DNA from: Nitrosarchaeum sp. | GTDB taxonomy: Archaea > Thermoproteota > Nitrososphaeria > Nitrososphaerales > Nitrosopumilaceae | Assembly (NCBI GenBank): GCA_016844465.1 | Contig: JAERMO010000002.1 | Location: 1-48,935 of the forward strand | DNA length: 48,935 nt | Direction: 5' to 3' | Shown: positions 1 to 48,935 of the stretch, in pieces | Layout: the number at the start of each line of letters is the position of its first letter | Position numbering within the stretch: position 1 is the stretch's first letter | The notes under the pieces: generated by a model | The model's database searches: none | The model's input: only the letters and a program-made list of their open reading frames with translations | Told to the model about the DNA's origin: nothing | Made by a program: the position numbers and the translations under genes

Positions 1-212
1 TGTTTTCGCATACCACCAGTACCAACTCTCATTCTAACAACAACTATGCCTTGTTTTGCCTTGTAGCCTAATCTTCGAGCTCTCTGCAAACGACTTGGTC
101 TATCTATTCTAATAATGGCATTTTCTTTACGCCATTGCACTACTCTTTCTCTGATTTCAGAAGAATTTTCTTTTAATAGTCTGATCCAAGATTTGTCTTG
201 TATACTAGGCAT
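1..212 (-). CDS. rpl15e: 50S ribosomal protein L15e (3' end runs off window)
   Basis: Hand translation from ATG at 212: [70 protein letters not shown]; [11 protein letters not shown] is the L15e signature. Confidence 0.95.
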
Positions 213-337
213 ATCGATTTTAATAAAATCCCCTATAATAACTGATTTCAGGTGTTACACCATGCGGGTTTTACTATCAGTTCAACTATATTTCTACCTC
301 ATTATAATAATCCCCTCTTTGAACTAGTACAAGCAAG

Positions 338-1984
338 ATGAAATTACTGCCTAGTAAATTATCACAGATTATCTCATGTGTATCAATTTGTATAGGTCTG
401 ATTGTTTGCATTGGATGGATACTGGACATTCCGATTCTAAAATCAATTATCCCAAACGCAGTTACAATGAAATTCAGCACTTCAATATCGTTTATTTTTA
501 GTGGAATCACAATCTATTTCATTTCAAGATATAATGAAGGAAAAACAGGTATTGCTCAAATTGTAATACCTGTATCTGGTTTTATCGTATTTCTATTTAT
601 GGCAACGCTTCTAACTGCATATATTTTTGGCATTACAAGTGGAATAGAGCAATTATTTGTCAGAGAAAATTCTGATGCAATAAAGACATCGCATGCGGGC
701 ATGCCGTCTTTTGCAACCATGCTGAACTTTATTTTGATTATTGCTGCGGGCATATTTGCCTTCTCTGAATCCAGACTGAGAAAACTGATCACTCCTATTG
801 GATATGCAGTTTCAATAATTGGAATCATATCTATTGTGGGATATGTAACAAATCAACCAACTCTGTACTATTACATTGATAATGTAAGCTCTGCGATGGC
901 AATTCATACTTCAATTTTATTTACAGTGCTTGGAATTGCACTAATTCTCTCAAGAAACAACATACCTATACAACGTGGCGAATCTGTAAAAATTCACACT
1001 AAAATAACATCTCTGTTTTTAGCATCCTCACTAATTCCAATAATATTTGTAGTGGGATTAAATTTTAACATTCTTGATGATTTTCCAAATAGTGAATCAG
1101 TAAAGATCAGCATGATAATAGTAAGCATAGTAACAACAATCGCAGTTGTCCTATTTTCATTATTGATATCAAAATCCATCTCAAAGCCGATCGTTTCCCT
1201 AAAAGATGTAGCCATACAAATCTCAAAAGGAAATTTTTCCATTAAAGCAAATGAATCAGGTAATGATGAGATTAGCGAGCTATCAAAAACATTCAATCAA
1301 ATGGTAAACAATGTTAGAAAATCAGAACGATTATCCACAATGGGATTGCTATCATCAACACTTGGACACAACATAAGAAATGATTTGTCTGTGATAAAGA
1401 TAACACTTGAGATCCTACAGCATAAATATTCTACCAAACTGGACAAAGAGGTTTTATCTAAAATTATCCTTATGGAAAAATATGTCATCGATATACAACA
1501 TCAAGTAGATGACACTTTGAATTTTATAAGACAAACTCCGCTCAAATTAGAAAAGGCATCATTGTTAAAATTATTAGAAAATACATTAAAGACAATCAAA
1601 ATTCCAGAGAATATTAAGATAGATTTACCTTTGAATGACATTTCACTGCATTGTGATTCAAGTAAATTGACAGTTGTTTTGACAAACCTGATCAATAATT
1701 CAATTCAAGCAATAGAGACAGAGGGGAAAATATCAATAAAAGCCAGTGAAGATAAGGATCATTCCATTATACAAATAGAAGACTCGGGTTCTGGCATATC
1801 ATCTGAAAGTATTGTAAAAATCTTTGAGCCCTTATTTACTACAAAAAGCAAGGGAACAGGACTGGGACTTGCAAGTTGCAGACGCATAGTGGAAGAGCAT
1901 AATGGAAGCATAACAGTGCAAAATAATCCTACTACATTTACTATTGAATTACCAAAAACACAGTTACATTCTAAGCATAACTAA
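338..1984 (+). CDS. Membrane sensor histidine kinase (multi-TM, HAMP, HisKA, HATPase)
   Basis: Several TM helices; HAMP (DEISELSKTFNQM); H-box GHNIRND; N box NLINNSIQA; G1 DSGSGI; F/G2 IFEPLFTTKSKGTGLGL. Confidence 0.92.
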   Translation: MKLLPSKLSQIISCVSICIGLIVCIGWILDIPILKSIIPNAVTMKFSTSISFIFSGITIYFISRYNEGKTGIAQIVIPVSGFIVFLFMATLLTAYIFGITSGIEQLFVRENSDAIKTSHAGMPSFATMLNFILIIAAGIFAFSESRLRKLITPIGYAVSIIGIISIVGYVTNQPTLYYYIDNVSSAMAIHTSILFTVLGIALILSRNNIPIQRGESVKIHTKITSLFLASSLIPIIFVVGLNFNILDDFPNSESVKISMIIVSIVTTIAVVLFSLLISKSISKPIVSLKDVAIQISKGNFSIKANESGNDEISELSKTFNQMVNNVRKSERLSTMGLLSSTLGHNIRNDLSVIKITLEILQHKYSTKLDKEVLSKIILMEKYVIDIQHQVDDTLNFIRQTPLKLEKASLLKLLENTLKTIKIPENIKIDLPLNDISLHCDSSKLTVVLTNLINNSIQAIETEGKISIKASEDKDHSIIQIEDSGSGISSESIVKIFEPLFTTKSKGTGLGLASCRRIVEEHNGSITVQNNPTTFTIELPKTQLHSKHN

Positions 1985-2085
1985 CGTATGAAATGGGACA
2001 TTAAAGGGTCAAAATGTTCTATCTTCTAACTGATTGTGTGAATAAATTAGAATTTTAGATTGTAAGAAGTGTAAAGCAATTTACT

Positions 2086-4425
2086 TTATTTTCTTTTTGA
2101 TATAAAATAATCATCATCAGATTCTATCGGATGTCTTTTCGTTCTGATAAAATATATCAGTCTTAACAAATCCAGATAAATTCTATAAGCAAATTTGTTC
2201 TCTCTTATTCTTGGGGCAATTTTATCCCAGAAATACCTAGTTTGGATTGAGGACAATCTGGAATCTCTAATCACAAAAATGGTTGTCTTTGTTTTTTCAA
2301 TAATTTCCATTGTTTTTGGACTAAATGCTTGATCAGATTGATTTCCAGCACCCATAATAATTATCTCAGGTATGGTGCTGTTAAAATGTGCTAACAAATC
2401 ACGCATCACATTTTCTTTTCTTGAAGGTATTCTGTGTATTGGAATTTTTTTTATATCCAGATCAAACATTCGTTCGTTAAGTTTTGCCAAAATATCTCGC
2501 TCTTCCTCGGGGGAACCTGTTATTCCACGGACTATTCGGATTTTGCTATTTAGTGATTTGGCAAGTATGTCTGAGATTTCCAATCCCATATTTGAGTGGC
2601 GTCCCTTGTCATATGAAACAACAATGTTGGATAATTCGGTATGAAAATTTTCTCCCATGTGAACTCCCATAATATCACATGTGGTAAGTGAGAGTAGTTT
2701 TCTATTATTTTTTAGACTATGAAAATCCATTATTAGCAGATTAACTCCTTGTTGTTCTACGGTTGCAAGAATAGCTTCAGTGGTATCATGTGTTAATCGT
2801 ATAAGGTATCTACATGGGACTTGCCATGATTCTTTTTTTAGATCATCAAATGATCTCATTGCAGGCTCTGTGAATTTCTGAGCTTCTGTAAGTGGTAATT
2901 GTATAGGAATTGTCACTATATTCAAAAATGACACTTCGCCATCCTTTTGTTGCGCAATAGCTGAAGCTATTTTAGCTAATTTTGCAGAGTGTTGATCAAA
3001 AACAACCATTATTCGGTAATCCTTTCTTTCTTTTGGACCCTCACTGGCAAACAGAGGGGCATGGTGCTCGATTTCTTTTTTAACCGAATATATTTTGTAA
3101 ATTGAAAAACCTATCAATATCCAAATAATTGCAATCAACCAGCTTAACGGATTATAAACTAAAAGATATATCGCAAGACCGATTGTGGTAAATATTCCAA
3201 TTAAAGGCAAAACAGGGAAAAAAGGCATCTTGAATCCATAGTCTAGTTTATGTCCGTATAATCGGCGAATTGTTATAGCCGCAATATTTACCTGAGTGAA
3301 AAGAAAAAGAAACATAACGCTTGCAGCCAGTGCAATTTGCTCAAGAGGCAACAGTAATGCAACTATTATCATTATTACTCCCGATGCTATTGTTGCATAG
3401 TGTGGCGTATGGTATTTTTTATGAAGTGTACTAAACTCTACAGGTAAAGTGTAATGTCTTCCCATTGCAAACGCAACACGACTGGATGAAAATGTAGTTG
3501 CATTTAATGCCGATAATGTAGATACGATACCTCCAACAATTACTATAAACGCACCAAAGGGAAGAAGATACTTTGCACCTTCAATTATTCCAAGCTCTTT
3601 ATGTCCTCCAATAAATTTCCAAGGATCTTCTCCAGTTTGAGATGAGTTCAAACCTCCAATGAACGCAAATGTAAACACAATATACAGTACAACAACTACT
3701 GCTAATGAAATAAAAATTGCACGTGGAATATTTCTTTTTGGATTTTTAACCTCTTCACCTGTCTGAACAATTATCTCGTATCCTTCAAAAGCAATAAACG
3801 TCAAACCCATTGCAATAATAATTCCTATACTTCCATTAGGAAAAAAATCCTGAAAATTTTCAGGCCAGTCATGATTGGTAAAGCTAACTGCATACAAACC
3901 TGCAATTATGAGAACGCCTATAATTGCCAACTGCGAAAATGTAATTACACTTCCAATTTTGCCCGTATCTGATGCTCCTCTGACATTAATGTAAGTAAAA
4001 AGCACAATGGCTAGTACTGCAATTATTTTGTCTAGTCCTTCAAAAACTAGTATGTTCAATACTGTAAGCAAATGACTGAGAAACGAACCAAAGGCCACTG
4101 CGTAGAGACTTCCTGCTATTATGTGTGCAAACCACGCCATCCATCCACTGATAAACGCATTTGGTCTTGGCAATCCTTGTCTGATCCAACCGTAACCACC
4201 TCCAGCTTCGGGAAGCGCAGAACCAAGTTCTGCATAAGTCATTGCTGTAAATAACGTGATTACTCCATTGACTAAAAACACAATCATAAGTGCTGGCCCT
4301 GCCTCATTCATTGCTGGACCAACTAAGACAAAGATCGCACCACCTATCATGGCTGCAATCCCAACCATGACAATATCTACGAGCGATAAACTGCGTACAA
4401 GACCAGATGATGGGATTTCAGACAT
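2086..4425 (-). CDS. APC-family amino acid permease with C-terminal USP-like domains
   Basis: GIAAMIGGAIF, YAELGSALPEAGGGY, FEGYE, EEVKNPKRNIPRA motifs; soluble C-terminal region. Confidence 0.9.
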   Translation of the reverse strand: MSEIPSSGLVRSLSLVDIVMVGIAAMIGGAIFVLVGPAMNEAGPALMIVFLVNGVITLFTAMTYAELGSALPEAGGGYGWIRQGLPRPNAFISGWMAWFAHIIAGSLYAVAFGSFLSHLLTVLNILVFEGLDKIIAVLAIVLFTYINVRGASDTGKIGSVITFSQLAIIGVLIIAGLYAVSFTNHDWPENFQDFFPNGSIGIIIAMGLTFIAFEGYEIIVQTGEEVKNPKRNIPRAIFISLAVVVVLYIVFTFAFIGGLNSSQTGEDPWKFIGGHKELGIIEGAKYLLPFGAFIVIVGGIVSTLSALNATTFSSSRVAFAMGRHYTLPVEFSTLHKKYHTPHYATIASGVIMIIVALLLPLEQIALAASVMFLFLFTQVNIAAITIRRLYGHKLDYGFKMPFFPVLPLIGIFTTIGLAIYLLVYNPLSWLIAIIWILIGFSIYKIYSVKKEIEHHAPLFASEGPKERKDYRIMVVFDQHSAKLAKIASAIAQQKDGEVSFLNIVTIPIQLPLTEAQKFTEPAMRSFDDLKKESWQVPCRYLIRLTHDTTEAILATVEQQGVNLLIMDFHSLKNNRKLLSLTTCDIMGVHMGENFHTELSNIVVSYDKGRHSNMGLEISDILAKSLNSKIRIVRGITGSPEEERDILAKLNERMFDLDIKKIPIHRIPSRKENVMRDLLAHFNSTIPEIIIMGAGNQSDQAFSPKTMEIIEKTKTTIFVIRDSRLSSIQTRYFWDKIAPRIRENKFAYRIYLDLLRLIYFIRTKRHPIESDDDYFISKRK

Positions 4426-4554
4426 TGAATCTGTCGATTTGTCAAGAATGTAAGATATAGGGCTTTTGATCTAACGGCGAGTAAAATATTTAATTCTGCG
4501 GATAAAGACATTAGTAAAATATATATCAAATGATCAACAAACTGGAAAATTTAA

Positions 4555-5325
4555 TTAGACTTTTTGTTCTAAAACCCAATCATATCCTTCGCTTTCTAGC
4601 TTATCTGCAAGGGATGCATCACCCGTCTTTAATATTTGGCCTCTGGCAAAGACGTGAACAAAATCTAATTTGTCCAAGAATTTTAAAATTCTTGCATAGT
4701 GAGTAATTATAATTACGGTTGCATCTTTTCCTGTTACCTGGCTTATTGCTTTAGCCACTGCTTGTACTGCATCAATATCTAAACCTGAATCAGGTTCATC
4801 TAAAATTGAAATCTTAGGTTTTAATACTGCCATCTGTAATACCTCTGCGCGCTTCTTTTCTCCTCCTGAAAATCCTTCATTAAGATATCTTGAAAGAAAT
4901 TCTTCTTTCAATCCAACCTTGTTCAGGTTTTCTTTAAGATATTTTTGAAATTCTCTTACAGTGATGAATACTTCTCTGTCATCTCCTTGCAGTGCCTTAC
5001 TTAGTGAATTGTAAGCCGTTCTTAGAAAATGTGAGAATCCAACACCAGATACTTCTGTAGGGTACTGAAACCCTAAAAACAACCCTTTTTTTGCACGTTG
5101 ATCTGCAGATAATTCTAAAATGCTTTGCCCATCAAGCAAAATATCTCCTTTAGTCACTTCATATTTTGGATGAGCAAGTAGTGTATATGCTAAAGTACTT
5201 TTTCCAGAACCATTAGGTCCCATTATCGCATGTATTTCTCCAGGACCTGTTTTCAAATTAACTCCTTTGAGTATTTCTTTACCTTCCCGTGAAACATGAA
5301 GATCTATAATCTCTAGCACTGCCAT
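4555..5325 (-). CDS. sufC: Fe-S cluster assembly ATPase SufC
   Basis: Walker A GPNGSGKST, FQYP, LNEGFSGGEKKR, LDEPDSGLDIDA; likely start ATG 5325. Confidence 0.95.
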   Translation of the reverse strand: MAVLEIIDLHVSREGKEILKGVNLKTGPGEIHAIMGPNGSGKSTLAYTLLAHPKYEVTKGDILLDGQSILELSADQRAKKGLFLGFQYPTEVSGVGFSHFLRTAYNSLSKALQGDDREVFITVREFQKYLKENLNKVGLKEEFLSRYLNEGFSGGEKKRAEVLQMAVLKPKISILDEPDSGLDIDAVQAVAKAISQVTGKDATVIIITHYARILKFLDKLDFVHVFARGQILKTGDASLADKLESEGYDWVLEQKV

Positions 5326-5413
5326 GGTGCATTTTGTTTTGTTTCTATATATAATACCCACGAAATTTAGCTAATCCTAACAGAACTATCTAATGATTTT
5401 TAATAAAATGAAA

Positions 5414-5424
5414 GGGGGGGGGGG
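5414..5424. repeat. G11 homopolymer between tfb stop and sufC promoter region
   Basis: 11 consecutive G in AT-rich intergenic DNA. Confidence 0.9.
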
Positions 5425-5426
5425 AA

Positions 5427-6383
5427 TTAAATTTTGGCCAGTGATGGTCTCAAAGTAATTTTGAGTTTGTAACAAGTTAGGATCTCTTTACATCTATTTC
5501 TGATAGTTACTTCTGTGACACCTGCAATGCTGGAGACATCTCTTTGAAGGACATTTTGTCCTAGCAAAACTGATGCAACATATAGATATGCTGCTGCGAT
5601 TCCATTTGGAGCTTTTCCATCTGAAATACTACTGTCTTTAGTTTTTTCTGCTATTTCCAAGGCTAGTCTTTCAATTCTAACTTCGGTTTGTGTCATGTTT
5701 GCAATCTTTGAGATGTATTTGTTCATGGTAACTACTGGGGCGTTTGTATGACCCATCTCCATTACCATGGTTCTATAGTATTTTGCTGCAAGTTTTGTTT
5801 TAGACTTGACATCTTTTGGTTCGCATATCCCCCGACAAATTTCTTCTAATGATCTTACTACATTACATTGTTTACATGCCATGTAAATTGTAGCTGCAGT
5901 GATGCTGGCTACTGATTTTCCCTTTACATCGATATGTCCATCCAAATTTCTGTATATCATAGAAGCAGTTTCCAAAACATTTCTAGAAAGATTCAGACTG
6001 TCACACGTTTCACCCATTTTTGATAAAACATTTGCTAATCTTCTTTCTCTTGGTGAGGATACACGGACTCGTTGCTGCCATTTTCTGAGATTATGCATTT
6101 GATTTGCAACTTCGCGGTTGATTGTTTTTCCACTAAAGTCCTTTGTACCTAATGATATCTCTGTTGTTATTCCCAAATCATGTTGAGAATAAGTTGTTTG
6201 TCCTGTTGCTCTTGCAAGCTTCATCTTGTCTTCGAGATTTGAGCTTTTTGTTTCTGGACCATAATCTACCATCTGGTCTGCGACAACTACGCCGCAACCA
6301 GAACAGATTATTTCGCCATTCTGAGTGTCATCTACCAATGAAGATTGACATTCAGGACAGCTCTGTGGTTGTAATATGTTCAT
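5427..6383 (-). CDS. tfb: Transcription initiation factor IIB (TFB paralog)
   Basis: Zn ribbon CPEC...CSGCG, two cyclin repeats, GKAPNGIAAAYLY, VTEVTIRNR. Confidence 0.95.
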   Translation of the reverse strand: MNILQPQSCPECQSSLVDDTQNGEIICSGCGVVVADQMVDYGPETKSSNLEDKMKLARATGQTTYSQHDLGITTEISLGTKDFSGKTINREVANQMHNLRKWQQRVRVSSPRERRLANVLSKMGETCDSLNLSRNVLETASMIYRNLDGHIDVKGKSVASITAATIYMACKQCNVVRSLEEICRGICEPKDVKSKTKLAAKYYRTMVMEMGHTNAPVVTMNKYISKIANMTQTEVRIERLALEIAEKTKDSSISDGKAPNGIAAAYLYVASVLLGQNVLQRDVSSIAGVTEVTIRNRCKEILTCYKLKITLRPSLAKI

Positions 6384-6646
6384 TTTTTTCGTCTCCTGAA
6401 TTTTTGTATGTTGGCAGGAGAATGTTCAACTGTGAAAACACTTTTGCCAATGAATTTCTCTATGTTGTTTGTTAACGGAGTTGCTGACGCAAACGGTCTT
6501 TTTATTGGACCAATTAGTTCCATTACTTTTGCAACCTTAGTTCCCTTCTCGTCACAGAGTATTTGTCCCTCAACTAATTTACCTGATAGTTGAATGATCA
6601 CTCTGCCACTACCGGCTAAGTGCAATATTTCACCTACCTCCTGCAA
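6380..6646 (-). CDS. gar1: H/ACA RNP component Gar1/Naf1
   Basis: KVMELIGPIKRPF motif; conserved srp19-gar1-tfb synteny. Confidence 0.85.
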   Translation of the reverse strand: MQEVGEILHLAGSGRVIIQLSGKLVEGQILCDEKGTKVAKVMELIGPIKRPFASATPLTNNIEKFIGKSVFTVEHSPANIQKFRRRKK

Positions 6647-6719
6647 TTAGAAATAGTAATCATAGTATTGTTATCATAGACTTCTGTCAACTTTACTTTA
6701 GCTAGAGCTAGATTTGATT

Positions 6720-7019
6720 TTATTTTGACTGCTTGGCTCTTTTCGCAACTAATTTTTGTGAAATTTTGTTAAGAATATTTGTCTTGGAGGATCCTTTTGG
6801 TAACACTATGTAGCCTGATCTAACGTAAGGTCTTCTAGGGAATCTTACTTTTTCATCTGATTCTGTGATTTCAAATCCGACTGCCTGTGCAGCTTCGGTT
6901 AATTCTTTTAGTGAAGGATCAAAAACACATTTTTCCTTTTCTAATTTTCTTCCTTTAGATCTTGGTAGTGTCTTATTGAAATAATCCAACCAGATTACGA
7001 CATGCTCGTAATCTTTCAT
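6720..7019 (-). CDS. srp19: Signal recognition particle protein SRP19
   Basis: VIWLDYFNKTLPRSKGRK...P motif. Confidence 0.9.
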   Translation of the reverse strand: MKDYEHVVIWLDYFNKTLPRSKGRKLEKEKCVFDPSLKELTEAAQAVGFEITESDEKVRFPRRPYVRSGYIVLPKGSSKTNILNKISQKLVAKRAKQSK

Positions 7020-7023
7020 TTTA

Positions 7024-7404
7024 TCACGTTAATAAAACTGCGTTGACTATTCCGATTTGCCCTGGTTTGGAAATCACTCTACATTTGCCTTCTTCTGTTT
7101 CTAATATGGCACCTTTTGTGATGATCCCTCTTCTTTGATAATCATTGTTTGTAGAATTTTCCAATACCTTGAGAATTTTTGTTTTCTTTACTTTTGAATT
7201 TTTCGTTGCCAAGTTTACAAAATCGATTGACTTCAAAGCTGTTTTTTTATTATTACCTCGTACACGTCTTGTAATCGTAACTTGAGCACCTGAAACTGCT
7301 TCGTTAGGATATCTGTCAATTTCATACTTTCTTCTAATTCTCAACGGATGTCTTCTTCCCCCAGTTATCTTACTGGTTGCAAGATTTTCTACTGACTTTC
7401 GCAT
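7024..7404 (-). CDS. rps8e: 30S ribosomal protein S8e
   Basis: KITGGRR, RVRGNN, IITKGAILET, SKPGQIGIVNAV. Confidence 0.95.
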   Translation of the reverse strand: MRKSVENLATSKITGGRRHPLRIRRKYEIDRYPNEAVSGAQVTITRRVRGNNKKTALKSIDFVNLATKNSKVKKTKILKVLENSTNNDYQRRGIITKGAILETEEGKCRVISKPGQIGIVNAVLLT

Positions 7405-7471
7405 GAATATTCTTTTAACTACTCTAATTTATATAAAACGCAAAAAATTAGGCTTAAAATAAAAAATATGC

Positions 7472-8024
7472 TTAATTTAGTTTAGTGACAATTTGAGATG
7501 TATGATTTGATTCTGACATCTTTGCAGTTTTTCTTACTTTTGAAAACAATCTTTGTTTGAGATTCTCTACATCTCCTTGTATTCCAAAATATTTTTGGAA
7601 TTTTTCAGTAGTGTTGAAAATTTTTAATCTTCCTACATTTTGATGAGTAATAAAGTCTAATTGTCGTAATTCCTTAAGATGTTCGTATACTCCAGAACCT
7701 CTTGTTTCTACAAGTTGTTTTGATGAAATTGGTTGCATGTATGCAATATATGATAATGTTTTCAGAGTTGCATTTGGAAGAATAGGTTTTGATGCATATC
7801 TTTAATTGAAATACATATGATCTATCTGGAAGTATAACTATCTCAATTGCTTTAAAGGCTGATTTGGTCTTTTTCATTATGTCGCCAAGTAATTCAAACG
7901 TCTTTGTGCGTGATTCTGTGCCTGATGCCCTGATTAATTCTTCTATTTTTAAGGGTCTTCCAGCAGAATAAAGCGCTGCTTCAATTCGTGCACTTGCTTC
8001 ATCATCTTTTTCAATTTTAGTCAA
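7472..8024 (-). pseudogene. scpB: SMC-Scp complex subunit ScpB, split by frameshift near 7800
   Basis: N-half IEAALYSAGRPL...YVFQLK; C-half in another frame RYASKPILPNATLKTLSYIAYMQPIS...TTEKFQKYFGI. Confidence 0.85.
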
Positions 8025-8078
8025 TTATGTATATTCCAGCATAAAATCTACTTAAAGAAATCTTTTCTTCATTTTTGA

Positions 8079-8753
8079 TCAGATTGTTAACTTCTCTTTT
8101 ATCAAAATAATTTTTATATCTTCATCTATTTGCTCCAAGTCTATTTTTTCGTCTCTAGCTAAAAACAATATTGCAAAAAAGCATCTGATTGAATCTATTC
8201 CATCAAGATCTTTTATTATGGTTTGAAGCATACCGTATCCTACGTCTGAGATTTTTTTAATTATCAAATCTTCATATTTTCCAATGATATTTTCAAGTGA
8301 AATAAAGTATTCTTGAAAATCAGGTGCTTCAATTGGTTCTATGTTTAGTTTATTTCTTCTATTTTGTGGATTGGCAATAGTACCAATTAGATTCTGTAAC
8401 AATCCTAACAAATCATCTAATGAAACCGGATACGTAGACTCATGTCTATAAGGCATATCGATTAATTCTATATCTACATCCGTTCTTTGTTTGATGGGTT
8501 TCTTTTCCATTGCTGCCCGTTGTAAGGCAAAAATGCTTTCCACCTTCATTCGATAAATTAGCGATGATGACAGTGCTGCCATTCCTGCAATTCTAAGATC
8601 TTTTCTTCCATTTTTTTCAAGAATTTTTATTAATAAATCTAAAATTAGAATAAGATCAATCTCCCAAACATCTTTTTTGCCAATTGAGGTGGGATTAAAC
8701 AGAATATTTACTGGTGCTTGCGAAATACTACCTGGAATTCGCTCTTCACTCAT
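8079..8753 (-). CDS. scpA: Segregation/condensation protein ScpA
   Basis: DVWEIDL N-terminus, FFAILFLA winged-helix C-terminus, upstream of scpB. Confidence 0.85.
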   Translation of the reverse strand: MSEERIPGSISQAPVNILFNPTSIGKKDVWEIDLILILDLLIKILEKNGRKDLRIAGMAALSSSLIYRMKVESIFALQRAAMEKKPIKQRTDVDIELIDMPYRHESTYPVSLDDLLGLLQNLIGTIANPQNRRNKLNIEPIEAPDFQEYFISLENIIGKYEDLIIKKISDVGYGMLQTIIKDLDGIDSIRCFFAILFLARDEKIDLEQIDEDIKIILIKEKLTI

Positions 8754-8848
8754 GTGCTCTCTATCTTTTTATTCCATAATATCTAAGGGCTCTATTTTTT
8801 TCTTATATCCAGTCAACTCTTATATTGTTATGATTGAATTGCTACTTT

Positions 8849-9901
8849 ATGAAATCTGCAAGAATTACTGGTCCTAATGAACCATTGATAGTTGTAGAAT
8901 TAGAAACTCCGCATCCTAAAGATAACCAAGTTTTAGTTAAAGTCAAAGCAGTAGGGGTTTGTCATAGTGATTTACATCTTTGGGAGGGTGGTTACGATTT
9001 AGGCGATGGCCAATTTATGAAAGTCACTGATAGAGGTGTAAAGTTCCCCGTTACTCCTGGACATGAAATAGTTGGCACGGTTGAAGAATTTGGAAATAAT
9101 GTTAAAGGTTTTTCAAAAGGTGATCCGGTATTGGTTTATCCTTGGATAGGATGCGGAGAGTGCCCTGCTTGCAAGGTAAATAATGAAAATTTATGCGATA
9201 CTCCAAAATCTCTCGGTGTTTTTCAGGATGGTGGGTACTCTGATTATTCACTTGTCCCACATTTCAAATATCTGGCAAAATTAAACGGTGTTGACCCAGA
9301 ATCTGCAACTTCATTGGCTTGTTCTGGATTAACAGCCTACACTGCGATTAAGAAATCAAACCAAAACTCCCCCGAATTTCTTGTAATAATCGGTGCAGGA
9401 GGATTAGGTCTAATGGGCGTACAAATTGCAAAGGCAATTACCAAAGCCAAAATAATCTGTGTGGATTTAGATGATCGAAAATTAGAAACGGCGAAAGAAA
9501 TGGGAGCGGATTTTGTAATGAATTCTAAAGATGCCGAAACATCTAACAAAATAATTTCTGTTTGTAATGGTAAAGGTGCTGACAGTGTTGTGGATTTTGT
9601 TAATGCTCCACCCACGGCTAAAATGGGATTGACTGTTCTAAGAAAAAGAGGAAATCTCGTTTTAGTTGGTTTGTTTGGTGGTTCTATAGATCTATCTCTT
9701 GTTACAATTCCTCTTAAATCAATTATTATTCAAGGTGCTTACACTGGAAATTATTCTGATATGTTAGAATTATTGGAGCTTGCTAGAAAGGGAACAATCA
9801 ATCCAATGATTTCAAAAAGATATTCACTTGAGAGCGCAAATTCTGCATTAGAGGATCTTAAAGCACGTAAAATTGTAGGGCGCGCTGTAATTAATCCTTA
9901 A
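8849..9901 (+). CDS. Zn-dependent alcohol dehydrogenase (MDR family)
   Basis: GVCHSDLH, GHE, CGECPAC...C structural Zn, GAGGLG. Confidence 0.93.
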   Translation: MKSARITGPNEPLIVVELETPHPKDNQVLVKVKAVGVCHSDLHLWEGGYDLGDGQFMKVTDRGVKFPVTPGHEIVGTVEEFGNNVKGFSKGDPVLVYPWIGCGECPACKVNNENLCDTPKSLGVFQDGGYSDYSLVPHFKYLAKLNGVDPESATSLACSGLTAYTAIKKSNQNSPEFLVIIGAGGLGLMGVQIAKAITKAKIICVDLDDRKLETAKEMGADFVMNSKDAETSNKIISVCNGKGADSVVDFVNAPPTAKMGLTVLRKRGNLVLVGLFGGSIDLSLVTIPLKSIIIQGAYTGNYSDMLELLELARKGTINPMISKRYSLESANSALEDLKARKIVGRAVINP

Positions 9902-10064
9902 CTCAAAATATTCAATGTAAAATTTGATAACATAAAAAATTGTGTATCTATTTTGTATGTAAAGATAAATTGTTATTTCGTATTTACACATTTGAAAAAT
10001 ATATCATTTATGACACACATATTCTACAATTAATTTGTTCTACTCATGGCCTAACGCCTGTAAA

Positions 10065-10625
10065 TTATTCTTCTACCCTCCAACCTGTTTCTATTTGATT
10101 TTTATCTGATTCTTCCCCTACACCAGTAGCAAATCTCCATATGATGGGCGCATCTGTTGTCATTTTAGTTTTAATTTTAACAAGTGATTCTATCTCCGAA
10201 TTTAAATTTTGATTAGCAGAACTATGTTCTTTACAAAATTTGCATTTTTGATCAAGTGTTACTGGAATAAATTCTATTAATGGATAAGTCATACAGGCAA
10301 GAGGTCTCTGACTGTATATTTTACAAGAAAATCCCCCATGAGGTGATCTATTCTTAGTTTCTGTATCTAGAAAAGGACATGTATTTCCATTTTGTTCTTT
10401 ACCCATTAATTGATATGCTAATATTTTTGTTGGGATTAATTTTTCATTTGATGTTCCAATCCTTGGCACAATTTCTATTTTTAATTTATGTATTTTTGCA
10501 AGCTGTTCTATTTTTCCTTTTTCTTCAGGTAATATTAAAACTCCAATTTTTCCAAATTTTTTAGTTGGATAATACTCTCTTTCAATACAACACTGTGAAC
10601 AATCCGTCACACATTTAAATTCCAC
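10065..10625 (-). CDS. YkgJ/CxxCxxCC family cysteine-cluster protein
   Basis: FKCVTDCSQCC, CPFLD, CKIYSQRPLACMTYP. Confidence 0.85.
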   Translation of the reverse strand: MEFKCVTDCSQCCIEREYYPTKKFGKIGVLILPEEKGKIEQLAKIHKLKIEIVPRIGTSNEKLIPTKILAYQLMGKEQNGNTCPFLDTETKNRSPHGGFSCKIYSQRPLACMTYPLIEFIPVTLDQKCKFCKEHSSANQNLNSEIESLVKIKTKMTTDAPIIWRFATGVGEESDKNQIETGWRVEE

Positions 10626-10823
10626 AGATTATTTTTATTGGTTGTACATAAAATTCATTGGATATTTTATCTTGCAATGCCTACGAATCCTTTATTCCGA
10701 TAATCATTCCTTAGGATTAGGGTTTTAATTGTAAGTTGTTGGTAAAGCCTATCTATATTTTCATCAAATGATCAAATTGGAGTTGTTTCACTAAATTAAA
10801 TACAAATTTTGTAAGGATAAAAA

Positions 10824-10889
10824 ATGACTAATGTACTTAGTACTATATTTGGCACAATATATGATATGATAACTTCACTATTCAGTTAA
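10824..10889 (+). CDS. Putative 21-aa amphipathic peptide
   Basis: MTNVLSTIFGTIYDMITSLFS; TATA-like TTAAATA at 10796-10802 at leaderless spacing. Confidence 0.4.
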   Translation: MTNVLSTIFGTIYDMITSLFS

Positions 10890-11039
10890 AAATTAATGAA
10901 TTTTGTGTTGTTACATATTGTTGACTCACTATATTGTAAATCTAAAATGATGATTGTGAAGACACTTTTTCTTTTTAGAAAAAATGAGAGTGATTTTGGA
11001 ATTTAGTCAATTTATATGCTCATAACTGTAATGTCTACC

Positions 11040-11351
11040 ATGGGTAAACGCCAAGTTAAAAATGAAAGTGACTTAAAAGAAATGCGTTTGCCAGAAGAGG
11101 GTGAACTTTTTGGTAGAGTTCTTAAAATGCTTGGTGGGGAAAATGTGATGATAAAATGTACTGATGGTCTTACTAGGAGAGGTAGAATCAGATGAAAATT
11201 AAAGCGTAGAGTCTTGATTCGTGATAATGATATAGTCATAATTGCTCCATGGGATTTTAAAGAGAATGAACGAGGTGATATTGTTTGGAGGTTTACTTTA
11301 CCTCAAGTTGATTGGCTTAAAAACAATAACCACATCGCAAAAGACTTCTAA
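11040..11351 (+). pseudogene. eif1a: Translation initiation factor eIF-1A with in-frame TGA at codon 52
   Basis: MGKRQVKNESDLKEMRLPEEGELFGRVLKMLGGENVMIKCTDGLTRRGRIR*KLKRRVLIRDNDIVIIAPWDFKENERGDIVWRFTLPQVDWLK; TGA at 11193-11195. Confidence 0.92.
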
Positions 11352-11460
11352 ATCCCCCTGATTGGTCTGGTAAATGTATTTAGCTTATGAATAATTATGC
11401 TGTATTTGATATATTTTGATAACTTATCTTAATATACGGAATAATTATTCCACATATCAA

Positions 11461-11652
11461 ATGGAACAAGGCACAGTAAAGTGGTTCAATCGCACTAAGG
11501 GCTTTGGTTTTATCGAAAGAGAATCCGGTGACGATCTATTCGTTCACAAATCAGATGTTGATGGATTCATCAATGAAGGCGATAAAGTCGAGTTTGAAGT
11601 AGGCGAGGGTCAAAAAGGACCAGCTGCTCAGAAAGTCAAAAAAACAGCATAG
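11461..11652 (+). CDS. csp: Cold-shock domain protein
   Basis: [15 protein letters not shown] (RNP1), LFVH (RNP2), GQKGPAA. Confidence 0.95.
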
Positions 11653-11654
11653 GC

Positions 11655-11735
11655 AATAGATATTTTTATTAATTTAAGAGTTCATCATTGTTTTCTTAAA
11701 TTAGTCTATTTTTTATTATTTTTACATTTTTAATT
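11655..11735 (+). terminator. Hairpin plus T-rich tract downstream of csp
   Basis: TAATTTAAGA (11670-11679)/TCTTAAATTA (11694-11703) with outer AATAGA/TCTATT, followed by T runs. Confidence 0.5.
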
Positions 11736-11747
11736 TATAAAAAACTG

Positions 11748-11874
11748 TGGTCCCAAGCGAAGGAGTTGAACCTTCGACAGCCCGGTTTCTGTATGCCTGA
11801 TATGCTGTTATTCGGTCAGCCATCATAAGCCGACAACTACAGCCGGAAGCTCTACCAGGCTGAGCTAGCTTGGG
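11748..11874 (-). tRNA. tRNA-Tyr(GTA) with 50-nt intron (11787-11836) at 37/38 and encoded CCA
   Basis: CCCAAGC/GCTTGGG acceptor with C1-G72 and A73, D arm GCTCAGCCTGGTAGAGC, anticodon GTA, T loop TTCAACT; exon CUGUA pairs with intron UACAG (BHB). Confidence 0.95.
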
Positions 11875-11986
11875 ACAAAAAAAAGAAGTATCCTTGTATT
11901 AAAAAACTATCGAAGATGACCTAATTTGATTAATAATTAAACCTCTACTCAATATGCATAAATACTCTATTTCAAGGAATTTGATT

Positions 11987-12598
11987 ATGGCTACACAGAC
12001 GTTATCTTACTCTGGTTATGTTTGTGCTCCTTATTTACATAATCATACATCTATTGAATTAAAAGATGCTTGGATAATCTCAAAAAATATTGAATCATTG
12101 TATTTTGTGACTGGAACATTTTCCAATGAAAGCGGTGCATATTTTTCTAATTCAACTAATCATTATATTTTAGGAAAATTCAAAGATAGTCAATACATCA
12201 TAAATGATCTAAACAAATACAACCAAGAAAAAACATCCTTTGTTTTTAGTATTAAAGACGAATTTTTTCAAAAGGAAGTTATGGGAGAAACAAATTTTGT
12301 TACGGTTTATTATTTAGAATATGGGCAATCTGAGGAGGATTTGCAAGAAATTGCAAATCTCTTATTAAAACGGGCTAAAATTGAGACTGCCGGCGTAGGT
12401 TACATGAATATGGTTTGTACGTCCCCTTCAAAATTTACTTTTCCATACTCTGAAAATATTGTGATAATTGAGGTTGCAAGCGAAAAGAGCCATCAGAGTG
12501 TAAAAAAATATTGTGAAGAAACCAAACGTGATGTGAATAGAAAAGGATTGACAATGACCAATTTGCTTAGTCTTTCAATTCTGGACAAACTAAAATAG
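11987..12598 (+). CDS. Hypothetical protein
   Basis: 203-aa ORF from ATG 11987 with TATA-like ATAAATA about 25 nt upstream. Confidence 0.75.
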   Translation: MATQTLSYSGYVCAPYLHNHTSIELKDAWIISKNIESLYFVTGTFSNESGAYFSNSTNHYILGKFKDSQYIINDLNKYNQEKTSFVFSIKDEFFQKEVMGETNFVTVYYLEYGQSEEDLQEIANLLLKRAKIETAGVGYMNMVCTSPSKFTFPYSENIVIIEVASEKSHQSVKKYCEETKRDVNRKGLTMTNLLSLSILDKLK

Positions 12599-12801
12599 AA
12601 AAGTTAAATTCTTCCGTCGGGTTTTGGGTAATAAATTTACTCATAACTGATATTTCATGCCTAAATTATCAAGTATTTACTCTCATTTTTGAAAAAAGGT
12701 TGTTTTACTTGTTTGGCATTCTACGCGTTTAGTGGTTTTAGATACAAAAGAGTTTAGAATCTAATTTTCAATTCCACAATACGTTTATTTTTAATCAAAA
12801 A

Positions 12802-13218
12802 ATGGCTTTCTTATTGGTTAATGAGAAAATTCAAAAACTTGCAAGTCAAATTTTTAAGGTAGATCCTTTAATTCAACATTTGGGCCTGATTGATCTAGAA
12901 GGTCAGATATTAACAGATCAATCATCAGCGTCTTCTGTTCCAATTGAACCAGATGACGATAGAATAATGTTTTATTATCAAGTTGGTTTGCGTAGAGGGA
13001 GACGTGAGCACTTTAATGATGTTTACGGTGCAACAGAATACATCCATATCATTAGAAAAAAGATACAACAAATCGTGCTCTACCTGCCAATGATTACGAT
13101 ATATCTAACAGTGGATAAGCGAATGACTCCAGATGAAGTTGGACAGCTTGCCGAAAAAATAAAAAATCTAGATTCAAAATTATTAAGTGATGCAATTCAA
13201 AGTACTTTTTATTCATAA
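12802..13218 (+). CDS. Roadblock/profilin-like fold protein (thaumarchaeal expanded family)
   Basis: IQHLGLIDLEGQI...YIHIIRKKIQQIVLYL pattern shared with 26354-26710. Confidence 0.65.
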   Translation: MAFLLVNEKIQKLASQIFKVDPLIQHLGLIDLEGQILTDQSSASSVPIEPDDDRIMFYYQVGLRRGRREHFNDVYGATEYIHIIRKKIQQIVLYLPMITIYLTVDKRMTPDEVGQLAEKIKNLDSKLLSDAIQSTFYS

Positions 13219-13400
13219 ACTTGTGAACCATATTGTTGATTCAGGTTAAGGATTAAATCCAAAAAATAGAGTCATTTACCTAATTGTAATTTATAAAGTA
13301 GAATTATCACAAAATCAAAAAGAGTTTAGAATTTAATTACATTTGAGATAAAGTGTTAATTTGATGAAAAAAATAATAAGTTCAAGTACTAAGATATAGT

Positions 13401-13790
13401 CTGTCTAAACCAAAAATTATCCTAGATGTTCCATTGAAGGATTTGAAAGATATTTTGTTAGATAAGGGTTGGGATGTCAGTACAGTTACCGAAAAACTTG
13501 GATCTACAAAGGAAGCAAGATCTGATGAAAATATTCTCAGATATTCTCAGGAAACAAATTCATTGGTGGTTACGGTAGACAAACCATTTGTTTCAAGGCT
13601 AAAATCAGCAGGTGTAAAAGTAGTTGCTTTAGCGTTAGAAGACAAAGCTAGGATAATTAATGAAAAGCTGGCAAGGTGTATCCTAGTAGATATGGATATC
13701 AAAAACTCAACGGATGATGAAGTTCTTGATGATTTTAGCAAAATTAAGAGTGGTGAAGCTTCAAGAATGGCTCAAAAGAATTCTGGCTAA
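13401..13790 (+). CDS. PIN-like (DUF5615/Mut7-C type) domain protein; possible CTG start
   Basis: In-frame upstream extension SKPKIILDVPL, then GWDVSTV, SDENILRYS, LVVTVDKPF. Confidence 0.65.
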   Translation: MSKPKIILDVPLKDLKDILLDKGWDVSTVTEKLGSTKEARSDENILRYSQETNSLVVTVDKPFVSRLKSAGVKVVALALEDKARIINEKLARCILVDMDIKNSTDDEVLDDFSKIKSGEASRMAQKNSG

Positions 13791-14245
13791 TATTCACGTG
13801 AAATATAAATGAAGACAGATAGAGTTTGTAATTTAACCGTGTGTTTTAACTGAATGACAATTATAGCATAACCGTTCAATAACAACATATCATTTACACA
13901 TACCACAATTACAAACTAAAAAGAGTTTAGGAAATCAAAAAGAGATTAGAATTTAATCATCATTAATTATTGTATCCAGTCCCAAGTTGTCAGTAATGGT
14001 GCATCCGATTGGCAATGAGAGATTCACATGAACTTGAAAAAAGAAGGATGATCTTCGCGTGTTCAAAAATCCCATACTCGAAAATATGTCCTGAATTGTA
14101 ATGGATGTAATGACTATCGCGTATTCTCAGGAGTTAGATAGTTGAAAAATGAGATGGTCATAGGAATTTCTTAAAGATGCCGGTTTTACATCTTATTTTT
14201 CATAATAAATCCACCAAGGAAATCAAAAGGAGGTTAGAATCTAAT

Positions 14246-14422
14246 TTACAGATCTTTTTTTTGTTCATCGTCCGTGCTGTCAATTTCAATGTTTAATTTT
14301 GTTTGTTGTTTCTTTTTTTGTGATTCTTCTTGTTGTTTTCCATATGTACCAGAAAGTAATTCATCACTTAATCTATCTAGATGCATTGCAATATACCACG
14401 AATTTGGATTAACCAGAGTAGT
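14246..14422 (-). pseudogene. Short open frame or gene 3' remnant ending at a repeat copy
   Basis: TTLVNPNSWYIAMHLDRLSDELLSGTYGKQQEESQKKKQQTKLNIEIDSTDDEQKKDL*; in frame with the upstream 14423-14944 ORF. Confidence 0.4.
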
Positions 14423-14944
14423 TTAGCTCCCAACCCATAATTTCTCAGTGCCTCTTTGCGTGGTAACCCAATGACCGGTTACTGTATCTTTTATTTTATG
14501 CATTGAAAATATGATGCTAGGTATTAACGGTCTACCTGGAGTTTGAATGGCTTCAATTCCCAACCCTTCCTTTGTCTTTTCAACTGCCATCATCACATTG
14601 ATAACATCGCCAGCATTGAAGTTCATCATGGTTTGATTAACTACGACATTTTTGCTCTGATTGTTACTAAGAACACTACGTACGTTGGAATTTACAATGT
14701 CTTGATTATTTTTTCGTAGCCAAAAGTCAACGTATCTAGATTCGTTGCCAATTGTTCGCCCTATTTGAGGGGCAGCTATTACCACATAGGTACCTGAATC
14801 GTGAATTACAATGTCACCAGGACTCTGTGCAGAATGTTCTATTCCAGATATCGCATCATTTTGATTCATTGTCACTTTTACAGGTTCTGTTGTATCAGGC
14901 CTTTGGTCTTGGGTACTAATTATCTGTGCAAATTCTACTGGCAT
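14423..14944 (-). CDS. Hypothetical beta-sandwich protein, C1q/BclA-C-terminal-like
   Basis: IVIHDSGTYVV, VDFWLRKNNQDIVNS, FNAGDVINVMM pattern. Confidence 0.6.
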   Translation of the reverse strand: MPVEFAQIISTQDQRPDTTEPVKVTMNQNDAISGIEHSAQSPGDIVIHDSGTYVVIAAPQIGRTIGNESRYVDFWLRKNNQDIVNSNVRSVLSNNQSKNVVVNQTMMNFNAGDVINVMMAVEKTKEGLGIEAIQTPGRPLIPSIIFSMHKIKDTVTGHWVTTQRGTEKLWVGS

Positions 14945-15166
14945 GATCCTAAATCATGCCTATTTGTATTAAAAGTAATAGCATTCATTTGTAATTATTT
15001 GTAGTTGCAAGAAAATATTCATTATTTTTAAATAGGATTATAATCTACTTATGTGAAATTTAAAAACAATGTACAAAATTATAAACTGGAATATCAAAGG
15101 TTTGTTTTTCAGGGATAAATTTTTTTTAAAAAATAAAACAAAAGTTTATTGGAGTTATGATATTCA

Positions 15167-15707
15167 TTGAATAATAAATTAGTTAAAAATAACAAATCAA
15201 TAAATCTTTCGACAAGGATAGATGGAAAAGCATACACAGAATTATTGGAGATTGCAGGCTTCAAGGGAATTAGTTTGAACTCTTTAATCAATAGCATCAT
15301 TAAGCATTATTTGATCTTTGAACAATTCTCGGAAGATTTGGGACTTGTATCATTAACAAAACCTACTCTTAAAAAAATATTTAATACAATGGATGATGAA
15401 ACTATTGGAAAAATTGCCAAAAATGTCGGGGGGGACTGTTCCACAGGAATTAATCTATCTTTCAAGGGAGACTTTTAACTTTAGTAATCTAATGAAGATG
15501 ATTGAAGTTAGTGATTCTCGTTTTGGAAAAATAAAATGCAAGCAAATTGATTCGACATTTAATATAAATATACTACATGGAGTCTCAGAAAATTTTTCAA
15601 AATTTCTAGGGGGGACACACAATGCTCTATGCAATAAACTTTCATTAAAACTTAATATTGAACATATGGATAATAACATGATTTGTATGAAATTTGAAAA
15701 ACCATAG
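15167..15707 (+). pseudogene. Ribbon-helix-helix-type protein frameshifted at a G7 tract (15428-15434)
   Basis: N-term SINLSTRIDGKAYTELLEIAGFKGISLNSLINSII; deleting one G joins ORFs 15167-15478 and 15393-15707 (NVGGTVPQEL). Confidence 0.8.
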
Positions 15708-15786
15708 CAATAAAATTTTCAGAGTTACTGAGGAATATATTTTAGTATAAATCGCAGTATTTGAGTGTCATTAAATTAGCACTAGA

Positions 15787-15856
15787 ATTTATCATAATTC
15801 TGTTTTAAATTTGTTAAATTATTAGATGTGTCATATTCAATGAAAAATATTTTTAT
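15787..15856 (+). repeat. 70-bp perfect direct repeat, copy 1
   Basis: ATTTATCATAATTCTG...GAAAAATATTTTTAT identical to 16606-16675. Confidence 0.95.
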
Positions 15857-15926
15857 GATTTACTACATGATCAATTCATTATGCTACATTCAGAATCAAA
15901 AATTATTTCAATAAATGTAAAATCCT

Positions 15927-16285
15927 TTATGGGGCTGAGTTTACAAAATCCACAATAGACATTATTTTACCCATATCTACCAAATGACCATAGCTCTTCC
16001 CCTTACTAGCTTTCAGTGGTGTATTATCCACACTTTTTCATAAGCTGCTATTACATACATACCTCGTCCAACCTTATCTGTGATAGTAGATCGTTCATGC
16101 CACGCATTTACTGCTCTCTTTAGCGTTTTCTTGGTATCATCTAAAAGAACAATATTTTTTACTCCTTTTCTTTGACTGTTCCATAATATTTCACCATCTT
16201 TATCACAAACTGCTGCAAATCTAATAGAATCATCAAAATCCATTAACATGTTAAGAAGTTTTTCGTATTTTTCCGTAAATGACAT
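15927..16285 (-). pseudogene. Roadblock-like (DUF6659-like) protein, frameshifted
   Basis: SIRFAAVCDKDGEI...YVIAAYEK, then plausible continuation in other frames (SVDNTPLKASKGKSYGHLVDMGKI; MSIVDFVNSAP*). Confidence 0.65.
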
Positions 16286-16605
16286 TTGCAACAGAAATAT
16301 TAAAGAATTGCTATAATTATCAAATTACAAAATGCCATACTGAGATTTTGACATCTGGTAATATGCAAACCCTAAAATTTTTATATTATTCATACAAATC
16401 AAACAAACTGAAATTTCCACCTGAAAAATTCCAGATTTTTGTTACGTTACAGGAACTTTTAGCTGTTGATAAAAAACATTACAAGATTTCAGATTCTTTA
16501 CAATATCTGTTTTACAGTTCCATGTGTTGGTCTAACTTTAGATCATTGTATCTATTTCTTATTGTAACATCAGTCACACTTGCAGAGTTGCAAACCTGTG
16601 TGAGG

Positions 16606-16675
16606 ATTTATCATAATTCTGTTTTAAATTTGTTAAATTATTAGATGTGTCATATTCAATGAAAAATATTTTTAT
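16606..16675 (+). repeat. 70-bp perfect direct repeat, copy 2
   Basis: Identical to 15787-15856. Confidence 0.95.
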
Positions 16676-16878
16676 CTTTTAGAATACTTGGATTCAGGTT
16701 CAAATAATTCTTTATCTTGATTAATGATTAGTTTTTTATGATGACAAAGACATGCACATTTAAGCTCATTACAGAAATCATGCTGATTCATCACACATTT
16801 GAAGCCAAAATCACGTATTGGAGTCTGTATCCATGTAGAATCTTGAACAGTTAATTGAATGGAATCTTTATTTTCCAT
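16672..16878 (-). CDS. Small Cys/His-rich hypothetical protein
   Basis: CVMNQHDFCNELKCACLCHH metal-binding-like motif; TATA-like box about 25 nt upstream. Confidence 0.65.
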   Translation of the reverse strand: MENKDSIQLTVQDSTWIQTPIRDFGFKCVMNQHDFCNELKCACLCHHKKLIINQDKELFEPESKYSKR

Positions 16879-16989
16879 GATTTTCTAAATTTTGTTTAAA
16901 CTTAAGATCATGTGTTTTTTTTAAACAACACCCATATTCTAGGCTCAAGTTTTGCAGCATTGTTTGGGAAATCAAAAGGAGATTAGAAT
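16874..16989 (-). promoter_or_regulatory. ~115-bp upstream module homologous to 21155-21269
   Basis: Shared ATG context, TATA-like box, GTGTT...AACAC inverted repeat and terminal repeat copy. Confidence 0.65.
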
Positions 16990-18527
16990 TTCTTTTTAAT
17001 TTGATAAATTACAATTCCCGGAGCAATAAAATACATTCCAACATTGAGTAAGATCAGGAAAATTCCAAATCCTAATACATTACCTTCTGAATCCATATCA
17101 ACATAATTCAGAAGAGAAAGTGATGAAATCATTGGTATGATTGCAATCTTGACAGCCTCTTTGAATATTGGATTTTCACGTTCATAATCAGCTACTGCTG
17201 GACTGAAAGAATAGTAAAAATCATTAAATGTATTCATGAAGTTGCTTCCGTATTTTGTTTTGAGTAGTTTGTTGTCTCGAAATTCTCGTAACTGTTGAAC
17301 TTGCGGAGCCAGTTCAGAACCATAAGTTGCAGTGGCGATTAAACACCCACCTTCTTTCATATCTGAATCAGTTATATTGAGTGATTCTTTTGGAATTATT
17401 CTGTATATTGCCTTATCATTTAATGATACAACGTATAGAAAACCATCAGGACCTCTTTCGATATCTGTAATGCACCCAAATCCAGTACCGATTATGATCT
17501 CGTCCATGACTTCATTTTTGTTAATTACATCATCTTGAAGAAATGAATTGATAAATTGAAATCCATTTCGTTCTTCATTTAATTCAAATTTGTAAAGATT
17601 ACCATTATTACAATCACCTACAAAAAGAGAATTATCATAATCCCGAGTTTCCTTAAATTTTGCAAAATTTAATGCTGTTGGAGCAACTACTTTCTCCCAA
17701 CTAAATTCTGGATCATCATAAACATAATCCTCATAGCCTGGAAGATCCCCTAGTTGAGATTCTGTCGCAGGGCCCATTATCGCTATCCAACCACTGTTAA
17801 ATTTTTCTTGAACCATATTGATTTCATCAAAATCATCATCTCCATTTTCAGTATCCCATAAATTTCCAGTCACAGGGTCCACTGCAAGTCCAAAACTGTT
17901 TCGAATTCCCATGGCATAGTATGGGCCTTCTTGTTCTACTTGTAAAATTACACCGTTATCTCTCATGTTTAAATCAGAACTATTCAACCACTCAAGAGCC
18001 TTGTTTTGAAGAAGGCCATACCGTCCAGTATCTCCTATTACTACATACACTTTGTCATCCAATCCTGCCACCATAGCTCCACCATTATGATAAGTGTTTG
18101 AAGGAAGTTTCTTTAACAAAATAGGATTTATCAATTTGTTCCCATCCCAATCATACTTGAAAATTCGGTTTCCTAATGATTCACCACCGTCTATTTTTGC
18201 CTCTGTAAAATAAAGATAAACTATTGAATTGACACTAGTAATGCCCAACATGCCGGCCTCTCCACCTGAATTAACATTTACATCAAGAACAGGCTTTTCC
18301 CACAAAACGCCATCTCGAATTAAACGAACTATCCCATCATTTTTTTGTACAATTAAGATATCATCTCCAACAAAAGTCATTGTAGTTACCACACAACACA
18401 AATTTGCAACATATTTTTTGACAATTAGCTTTTGATCATATAAAATTGGATCACTAAAGGCATTGGGAATTATTGCAAGTGTGAAAATCAAGACCAGAGT
18501 AAAAACTAGAATTTTCTCCACTGGCAT
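16983..18527 (-). CDS. Secreted PQQ-dependent glucose/sorbosone dehydrogenase-family protein with CFI-box-CTERM anchor
   Basis: Signal peptide; HNGG, GDTG, YAMGIRNSFGLAVDP, ENG, DEIN, GPDGFLYV; GGCLIATATYGSELAPQVQQLRE plus C-terminal TM. Confidence 0.92.
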   Translation of the reverse strand: MPVEKILVFTLVLIFTLAIIPNAFSDPILYDQKLIVKKYVANLCCVVTTMTFVGDDILIVQKNDGIVRLIRDGVLWEKPVLDVNVNSGGEAGMLGITSVNSIVYLYFTEAKIDGGESLGNRIFKYDWDGNKLINPILLKKLPSNTYHNGGAMVAGLDDKVYVVIGDTGRYGLLQNKALEWLNSSDLNMRDNGVILQVEQEGPYYAMGIRNSFGLAVDPVTGNLWDTENGDDDFDEINMVQEKFNSGWIAIMGPATESQLGDLPGYEDYVYDDPEFSWEKVVAPTALNFAKFKETRDYDNSLFVGDCNNGNLYKFELNEERNGFQFINSFLQDDVINKNEVMDEIIIGTGFGCITDIERGPDGFLYVVSLNDKAIYRIIPKESLNITDSDMKEGGCLIATATYGSELAPQVQQLREFRDNKLLKTKYGSNFMNTFNDFYYSFSPAVADYERENPIFKEAVKIAIIPMISSLSLLNYVDMDSEGNVLGFGIFLILLNVGMYFIAPGIVIYQIKKKF

Positions 18528-18595
18528 TGTAAATTTTCTATAGACTTAAGGATTTACAAAGAGATTAGAATCAAAGAATTATGAAAAATATTCCT

Positions 18596-18775
18596 CTATT
18601 TCTCATACGTGGTTTTGCCAACTGACTCATAGCGCACATTTCTGGGTAGTTTCACAATTTCTTTTGCTCTCTCTTGTAATGCCTCAAGATACAATTCAGA
18701 GTGCTCTAAAACCTGCTCATATTGCTTAATTAACTGATATTCTTTTTTTAATTTGATTAATTTACGGATGACCAA
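18596..18775 (-). CDS. Hypothetical 59-aa protein (TTG start)
   Basis: MVIRKLIKLKKEYQLIKQYEQVLEHSELYLEALQERAKEIVKLPRNVRYESVGKTTYEK. Confidence 0.45.
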   Translation of the reverse strand: MVIRKLIKLKKEYQLIKQYEQVLEHSELYLEALQERAKEIVKLPRNVRYESVGKTTYEK

Positions 18776-18844
18776 GTACAGTAAAAAGAAACGATTGAAT
18801 TAGTAATACAAAAGTTTTAATCAATACTGAAATTCAATTGTGAT

Positions 18845-19009
18845 ATGGCTGATCTTAATACTTACGCAAAAATAAATGAAGAGATTAAATTCACAGAAGA
18901 AGAGACAGTAGAACTTTTGAAGTTAAGTGAAAAGGAAATACTGGTTCTGATCCTGTCTGAATTAAAAAAGATAACCGAGAATACACAGGAAGATAACAAA
19001 AAGAAATAG
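18845..19009 (+). CDS. Hypothetical 54-aa protein
   Basis: MADLNTYAKINEEIKFTEEETVELLKLSEKEILVLILSELKKITENTQEDNKKK; TTTTAA about 25 nt upstream. Confidence 0.6.
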   Translation: MADLNTYAKINEEIKFTEEETVELLKLSEKEILVLILSELKKITENTQEDNKKK

Positions 19010-19011
19010 AT

Positions 19012-19195
19012 TTAGTTTATTTTCCACCGGATTTAACCGACCCTCACCACCCGTGTGAATCTTTAGAACCTTTGTTGTAAATTTAATATCTAATATGACG
19101 CCATTTTCTATTGTAATTACAGCACCATTTTGAACATCAACGTTTCCTGGGGTAGTAATTGTGCTAGTAATTGTGCTAGTAATTGTGTAGTTTGA
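19012..19195 (-). pseudogene. C-terminal remnant of a surface/secreted beta-rich protein
   Basis: TITTPGNVDVQNGAVITIENGVILDIKFTTKVLKIHTGG...(fs)VKSGGK(fs)IN*; no start codon. Confidence 0.6.
19153..19187 (+). repeat. 12-bp tandem repeat (TAGTAATTGTGC), about 3 copies
   Basis: Directly visible; encodes (S)TIT repeats on the minus strand. Confidence 0.9.
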
Positions 19196-19197
19196 GG

Positions 19198-19506
19198 TTA
19201 TCGTCCTTTTCGACTAAATCCAGGTATGATTTTAAAGTTAGATGCAGAAGATGTTTGAAACTTTTTACCTGCTTTTTCCTTTTTTGATTCAGTGTTTGAA
19301 TCCTCTTCAATTTTGAAAACCTTTTCTACATGTGGTTTGACTTTTGTGTCATCCGTGTAAATGATGTTTGTTGGAGAAGTTTTTCTCTCTGCTTTTTTCT
19401 TTTTTGATTTTTCAGTATCTACTGGGTTTTTTTGTGTCCATTTGATGTTGCCTGTGCCTGACAAAGAAGATTGTTCAAGCATATAATCACCTAATGAATT
19501 TCCCAT
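19198..19506 (-). CDS. Hypothetical Lys-rich, likely disordered protein
   Basis: 102-aa ORF with ATG start. Confidence 0.6.
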   Translation of the reverse strand: MGNSLGDYMLEQSSLSGTGNIKWTQKNPVDTEKSKKKKAERKTSPTNIIYTDDTKVKPHVEKVFKIEEDSNTESKKEKAGKKFQTSSASNFKIIPGFSRKGR

Positions 19507-19613
19507 ACTCTTCCATTATGACTATGAACATAAGCCTATGGATCGGAATTAGAATCTAAGAATTTTTCTTAATTATTTCTTGGATAGAATTTGGGATTAG
19601 AAAATAAAAAAGA

Positions 19614-20043
19614 CTAGTTCTCTCTATTTTTTCGGATATAGTACACCCGACTCCTGCAAATCCTAGAATAGTTGGAACCATCCAAATTGCGCTAGAAGTT
19701 ATTCCTGATACAAATAATACTGTAGTGTTTAGTGGTACGAATTCTCCTGCTACTGTAGTTGGACAAAGATCTAACTTTGCTGTAGAAAGACAGTCAGCTG
19801 TAAAAATTTGTAACTCCTGAACACATATGCTATCAAATTGGACATTTTTACACCATGAGTCTACTAGATATACTCTCTAATGCCAGTGTTGCACAATCAT
19901 CTGGGCAGACGGGGTCAAATATTTCCCTATTTTGGATCAGAGGTGCAACCCCTATCGGCAGTAAATGCTGTAGAACTCATTCCTGCAAATAATACCAGTG
20001 AAAGGATTCCTGCTAAAATCTTTTGATTGTTGTTAAATTTCAA
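19614..20043 (-). pseudogene. Decayed secreted protein with C-terminal membrane anchor
   Basis: Signal peptide MKFNNNQKILAGILSLVLFAGMSSTAF, early stop, tail VAGEFVPLNTTVLFVSGITSSAIWMVPTILGFAGVG(fs)VYYIRKNREN*. Confidence 0.75.
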
Positions 20044-20152
20044 TAATTTTTCTTATCTTATGATAATATGATAATTATGAGGAATCTAGTCAAGAATGTC
20101 TTTACTAGTTTTAACACACGTGCATTTATCACAATTAGAAAAAACTATGAAT

Positions 20153-20200
20153 TTAATTTATTTTCTCCCCGAATTTAATCAAGAAGCCACTCCCAGATTC
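20153..20200 (-). pseudogene. Second C-terminal remnant similar to 19012-19195
   Basis: ESGSGFLIKFGEKIN* resembles ...GG...VKSGGKIN*. Confidence 0.45.
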
Positions 20201-20354
20201 AAAGTTAGAGTAAAACATTCCAATATATGTTCAGAAAATTATTTCTAGTCAACTAGTGATATGTCAAATTCATAAGTATACAGATTGTATTCAGAATCAG
20301 GCCTATTTTAAAGACAACCTACATTCTAATTGGATTTGACTGCTCGGAAATACT

Positions 20355-20741
20355 CTAAGAACCCATCATACCTACCATCTTTGGCAATTCTCGGTATGCT
20401 TTATTTACAAAAATATCATTATCGGCATCAATCATCACAAATTCCATTGGATTATCAGAGGGTGGGGAGAGTATGATCTTTTGGCCTGATTTTAGAGTTT
20501 TAATATCAAGTGTGTCACCTGCACCAAAATTCACATGGATGTTTGTCAATGGCTGAGAGTCAGTATTTTGAATTGTGATTCTTCCAGTTACAAAGAGGTT
20601 TTGTTTGTCAATAATAGGATCCACAAAAATATCATATTCTTGGGTAGGTACTGAAAATTTCAATATATCCAACCCAAAAACTATGGCCATAATCCCAATG
20701 ATTCCTATACCGATAGCAATAAGAATGGAATATTGTTTCAC
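20355..20741 (-). CDS. Membrane-anchored hypothetical protein
   Basis: N-terminal TM, Ig-like ITIQNTDSQPLTNI...TLKSGQK. Confidence 0.75.
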   Translation of the reverse strand: MKQYSILIAIGIGIIGIMAIVFGLDILKFSVPTQEYDIFVDPIIDKQNLFVTGRITIQNTDSQPLTNIHVNFGAGDTLDIKTLKSGQKIILSPPSDNPMEFVMIDADNDIFVNKAYRELPKMVGMMGS

Positions 20742-20895
20742 TGCAACAATATATTTTTTCTACTTATTAAGTTTCTAGGCCATTTAGAGAACATGTTTTA
20801 AATCACAATAGAAAGCTAGCTTTTCGTCATTATACATTTCATATGCAAAATATTCTAGTCACAAAAATAACTTAGAAAATCAAAGAGATTAGAAT

Positions 20896-21159
20896 CTATT
20901 TCAAATAATCGTGAGTTAATTTTGATTTTGTTTTACGCTTCATCTTTGTGGTGGTATATTGGGATATGAGAAGTGGTTCATTTAATTTGTAGAGTTGTTG
21001 TTCGACACAAAAACGCTTTTTCATTAATTCTTGTATTTGACTTTTCAAAGTATTCGAGTCCCAATCCGCATTTACTAGATCTGTTAGTACAGATACTATC
21101 TCGCGTTCAACATGAGACTTTTCTGCATGATATTTGGACTCTTGTTTGGATAATTCCAT
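20896..21159 (-). CDS. Hypothetical helical protein
   Basis: 87-aa ORF; stop codon directly abuts a repeat copy. Confidence 0.65.
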   Translation of the reverse strand: MELSKQESKYHAEKSHVEREIVSVLTDLVNADWDSNTLKSQIQELMKKRFCVEQQLYKLNEPLLISQYTTTKMKRKTKSKLTHDYLK

Positions 21160-21332
21160 GCCTTTCTAATTTTTGTAAGAATTTAAAGTCATGTGTGTTT
21201 TTCTGGAAAACACAAGGTTAGGCTTGAATCTCACAGAGTAATGTTAGGAAAATCAAAAAAAGATTAGAGTTACAATAAAAAGATAAATCATTCATTGAGG
21301 TTAAATACAAAATTTGTATTATATGAAATAGT

Positions 21333-21449
21333 ATGAAAGCGTGGAAATGTTACAGATGTGACTTGACATTTAAGGAAGAATCTCACGTCATTATGCATAA
21401 AGATATTTCAAGACATTCTTCCACACAAATAGAAATGATTTCCGCCTAG
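21333..21449 (+). CDS. 38-aa single C2H2 zinc-finger protein
   Basis: MKAWKCYRCDLTFKEESHVIMHKDISRHSSTQIEMISA fits C-x2-C-x3-F-x5-hydrophobic-x2-H-x5-H. Confidence 0.8.
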   Translation: MKAWKCYRCDLTFKEESHVIMHKDISRHSSTQIEMISA

Positions 21450-21674
21450 TGAAAATAATTTAGATTAACAATGGTTAGGAAATTAAAGATTTTAAAAAAA
21501 TTTGCAAGACCTTGAGATATTCTCATCCTCAAGGTGCGCAAAGATAGGTAAAAAAAGTAAGTCCAAAAAAACAACTTATTTCCTAAAGACTTGAAATTAA
21601 AGCTAGTTTTTTATTTATTTTCTGCACGCCCTACGTGAGTAGAAGTTAAATATTCGACTAAAATCTGCTTCATC

Positions 21675-22085
21675 ATGAGCAAACCTGCTGATCTTGGTTC
21701 ATTAAAAATTGGCTCATACATTCTATTGCCTGTCTCAGATCAACCTGATGGTGAGGCTTGCAGGATTACAGAATATGATACATCTAAACCAGGAAAACAC
21801 GGTGCAGCAAAGGCTAGGATTGTAGGTGTAGGGGTATTTGATGGAAAATCCAGACCACATGTAGGACCTGTTAGCATGCAAGTGCATATCCCACTAATAG
21901 ACAAGAGAACTGGCCAGATTATATCGATTATTGGTGATACTATCCAAGTTATGGATTCAGAAACTTTTGAGACCATTGATGTCACTTTAGTTGATTCTGA
22001 AATAAACGGAGTACTTGAAAATGGTCAAAATGTTGAATATTGGAAAGTAATGGACAGAACTAAAATAATGCGTATTAAAAGCTAA
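21675..22085 (+). CDS. eif5a: Translation factor aIF-5A
   Basis: Hypusine motif SKPGKHGAAK. Confidence 0.97.
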   Translation: MSKPADLGSLKIGSYILLPVSDQPDGEACRITEYDTSKPGKHGAAKARIVGVGVFDGKSRPHVGPVSMQVHIPLIDKRTGQIISIIGDTIQVMDSETFETIDVTLVDSEINGVLENGQNVEYWKVMDRTKIMRIKS

Positions 22086-22089
22086 TGTG

Positions 22090-22152
22090 GATGCTGATGA
22101 TGAGCGGAAAAGCCGTCTGATATTTGATGAGGATTATGAGTAATGAAGCATC
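22090..22152 (+). ncRNA. Box C/D sRNA, predicted guide for Cm34 of a CAU-anticodon tRNA
   Basis: C ATGATGA 22097-22103, D' CTGA 22117-22120, C' TTGATGA 22124-22130, D ATGA 22143-22146, terminal stem GATGCT/AGCATC. Confidence 0.85.
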
Positions 22153-22199
22153 TGTACATCTCTTCTTTGAAGATTTGTTAAATTATTTTTTTTATTAGG

Positions 22200-22889
22200 A
22201 TGAAATTAGCCGCACTTTTTTCAGGAGGGAAAGATAGTATGTATTCCATCTTCTTGGCAAAAAAACAAGGACATGAAATAAATTGCCTCTTGACTGTTTT
22301 TCCAAAATCTGATGAAAGTCACCTACTGCATCATCCAAATTTAGAATGGACACATCTGCAGTCTCAATCAATGCAAATCCCCCAATTGACAATTAGATCT
22401 AAATCGGATGAAACTGATGATGAAATAATCGCATTAGAAAAAATCCTCACTAAAGCTATAGATGAATATCAGATCGATGGAATAGTACATGGTGGCATAA
22501 AAAGTCAATTTCAAAAAGAAAAATTTGAAAATTTATGTGATAAATTAAATTTAAAATCAGTTTCGCCCGTATGGAATCATGAACCACTAGAATACATGTA
22601 TGAATTAACATCTTCAAATTTTATTTTCCTTATCACCAGCGTTTCATCTGGTGGATTAGATGATTCGTGGCTTGGTAAAAAAATTACAAAAAATGACGTT
22701 GGTGTTCTTTACAATCTATCTCAAAAATTTGGTTTTAATTTAAATTTTGAGGGAGGTGAGGCAGAAACTTTTGTAGTTGACTGCCCTCTTTTTTTACATA
22801 CAATTAAAATTAATCAGGAAAGAAAAATTTGGGATGGCTATAGAGGAAGGTTTGAAATAGTGGATGCGAGTCTAAATTATAATGCTTGA
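22200..22889 (+). CDS. dph6: Diphthine--ammonia ligase
   Basis: PP-loop LFSGGKDS, FEGGEAETFVVDCPLF. Confidence 0.9.
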   Translation: MKLAALFSGGKDSMYSIFLAKKQGHEINCLLTVFPKSDESHLLHHPNLEWTHLQSQSMQIPQLTIRSKSDETDDEIIALEKILTKAIDEYQIDGIVHGGIKSQFQKEKFENLCDKLNLKSVSPVWNHEPLEYMYELTSSNFIFLITSVSSGGLDDSWLGKKITKNDVGVLYNLSQKFGFNLNFEGGEAETFVVDCPLFLHTIKINQERKIWDGYRGRFEIVDASLNYNA

Positions 22890-24207
22890 CAGCCTAAAAA
22901 ATAACCTACGTGATGCAATCAAGAAAATAGTAAAATCTTCTGGCATCGATGAGGAACTAATCAAAGAATTATCAAAAGATGTTCAGAGGGCATTGTTAAA
23001 TTCGGATGTTAATGTTAAATTAGTTTTTGAAATTACAAAAAAATTGGAAGAACGTTCATTACATGAAACCCCCCCTCCAGGTTTATCTAGAAAAGATCAC
23101 ATTGTAAAGATTTTGTATGATGAACTCGCAAAATTACTGGGTAACGAAAGTAATTTTGATTTCAAACCTGGAAAACAAAATAAGATAATCATGCTTGGCA
23201 TTCAAGGAAGTGGAAAAACAACTGTAACTGCAAAACTTGCAAAATTTCTAACAAAACAAGGCTATGCTGTTGGCGTAGTGGGTGCTGATACCTATAGGCC
23301 TGGCGCACTAATTCAATTACGAACTATGTGTGAAAAATCTAATGTTGAAGTATATGGCGAAGAAAATAACAAGGATTCTCCCAATATTGTAAAAAATGGT
23401 TTAAACCATTTTGAAAAATTACCTCTAGATGTAATAATAATTGATACTGCTGGACGACACAAAGAAGAAAAGGATCTTTTAGCAGAAATGGAACAAATTA
23501 ACAAAGCTGCTCAACCTGATCTTGTAATACTTGTTATTGATGGGACCATCGGCCAACAATGCTTTAATCAAGCAGAAGCATTCCATAAAACAATTCCTGT
23601 GGGTGGAATTATTATTACAAAATTGGATAGTTCTGCAAAAGGAGGTGGTGCAATTGCAGCTTCTGCAGCTACCGGTGCTCAAATCATGTATATTGGAACT
23701 GGAGAGCGAATAGATGATCTAGAAAAATTTTCACCAACTCGATTTGTTGGCAGATTACTTGGAATGGGTGACATTCAAGCTATTTTAGATTTGGCAAAAA
23801 AATTAGAAAATGAAGGGGATGATATTCGATTAAAGCGAATTTCAAGCGGAAAAATGAACATGGATGATTTTTTCTATCAATTAGAAGAAGTAACTAAAGT
23901 AGGTTCACTAAAGGGATTTCTTGATAACATGCCTGGTCTTTCCGGCATGGTGAAAGATGATCAATTAGATCAGATGGAAGGCAGAGTTTCCAAATGGCGA
24001 TTTATCATACAAAGTATGACCATGTCTGAAAAAACTGATCCTGATTTGATAAATTCATCTCGAATAAAGCGAATTTCACGAGGTTCTGGTTGGCCAGAAC
24101 ACGAAGTTAAGGAGCTTCTCAAAAATTATAAAAATTCAAAAAATATGATGAAGGCATCAAAAGGGAGACAAATGCAAGGCGCACTTCGACGTATGGGATT
24201 AGGTTAG
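22882..24207 (+). CDS. srp54: Signal recognition particle protein SRP54
   Basis: [20 protein letters not shown], Met-rich M domain. Confidence 0.97.
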
Positions 24208-24241
24208 AGTCTGTTCATTTTTCTTTATTAGAAATTAAAAT

Positions 24242-25393
24242 ATGACCAATACTAAAAAAATTATTCCTATTGCAAATCAGATAATCAAAGAATATGATTT
24301 ATGTGATAGGTGTTTGGGGAGATTATTTTCTAAACAATTGAATCTCTCATCAAATAAATTGCTTGGAAAAAAATTAAAGGTAAATTTTAAGCGATTAACG
24401 TCTAAATGTTATATTTGTAAAAATCTTTTGGACAATCTTGCTCCATATCTAAAGTCAATGATTACTGCTTCACACAAATATGAATTCAACTCTATTGTTG
24501 TAGGTGCGATGATTAAACCCTCTATTATGGATAGAGATGATTACATTAGATCAAAATACAAATTGAGAGGAATTGATAGTGTTAAAACTGATATTACCAA
24601 AGAACTTGGAAAACAATTTATTAAAAAAACAAAGAAGACAATTGATTTTCTAAATCCTGATCTAACTTTTACAATAGATTTTAAAAATGATACATGTGAT
24701 CTACGTTCAAAGCCAATCATATTACATGGCAGGTATACTAAATCACAAAGAGGATTGCCACAAAAACAAAAATCATGTATTAATTGTTTTGGAAAAGGGT
24801 GCAGAAATTGCAATTTTCATGGAATATCAGAGTATGATAGTGTTGAAGGTAAAATATCACAATTCCTTTTTGAAAAATTTGGAGGAACTACTACAAAATT
24901 TACTTGGGTTGGTGGTGAGGATCAGTCCAGTCTAGTTGTAGGCTCTGGGAGACCATTTTTCGTCAAAATTCAAAATCCATTCAAAAGAGACCTCTCTCTG
25001 CCACGCAGTATGGCATTCGATTCTGTAACTATGCATGATTGCAAAATAATTTCTGAATCTCCAAAATCTCCAATAAAATTCATCTCTTCAATAGCGATGA
25101 AAATTCTCACAGAAAACGAAATTCATTCTTCAACTCTAAAAAAATTAAACGAAGTTGTTAATGGCCCTGTGGTGGTTTATGATTCATCTGGAAGACGATC
25201 TGAAAAGATAGTTTCTGATTTAAAGTATACAAAAACTAGCAAAAATTATTTTACTCTTTTTATTAAAGCAGAAGGTGGTTTGCCTGTAAAGCGATTTGTA
25301 GAAGGTGGTGATGTGATCCCTGGAATTAGTCAAATATTGAATGATAAATGTCGGTGTGTAGAGTTTGATTTTCTTGAAATTGTTCTAAAATGA
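24242..25393 (+). CDS. pus10: tRNA pseudouridine(54/55) synthase Pus10
   Basis: LCDRCLGRLF, GRYTKSQRGLPQK, GGED, GSGRPF, AEGGLPVKRFVEG. Confidence 0.88.
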   Translation: MTNTKKIIPIANQIIKEYDLCDRCLGRLFSKQLNLSSNKLLGKKLKVNFKRLTSKCYICKNLLDNLAPYLKSMITASHKYEFNSIVVGAMIKPSIMDRDDYIRSKYKLRGIDSVKTDITKELGKQFIKKTKKTIDFLNPDLTFTIDFKNDTCDLRSKPIILHGRYTKSQRGLPQKQKSCINCFGKGCRNCNFHGISEYDSVEGKISQFLFEKFGGTTTKFTWVGGEDQSSLVVGSGRPFFVKIQNPFKRDLSLPRSMAFDSVTMHDCKIISESPKSPIKFISSIAMKILTENEIHSSTLKKLNEVVNGPVVVYDSSGRRSEKIVSDLKYTKTSKNYFTLFIKAEGGLPVKRFVEGGDVIPGISQILNDKCRCVEFDFLEIVLK

Positions 25394-25429
25394 TAACAAT
25401 TAACTAATCCCTGATTTTTTAGATAAATC

Positions 25430-25531
25430 ATGCCAATTCGAAAAAAGGGGAAACATAAGAGACATGCTGATCAGAGAGCTGATCGACGTAGAAAAAAGAC
25501 TGCAAAATCAGGCAAGCCAAAATCTAGATAG
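25430..25531 (+). CDS. 33-aa highly basic peptide
   Basis: MPIRKKGKHKRHADQRADRRRKKTAKSGKPKSR, 16/33 K+R. Confidence 0.65.
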   Translation: MPIRKKGKHKRHADQRADRRRKKTAKSGKPKSR

Positions 25532-25567
25532 AATCAACCTTTTTACATTCAAATTTCTCGAGGGGAT

Positions 25568-26278
25568 ATGTTGGATCCATTAGTGCGAGTAAAAGAGGCG
25601 CATATTAAGCGATTAATCTCTGATGATGTCTACGATCTGATCGTGAGACGTTTTACTGTAATTGTCGAAGGAATTGATCGAATTGAAAAAGCTTCTGGAA
25701 TACGCTATCCTACAGCTTATGTAGAGCCATCAATTATGATATCTTCTCCAAATCCAAATTCATATGAATTTGGAATATTATTTGCCCGTACAATTCCATT
25801 ATTGTTTGATGATAAATTTCATGTTGTAATTCAGATTTCTGCACCTCTTGTTGCATATGGTCTCAAAGGAACAATTCATGCAATTTTGGCGCATGAGTTT
25901 TTACATTTTCTTGAATTAATTAGAAAAATTTCTAAAATGGATTTGATTTCAGATGAAATTACTGGAAATTTATTTGAAAGTGTTTATGCAGATGAAATGA
26001 GATTATTTGAACCAAAAGTGGTATTTAAAGACAGATCTCTATTGAATCACATCACTAAACGATTCCCATCTGGTTTCAGAGATCATAAATTAGAAGATAA
26101 AGTGATAAAATTTTGGATCGAGAAAAATCTTCCAAAAATAAATATCTCCCTTGATACTAATGTCGTTAAATTATCCGCAGAATCCTTGTCCAAAATAACC
26201 CTAGATCCAATATTTTTACAAAAAATAGAATATTTAGAACACAAGAGTCATAATATTCATAAGAAGAAACTTTATTGA
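25568..26278 (+). CDS. Hypothetical protein with HExxH zincin-like motif
   Basis: IHAILAHEFLH. Confidence 0.75.
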   Translation: MLDPLVRVKEAHIKRLISDDVYDLIVRRFTVIVEGIDRIEKASGIRYPTAYVEPSIMISSPNPNSYEFGILFARTIPLLFDDKFHVVIQISAPLVAYGLKGTIHAILAHEFLHFLELIRKISKMDLISDEITGNLFESVYADEMRLFEPKVVFKDRSLLNHITKRFPSGFRDHKLEDKVIKFWIEKNLPKINISLDTNVVKLSAESLSKITLDPIFLQKIEYLEHKSHNIHKKKLY

Positions 26279-26353
26279 TAAAATTTCATTAAATTCTAAT
26301 TTGTCTAGTATCTATCTTGTAATCGTTTAATCGGACTAAATTTTTGTATGATC

Positions 26354-26710
26354 CTATTTTTGAAAACTTACCATTATTGAATTAACTTTTGAAATTATCT
26401 TCATATAGTCTACATTTGGTTCTGTGCTTAACAAAAAGAGGTTACCTCCGAGATGCATGCTAATCAAAGTTACTTTTTCATATTCTGTAATTGATGATTT
26501 TTCTTTACCTAGCTTGTAAGAAAGATTTTGAAGCCGTGTCCATCTCTCAAAAGTATAATGAACTGACATTTTCACTTCATCCGGATTAAGCAATTTTGAA
26601 TCATCGCGATTTTTTTCTATTATTAAATCTCCTTTAGAATCTAAGATTCCAGTAAATCTAATTTGTGAATCTGATTTTAAAACTTCTTCACATAATTTTT
26701 CATAATTCAT
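26354..26710 (-). CDS. Roadblock-like (DUF6659-like) protein
   Basis: YEKLCEEVLKSDSQIRFTGILDSKGDL...LGKEKSSITEYEKV...LLSTEP. Confidence 0.8.
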   Translation of the reverse strand: MNYEKLCEEVLKSDSQIRFTGILDSKGDLIIEKNRDDSKLLNPDEVKMSVHYTFERWTRLQNLSYKLGKEKSSITEYEKVTLISMHLGGNLFLLSTEPNVDYMKIISKVNSIMVSFQK

Positions 26711-26862
26711 TTTTTCTACGTTTTTTTAATTTGAATTTATCCTATTATTACTTTTTCTTTAAATTTATAGCTGATTTTTTGATGACTTCTGTTTTCATAT
26801 ATTACAAAAATTTTAATTTTAACCTTTGAATAAAGTGATATTTGTTGTATTGAGAAAAAACT

Positions 26863-27054
26863 TTATTGATTAAATTCTGTTAATCCACATTTTCCACACG
26901 TATTTCGATCTTTATGTTTGGACATGAATACCCCCTTTCCACATCTGGAACAATTTTTTCGGGTTCTGGATATTGAATCTTTATCAACTTTGAAATATTT
27001 ATACACATTCGGGCTAGAGCCTTTTTTTCCAACCGGTCCTTTTTTTGCTGGCAT
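26863..27054 (-). CDS. rps27ae: 30S ribosomal protein S27ae
   Basis: [23 protein letters not shown]. Confidence 0.95.
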
Positions 27055-27398
27055 TATTCAGATTTCTCCAACTTTGATTCACTCGTTTCTGCATTTACTG
27101 CTTCGGCAATCCTGGCTTTTGCTTTTTCCAATCTGGAAAATATTGTAGGATTAATTTGTTTTTTTGCAAGAGCTTCATCTTCATAAACATAGAAGGTTCC
27201 TGTAATGAGTGATTTTCCTACATGTGTTTTTAATCTCATGGGAATAACTACTTTGTTAAATAGTTTGAATTCCTTGGTAACCATATCTACTGCCTCAAGT
27301 TTTTTGAGTTTCCCCCCCAATCCTATAAAATTACATTCTAATTCTCGTCTGGATAAGAAGGTGTTATTTACATCATTTATCGTTTCAATAATAGACAT
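27054..27398 (-). CDS. rps24e: 30S ribosomal protein S24e
   Basis: NTFLSRRE motif; upstream of rps27ae. Confidence 0.85.
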
Positions 27399-27481
27399 GT
27401 ATCCAAAATCTTTTGTATATTTCATATAAACCTTGATTGAGATTAGAGAACAAATTTATGAAATTACAGTCAAATTCTCAT

Positions 27482-28042
27482 ATGGAAAGATACATGCTTC
27501 ATTTAAAAAACAACGAGTATCAACCTATTCATTCAAGTGATCTTGTTCATAGAGCAAGAGAACTTTGTTCGGACATGCCTGTCTCTGTTAGGGTCGCTCG
27601 AGTGGCAAGTAAATTTATTGAATTTGATGTATCTGTCGCACCTGATGAATTGGATTCCTTAATAGGAAAACTATCTTCAATTGGTAAACTAGATAATATG
27701 CGACACATAGTTGAAGAAAAAATTGATAAAGAAGAGGGTATCGCGGATGGAATTTTTTATTTTAATTCCGAAAGATTTTGGGAAAGTCATGAATCTCTAG
27801 AGGGTGTTTGGAAAAAATGTTATGGGCGAGAAAAAGAACTAGTACAAGGAATTATTCTTCTTGCAGTAGCCTTCGCTCACGCTCAAAAAAATGAGGCCAA
27901 CATTGGTCTTGGCATGCTAAGCAGGTCATTAAAAAAACTAGGCGATTCTCCTGCGATGTATGGCAAAATTGATGTTAATCTAATTCGAAATAAAATAAAA
28001 GAAATGCAAAAAGCTAATGTTCTTAGGTTATTTGAGATTTAA
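27482..28042 (+). CDS. DUF309 domain protein
   Basis: FNSERFWESHESLEGVW...QGIILLAVAFAH. Confidence 0.85.
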   Translation: MERYMLHLKNNEYQPIHSSDLVHRARELCSDMPVSVRVARVASKFIEFDVSVAPDELDSLIGKLSSIGKLDNMRHIVEEKIDKEEGIADGIFYFNSERFWESHESLEGVWKKCYGREKELVQGIILLAVAFAHAQKNEANIGLGMLSRSLKKLGDSPAMYGKIDVNLIRNKIKEMQKANVLRLFEI

Positions 28043-29312
28043 TTAATTTAAGAGCTGTTGATACTACATCTGACCCTTGAATTAGTCCAATACTTCCTTT
28101 ATTAGCTTGTTTCTCAGTCATTCTTGTAGTTCCATCATTTTTGATAAAATCCCCTGATACCAAAATTGGTACAGGATCATCACTGTGACCTTTATTGATA
28201 CACGGAGTTGAATGATCTGCAGAAATAACAATGGCTACTTTACTAGAATCGATATTATCTAGCAATGTTTTGAAAAATCTTTTATCGATCTCTTCTATGT
28301 TTTTCATTTTTCCAATCGCATCACCATCGTGACCAAATTCATCTGGACCTTTCAGATGTACATAAATTGCATTTTGAGTTTTCATTGCGTTTGCAGCCAC
28401 TCTTGCTTTTTCTTCATAATCTGTTAATCCTCCCGCTTCAAATGCTTTCATTTCCAGTACTTTAGAAATTCCAATCTCCACAGGCATATCTACAATGCAA
28501 GAGAAATTCATTGAATGCATTTCATTGATTGGTTTTACATCTGGATATTTGTTTCCAGCATCCCTAAGTAAAATACAACTGAGGCTTTTCTTTTTAGCCT
28601 GGATTCTTTTTTTGTTAATTGAACTTTCCTTCATAATTGTTAACGATTGTTCTGTAAATTCATTAACTAATTTTGCTGATGTCTTGGAATTTATTGTTTC
28701 ATCTAAAGGGAGACATTTTTCAATTCGTAAAAAATCTCCAACAGCTTTTGCAATACCCATTCCATCTACTCTAGCATACGCTGGGTCTGTATTGGTTATT
28801 TCAGATGATAGTTTTTCACCTATTGTTCTGATCCTTACTGTGACTCTATGTCCTATTGTGGGTGATACCACTACTGATGAACTTGGATGTGAAAATTTAA
28901 TATTATTTTCAATTTCTCTTGCAATTCCATCTGCATCCTCTTTTTCTATATGTCTTCCTGCCCGTCTATCAATAATTACCCCTTCATCATTTAATGTGGC
29001 AAAGTTGCCTCTTAGTGCCAAATCACCATCTTTGAAATCAATCCCGACTCCAATTGCTTCTATGACTCCCCTACCTGCATAATCAGCATGGTGAAATTTG
29101 TATCCTAGCATATTAAAAACGGCAATATCCGATTCTGGAGCTATTCCTTTTCCTACTGAAATTACTTCTCCAATTACTCCATTTTTTGCTAATTTGTCAA
29201 GAGTTGGTGTATTGGCAGCTTCAAGTGGTGTTTTTCCACCCAAATCAGGATGTGGAAGATCACCTACCCCATCTAAAAGAACGTAGATCATATGAATATT
29301 GGAATTATTCAT
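28023..29312 (-). CDS. apgM: 2,3-bisphosphoglycerate-independent phosphoglycerate mutase
   Basis: LLDGVGD, TPLEAANTP, HLKGPDEFGHDG, ADHSTP, HSDDPVP. Confidence 0.93.
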   Translation of the reverse strand: MNNSNIHMIYVLLDGVGDLPHPDLGGKTPLEAANTPTLDKLAKNGVIGEVISVGKGIAPESDIAVFNMLGYKFHHADYAGRGVIEAIGVGIDFKDGDLALRGNFATLNDEGVIIDRRAGRHIEKEDADGIAREIENNIKFSHPSSSVVVSPTIGHRVTVRIRTIGEKLSSEITNTDPAYARVDGMGIAKAVGDFLRIEKCLPLDETINSKTSAKLVNEFTEQSLTIMKESSINKKRIQAKKKSLSCILLRDAGNKYPDVKPINEMHSMNFSCIVDMPVEIGISKVLEMKAFEAGGLTDYEEKARVAANAMKTQNAIYVHLKGPDEFGHDGDAIGKMKNIEEIDKRFFKTLLDNIDSSKVAIVISADHSTPCINKGHSDDPVPILVSGDFIKNDGTTRMTEKQANKGSIGLIQGSDVVSTALKLIKSQIT

Positions 29313-29553
29313 ACTTGCCACATTCTCCAAATTTTTATTGCTCTCCTTTAAATCTTACATCAAAAAATGCGATCTAGATAAAACAATCATTTTCAACCCT
29401 GAAAATCATTTAGGATTTTTACAAATCACTATTTTGTATTTTAAAAAAATTATATCTGATCAAAAAGAATTTTATTTTAAATGAAAATATTTTTTTCTGA
29501 TTTTTCAGTATATCAGTAAACGTTTTAACATGCTTAGACCTTCAGTATGAATT

Positions 29554-30570
29554 ATGGGAGATATGCGAAAAGACTATGTTTCAGATCGTTTTATGATTGT
29601 CTCAAAAAAAGATGATAAAATAATTGATCCAAAAAAATCACCATTTGCTCCTGGAAATGAATCTATGACTAATCCCTCAGTTCTTTCTTTAGTTGCTAAA
29701 GATGGTATGTTGCAACGTCTTCAAGACAGTGAGGATGATTATGTAAAAGGTTGGTCTATTAGAGTTTTTGAAAGTAAAAACCCAATAGTTTCAATTGAAA
29801 CAGAAAATTCATACAGTGATAGACCTCATTATAGTGAACCAGCTTATGGCTATCACTACATTGTTGTTGCTTCTCCTAAAGAAAAAGATACTCTAGCTAC
29901 TATTGATACTGAACAGTGGTCAAATGTACTTGTGGTTGTTCAGGATAGATTGCGATGGTTATATACACAAAAGGGCGTATCGTATGTTTCAATTTATGCC
30001 GATCAGGGAGAATCTGCTGGAAGTCAAAACCCTCACCCCCATTTGAATATCTTAACATTTTCAACCATCCCTCCAATTATTGAAGAAGAGGCCGAAGCAT
30101 CTCATAAAATTCTTAACGAAAAAGGCGTATGCCCAATGTGCCAAACTGTCAATGAAGAAATAGGTGGTCCAAGGCAGATTATTCAATCTGAAGGATTTAT
30201 TGCATTTTGTCCTTGGGCACCATCATATCCATATGAATTTTGGATTTCTCCAAAAAAACATGCGACTGGATTTTCTAAAATCACTCAAAAAGAAATTAAT
30301 GATTTGGCTCTGATATTGCGAGCTACTCTTGGTGGGTTATCAAAAACAGTAAAAGATGTTTCATATAATATGGTATTTCATTTATCTCCTGAAAAAAAAA
30401 ATAGTCGACAAATTCACTGGCACATTGAAATCTATCCAATAACTAAATCTTGGACAGGTCTTGAAAGAGGATATGGTGTATTTCTTAATGATTTATCTCC
30501 AGAACAGGCAGCAGAAAAGCTTGGTGTATCCTGCAGAAAAGAGTTGGCAAATCTTGTCGGTATTGTCTGA
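29554..30570 (+). CDS. galT: Galactose-1-phosphate uridylyltransferase (GalT)-family HIT protein
   Basis: PFAPGNE, AGSQNPHPH, CPMC, HWHIEIYP, GLERGYG. Confidence 0.82.
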   Translation: MGDMRKDYVSDRFMIVSKKDDKIIDPKKSPFAPGNESMTNPSVLSLVAKDGMLQRLQDSEDDYVKGWSIRVFESKNPIVSIETENSYSDRPHYSEPAYGYHYIVVASPKEKDTLATIDTEQWSNVLVVVQDRLRWLYTQKGVSYVSIYADQGESAGSQNPHPHLNILTFSTIPPIIEEEAEASHKILNEKGVCPMCQTVNEEIGGPRQIIQSEGFIAFCPWAPSYPYEFWISPKKHATGFSKITQKEINDLALILRATLGGLSKTVKDVSYNMVFHLSPEKKNSRQIHWHIEIYPITKSWTGLERGYGVFLNDLSPEQAAEKLGVSCRKELANLVGIV

Positions 30571-30604
30571 ATAGTTTATTTATCAACTAGATTTTGTTAA
30601 TGTT

Positions 30605-31045
30605 ATGTCTCTTGAAAAATGGGCCGCAATAGCTAGCATTGGATTGTTTGCAATGTTTGTTGGAGAAATGATTACGATTTATAATTTTATGACTGATATT
30701 CCAACCAATTTTGAATTTGGTGTTGGTTTTGAGCCAAATCCAAAAATCCTTCAATTTATTTCAATTGGAATAGCTCCCGCATCTATTTTAGCTGCACTTT
30801 CGTTTATTCTGTCGAAGCGTTATGGATCTAAACAAATTGGTTCCATGATACTAGGTGGTGGAATTATTTTGTTAATTGGAATGACATATTGCTATACTCT
30901 CTTGGATAATCTTATTGTTTCCTATTTGACAGACGTAGTAAAAATAACTCCTCCTCTTTTCATGGGTATTTCTATACCTGTAATGACGGTTGGAATATTT
31001 CTGATAAAAACGAACAAGAAACGTCCTAAAAAAGAATATTTCTAA
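30605..31045 (+). CDS. Four-TM hypothetical membrane protein
   Basis: Four hydrophobic segments. Confidence 0.78.
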   Translation: MSLEKWAAIASIGLFAMFVGEMITIYNFMTDIPTNFEFGVGFEPNPKILQFISIGIAPASILAALSFILSKRYGSKQIGSMILGGGIILLIGMTYCYTLLDNLIVSYLTDVVKITPPLFMGISIPVMTVGIFLIKTNKKRPKKEYF

Positions 31046-31488
31046 ATATGATCAAATCTTAATGCGTTTGCATTATGTCTAAAACCTAATTTTTCATAAA
31101 ATGGTTTTACTTCGTCAACACAATCTAAGATAGTTTTGTAGCAGCCTTCATCCCCGGCATATTTTAATATGTAGTTTACAATTTTCTCTCCAAGTCCTTT
31201 TCCCTGATGCTCTTTGTTTACAACAACATCTTCAATATGGCCAACTTTTCCTCCATTATGAATAAACTTGATTTCTATCAAGAGTGTTGTAGAACCAACT
31301 ATTTTTCCATCAATAACTGCCACTGCAATTACATGTTCAGGATTTTGATTTATTTTATCAAAAACCTTTTCCGCAATTTTTTTATCTATGTCGCTTGCTT
31401 GACGAAGAGAATCAAGTGTTGTTAAAAACCCATTCCACAAATCCTCTTTTTGTAATTTTCTGATAGTTATGTTGTTATTTTTTTCCAT
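31042..31488 (-). CDS. GNAT acetyltransferase, glucosamine-6-phosphate N-acetyltransferase-like
   Basis: KFIHNGGKVGHIEDVVV, QGKGLG, GCYKTILDC, FYEKLGF. Confidence 0.88.
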   Translation of the reverse strand: MEKNNNITIRKLQKEDLWNGFLTTLDSLRQASDIDKKIAEKVFDKINQNPEHVIAVAVIDGKIVGSTTLLIEIKFIHNGGKVGHIEDVVVNKEHQGKGLGEKIVNYILKYAGDEGCYKTILDCVDEVKPFYEKLGFRHNANALRFDHI

Positions 31489-32189
31489 TAAATCTTTCCA
31501 AGATTCTGAAGATATTCTTTATTTGCCTTTAGGTATGTTGCTTTATTTCCAATATCGAGGAATTGATCTTTGGAAACAATACTGTTGACAATCTTCTTTT
31601 TACTCATCGCTTTTTTAATTACATCATCCATTCCATATGGTATATTTTTTGGAATTAGATCCAGCACGCCTGGCTCCATTACATAACAACCCATGTTGAT
31701 ATTTGCCTTGATTTCTGGTTTTTCATTCCAAGCAATTACTTTACCTGTTTTTGTAGTTTCTATTACTCCGTATGGAAGATTTGTTTTGTATTCATTCAAA
31801 CTCATCGTGACGAATGATTTTTGTCGATAATGCTGATCTATCATTTTTCGCAGATTAAAATTATATATGGAATCTCCATACATGCAAACAAAAGTATCAT
31901 CGAGGAATTTCTCTGCTGTTTTAAGTTGACCCGCTGTAGCTAATGGTTTATTGGAAATTGCATATTCAATATTTACTCCAAATTCGCTACCGTCTCCAAA
32001 ATAATCTTCAATTTTTTTTCTTAGATAACTAACACATAATACGAATGATTTTACTCCATTTTTGCTTGTCCAGTCTATAAGATGTTCCAAAATTGGTTTG
32101 TCTCCTAATGGCAGCATTGGCTTTGGGAGGAATATTGTGTATGGTTGTAATCTCGTGCCTAATCCACCTGCAAGTATAACTGCCTTCAT
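31488..32189 (-). CDS. Sugar-phosphate nucleotidyltransferase
   Basis: ILAGGLGTRLQPYT..LPKPM. Confidence 0.92.
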   Translation of the reverse strand: MKAVILAGGLGTRLQPYTIFLPKPMLPLGDKPILEHLIDWTSKNGVKSFVLCVSYLRKKIEDYFGDGSEFGVNIEYAISNKPLATAGQLKTAEKFLDDTFVCMYGDSIYNFNLRKMIDQHYRQKSFVTMSLNEYKTNLPYGVIETTKTGKVIAWNEKPEIKANINMGCYVMEPGVLDLIPKNIPYGMDDVIKKAMSKKKIVNSIVSKDQFLDIGNKATYLKANKEYLQNLGKI

Positions 32190-32251
32190 GAGATTTTCTT
32201 TGAAATATGACTATTTATTCTAAGATATGGATTCCTGCAGAACAACCAAAA

Positions 32252-33556
32252 TCAATTAAATAGTCTTAAAAATTTTTTAATGACTAATGATGGTGTTTTT
32301 GCAAAAACTATCGTCATTGGCTCTTTTCCAAAATCCCCTCTATGATAAATGACATCTGGTTGTTTTTCTGACATTTCTATTGCCATTTTTATTCCCCACA
32401 CAATAGATGATCCTTCTTTGCTTTTCACTTTTTTGGGTTCCTCACTTCTATTGTAACTGGAAATTACCAGGCCTGCCTTGGTTAGTTTTGAAATATCTTC
32501 TCTATCATATTTTAAATTAATTGCTGATCTTATTTCTGGATATTTTTTGTTCATTGAAATTAACGCTGTTGCCACATGTTTTGAACCCCCATATGAGAGC
32601 TCTCCTGCAACTACTATTCTGTTTCCAGTTTTTACAATTCTTCCCGAAACTCCAAGTACATCCTCAATTGATTTAGGGTTTTTTTTTGAAAACACAAAAT
32701 TTGTTTGGCATTCAGGAATTTTTTTATAAGCATCTTTGATCTCTATAAAACTGTTAATTGCATGAGTTAATTCTACACGAATGACATCTTCATTTTTTAC
32801 CTGTGTAATAGCTACTCCACTTCCAATGTTTTTAGCATTTTTAATTGAATTCACTGTAAATTGTTTTGAAAATTTTACTGCTTCTTTTATTGGTTTTCCA
32901 TTTGCTAATGCAAATAACATTGATGCTGCATAATTGCAGCCACTTCCATGATTAATTTTTAAAATTTTTTTACTTGATACCGTGTATTGTTTTTTTCCTT
33001 CTAATATGAAATCTGAAATTTGGTTATTTTTTATTTCTAGTCCTGTGATTACAACATTTTCTGTACCCATGTTTTGAATTTTTTGGGCAATTTTTTGAAG
33101 AGATTTTCTAGAATCAATTTTATTTTTTGAAAGAAATTCCGCTTCAAACTTATTTGGTGTAATTACTGTGGCTAAGGGAATTAAAAAATTTTTAAAATCT
33201 TTAACAGCTGATTTCTCTATGAGTGACCCTCCGGTTGTAGACCTTATTACAGGATCTAATACGATTGGAATATTTGCATTCTTAATTTCATTATAAATTA
33301 TTTTTATTATATCTGAATTGTATACCATTCCAATTTTTATCCCATTGATTTTAAAATCTGAAAAAATAGAATCGATTTGGTTTTGCAGTATTTTTTTTGA
33401 TACTGGTTCAATAATTCCAAAACGTGAAGTATTTTGACTTGTTACCGCAGTAATTATTGTTAAACCATAAGCATTAAGAGAATCAAATGTTTTGATGTCG
33501 CTCTGTATACCTGCACCGCATGATGGATCGGAGCCACCTATTGAAAGTAAATTCAT
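32252..33556 (-). CDS. thiDN: HMP/HMP-P kinase fused to ThiN thiamine-phosphate synthase
   Basis: GGSDPSCGAGIQSD, HGSGC; C-terminal PECQTN, GGSKHVA, GDFGKEP. Confidence 0.93.
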   Translation of the reverse strand: MNLLSIGGSDPSCGAGIQSDIKTFDSLNAYGLTIITAVTSQNTSRFGIIEPVSKKILQNQIDSIFSDFKINGIKIGMVYNSDIIKIIYNEIKNANIPIVLDPVIRSTTGGSLIEKSAVKDFKNFLIPLATVITPNKFEAEFLSKNKIDSRKSLQKIAQKIQNMGTENVVITGLEIKNNQISDFILEGKKQYTVSSKKILKINHGSGCNYAASMLFALANGKPIKEAVKFSKQFTVNSIKNAKNIGSGVAITQVKNEDVIRVELTHAINSFIEIKDAYKKIPECQTNFVFSKKNPKSIEDVLGVSGRIVKTGNRIVVAGELSYGGSKHVATALISMNKKYPEIRSAINLKYDREDISKLTKAGLVISSYNRSEEPKKVKSKEGSSIVWGIKMAIEMSEKQPDVIYHRGDFGKEPMTIVFAKTPSLVIKKFLRLFN

Positions 33557-33709
33557 AATAATATTTTAAAAACGATTTATCTTAATCTGTTTTTCCTTTT
33601 AATTCAAATTGTATACTTTTGTAATAATTTCATGCAATTACATCATTTTAATTTATTCAATAGTGATAACAGGGCATTTATAGTTGTAAAATAATTTTTA
33701 TTTATTAAT

Positions 33710-33901
33710 TTGAATAATGATAAGATTCCTCTAATACGTAATGCTGAAGAACTACTATGTACTACATGTTTGCTTCCTATGCAATATCAAAAGAAAATGG
33801 ATAATGTTTTTCTCTGGCAATGTTTCAAGTGCGGCAAAAAATATTTTGTCTCTAATACTTCTGATATCTATACTGTTATAGAAACTTGGAGTTCATCTTA
33901 A
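33710..33901 (+). CDS. Small zinc-ribbon protein
   Basis: CTTC...WQCFKCGKKY. Confidence 0.55.
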   Translation: MNNDKIPLIRNAEELLCTTCLLPMQYQKKMDNVFLWQCFKCGKKYFVSNTSDIYTVIETWSSS

Positions 33902-34338
33902 TAAAAAATTTATGAGAATTATGATCTTAAAAATAAAAATTAGTCCCATGAAAAATATGTACTTTGTTTAGTGAACCCTAAACTAATTTTCAAAATAATC
34001 AAATATTTTTTTATCATTCTCAAAGAAAAACACTAATTTAGATAGAATATCTTCAATCAAATTGGGCCATTATTTTCATACTTTCTACCTACTATTTTTC
34101 ACTTTGATGAATTAGATTGCTATTTTCTACGATGTATGTTTAACGTATTTGTAATGACAAAATTTATCCTTCAAACTTTGAAATTCTTTTCTATCTTGAA
34201 TACATTTTTTTGTTACCGATCTTATGCTCGTTCATCCGCTCGAATTCGATCATTTTTATCATCGTCTTAATGATCTTTCAGAATTTATGATGTTTAGCTA
34301 CCGTTATTGTTTAAATCAGACTAAAAGATAGGTATTGC

Positions 34339-35664
34339 ATGGGTACGCAAATGAGTGCAGCACGAAGAGGTGTTGCTACGGATGAAATGAAAACAGTGGC
34401 AAAATACGAAGACGTTACTTTAGAATGGTTATTGCCTAAAATTGCCAACGGCTCTATCATTATACCTAGTAATAATATAAGGCCACAAAAAATTCATAAC
34501 GTTGGAATAGGTAAAGGTCTTAAAACTAAAGTGAATGTTAACATAGGTACCTCTACCCTAAATGTAAACTTGGAAGATGAAATTAAAAAAGCAAAGATTG
34601 CAGTAAAATATCATGCAGATACAATAATGGATTTGAGTGATGGAGGTGATATTAAAAAAATACGGCAAACTTTGTTAGAGGCTGCACCAATAACATTTGG
34701 AACCGTTCCGATTTATGAAGCATATAATTATGCTGTAGAAGTTCATAAAAATCCATTAAACCTAACTGAAGATGATTTTTTAACTGCATTTGAAAATAAT
34801 GCAAAAGATGGTGTTGATTATACTACAATTCATTGTGGAATTACAAAGGATATTGCAAAAAGAATTCTAAAAGTTCAACGGTATGGCGGTGTTGTAAGTA
34901 AAGGTGGTACTATTACTGCTGCATGGATGTTAAAACATGATAAAGAAAATCCATATTTGACACACTATGATTATCTAATTGAAATTGCTAAAAAATACGA
35001 TGTTACATTTAGTTTAGGTGATGCCTTGCGACCCGGCTCTATACTTGATTCTCATGATGAACTCCAAATTCAAGAAATGATTAATGTGGCACAACTAACT
35101 AAACGTGCTCATGAGCAAGATATTCAAGTAATGGTTGAAGGTCCTGGGCATGTTCCATTAAATGAAGTAGCTACTAACGTTAGATTGGCTAAATCCTTAA
35201 TTGGAAATGTGCCTTACTATGTTTTAGGCCCACTGGTGACGGATGTTGCATCTGGACATGATCATATTGCAAGTGCCATTGGTGCAGCAGTATCTGCAAG
35301 TGAGGGTGTAGATTTACTATGTTATCTTACTCCATCTGAACATCTTGCGTTGCCAAATGCCGAAGAAGTTAAGGCTGGTCTAATTGCATATAGAATTGCT
35401 GCACATGCAGGTGATTTGGTGAAAATTCGTGATAAAGCAATAAAATGGGATCTTGCGATGACTGAAGCTCGACGTACATTAGATTGGGAAAAACAACTTG
35501 CACTATCTATTGATCCTGAAGAAGCGGCTAAAATTCATAGTCGTACTGGTCAACATCCTGGAAACAATGTCCCATGTACAATGTGCGGTGGTGCGTGCGT
35601 ATATGTGATGTTGCCCCAACAAAGAAAATATGAAAAAGTAGAAAAATTACAACAGATTGAATAA
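34339..35664 (+). CDS. thiC: Phosphomethylpyrimidine synthase
   Basis: KVNVNIGTS, SLGDALRPGS, EGPGHVP, CTMCGGAC. Confidence 0.97.
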   Translation: MGTQMSAARRGVATDEMKTVAKYEDVTLEWLLPKIANGSIIIPSNNIRPQKIHNVGIGKGLKTKVNVNIGTSTLNVNLEDEIKKAKIAVKYHADTIMDLSDGGDIKKIRQTLLEAAPITFGTVPIYEAYNYAVEVHKNPLNLTEDDFLTAFENNAKDGVDYTTIHCGITKDIAKRILKVQRYGGVVSKGGTITAAWMLKHDKENPYLTHYDYLIEIAKKYDVTFSLGDALRPGSILDSHDELQIQEMINVAQLTKRAHEQDIQVMVEGPGHVPLNEVATNVRLAKSLIGNVPYYVLGPLVTDVASGHDHIASAIGAAVSASEGVDLLCYLTPSEHLALPNAEEVKAGLIAYRIAAHAGDLVKIRDKAIKWDLAMTEARRTLDWEKQLALSIDPEEAAKIHSRTGQHPGNNVPCTMCGGACVYVMLPQQRKYEKVEKLQQIE

Positions 35665-36051
35665 TACTTTTTCAAGACTAGGTACTGTGCTGAACTTTTG
35701 CAATTCCTCTCTCTCTATCCATCTGTATTCTGAATTTTCCCAATTTAATTTAATTTGTAGATTTTTTGCGCCAAACAAAAAGCCATAGATTTCCCATTCA
35801 TGATTCTCATACTGCGGTGAATTTACTTTAAACACATCTGCAACTCTTAACAATTTAATTTCGTCTTCAAAAATGCCAGTTTCTTCATAAATCTCAATTT
35901 TTGCTCTATCTAACGGCTCTTCATTTTTTTCTATTATTCCGCTAACTCCTGCCCATAAACCTTTCATTGTTTTTACTTTGTTACTTCTTTTGAGAATAAG
36001 TAATTTTTGATTATCTTGAATAAAAGATGTAACGATCTTGGTTGAGCGCAT
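35647..36051 (-). CDS. NUDIX hydrolase
   Basis: Nudix box GIIEKNEEPLDRAKIEIYEETG; LNWEN. Confidence 0.9.
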   Translation of the reverse strand: MRSTKIVTSFIQDNQKLLILKRSNKVKTMKGLWAGVSGIIEKNEEPLDRAKIEIYEETGIFEDEIKLLRVADVFKVNSPQYENHEWEIYGFLFGAKNLQIKLNWENSEYRWIEREELQKFSTVPSLEKVLFNLL

Positions 36052-36056
36052 TTTGT

Positions 36057-36908
36057 CTATTTTTCGACGGCATTTACCATTTTTGTCAATCTTTTATATG
36101 ATGCATCTAAATTCGTATTTGCAGAAAGTCTAGATTGACAAGTCTTAATGTAATCGATTACTTCCTCTGTTTTTGATTCTTGCACTGCTGTGAGTAATTT
36201 TCCTATGTCTTTCCAGAATTCTTCTGCGACTCTTCTTATTTCTGGATTTGCTATTATCGTTTCAATCAATTCTGGGGATTCTGTCATGATGCTTTCTGCA
36301 AGAGTTTTTTGAACTCTAAAAGTTGTTCCAGACATTTTTTCTGTTAATGACATTTTTTCATCTTTTGAAACTATGTTTGCAAATACAAGATTGATCAAGT
36401 GTGTTAATCCCAATATGACTGCAATTTTTTTATCATGTTCTATTGCATCAATTGTTATAAAATTTGCTCCTTCGAAAAGTTCTTTTGCAACCGCTAATTC
36501 TTTTTTGGCATCTTTTATTGGAATTGAAATTATGTTTTGTCCTTTAATGGATCTTGCACCTGGTCCAAACATAGGGTGGATGCATATAGGATTAATTTTT
36601 GCTGGCATTTTTAATAACGATGAAACTACTTTAGATTTTTCAGATGAAATTTCAATTAAATATGTTCCGCGTTTCATTTCTTTTGCAATCAATCTAATGA
36701 TCTCGGGCGTTCTCCTTGTGGGCGTACATAATACTACATAATCTGCTTTCAAAATTCCACCAACTAATGAATCTGACTGGATTATTCCTTTACCTAGAAT
36801 TTTATTTTCAGTATCAAAACCTGTTACATCAAAACCAATATCTGAAAAATACTTGACAAACCATTGCCCCATTTGTCCCCCTGCCCCAATTACTGTTATG
36901 GTCTTCAT
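36057..36908 (-). CDS. tyrA: Prephenate/arogenate dehydrogenase
   Basis: GAGGQMG, HPMFGP, EHDK...LTH. Confidence 0.92.
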   Translation of the reverse strand: MKTITVIGAGGQMGQWFVKYFSDIGFDVTGFDTENKILGKGIIQSDSLVGGILKADYVVLCTPTRRTPEIIRLIAKEMKRGTYLIEISSEKSKVVSSLLKMPAKINPICIHPMFGPGARSIKGQNIISIPIKDAKKELAVAKELFEGANFITIDAIEHDKKIAVILGLTHLINLVFANIVSKDEKMSLTEKMSGTTFRVQKTLAESIMTESPELIETIIANPEIRRVAEEFWKDIGKLLTAVQESKTEEVIDYIKTCQSRLSANTNLDASYKRLTKMVNAVEK

Positions 36909-38275
36909 TTTTTATCTCTCATAGTATTACTAAGTATGTTCATTCCCTCAATTAGTATTTTTTCGTCTTGACATGCAGATATTCTGATGAAATTCTGATA
37001 TTCTCCAAAGCCTTCTCCTGGGGCTACTGCCAATCCCTTCTTCAGAAGATTGTTTGCAAATTCTGCCCCATTAAACCCCTCTTCATTAACACGCGCAAAA
37101 ATGTACATAGCGCCATCTGGGACAACAAAATTTAATTTCATTTCTTTTGCTTTTTCAGTCAACACATTTATTCTGCTTTGTACTGTATTAGTGTTGTTTG
37201 TTATGTCTGCTTCTAATGCTTTCATAGCAATATACTGAATAGGTTCAGAAACATTTGTGAGGCAAAGTGCTTGTAATGTGGATAGTTTATTGATTATTTT
37301 GGAGCTTGCAATTGCATAACCAATTCTAAATCCTGTCATTGCATGTGATTTTGAAAATGATTGTGTAATGATACTTTTATCATAATTATAGCATAATACG
37401 CTTTTCCAATTCTTGAAGGCGTATTGAGAATAAATCTCATCACTTAGAATGTATAAATTGTTTTCAATTGCTAAATTTACAATCTCATCTTGCAATCTTT
37501 CCGGAAGAATTTTTCCTGTTGGATTATTTGGATAGTTCAATACGATCATTTTTGTATTCGCATTAATGACCTTCTTAATTTGATCAATTGATGGTTCCCA
37601 TTTTCCTTCTAATGTAGTAGCAATTGTCCTTACCTTAACTCCTGAATTTAATGCACATTCCTTGTATGCGGGCCATGCTGGTTCAATGATTATTAATTCA
37701 TCTCCTGGATTCAACAATGTATTGATTGTGGTGAAAACTGAAAATCTTGCACCTGGACTAACTATTATGTTGTCCCTTGAAATACTTACGCCAAATTTTT
37801 TTGAGGAATATTTTGCAATCGCTTCTCTGAACGATGGCATTCCTTGCGCTTGACCATATTTTAAAAAACCTTTATCGAAAACTTCTGTAAGGGCTTTTTT
37901 TACAATTTGTGGTGGTGAAAAATCAGGTTCCCCAACCTCCATGTGGATGATTTTCTTGCCTTCAAGCTCCATCGATTTTGCCTTAAGAAAAATTGATAGA
38001 TGAGTTTGCTTATTGTCTGATTGAATTTTAACCGATTCGTTAAGCAAAAAATTTAAAAATCGTGTGGCAATTGATTCATCAAAATCTAAATCGCTACATA
38101 ACGTGATTACTTTAGTACGCAAATTATCTTCTCTTGTTTCATCCGTAATTCCTTTTCCTGCGTTTTTTTTAATTTCTCCTATTTCTTTTGAAATATTTGT
38201 TCTTGTTTTAAGCATCTTAATCATTTCAATGGTGATTTCGTCCATTTTATTACGAAGTGTGTTGATTTCAGTCAT
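36905..38275 (-). CDS. Chorismate mutase-like domain fused to class I/II aminotransferase
   Basis: N-term LRNKMDEI...IGEIKK...D..RE; GEPDF, NYPNNPTG, DEIY, SFSKSHAMTGFRIG. Confidence 0.9.
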   Translation of the reverse strand: MTEINTLRNKMDEITIEMIKMLKTRTNISKEIGEIKKNAGKGITDETREDNLRTKVITLCSDLDFDESIATRFLNFLLNESVKIQSDNKQTHLSIFLKAKSMELEGKKIIHMEVGEPDFSPPQIVKKALTEVFDKGFLKYGQAQGMPSFREAIAKYSSKKFGVSISRDNIIVSPGARFSVFTTINTLLNPGDELIIIEPAWPAYKECALNSGVKVRTIATTLEGKWEPSIDQIKKVINANTKMIVLNYPNNPTGKILPERLQDEIVNLAIENNLYILSDEIYSQYAFKNWKSVLCYNYDKSIITQSFSKSHAMTGFRIGYAIASSKIINKLSTLQALCLTNVSEPIQYIAMKALEADITNNTNTVQSRINVLTEKAKEMKLNFVVPDGAMYIFARVNEEGFNGAEFANNLLKKGLAVAPGEGFGEYQNFIRISACQDEKILIEGMNILSNTMRDKK

Positions 38276-38279
38276 TTTC

Positions 38280-39377
38280 TTATAATACAGACTTTATCGC
38301 ACCAGCTAAAAGAGCATGGTCTGCCAAGGTTAGAGCTACTAACGAATCTACTACTGGAGGTGCTCTTGGAACTACACATGGATCATGCCTTCCTTTTACT
38401 TGCAATGTTACATGTTTTTTAGTTTTAATGTCTACTGTAATTTGTTTTTGTGCAATTGATGATGCCGGTTTAAACGCAATTCGTATTGTTATTGGCATGC
38501 CATTTGATAATCCACCTAAAATCCCCCCTGAATTGTTTGTTTTTGTGATAATCTTATCTTTTTTTATTGTATATAGATCATTATTTTCAGAGCCATATAA
38601 TTTTGAACCTTCAAATCCGGAACCAAACTCAATTCCTTTCACAGATGGAATTGAAAATATCGCTTTACTCAAATCGGATTCTAACGAACTGAAAATTGGC
38701 TCCCCTAAACCAACTGGAACATCAGTAGTGATTGATTCAATTACCCCTCCAAGTGAATCTCCTTTTTTTCTAGCATCTAATATTGCTGTCTTCATTTTTT
38801 TTGCTGTTTCTTCTTCAGGGCATCTTACTTCGTTTTTATAAATTGACTTAATCATTTTTTCATTAAATTTATTTTCCATTTTTATTTTTCCAATTTGTGT
38901 TGTAAATGAATTTGTTTTAATTCCCAGTGTTACTAGTAGTAACTTTCTTGCAATTGCTCCTCCCATCACATGCGTAGCTGTTAATCTCCCGGAGAATCTG
39001 CCTCCTCCTCTATGATCATTAAAATGATTGTATTTTATCATGGCTGGATAGTCTGAATGTCCAGGTCTAAGTTTTGTTTTCAAATTTTCATAATCTGTTG
39101 ATTTTTGATCGCTATTGTAAATTATCATTGCAACTGGTGCTCCGGTTGTATATCCTCTAAAAACTCCTGAAATAATTTCTACAATGTCTCCCTCCTTACG
39201 TTGAGTTGAAATCAGTGACTGCCCCGGTTTTCTTAGATCTAGCATTTTTTGAATTTCTTTCTCATCAATTTCCAATCCTGCAGGACAACCGTCTAGTACC
39301 GCCCCTATGGATTTTCCATGGCTCTCACCAAAACTAGTTAGCACAAGACGATGACCTATTGAACTTCCATGCAACAT
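38280..39377 (-). CDS. aroC: Chorismate synthase
   Basis: FGESHG, RPGHSD, GGILGG, GRHDPCV. Confidence 0.97.
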   Translation of the reverse strand: MLHGSSIGHRLVLTSFGESHGKSIGAVLDGCPAGLEIDEKEIQKMLDLRKPGQSLISTQRKEGDIVEIISGVFRGYTTGAPVAMIIYNSDQKSTDYENLKTKLRPGHSDYPAMIKYNHFNDHRGGGRFSGRLTATHVMGGAIARKLLLVTLGIKTNSFTTQIGKIKMENKFNEKMIKSIYKNEVRCPEEETAKKMKTAILDARKKGDSLGGVIESITTDVPVGLGEPIFSSLESDLSKAIFSIPSVKGIEFGSGFEGSKLYGSENNDLYTIKKDKIITKTNNSGGILGGLSNGMPITIRIAFKPASSIAQKQITVDIKTKKHVTLQVKGRHDPCVVPRAPPVVDSLVALTLADHALLAGAIKSVL

Positions 39378-39583
39378 ATTGTAAGGGCAAATTGATGCTT
39401 ATAATTCCTCATTACAGAAATAGTGGGACACTTGTTTGATCCTACGCATTATTTTTATTTTTCTTTAATTACTAGAAATTATGTTATTTACTCCGATTTT
39501 TTATAAAAAATATAAATAAATCTTAAATAAGATGATAACATACAATAAACATGAAGAAACATGCAAATTTTAACAAATAATTT

Positions 39584-39667
39584 GCGCGACTCTACGAAAA
39601 ATACATGTTATCTTCGCAAAGGCGATGTGGGTGAGGAGAATGCTTTTCACTCTATATAGGGTCGCGC
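39584..39667 (+). ncRNA. Candidate structured ncRNA (three-way junction)
   Basis: 11-bp closing stem, 10-bp hairpin and interrupted hairpin; G-U pairs favour the + strand. Confidence 0.7.
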
Positions 39668-39701
39668 CTCTCATCTTTTAGATATTTTTTGGAATTATTT
39701 T

Positions 39702-40970
39702 TTATTGTATTGTAATTTTTGCACCCAATTTATTCATTTCTGTGATAAAATTTGGATATGACACTGCAACTGATTCATGGTCTGTTACAGTACAATCTCC
39801 TAGATACATTCCAGCTATACAAAACACCATAAATAATCTGTGATCATTTTCAGAATTTAAAGACGCGCCTCTAAATCTATTTGATGACTCTAAGATCAAC
39901 CCATCTTCTTTTTCCTGTATTCTTATTCCAATTTTTGCAAGCTCTCTTGCTAAAATAAATATTCTATCCGTCTCTTTTAATCTCGCATGTTTTACATTTA
40001 CTATTTCAATAGGGTTCATTGTTTTTATTGCCAATATTGCTAGGGGTGGAAGCAGATCTGGTGAATTACTTAAATCAAATCGTCCTCCATTGAGTTTTTC
40101 TGGGGACTCTACTGTTATTTGTTCTCCTTCTATTGAAACTTTAACTCCTAATTGTTCTAAGATATCGATAAACACCTCATCACCTTGAGGTAGATTTCCA
40201 ATGTTTCCATGAATTACAAAATTTTTTCCATTTAATACAGATGCTGAAAGAAGTATTGCAAGACTTGAAAAATCTATTGGAACTGTAAATGTCGTAGGTT
40301 TGTAAATTTGAGGTGAGATATGATATTTCTTATACGGGATAAACGTTTGTACTGCGACTCCAAAATTTCGCATCGTTGCAATAGTTGCATCTAGATATGG
40401 TTTTGAAACTAAATTTTCTTTAATGTTTAAACTAATTCCTTTTTCTGTTAACGGTGCACAAATTAACAATGATGAAATAAACTGGCTAGAAAAGTTTCCT
40501 GGAATGGAAACTTCACCGCCTAAAATTTTTCCAGTTATCTTAATTGGTGGCATTCCATTCATTGAAGTACATTTAGCTCCAATACTCTCGAGTGCATCTA
40601 GTAATGGTTTCATTGGTCTTTTTTGTAGACTTGAATCTCCTGTGAGTGTAATTTCCTTAGTGAATAGACTTGCAATTCCTGAAGCAATTCTGATGGTGGT
40701 GCCTGAGTTTTTTGCATCTATTTCAGGCACGATTTTATCCATCTTTATGGAATTTTTAACAATTAGTGATGTATCACCTTCTTCGATCTCGGCTCCAAAT
40801 TTTCTACATGCTTCAATTGTTGCAATTGTATCTGCAGAAAACAATACATTATCTATTTTACTATTATTACCTGCAAGTGATGCAAGAAAAATTGCTCTAT
40901 GAGAATAACTCTTATTTGGTGGACAAACAATGTGTCCTGATAATTTGGATTTTTCTACCTTACAACTCAT
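39702..40970 (-). CDS. aroA: EPSP synthase
   Basis: KSYSHR, NSGTTIR, SSQFIS, RLKETDR, DHR. Confidence 0.96.
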   Translation of the reverse strand: MSCKVEKSKLSGHIVCPPNKSYSHRAIFLASLAGNNSKIDNVLFSADTIATIEACRKFGAEIEEGDTSLIVKNSIKMDKIVPEIDAKNSGTTIRIASGIASLFTKEITLTGDSSLQKRPMKPLLDALESIGAKCTSMNGMPPIKITGKILGGEVSIPGNFSSQFISSLLICAPLTEKGISLNIKENLVSKPYLDATIATMRNFGVAVQTFIPYKKYHISPQIYKPTTFTVPIDFSSLAILLSASVLNGKNFVIHGNIGNLPQGDEVFIDILEQLGVKVSIEGEQITVESPEKLNGGRFDLSNSPDLLPPLAILAIKTMNPIEIVNVKHARLKETDRIFILARELAKIGIRIQEKEDGLILESSNRFRGASLNSENDHRLFMVFCIAGMYLGDCTVTDHESVAVSYPNFITEMNKLGAKITIQ

Positions 40971-41814
40971 AAACTTCGGCCTTCTTATTGTTAACTTTAG
41001 AAACTATTACACTTCCTTCTAACACTGAAAATATTTTTTTAATATTGGTTTCATTTTCTTTTTTTGTTATAGCTGCAATAGATGGCCCATTTCCTGAAAC
41101 CGATACACCGTATGCTCCTTTTTCAAGTACATCAACAATAATTTTTGGATCTGAATTTAATGTTGCAGCTGTTGCTAAACCATTAATGTTCATGGCATTC
41201 CAATAATCTGATTTTTTAGCTAATTCCCATGCGTTTTCAAATACACCTGAAAGAATTTTTAGATTTTTTAAATTTCCTCGTTTTCTATTTTTTGGGATAA
41301 ATATTATTGCTATTAAATTTGTAGGAGCTCTCTCTGAGTGAATACGAATTCTCTTAAAATTATCTGTGATATTAAATCCTCCATAATAACATGAACATGC
41401 ATCATCATATGCACCAGTTATGCTCACTTTGGATTCTATCGATGCATCAACTCCTGCAAGTAAAATTTGTTTATCAGTCAACCTGGGCTTAAAAATTTTA
41501 GAACATGCGAGAGCTACTGCAGATGAAATGGCACTGGAACTTTTAAGTCCATATCCTGTAGGTATTTCTGAATCCAATGTAATTGTAATTTTATTTTCTT
41601 CTAATTCTTTTTTTGAAACAATTTTTTCTATTGTTTTGTTAATTAAGCGTGAACTTAGACTTTTATTTTCTGATTGGATGCTAATCCCTTTTCCTGAATT
41701 TGTCTCAACTGTTGCATCTACCTTTAATTCTATACCTAATGTTGCACCTTTTTGAGTTGCAATCGCATTTACAAGTGATATTGCACCATGAACTGTAGCT
41801 TTTGCTTTTACCAT
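40960..41814 (-). CDS. aroK: Archaeal GHMP-type shikimate kinase
   Basis: IPTGYGLKSSSA, TGAYDDA, SGNGP. Confidence 0.93.
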   Translation of the reverse strand: MVKAKATVHGAISLVNAIATQKGATLGIELKVDATVETNSGKGISIQSENKSLSSRLINKTIEKIVSKKELEENKITITLDSEIPTGYGLKSSSAISSAVALACSKIFKPRLTDKQILLAGVDASIESKVSITGAYDDACSCYYGGFNITDNFKRIRIHSERAPTNLIAIIFIPKNRKRGNLKNLKILSGVFENAWELAKKSDYWNAMNINGLATAATLNSDPKIIVDVLEKGAYGVSVSGNGPSIAAITKKENETNIKKIFSVLEGSVIVSKVNNKKAEVYEL

Positions 41815-42635
41815 TATGTTCCTCCTAACAATGCCTTTTTCATTGCATTATAAGGTGCTTCCATCCCATGCCATATTTCAAATGCTCTGACAGCTTGACC
41901 CAGTAACATTTCGTATCCATAGATTACGATTGCACCCCCCTCTTTTGCTTTTTTTAGAAAATCTGTGTTTATTGGCATATATACAATATCGTATACAATT
42001 GTTTTTGAATTTACACTATCCAGTGAAATTGGACTTGGTTCATTTTTTAATCCAATTGATGTTGCGTTAACGATGACGTCATAATTTTTTGCTGTATCTC
42101 TAACTTCATCTAATTTTATTGCATTTGCATTCAATCCTATTTTATTTGAAAATTTTACCATGCTGTTTGCATTTTCCAAAGTTCTATTCGCAATAGTTAT
42201 GCACTGCGCATGTTCTTTTGCAAATCCCACAATTATGGCTCTTGCAGCTCCTCCTGCTCCTAGTAAAAGTATTTTTAAATCTTTTACATTCAAATTTCTT
42301 TTCTTAAATGGTTCCAAAAATCCATCCATGTCTGTATTGTATCCTTTTAAAATTCCATCCTTGTTTGAAACAGTATTTACAGCTCCGATTATACTGCATG
42401 ATTCATCCATCATATCTAGATATTTCATCATTTCAACTTTATGTGGTATAGTGACATTAAATCCATCTATTTTGATTTTCTTAAGTGATTCAATTCCTTC
42501 TTCTAATTCTCCCCTCGGTATTCTATATGCAATATATGAACATTCCAAACTTAATTCTCTAAACGCCGCACTATGGATGTTGGGAGACAATGAATGATCA
42601 ATTGGATCTCCTATTATTGCAAATAGCTTTGACAT
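41814..42635 (-). CDS. aroE: Shikimate dehydrogenase
   Basis: HSLSP, NVTIPHK, GAVNT, NTD, GAGGAA. Confidence 0.96.
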   Translation of the reverse strand: MSKLFAIIGDPIDHSLSPNIHSAAFRELSLECSYIAYRIPRGELEEGIESLKKIKIDGFNVTIPHKVEMMKYLDMMDESCSIIGAVNTVSNKDGILKGYNTDMDGFLEPFKKRNLNVKDLKILLLGAGGAARAIIVGFAKEHAQCITIANRTLENANSMVKFSNKIGLNANAIKLDEVRDTAKNYDVIVNATSIGLKNEPSPISLDSVNSKTIVYDIVYMPINTDFLKKAKEGGAIVIYGYEMLLGQAVRAFEIWHGMEAPYNAMKKALLGGT

Positions 42636-42772
42636 CTTATTTTTCTCAATTATATGATTGATTTAAACTCTCAATAATAAACGCAAATGTATGCCCAAAC
42701 ATATTTTACAAAAATTATTAATCAAGATCTTTGCGTTTAAATTAAAAATTCAATAACTTTTCAATTTAATAT

Positions 42773-43447
42773 TTAACCTATTTTCAGATTTATAATTTTC
42801 TTCACTTCATCCACGCTAAATTGTCCTGACACTATGGGCTTTCCTAAAGATACATAGGTGTAAGGACTGCCCAAATATAGGCACAAAATTCGTGATATTT
42901 TACCTTTATCGCCCATGGCAAATGCGATTAAATTATTGCTTCCTTTCTTGCTATAAAGTTGAAGGATTCTTGTTGAATCATCTACTGATTTTGCTGTGGT
43001 CACAATTTTAACATTAAGTGAAAATTTGATCATTTGATTCATCATTTTTTTCAATTCTGAAAAGTTTGGTGTTTTTTTGAAATCATGTTTTGAAATGAGT
43101 ATATTTGTTTTTGTTGATTTCAGATATTTTACTAGTGTGTTATCTTTTCTAATTGTATTAAATTCTATGTCTAATAAAAATGGGTTGTATTCTGCAATTA
43201 ATTTTAAAATTGATACTCTTTCTTTTTCATTACCTTCAAATTTTCCACCCTCAGTTTTTGGTCTTAATGTGCAAACTATTTTTTTTAGATCATTCTTAAC
43301 CATTTCCAGCGTTTTTGGAATTTCATTTATTTTTAAAAAATCAAATCTTATTTCTACATAATCTGATTTTTTTAGGGCGATTTTTAAATTCTGTTTAATT
43401 TTATTTGATGAATTTTCTGCTATGGTTACACATGTTTTGTATTTCAT
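42773..43447 (-). CDS. aroD: Type I 3-dehydroquinate dehydratase
   Basis: VEIRFD, TLRPKTEGG, SKHDFKKTP, AMGDKGKISR. Confidence 0.93.
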   Translation of the reverse strand: MKYKTCVTIAENSSNKIKQNLKIALKKSDYVEIRFDFLKINEIPKTLEMVKNDLKKIVCTLRPKTEGGKFEGNEKERVSILKLIAEYNPFLLDIEFNTIRKDNTLVKYLKSTKTNILISKHDFKKTPNFSELKKMMNQMIKFSLNVKIVTTAKSVDDSTRILQLYSKKGSNNLIAFAMGDKGKISRILCLYLGSPYTYVSLGKPIVSGQFSVDEVKKIINLKIG

Positions 43448-43450
43448 TTT

Positions 43451-44512
43451 TTATTTTTCTAAAATGTATTCATCTGATACTTCCATTCCAAAATGTCTAC
43501 CTGTAGCGGATTTTGCATGTACCATCACCATATCTCCTTTCTTTAGGTGTGTGACTGATACTAATTGTCCATTTGATTTTACTAATCGTATTGTCTCTGC
43601 ATCCTGTGCAATTATTCCACCAATTTCTTCACCAACTGATGCTTTTATCATTAACATAGGTCGTCGTTCTATTTTTGATCTTCCTACAATAGCTCTTCTT
43701 GCTTTGCCTTTTGAATTTATTATTAGAACTTCAGAACCAGTCTCCACCTCTGAAAGATAGTTCGTAGTCCCATCTGGAGAAAGCGTGTAGCAATGTACTG
43801 CCCCTGCATTAACTCTAAAGGGTCTAGCTGATGTGAAAGACGATCCTATTGATTCATTATGTACTAAAAATAAAAAATTTGATCTGTTTCCAATCAGCAT
43901 TCCCTCTCCTCTCTGAAGCATAGATGCGGTGTCTACACATACTCTTTCACCCTCTCCAACTTCTTTAATTTCAATAATTTTTGCTGGTTTTAATTCAAAA
44001 CTTCTGGTTCCTAAGTATACCAAGGCTTCTCTGACCTCGTTAATTGAAGATGTGCTGAAAATTACTCCATCTACTCCTACCTCTAATATTGAAAACATTT
44101 TTCTGACCTCTTCAGGAGTTTTTGCAATGGCAAAAATTTTTGTATTGACCTTGTGAAGCTTTGCAATTATGTTTTCAAGAGGAATAATTTTCCAATCTTT
44201 TACTTCAACTATTACAAAATCTAATCCTTTTTGTGCCTCCTTTAGAATATCGTCGATATCTAAATTGGATAATACTTGAAATTTCTTTCCTATTTTTTTC
44301 CCCTTTAGTTTTACTACCCCCTCTTTTTCAAGTACGATGTATTTTGCAGCAGCTGATGGATACACTGTTTCTAATTTAGTTTTTTTTAAACTTATTTTCT
44401 TGGGATCAATGTATATTAATTTGATTCCTTCTTCTTCTAATTGAGGAAGAAATTTTCCTAGTTGTGTCTGAGACCCGTTGGGTGAAACTATTAATTCTCT
44501 TGTTCTACTCAA
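43451..44512 (-). CDS. aroB': 3-dehydroquinate synthase II
   Basis: DWKIIPLEN, RVCVDT, RPFRVNAGAVH, QDAETIRL, GRHFG. Confidence 0.93.
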   Translation of the reverse strand: MSRTRELIVSPNGSQTQLGKFLPQLEEEGIKLIYIDPKKISLKKTKLETVYPSAAAKYIVLEKEGVVKLKGKKIGKKFQVLSNLDIDDILKEAQKGLDFVIVEVKDWKIIPLENIIAKLHKVNTKIFAIAKTPEEVRKMFSILEVGVDGVIFSTSSINEVREALVYLGTRSFELKPAKIIEIKEVGEGERVCVDTASMLQRGEGMLIGNRSNFLFLVHNESIGSSFTSARPFRVNAGAVHCYTLSPDGTTNYLSEVETGSEVLIINSKGKARRAIVGRSKIERRPMLMIKASVGEEIGGIIAQDAETIRLVKSNGQLVSVTHLKKGDMVMVHAKSATGRHFGMEVSDEYILEK

Positions 44513-45287
44513 TTCTTTTCATTGCTTCCTTTACGGATTCTTTTTTGAAAATTATTGATGCTAGAGCTTCTACCATTTTCTCTGGTGTTTTATGGGCAAA
44601 AATGTTTCTGCCATATGTAACTCCTTTTGCTCCTGCCGTCATTGCATCTTCTGTCATTTGAAGAATATCTAAATCTGTTTTTGCTTTTGGTCCACCTGCA
44701 ATAACTATTGGTACTGGCGTACTTTTTACGATCTTTGCAAATGAATCTATATCTCCAGTGTATACTGTCTTGACTATGTCTGCTCCACATTCTGCACCTA
44801 TTCTTGCAACATGACCTACAATTTCAGGATCATGTGGATTCTTGATGTTTTCTCCTCTTGGATACATCATTGCTAAAAGTGGCATATCCCACTCATGACA
44901 TTGCTCTGCAATCATTCCAAGATCTTGAAGCATTTCTGGTTCTTCTTTTCCTCCAATGTTGATGTGAAGTGAAACCCCATCTGCTCCCATTCTAATTGCT
45001 TCTTTTACTGTACCTGATAACATCTTGCGATTAGGGGACATTGATAATGAAGTGCTACTTGAAAAATGAACTAAAACACCAATCTTGGGTGGTCTTGACA
45101 ATGTTTTAAAAATTCCCTTGTTAATTATAATGCTGGTCAGTCCATGTAATTCACATTTGTAGATTGTAGAAGAGGGGTCTACAAGACCTTCCATAGGCCC
45201 ATTAGAAATTCCGTGATCCATTGGAATGCACAGCATTTTCCCTTTTCTTAGAATTCGATTCATTCTAATCTGATGACCTGATACCAT
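44505..45287 (-). CDS. aroA': 2-amino-3,7-dideoxy-D-threo-hept-6-ulosonate synthase (class I aldolase)
   Basis: PMDHG, MMYPRG, GADIVKTVY, AGGPK, GRNIF; adjacent to aroB'. Confidence 0.9.
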   Translation of the reverse strand: MVSGHQIRMNRILRKGKMLCIPMDHGISNGPMEGLVDPSSTIYKCELHGLTSIIINKGIFKTLSRPPKIGVLVHFSSSTSLSMSPNRKMLSGTVKEAIRMGADGVSLHINIGGKEEPEMLQDLGMIAEQCHEWDMPLLAMMYPRGENIKNPHDPEIVGHVARIGAECGADIVKTVYTGDIDSFAKIVKSTPVPIVIAGGPKAKTDLDILQMTEDAMTAGAKGVTYGRNIFAHKTPEKMVEALASIIFKKESVKEAMKRIE

Positions 45288-45445
45288 GGCTGAATCTGTT
45301 TTTGGTGCCCTACTTAAAAATAACGTGAATTTTGGACTCACTACTTACTAATTTATGCATAAATTAACTCTCATATTGATTCATTTCGGATTTATTTTCC
45401 TATCAAAGATTAAATACAAATCACAAATGACGTTGGTCAAGTCAA

Positions 45446-46564
45446 TTGAATCAAACTACTGAACAGATTAATCGCAGTGATATTGGTGACATTCTTGAAA
45501 ATTCAATTTGCGGCAAACGTCCTAGTCCTCAAGACTGTCTAAGACTATTAGAGTCAAATGATGTTCATCTTATGGGTCTTGTTTCAGGACATCTTACAAG
45601 AAAAAAATTTGGAAAAAAAGCATCTTTTGTAAATAACATTATTCTAAATTACACTAATGTTTGTATCACCGATTGTAAATTCTGTGCATTTTATAGATCC
45701 CCCGGATCTAAAGATTCCTATACATTAACTCTTGATCAGATTGAATCTAGAATAAAAGCCGCATGGGATGTGTTTAAGATTAGACAAGTTTTGATTCAAG
45801 GAGGACACAACCCAAATTTAAAAATCGAGTATTATGAAAATGCTTTTAAAATGATTAGAGAAAAATTTCCAACTGTCGGAGTTCATGGGCTTTCTACATC
45901 TGAAATTGACATGATTGCTAGAATTGAAAAATCATCTACAAAAGAAGTTTTATCTAGACTAAAAGATGCTGGTCTTCAATCTATTCCTGGCGCAGGAGCT
46001 GAAATCCTTGTTGATTCTGTAAAAGATGTAATCAGTCCAAAGAAAATTTCAAGTGCAGATTGGATTAGAATTATGGATGAAGCTCACACTCTTGGACTTC
46101 CTGCATCTGCAACAATGATGTATGGACACGTAGAAAATAATCATGATATTGTAGATCATTTTTTTAAAATTGTCAAGTTACAAGAAGAGACTAAAGGATT
46201 TATGGCTTTCATTCCCTGGAATTTTGAACCGAATAATACTTCGATGCAAAAAGAAAAATTGGTGGAATATGGTACTGGGGGCATTCAACTTCTTAAAATG
46301 ATAGCTATTTCTAGACTAGTTTTTGATGGACTGATACCACACATCCAATCTTCATGGCTTACAAATGGTGTCGGAATGGCACAACTTGCACTTCAATATG
46401 GAGCTGATGATTTTGGGGGCACGTTGATTGGCGAAGAGGTTGTATCCTGTACAGGCGCTCGTTCCACTGAGCTTACAGATAAAATAATTGTAGATGCAAT
46501 TCATCAGATTGGATATTGTGCAGAAGAAAGAGATAATTTTTACAATCCTGTTACTTTGCTATAG
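45446..46564 (+). CDS. mqnC: Radical SAM cyclic dehypoxanthine futalosine synthase (MqnC/CofH family)
   Basis: NYTNVCITDCKFCAF, QGGHNP, PGAGAEIL, TMMYGHVE, GADDFGGT. Confidence 0.85.
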   Translation: MNQTTEQINRSDIGDILENSICGKRPSPQDCLRLLESNDVHLMGLVSGHLTRKKFGKKASFVNNIILNYTNVCITDCKFCAFYRSPGSKDSYTLTLDQIESRIKAAWDVFKIRQVLIQGGHNPNLKIEYYENAFKMIREKFPTVGVHGLSTSEIDMIARIEKSSTKEVLSRLKDAGLQSIPGAGAEILVDSVKDVISPKKISSADWIRIMDEAHTLGLPASATMMYGHVENNHDIVDHFFKIVKLQEETKGFMAFIPWNFEPNNTSMQKEKLVEYGTGGIQLLKMIAISRLVFDGLIPHIQSSWLTNGVGMAQLALQYGADDFGGTLIGEEVVSCTGARSTELTDKIIVDAIHQIGYCAEERDNFYNPVTLL

Positions 46565-48001
46565 GCCATAACTTGACCATTTTGAATCCACTAATTTTTT
46601 TGTTTCATTATCTACTTTGACTTGTTGTTGAATCTCTCTCATAAATCCCTCATCTCTTGTTTTTTGAGTTGCATCAATTCCTAACTTTGAACCAAAATTT
46701 ACAAGCGGTGATGCCGGATCCAACGTGTCAGTGGGTGTGTTATTAATAATGATTGTATCACGTGCTGCATCTGTCCTTGTTGTTATTGCCCATATTACAT
46801 CATTAAAGTCATGAACGTTGATGTCCTCATCAACTACGACAAATATCTTTGTTAAAGAAAGCTGTCCCATTCCCCATAATCCCATCATTACTTTTTTTGC
46901 TTGACCTGGATATCTTTTTTTAATAGAAATTATTGCAAATCCCTGAAACCAACCTGCAGATGGCATGCTGAAATCTACTATTTCTGGATGGAACATTTGT
47001 ATCAGTGGTAAAAATGATCGTTCAATCACTTTTCCAATATACGCGTCTTCTAAAACAGGCTTACCTACAACCGTAGTCACATAGATTGGATTTTTCCTTC
47101 TCATAATCCCAGTCAATGTAAAAGTTGGGTATGGTTCAATTGGGGTGTAATATCCAGTATGATCTCCAAACGGTCCTTCATCTCTCATATCGTATGGATC
47201 TACATATCCCTCAAAAATAATTTCTGCATTTGCTGGTACTTCTAGATCAACTGTTTTGCATTTGACAGTTTTAATTCCCTTTCTTCTTGTAATTCCTGCA
47301 AACAAATATTTGTCAAGTCCTTCAGGTACTGGAGCTATTGATGAAAAAATAGTTGCAGGTTCACATCCTATAATTATTGCAGCTTCAATTTTTTCACCTT
47401 TTTCTTTTGCAATTTCTCCATGATGTGCACCTCGCTTGTGTTTTTGCCAATGCATTAACGCATGTGTGCTATCTACAATTTGGATTCTATATACACCGAG
47501 ATTTCTTATTCCTGTCTCAGGATGTTTTGTAGCTACTAATCCTAATGTGATAAAACGTCCAGCGTCATTTGGCCATGATTTTAAAATTGGTATGTTGTCA
47601 AAAGATGCCAAATTGGATGTGATTTCAGTTACTGGCCCATTATTTTCCGGCTTGGGAAATGAATCTGTCATTTTTGAAAGTTCCGGTAGTTTTTTAATTT
47701 TATTTAAAAATCCTGACGGAATATCTAATTTCGTCATATCTACAATTCTTTGTCCAATTTCTGTAAAATCTGTCATTTCAAGACCAATCTCCAATCTTTT
47801 CATTGAACCAAATGCATTGCCCAAAACTGGTATATCGTAGTTTTTTACATTTTCAAAAAGTATAGCTGAGCCATTTGAATACATCTCTCTTCTGAGAATT
47901 TCTGCAATTTCTAAATTTGAATCCACTTCTGTTTTGACTCTCTTTAATTCTCCCTTTTTTTCTAATTCTATCACAAATTCATGAATATCTTCAATTGGCA
48001 C
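46559..48001 (-). CDS. ubiD: UbiD-family (menaquinone biosynthesis) decarboxylase
   Basis: RNLGVYR, EGPFGDHTGYY, LDPASP, KLGIDAT. Confidence 0.92.
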   Translation of the reverse strand: MPIEDIHEFVIELEKKGELKRVKTEVDSNLEIAEILRREMYSNGSAILFENVKNYDIPVLGNAFGSMKRLEIGLEMTDFTEIGQRIVDMTKLDIPSGFLNKIKKLPELSKMTDSFPKPENNGPVTEITSNLASFDNIPILKSWPNDAGRFITLGLVATKHPETGIRNLGVYRIQIVDSTHALMHWQKHKRGAHHGEIAKEKGEKIEAAIIIGCEPATIFSSIAPVPEGLDKYLFAGITRRKGIKTVKCKTVDLEVPANAEIIFEGYVDPYDMRDEGPFGDHTGYYTPIEPYPTFTLTGIMRRKNPIYVTTVVGKPVLEDAYIGKVIERSFLPLIQMFHPEIVDFSMPSAGWFQGFAIISIKKRYPGQAKKVMMGLWGMGQLSLTKIFVVVDEDINVHDFNDVIWAITTRTDAARDTIIINNTPTDTLDPASPLVNFGSKLGIDATQKTRDEGFMREIQQQVKVDNETKKLVDSKWSSYGL

Positions 48002-48111
48002 AATCTTTCTAAAAATAGTTCAAGTATAAGCTTAACTCGATTTACGTGAAGAGTATTATTTTTGGAATGATTTTAACACATGCATTTTAATTCCCACAGT
48101 GGAGGAAATTT

Positions 48112-48345
48112 ATGATGACCAAAGACAAATGTGTTGTATGTAAAGGAACAGGAACTATAGCATTACTGAATTCTCAATGTCCTTTCTGTAATGGAACGGG
48201 CGAACCAAATAACTCTGCTAAATCCTACCTTGATTCTCATATCTGTCAATGTATTTTTCTTGATCGAAAACAATGCCCTCTATGTGGTAAGAAATGTCAC
48301 CACGATACTCCAAATAAGCCAAAAATTTTACTTAGTCCTGAATAG
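48112..48345 (+). CDS. Small Cys-rich protein with DnaJ-type zinc-finger repeats
   Basis: CVVCKGTG, CPFCNGTG, then CQC-x6-CPLCGKKCHH. Confidence 0.75.
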   Translation: MMTKDKCVVCKGTGTIALLNSQCPFCNGTGEPNNSAKSYLDSHICQCIFLDRKQCPLCGKKCHHDTPNKPKILLSPE

Positions 48346-48352
48346 ATATTTA

Positions 48353-48676
48353 TCACATTGGTGGAAGCTCATTCTTCCTTTCATGGCCTCCAGAACCAAA
48401 TTTACAATAAAAACATAATTCTGATTGCATATACTTTAACTGCTCTACTTGAATAGCTCCAAGTTTTAATGCAATTTTTGTTAGAATTCTATATTTTAAT
48501 GGCATAGATGGAATCACTTCTTCTATGTACACCCTGTAATTGACTTGTTTTGTAAAATGAATTTGTTCTCTGATATACTCATGTTTTGGACATGGACAAT
48601 CTTTTCCACCCGGATGTTTGTATGCAGGGGTGTTTTTCCAGTCAAATTCCGGATATTCTTTCTCAAAATCATCCAT
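48353..48676 (-). CDS. Hypothetical protein with Cys/His motifs
   Basis: CPCPKH...CFYCKF; TATA-like box upstream. Confidence 0.7.
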   Translation of the reverse strand: MDDFEKEYPEFDWKNTPAYKHPGGKDCPCPKHEYIREQIHFTKQVNYRVYIEEVIPSMPLKYRILTKIALKLGAIQVEQLKYMQSELCFYCKFGSGGHERKNELPPM

Positions 48677-48775
48677 TGTTACAACTACTACTCGTTATAC
48701 ATATAAAACTTGATCAAGTTTAATCCTGCCAATCAACCCAAATGTAAATAAACCCCAGAACTCCATCCAAATTAA

Positions 48776-48935
48776 ATGGCAGCTGCTCAAAAACAAACAA
48801 AACAAGATCTTGAAAACAAGATTGCAGAATTAGAAGCTAAATTGAATAAATTGGCAACACAACTTGAAGCAAAACCAACAGATGCACCAAAGCCAGCTGA
48901 AGTTAAACAAGCTCAAGTAAAGCCAGCTGAAGTCA
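48776..48935 (+). CDS. Coiled-coil plus KPAEV-repeat protein (runs off window)
   Basis: MAAAQKQTKQDLENKIAELEAKLNKLATQLEAKPTDAPKPAEVKQAQVKPAEV. Confidence 0.75.
   Translation, partial: MAAAQKQTKQDLENKIAELEAKLNKLATQLEAKPTDAPKPAEVKQAQVKPAEV

What the first reader, a model, noticed from the sequence alone, without database searches (positions are those of the whole stretch)
12718..21271. Candidate gene-cassette array: same-orientation ~25-bp sites partition the accessory region
Seen: TTAGRAAATCAAAA(A/G)GAGWTTAGAAT recurs at 12738, 13312, 13913/13927, 14218, 16964, 18557, 19548 (partial), 19597, 20872 and 21244, with degenerate copies near 15783, 18997 and 20135. All are on one strand, and I saw no full copy among the flanking core genes. 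On the minus strand it reads TAR-ATTCTAA-WCTC-TTTTTGATTT-YCTAA. In six copies TTAGAAT is followed directly by a minus-strand stop triplet (12761, 13333, 13953, 14241, 19556, 20896), and at 16983 and 19614 the motif itself supplies the gene's stop. Units between sites carry one or a few unrelated orphans, surface proteins or remnants. Established: integron attC sites also begin at or overlap cassette stop codons, but these sites lack the canonical RYYYAAC...GTTRRRY long palindrome. Inference: a non-canonical cassette acquisition/shuffling system served by a recombinase encoded elsewhere; a lineage-specific terminator or 3'-end protein-binding site is the main alternative.
Basis: partly seen in the sequence, partly recalled or inferred. 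Interest (0 to 1): 0.88.

Follow-up and report, generated by a model that had tools for sequence, protein, structure and literature searches.

The report
Casposase gene tails bounding gene cassettes
The repeats are copies of the last codons of a Cas1-type transposase gene, and they mark the exact points where small gene modules are gained, lost and reordered in ammonia-oxidising archaea; the transposase likely does the shuffling itself, which is untested and would make this an integron-like system run by a CRISPR-type integrase.

Summary
The motif is real, polar and non-random. Its core AAAAGAGWTTAGAAT(CTAA) is the coding end of family-1 casposase (Cas1) genes (…CxGKQKEFRI*). Seven of 40 casposase ends carry it, and 34% of 277 sites keep further casposase sequence on their left (0.6% in shuffles). 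The sites bound mobile modules. Near-identical strains lack 12746–13317 or 13938–16974 exactly from site to site. The same modules sit beside different neighbours in other species, and homology ends cluster at the core (68 of 199, against 6% of ORF ends). Some casposons carry site–gene–site arrays directly behind the casposase gene, and one such module recurs behind five sites with no casposase gene. This is not an integron: there is no attC hairpin, and tyrosine recombinases do not track the motif. It is not a general terminator either. The window's 9-kb island lies in the eIF5A promoter, not at the tRNA. The catalyst is unproven: casposase acting on a site in its own gene (about 0.5), or host recombination between relic tails (about 0.3). 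Seven literature searches found no description.

The parts
12601..12609 (+). Left copy of a 9-bp direct repeat bounding the island (eIF5A promoter region)
   Evidence: Relatives have one copy and no island (16 of 16 loci shown); contig joints 12600->21643 and 12602->21645
12746..12764 (+). Site 1: casposase-tail core, 27 bits
   Evidence: homology with G009 ends here; loose contig ends before 12746
12761..13317 (+). Module 1: 138-aa orphan ORF 12802-13218
   Evidence: Precisely absent (572 bp, 15 shared letters) in contigs of two runs; no Pfam match
13313..13336 (+). Site 2, core 13318-13332, 29 bits
   Evidence: three different left neighbours precede the same right flank in G000, G007 and G001
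13333..13817 (+). Module 2: DUF5615/PIN-like ORF 13434-13790
   Evidence: Pfam; the same module is bounded by sites at both ends in other contexts in L031 and L032
13818..13833 (+). Degenerate site (8 bits), right end of module 2
   Evidence: intact in L031, where homology stops
13917..13956 (+). Tandem partial site (13919) plus site with core 13938-13952, 27 bits
   Evidence: joints 13325->13946 and 13941->16979
14217..14244 (+). Site with core 14226-14240, 24 bits
   Evidence: homology with C122 ends and with C115 starts here
14241..16974 (.). Multi-gene stretch: 173-aa ORF, split 103/104-aa ORFs, 92-aa and 68-aa ORFs, remnants
   Evidence: absent together with 13938-14240 in a strain about 99% identical
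16956..16989 (+). Site with the longest casposase tail in the window (reads LQHCLGNQKEIRI in the casposase frame); core 16975-16989
16983..18527 (-). Module: 514-aa glucose/sorbosone-dehydrogenase-family surface protein; its stop codon lies inside the core
   Evidence: Pfam PF07995; homology with G009 runs 16975-18556 exactly; five different left neighbours
18557..18571 (+). Site, 19 bits, directly upstream of the promoter of the 514-aa gene
   Evidence: back-joint 18556->12746 in two runs
18996..19015 (+). Degenerate site
   Evidence: C59 has an intact site before the same right flank; homology with L040 and L041 ends at 19002
19198..19506 (-). Module: 102-aa ORF
   Evidence: Found in other contexts; directly before the dehydrogenase module in G015, a different order
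19549..19559 (+). Right half-site TTAGAATCTAA
   Evidence: homology with L030, L038 and L039 ends here
19597..19616 (+). Left half-site
   Evidence: homology with C106 starts here
20135..20156 (+). Degenerate site; right flank similar to that of 18996
   Evidence: family D7
20355..20741 (-). Module: 128-aa membrane-anchored orphan
   Evidence: also found elsewhere in relatives
20872..20898 (+). Site, core 20881-20895, 18 bits; stop of the 87-aa ORF abuts it
   Evidence: homology with C144 starts here
20896..21159 (-). Module: 87-aa orphan ORF
21245..21270 (+). Last site, core 21256-21270, 12 bits
   Evidence: homology with C27 starts here
21643..21651 (+). Right copy of the 9-bp direct repeat, in the eIF5A promoter (gene 21675-22085)
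   Evidence: Pfam

Best explanation
The repeats are copies of the 3' coding tail of family-1 casposase (Cas1) genes and mark the junctions of small gene modules that are gained, lost and reordered at the repeat; the casposase, supplied in trans by casposons that come and go, likely catalyses these moves by treating its own gene tail as a landing site. Shown: the identity of the tail, its polarity, precise site-to-site presence and absence, the same modules beside different neighbours, and arrays directly behind casposase genes inside casposons. Inferred: cargo is first picked up behind the casposase gene, a module then leaves between two tails carrying one tail, and it re-enters at another tail with the exchange inside the 15-bp core. 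Also inferred: deletion later trims tails to 7-30 bp and pulls stop codons and promoters up against them, which would give the graded tail lengths and the stop-codon adjacency. Arrays would persist after the enzyme is lost.
For: Identity. Two genes next to sites are Cas1 (PF01867, E 6.7e-49). 7 of 40 distinct casposase 3' ends carry the motif, in three genera, scattered on the tree (6 changes for 6 rows). They lie in casposons with a polymerase gene, TIRs and a 13-bp TSD. The family's closest solved relative is casposase 6OPM, and E166, H236 and E251 are invariant (their catalytic role is recalled). 34% of 277 sites have casposase-like sequence left of the core against 0.6% of shuffles; about 19 of these sites are casposase ends themselves. 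13 of 121 metagenome loci picked only by the motif join casposase sequence. Mobility. Contigs of near-identical strains skip 12746-13317, 13938-16974 and 13326-13945 at sites, and two runs join 18556 to 12746. Of 27 site pairs sharing a right flank, 2 also share the left, against 117 of 192 for motif-less gene ends. 68 of 199 homology ends lie within 25 nt of a core, against 6% of 594 ORF ends. There is a filled/empty pair, L074 versus L093. Link to casposons. Casposase-site-module-site arrays occur in L182, L249, L206 and L210. The module behind the casposase in L182 recurs behind 5 other sites. 10 of 12 genomes with 5 or more exact sites have a Cas1 hit, against 142 of 289 others (hand tally; p 0.035; kin are not independent). 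Chemistry. The 13-mer ending in GAGT keeps A1, A11 and T13, the three TSD bases found critical for the characterised family-1 enzyme, which also integrates non-TIR DNA (PMC8464041). TAGAATC also occurs in several TIRs.
Against: No activity on the motif was tested. The motif lacks the TTT leader and AAA flank that the characterised enzyme needs (PMC8464041) and lacks the C-run of the TIRs, and modules have no inverted ends. Tails range from 7 to about 130 bp, and long displaced tails differ from the resident gene's tail, which fits decay and homologous recombination. Clean site-to-site losses need only slippage between direct repeats. 33 of 40 casposases lack the DNA motif, yet many keep a K-x-x-x-F-x-I end, so the tail may be conserved as protein. 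The one intact casposase found in this 77%-complete genome lacks the motif. No casposase was found in G280 (99% complete, 7 exact sites), G296, G294 or G043. Sites are decaying: a 96.9%-identical contig differs inside two cores. No casposase remnant beyond the tails was found in the window. The exchange point could not be fixed.
Confidence: 0.5

Rival explanations
1. The tails are passive relics of casposons. Decayed or stacked elements leave tail-cargo-tail runs, and host slippage, single-strand annealing or microhomology recombination between tails excises, re-inserts and reorders the modules. The casposase only seeded the repeats.
For: Graded tails of 7-130 bp, and displaced tails from other casposase lineages. 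Tandem casposons are common. Casposase stubs are mostly co-oriented with the nearest site (15 of 21, with some double counting). Arrays occur in genomes with no casposase found. The flanks are non-canonical for the enzyme (PMC8464041).
Against: Many sites share only about 15 bp, which is short for RadA-type recombination (recalled). Both ends of a module switch neighbours at the core across species. Sites are scattered over many loci far from aEF-2, and no TIR was found in the window. The right edge of the motif is sharp.
Confidence: 0.32
2. The tail is kept as a transcription terminator (a U-tract after the stop of a convergent cargo gene), and breakpoints merely follow gene ends.
For: 76 of 111 right neighbours are convergent, and 20 have their stop at +8 or +15 of the core. 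The bottom strand has a T-run.
Against: 35 right neighbours start downstream instead, and 50 of 113 left neighbours end on the A-rich strand. Only 19 strong sites exist genome-wide and none in the window's 40 kb of core genes. Breakpoints prefer the core over other gene ends. Module 2 has a site at both ends. RNA was available only as contigs, so transcript ends were not tested.
Confidence: 0.08
3. A different recombinase (tyrosine or serine family, host- or element-encoded) uses the motif, and casposons carry the site in their gene tail to capture cargo.
For: A short asymmetric site with a palindromic TTAGAATCTAA end and strict polarity resembles att or dif sites (recalled). Arrays exist without a casposase. 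Tyrosine recombinases are common in the genus (20 of 31 genomes).
Against: No PF00589 match in G001, G009, G010, G012 or G043 (6, 8, 4, 3 and 3 exact sites), while G014, G002, G008 and G011 have 2-7 matches and no exact site. None of 99 ORFs near sites was a tyrosine or serine recombinase. Serine recombinases were not searched genome-wide.
Confidence: 0.1

Closest known systems
Family-1 casposons of Nitrosopumilaceae (NitAR1-C1; PMC4046053, PMC6563490, PMC6614799, PMC8464041)
   Same: The motif is the end of their casposase gene. The elements that carry it have a polymerase gene, TIRs and a 13-bp TSD, often at aEF-2. The motif shares TSD bases A1, A11 and T13 and the TAGAATC stretch of some TIRs.
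   Different: Window modules have no TIR, polymerase or casposase. The repeat is a gene tail in direct orientation, not the host TSD, and it occurs at many chromosomal loci. The passages read describe no such internal site.
Integrons and CALINs, including archaeal ones (bioRxiv 10.1101/2022.02.06.479319)
   Same: Co-oriented sites separate one- or few-gene modules; modules are excised, reordered and shared; arrays occur without the enzyme; the primary site lies next to the enzyme gene.
   Different: No attC hairpin and no IntI. The site is 15-30 bp of coding sequence. Most genes face against the site and carry their own promoters.
CRISPR arrays (Cas1 adaptation)
   Same: Cas1-family enzyme; direct repeats of TSD-like length separating foreign DNA.
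   Different: Spacers are 0.15-3 kb genes of unequal length, repeats are degenerate, and there is no Rfam match. No cas2 or effector gene was seen among the 99 ORFs near sites that were scanned, and modules move between loci.
SSV-family integrases that carry their recombination site inside their own gene (PMC7253208, search listing only)
   Same: The putative recombination site lies within the recombinase ORF.
   Different: Those are tyrosine recombinases (recalled) that split their own gene on integration. Here the enzyme is Cas1 and the site is the last seven codons, so the gene survives.
Phage boundary or linker sequences and T4-type promoter cassettes (recalled)
   Same: Short repeats at module borders guide shuffling, possibly by host recombination.
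   Different: Here the repeat derives from a transposase gene tail. The promoter block often found beside it is a general promoter (47 matches in G000, 2 next to a strong site).

Membership tests
Integron / CALIN | attC sites folding into a single-strand hairpin with R and L boxes | tested here: not met
   112 sites, mean folding z of -0.09 (top strand) and -0.02 (bottom strand); no general inverse core
Integron / CALIN | IntI tyrosine recombinase with attI | tested here: not met
   One PF00589 gene in G000, on another contig behind SMC; the family does not track the motif. An IntI-specific model was not run.
Integron / CALIN | Co-oriented sites bounding mobile gene cassettes | tested here: met
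   89 of 95 neighbouring pairs share orientation; breakpoints at cores
Family-1 casposon (the window island itself) | Casposase gene | tested here: not met
   Only tails; no nhmmer hit in C137
Family-1 casposon (the window island itself) | TIRs, 13-bp TSD and protein-primed PolB | tested here: not met
   No TIR pattern or PolB hit in C137; the island ends in a 9-bp repeat
Family-1 casposase (source of the motif) | Cas1 fold, active-site residues, no C-terminal HTH, in elements with PolB, TIR and TSD | tested here: met
   some motif-bearing elements (L091) have TIRs but no PolB
Family-1 casposase target site | 13-bp TSD with A1, A11, T13 plus TTT leader and AAA flank | tested here: inconclusive
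   The three bases are kept, the flanks are not (PMC8464041)
Family-1 casposase target site | Enzyme integrates DNA at the site | not testable with these tools
   Needs biochemistry
CRISPR array | Near-identical repeats with short spacers of uniform length | tested here: not met
   Median spacing about 600 bp and variable; no Rfam match
Xer/dif or pdif modules | 28-bp site with two 11-bp inverted arms; pdif sites alternate in orientation (recalled) | tested here: not met
   No conserved left arm; sites are co-oriented
Archaeal oligo-U terminator | Transcript 3' ends map to the site; common after core genes | tested here: inconclusive
   Not common after core genes; 3' ends could not be mapped from contigs

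The most novel reading that the evidence does not exclude
Nitrosopumilaceae have a Cas1-driven integron. A family-1 casposase carries its own attachment site in the last seven codons of its gene, captures gene-sized DNA there, and seeds enzyme-less cassette arrays across the chromosome that it can reshuffle in trans. It would be a living intermediate between casposon, integron and CRISPR array.
Probability: 0.4. Interest if true: 0.92.

Novelty: new variant of a known kind. Interest (0 to 1): 0.75.

Why it matters
Casposons are the proposed ancestors of CRISPR spacer acquisition, but natural repeat arrays built by a casposase are hard to point to. Here a casposase-derived repeat organises accessory genes across a family of abundant nitrifying archaea: 33 of 301 genomes have two or more exact copies, up to 20. 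A family-1 casposase is already expressed and assayed in vitro, so the central question can be tested directly with a 30-bp target. Even in the passive reading, the motif is a practical marker of module borders in the flexible genome of ammonia-oxidising archaea.

Tried and rejected
attC-like hairpin: rejected by folding against shuffles. Tyrosine recombinase as agent: no correlation with the motif. Xer/dif: no conserved left arm. tRNA-targeted island: the island sits in the eIF5A promoter, about 700 bp from tRNA-Tyr. Rfam RNA: none. Viral origin: one motif match in viral contigs, in a bacteriophage-like context and judged chance; no casposase relative there. Promoter cassette: the block YTTRAGGATTTAG is a general promoter. 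Motif as an exact TSD|TIR junction: an early reading, withdrawn because real junctions have AAAAA between GAGT and TAGAAT. Casposase-only insertion sequence: most such genes proved to lie in casposons. Locating the exchange point from core variants was inconclusive: position 15 follows the right flank (0.94 versus 0.48); position 7 was shared in 3 of 5 left-sharing and 1 of 8 right-sharing informative pairs. The AlphaFold model is low-confidence over residues 310-352, so it says nothing about the tail. RNA run X19 was contigs only, with partial cover. Assembly artefact: rejected by an independent 96.9%-identical contig with the same order over 11401-17907. The 157 left-sharing pairs are mostly the 18 casposase ends matched with each other and were not used as evidence.
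Full report
Setting. The window is contig C137 of a 77%-complete genome. A genome of the same genus matches a record titled Nitrosarchaeum. Core genes flank a 9,042-bp island between a 214-aa gene and eIF5A. All 16 relative loci displayed lack the island, and metagenome contigs join across it with 7-9 shared letters. tRNA-Tyr (c11748-11874) is not the insertion point.

Observation. The core AAAAGAGWTTAGAAT(CTAA) recurs on the + strand at 12746, 13318, 13938, 14226, 16975, 18557, 20881 and 21256, with partial copies between. A matrix trained on other genomes finds 19 sites above 20 bits in this genome, against 0 and 0 in controls. The exact 15-mer occurs in 85 of 301 family genomes. By my count 33 have two or more copies (up to 20), while the reversed control occurs once in 29 genomes and never twice. 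Outside the family, 10 of 98 genomes have one match and none has more; these were not examined. None of 113 strong sites lay inside an ORF of 80 aa or more. Neighbouring sites share orientation in 89 of 95 pairs.

The sites are breakpoints. Homology between window modules and other loci starts or stops at cores. The DUF5615 module runs 13316-13833 in G007, the dehydrogenase module runs 16975-18556 in G009, and G009's island shares only the part up to 12760. Among 133 sites, 17 pairs share a left flank and 33 a right flank, but only 2 share both. Motif-less gene ends in the same loci share both flanks in 117 of 192 pairs, against 2 of 27 for sites; that control includes core genes. In a test not anchored on sites, 68 of 199 homology ends within 1.5 kb of a site lie within 25 nt of a core, against 6% of 594 ORF ends; these events are not independent. 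Contigs from four runs laid on the island show site-to-site absences of 572 bp (two runs), 3,037 bp (a contig about 99% identical, depth 106) and 620 bp, plus a join of 18556 to 12746 in two runs. The 102-aa and dehydrogenase modules are adjacent, in another order, in G015. An independent contig at 96.9% identity has the window's order over 11401-17907, so the array is not an assembly artefact.

What the site is. A Pfam scan of 99 of the 300 ORFs near sites found a Cas1. It and a second gene end inside the motif, which reads G-K-Q-K-E-F-R-I-stop. Of 40 distinct 3' ends of this protein family, 7 carry the motif, in three genera and scattered over a 36-row tree. These are family-1 casposases. 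The nearest solved structure is 6OPM (model mean pLDDT 66.5). E166, H236 and E251 are invariant in 16 sequences. The genes lie in elements with a polymerase gene, TIRs beginning AAAAA-N6-7-CCCCC and 13-bp TSDs, often at aEF-2. One element (L193) has the same TSD as the published one and a tail one base short of the motif. Left of the core, 34% of 277 sites keep casposase-like sequence, against 0.6% of shuffles; about 19 of these sites are casposase ends themselves. Tail lengths are graded from about 130 bp down to TTAGAAT alone. The window site at 16975 still reads LQHCLGNQKEIRI. Of 121 metagenome loci chosen only by the motif, 13 join casposase sequence. Arrays follow the casposase gene directly in L182, L249, L206 and L210, and the module behind it in L182 recurs behind five other sites. 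This genome has a casposon on C19 whose casposase lacks the motif.

What it is not. The sites form no hairpin. PF00589 recombinases were not found in five motif-bearing genomes and are present in four with no exact site. There is no Rfam match. A general terminator does not fit the rarity of the site or the mixed gene orientations, although 76 of 111 right neighbours are convergent and 20 stop at +8 or +15.

Mechanism. Shown: tail identity, polarity and module mobility at the tail. Inferred: who moves the modules. For the casposase: the site lies in its own gene, arrays grow behind that gene, the shared core is only about 15 bp, and the 13-mer ending GAGT keeps the three TSD bases found critical in vitro, for an enzyme that also integrates non-TIR DNA (PMC8464041). 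Motif-rich genomes more often have a Cas1 hit (10 of 12 versus 142 of 289; hand tally, p 0.035; the hits include other Cas1 families and kin are not independent). Against it: the required TTT and AAA flanks and inverted ends are missing, long tails suggest homologous recombination, clean losses need only slippage, the tail may be conserved as protein, and four motif-bearing genomes have no detectable casposase. I put casposase catalysis at about 0.5, host recombination among relic tails at 0.32, another recombinase at 0.1 and terminator-only at 0.08. That the repeats are casposase tails and act as module junctions I put at about 0.9.

Literature. PMC8464041: parts 1-4 of 6 read. Passages only: PMC6563490, PMC4046053, PMC10359463, PMC6614799, bioRxiv 10.1101/2022.02.06.479319 and PMC12097351. 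PMC7253208: search listing only. PMC6563490 states that integron-like elements had not been found in these archaea and that counterparts might await discovery. Seven searches returned no paper describing casposase gene tails as cassette junctions. The library lacks most subscription papers, and I did not see figures or supplements, whose TIR and element tables could bear on this. Integron, dif, pdif and phage-linker features are recalled. Earlier AI notes on other genomes describe casposase-built arrays with TSD and TIR tips, and casposase tails read as relics; I treat them as untested leads.

Verdict. This is a new variant of casposon biology that works like an integron but is not one. Interest 0.75.

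Noticed in passing
window 22058-22085 and L002, L004, L008, L010, L011, L019: In relatives a variable 1.6-21 kb island lies after eIF5A, ending in a degenerate copy of the last 25 or so bases of eIF5A. This genome lacks that island, and no integrase hit was found in it with one query.
   Followed up: partly
window 11040-11351: The eIF-1A gene has an in-frame TGA where G314 has Gly: a nonsense change or an assembly error in an essential gene.
   Followed up: partly
window 11748-11874 (-): Intron-containing tRNA-Tyr, missed by the default scan.
   Followed up: yes
window 15784-15862 and 16603-16681: 79-bp duplication at 96% identity, unrelated to the motif; one run has a contig skipping the 819 bp between the copies.
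   Followed up: partly
G000 C19:209-7943 and C19:7957-8749: A family-1 casposon (casposase 473-1552, polymerase hit 3243-4889) at an aEF-2-type TSD, followed by a second TIR and a 31-codon casposase stub.
   Followed up: partly
L114, L119, L145, L146, L149 and others: Casposase start codons often overlap or abut the stop of varied upstream cargo genes, and 5' stubs of 20-130 codons are scattered in many genomes, so the 5' end of the gene also looks like a cargo junction.
   Followed up: partly
L091:8446-11747: A 3.3-kb casposon with TIRs and an intact motif-bearing casposase but no polymerase gene, inserted at a target other than aEF-2.
   Followed up: no
L195 (G294) 6813, 10083, 11257 and L194:15330: A lineage-specific tail variant (CGTATTG… before the core), suggesting more than one source casposase.
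   Followed up: no
window 12601-12609 and 21643-21651: The island's boundary repeat lies in the eIF5A promoter and may extend to about 13 bp with A1, A11 and T13, as in casposase TSDs, but no TIR follows it; the agent is unknown.
   Followed up: partly
L001:1141-2223 (G000 C64): The only tyrosine recombinase found in this genome, 360 aa, directly behind the SMC gene.
   Followed up: no
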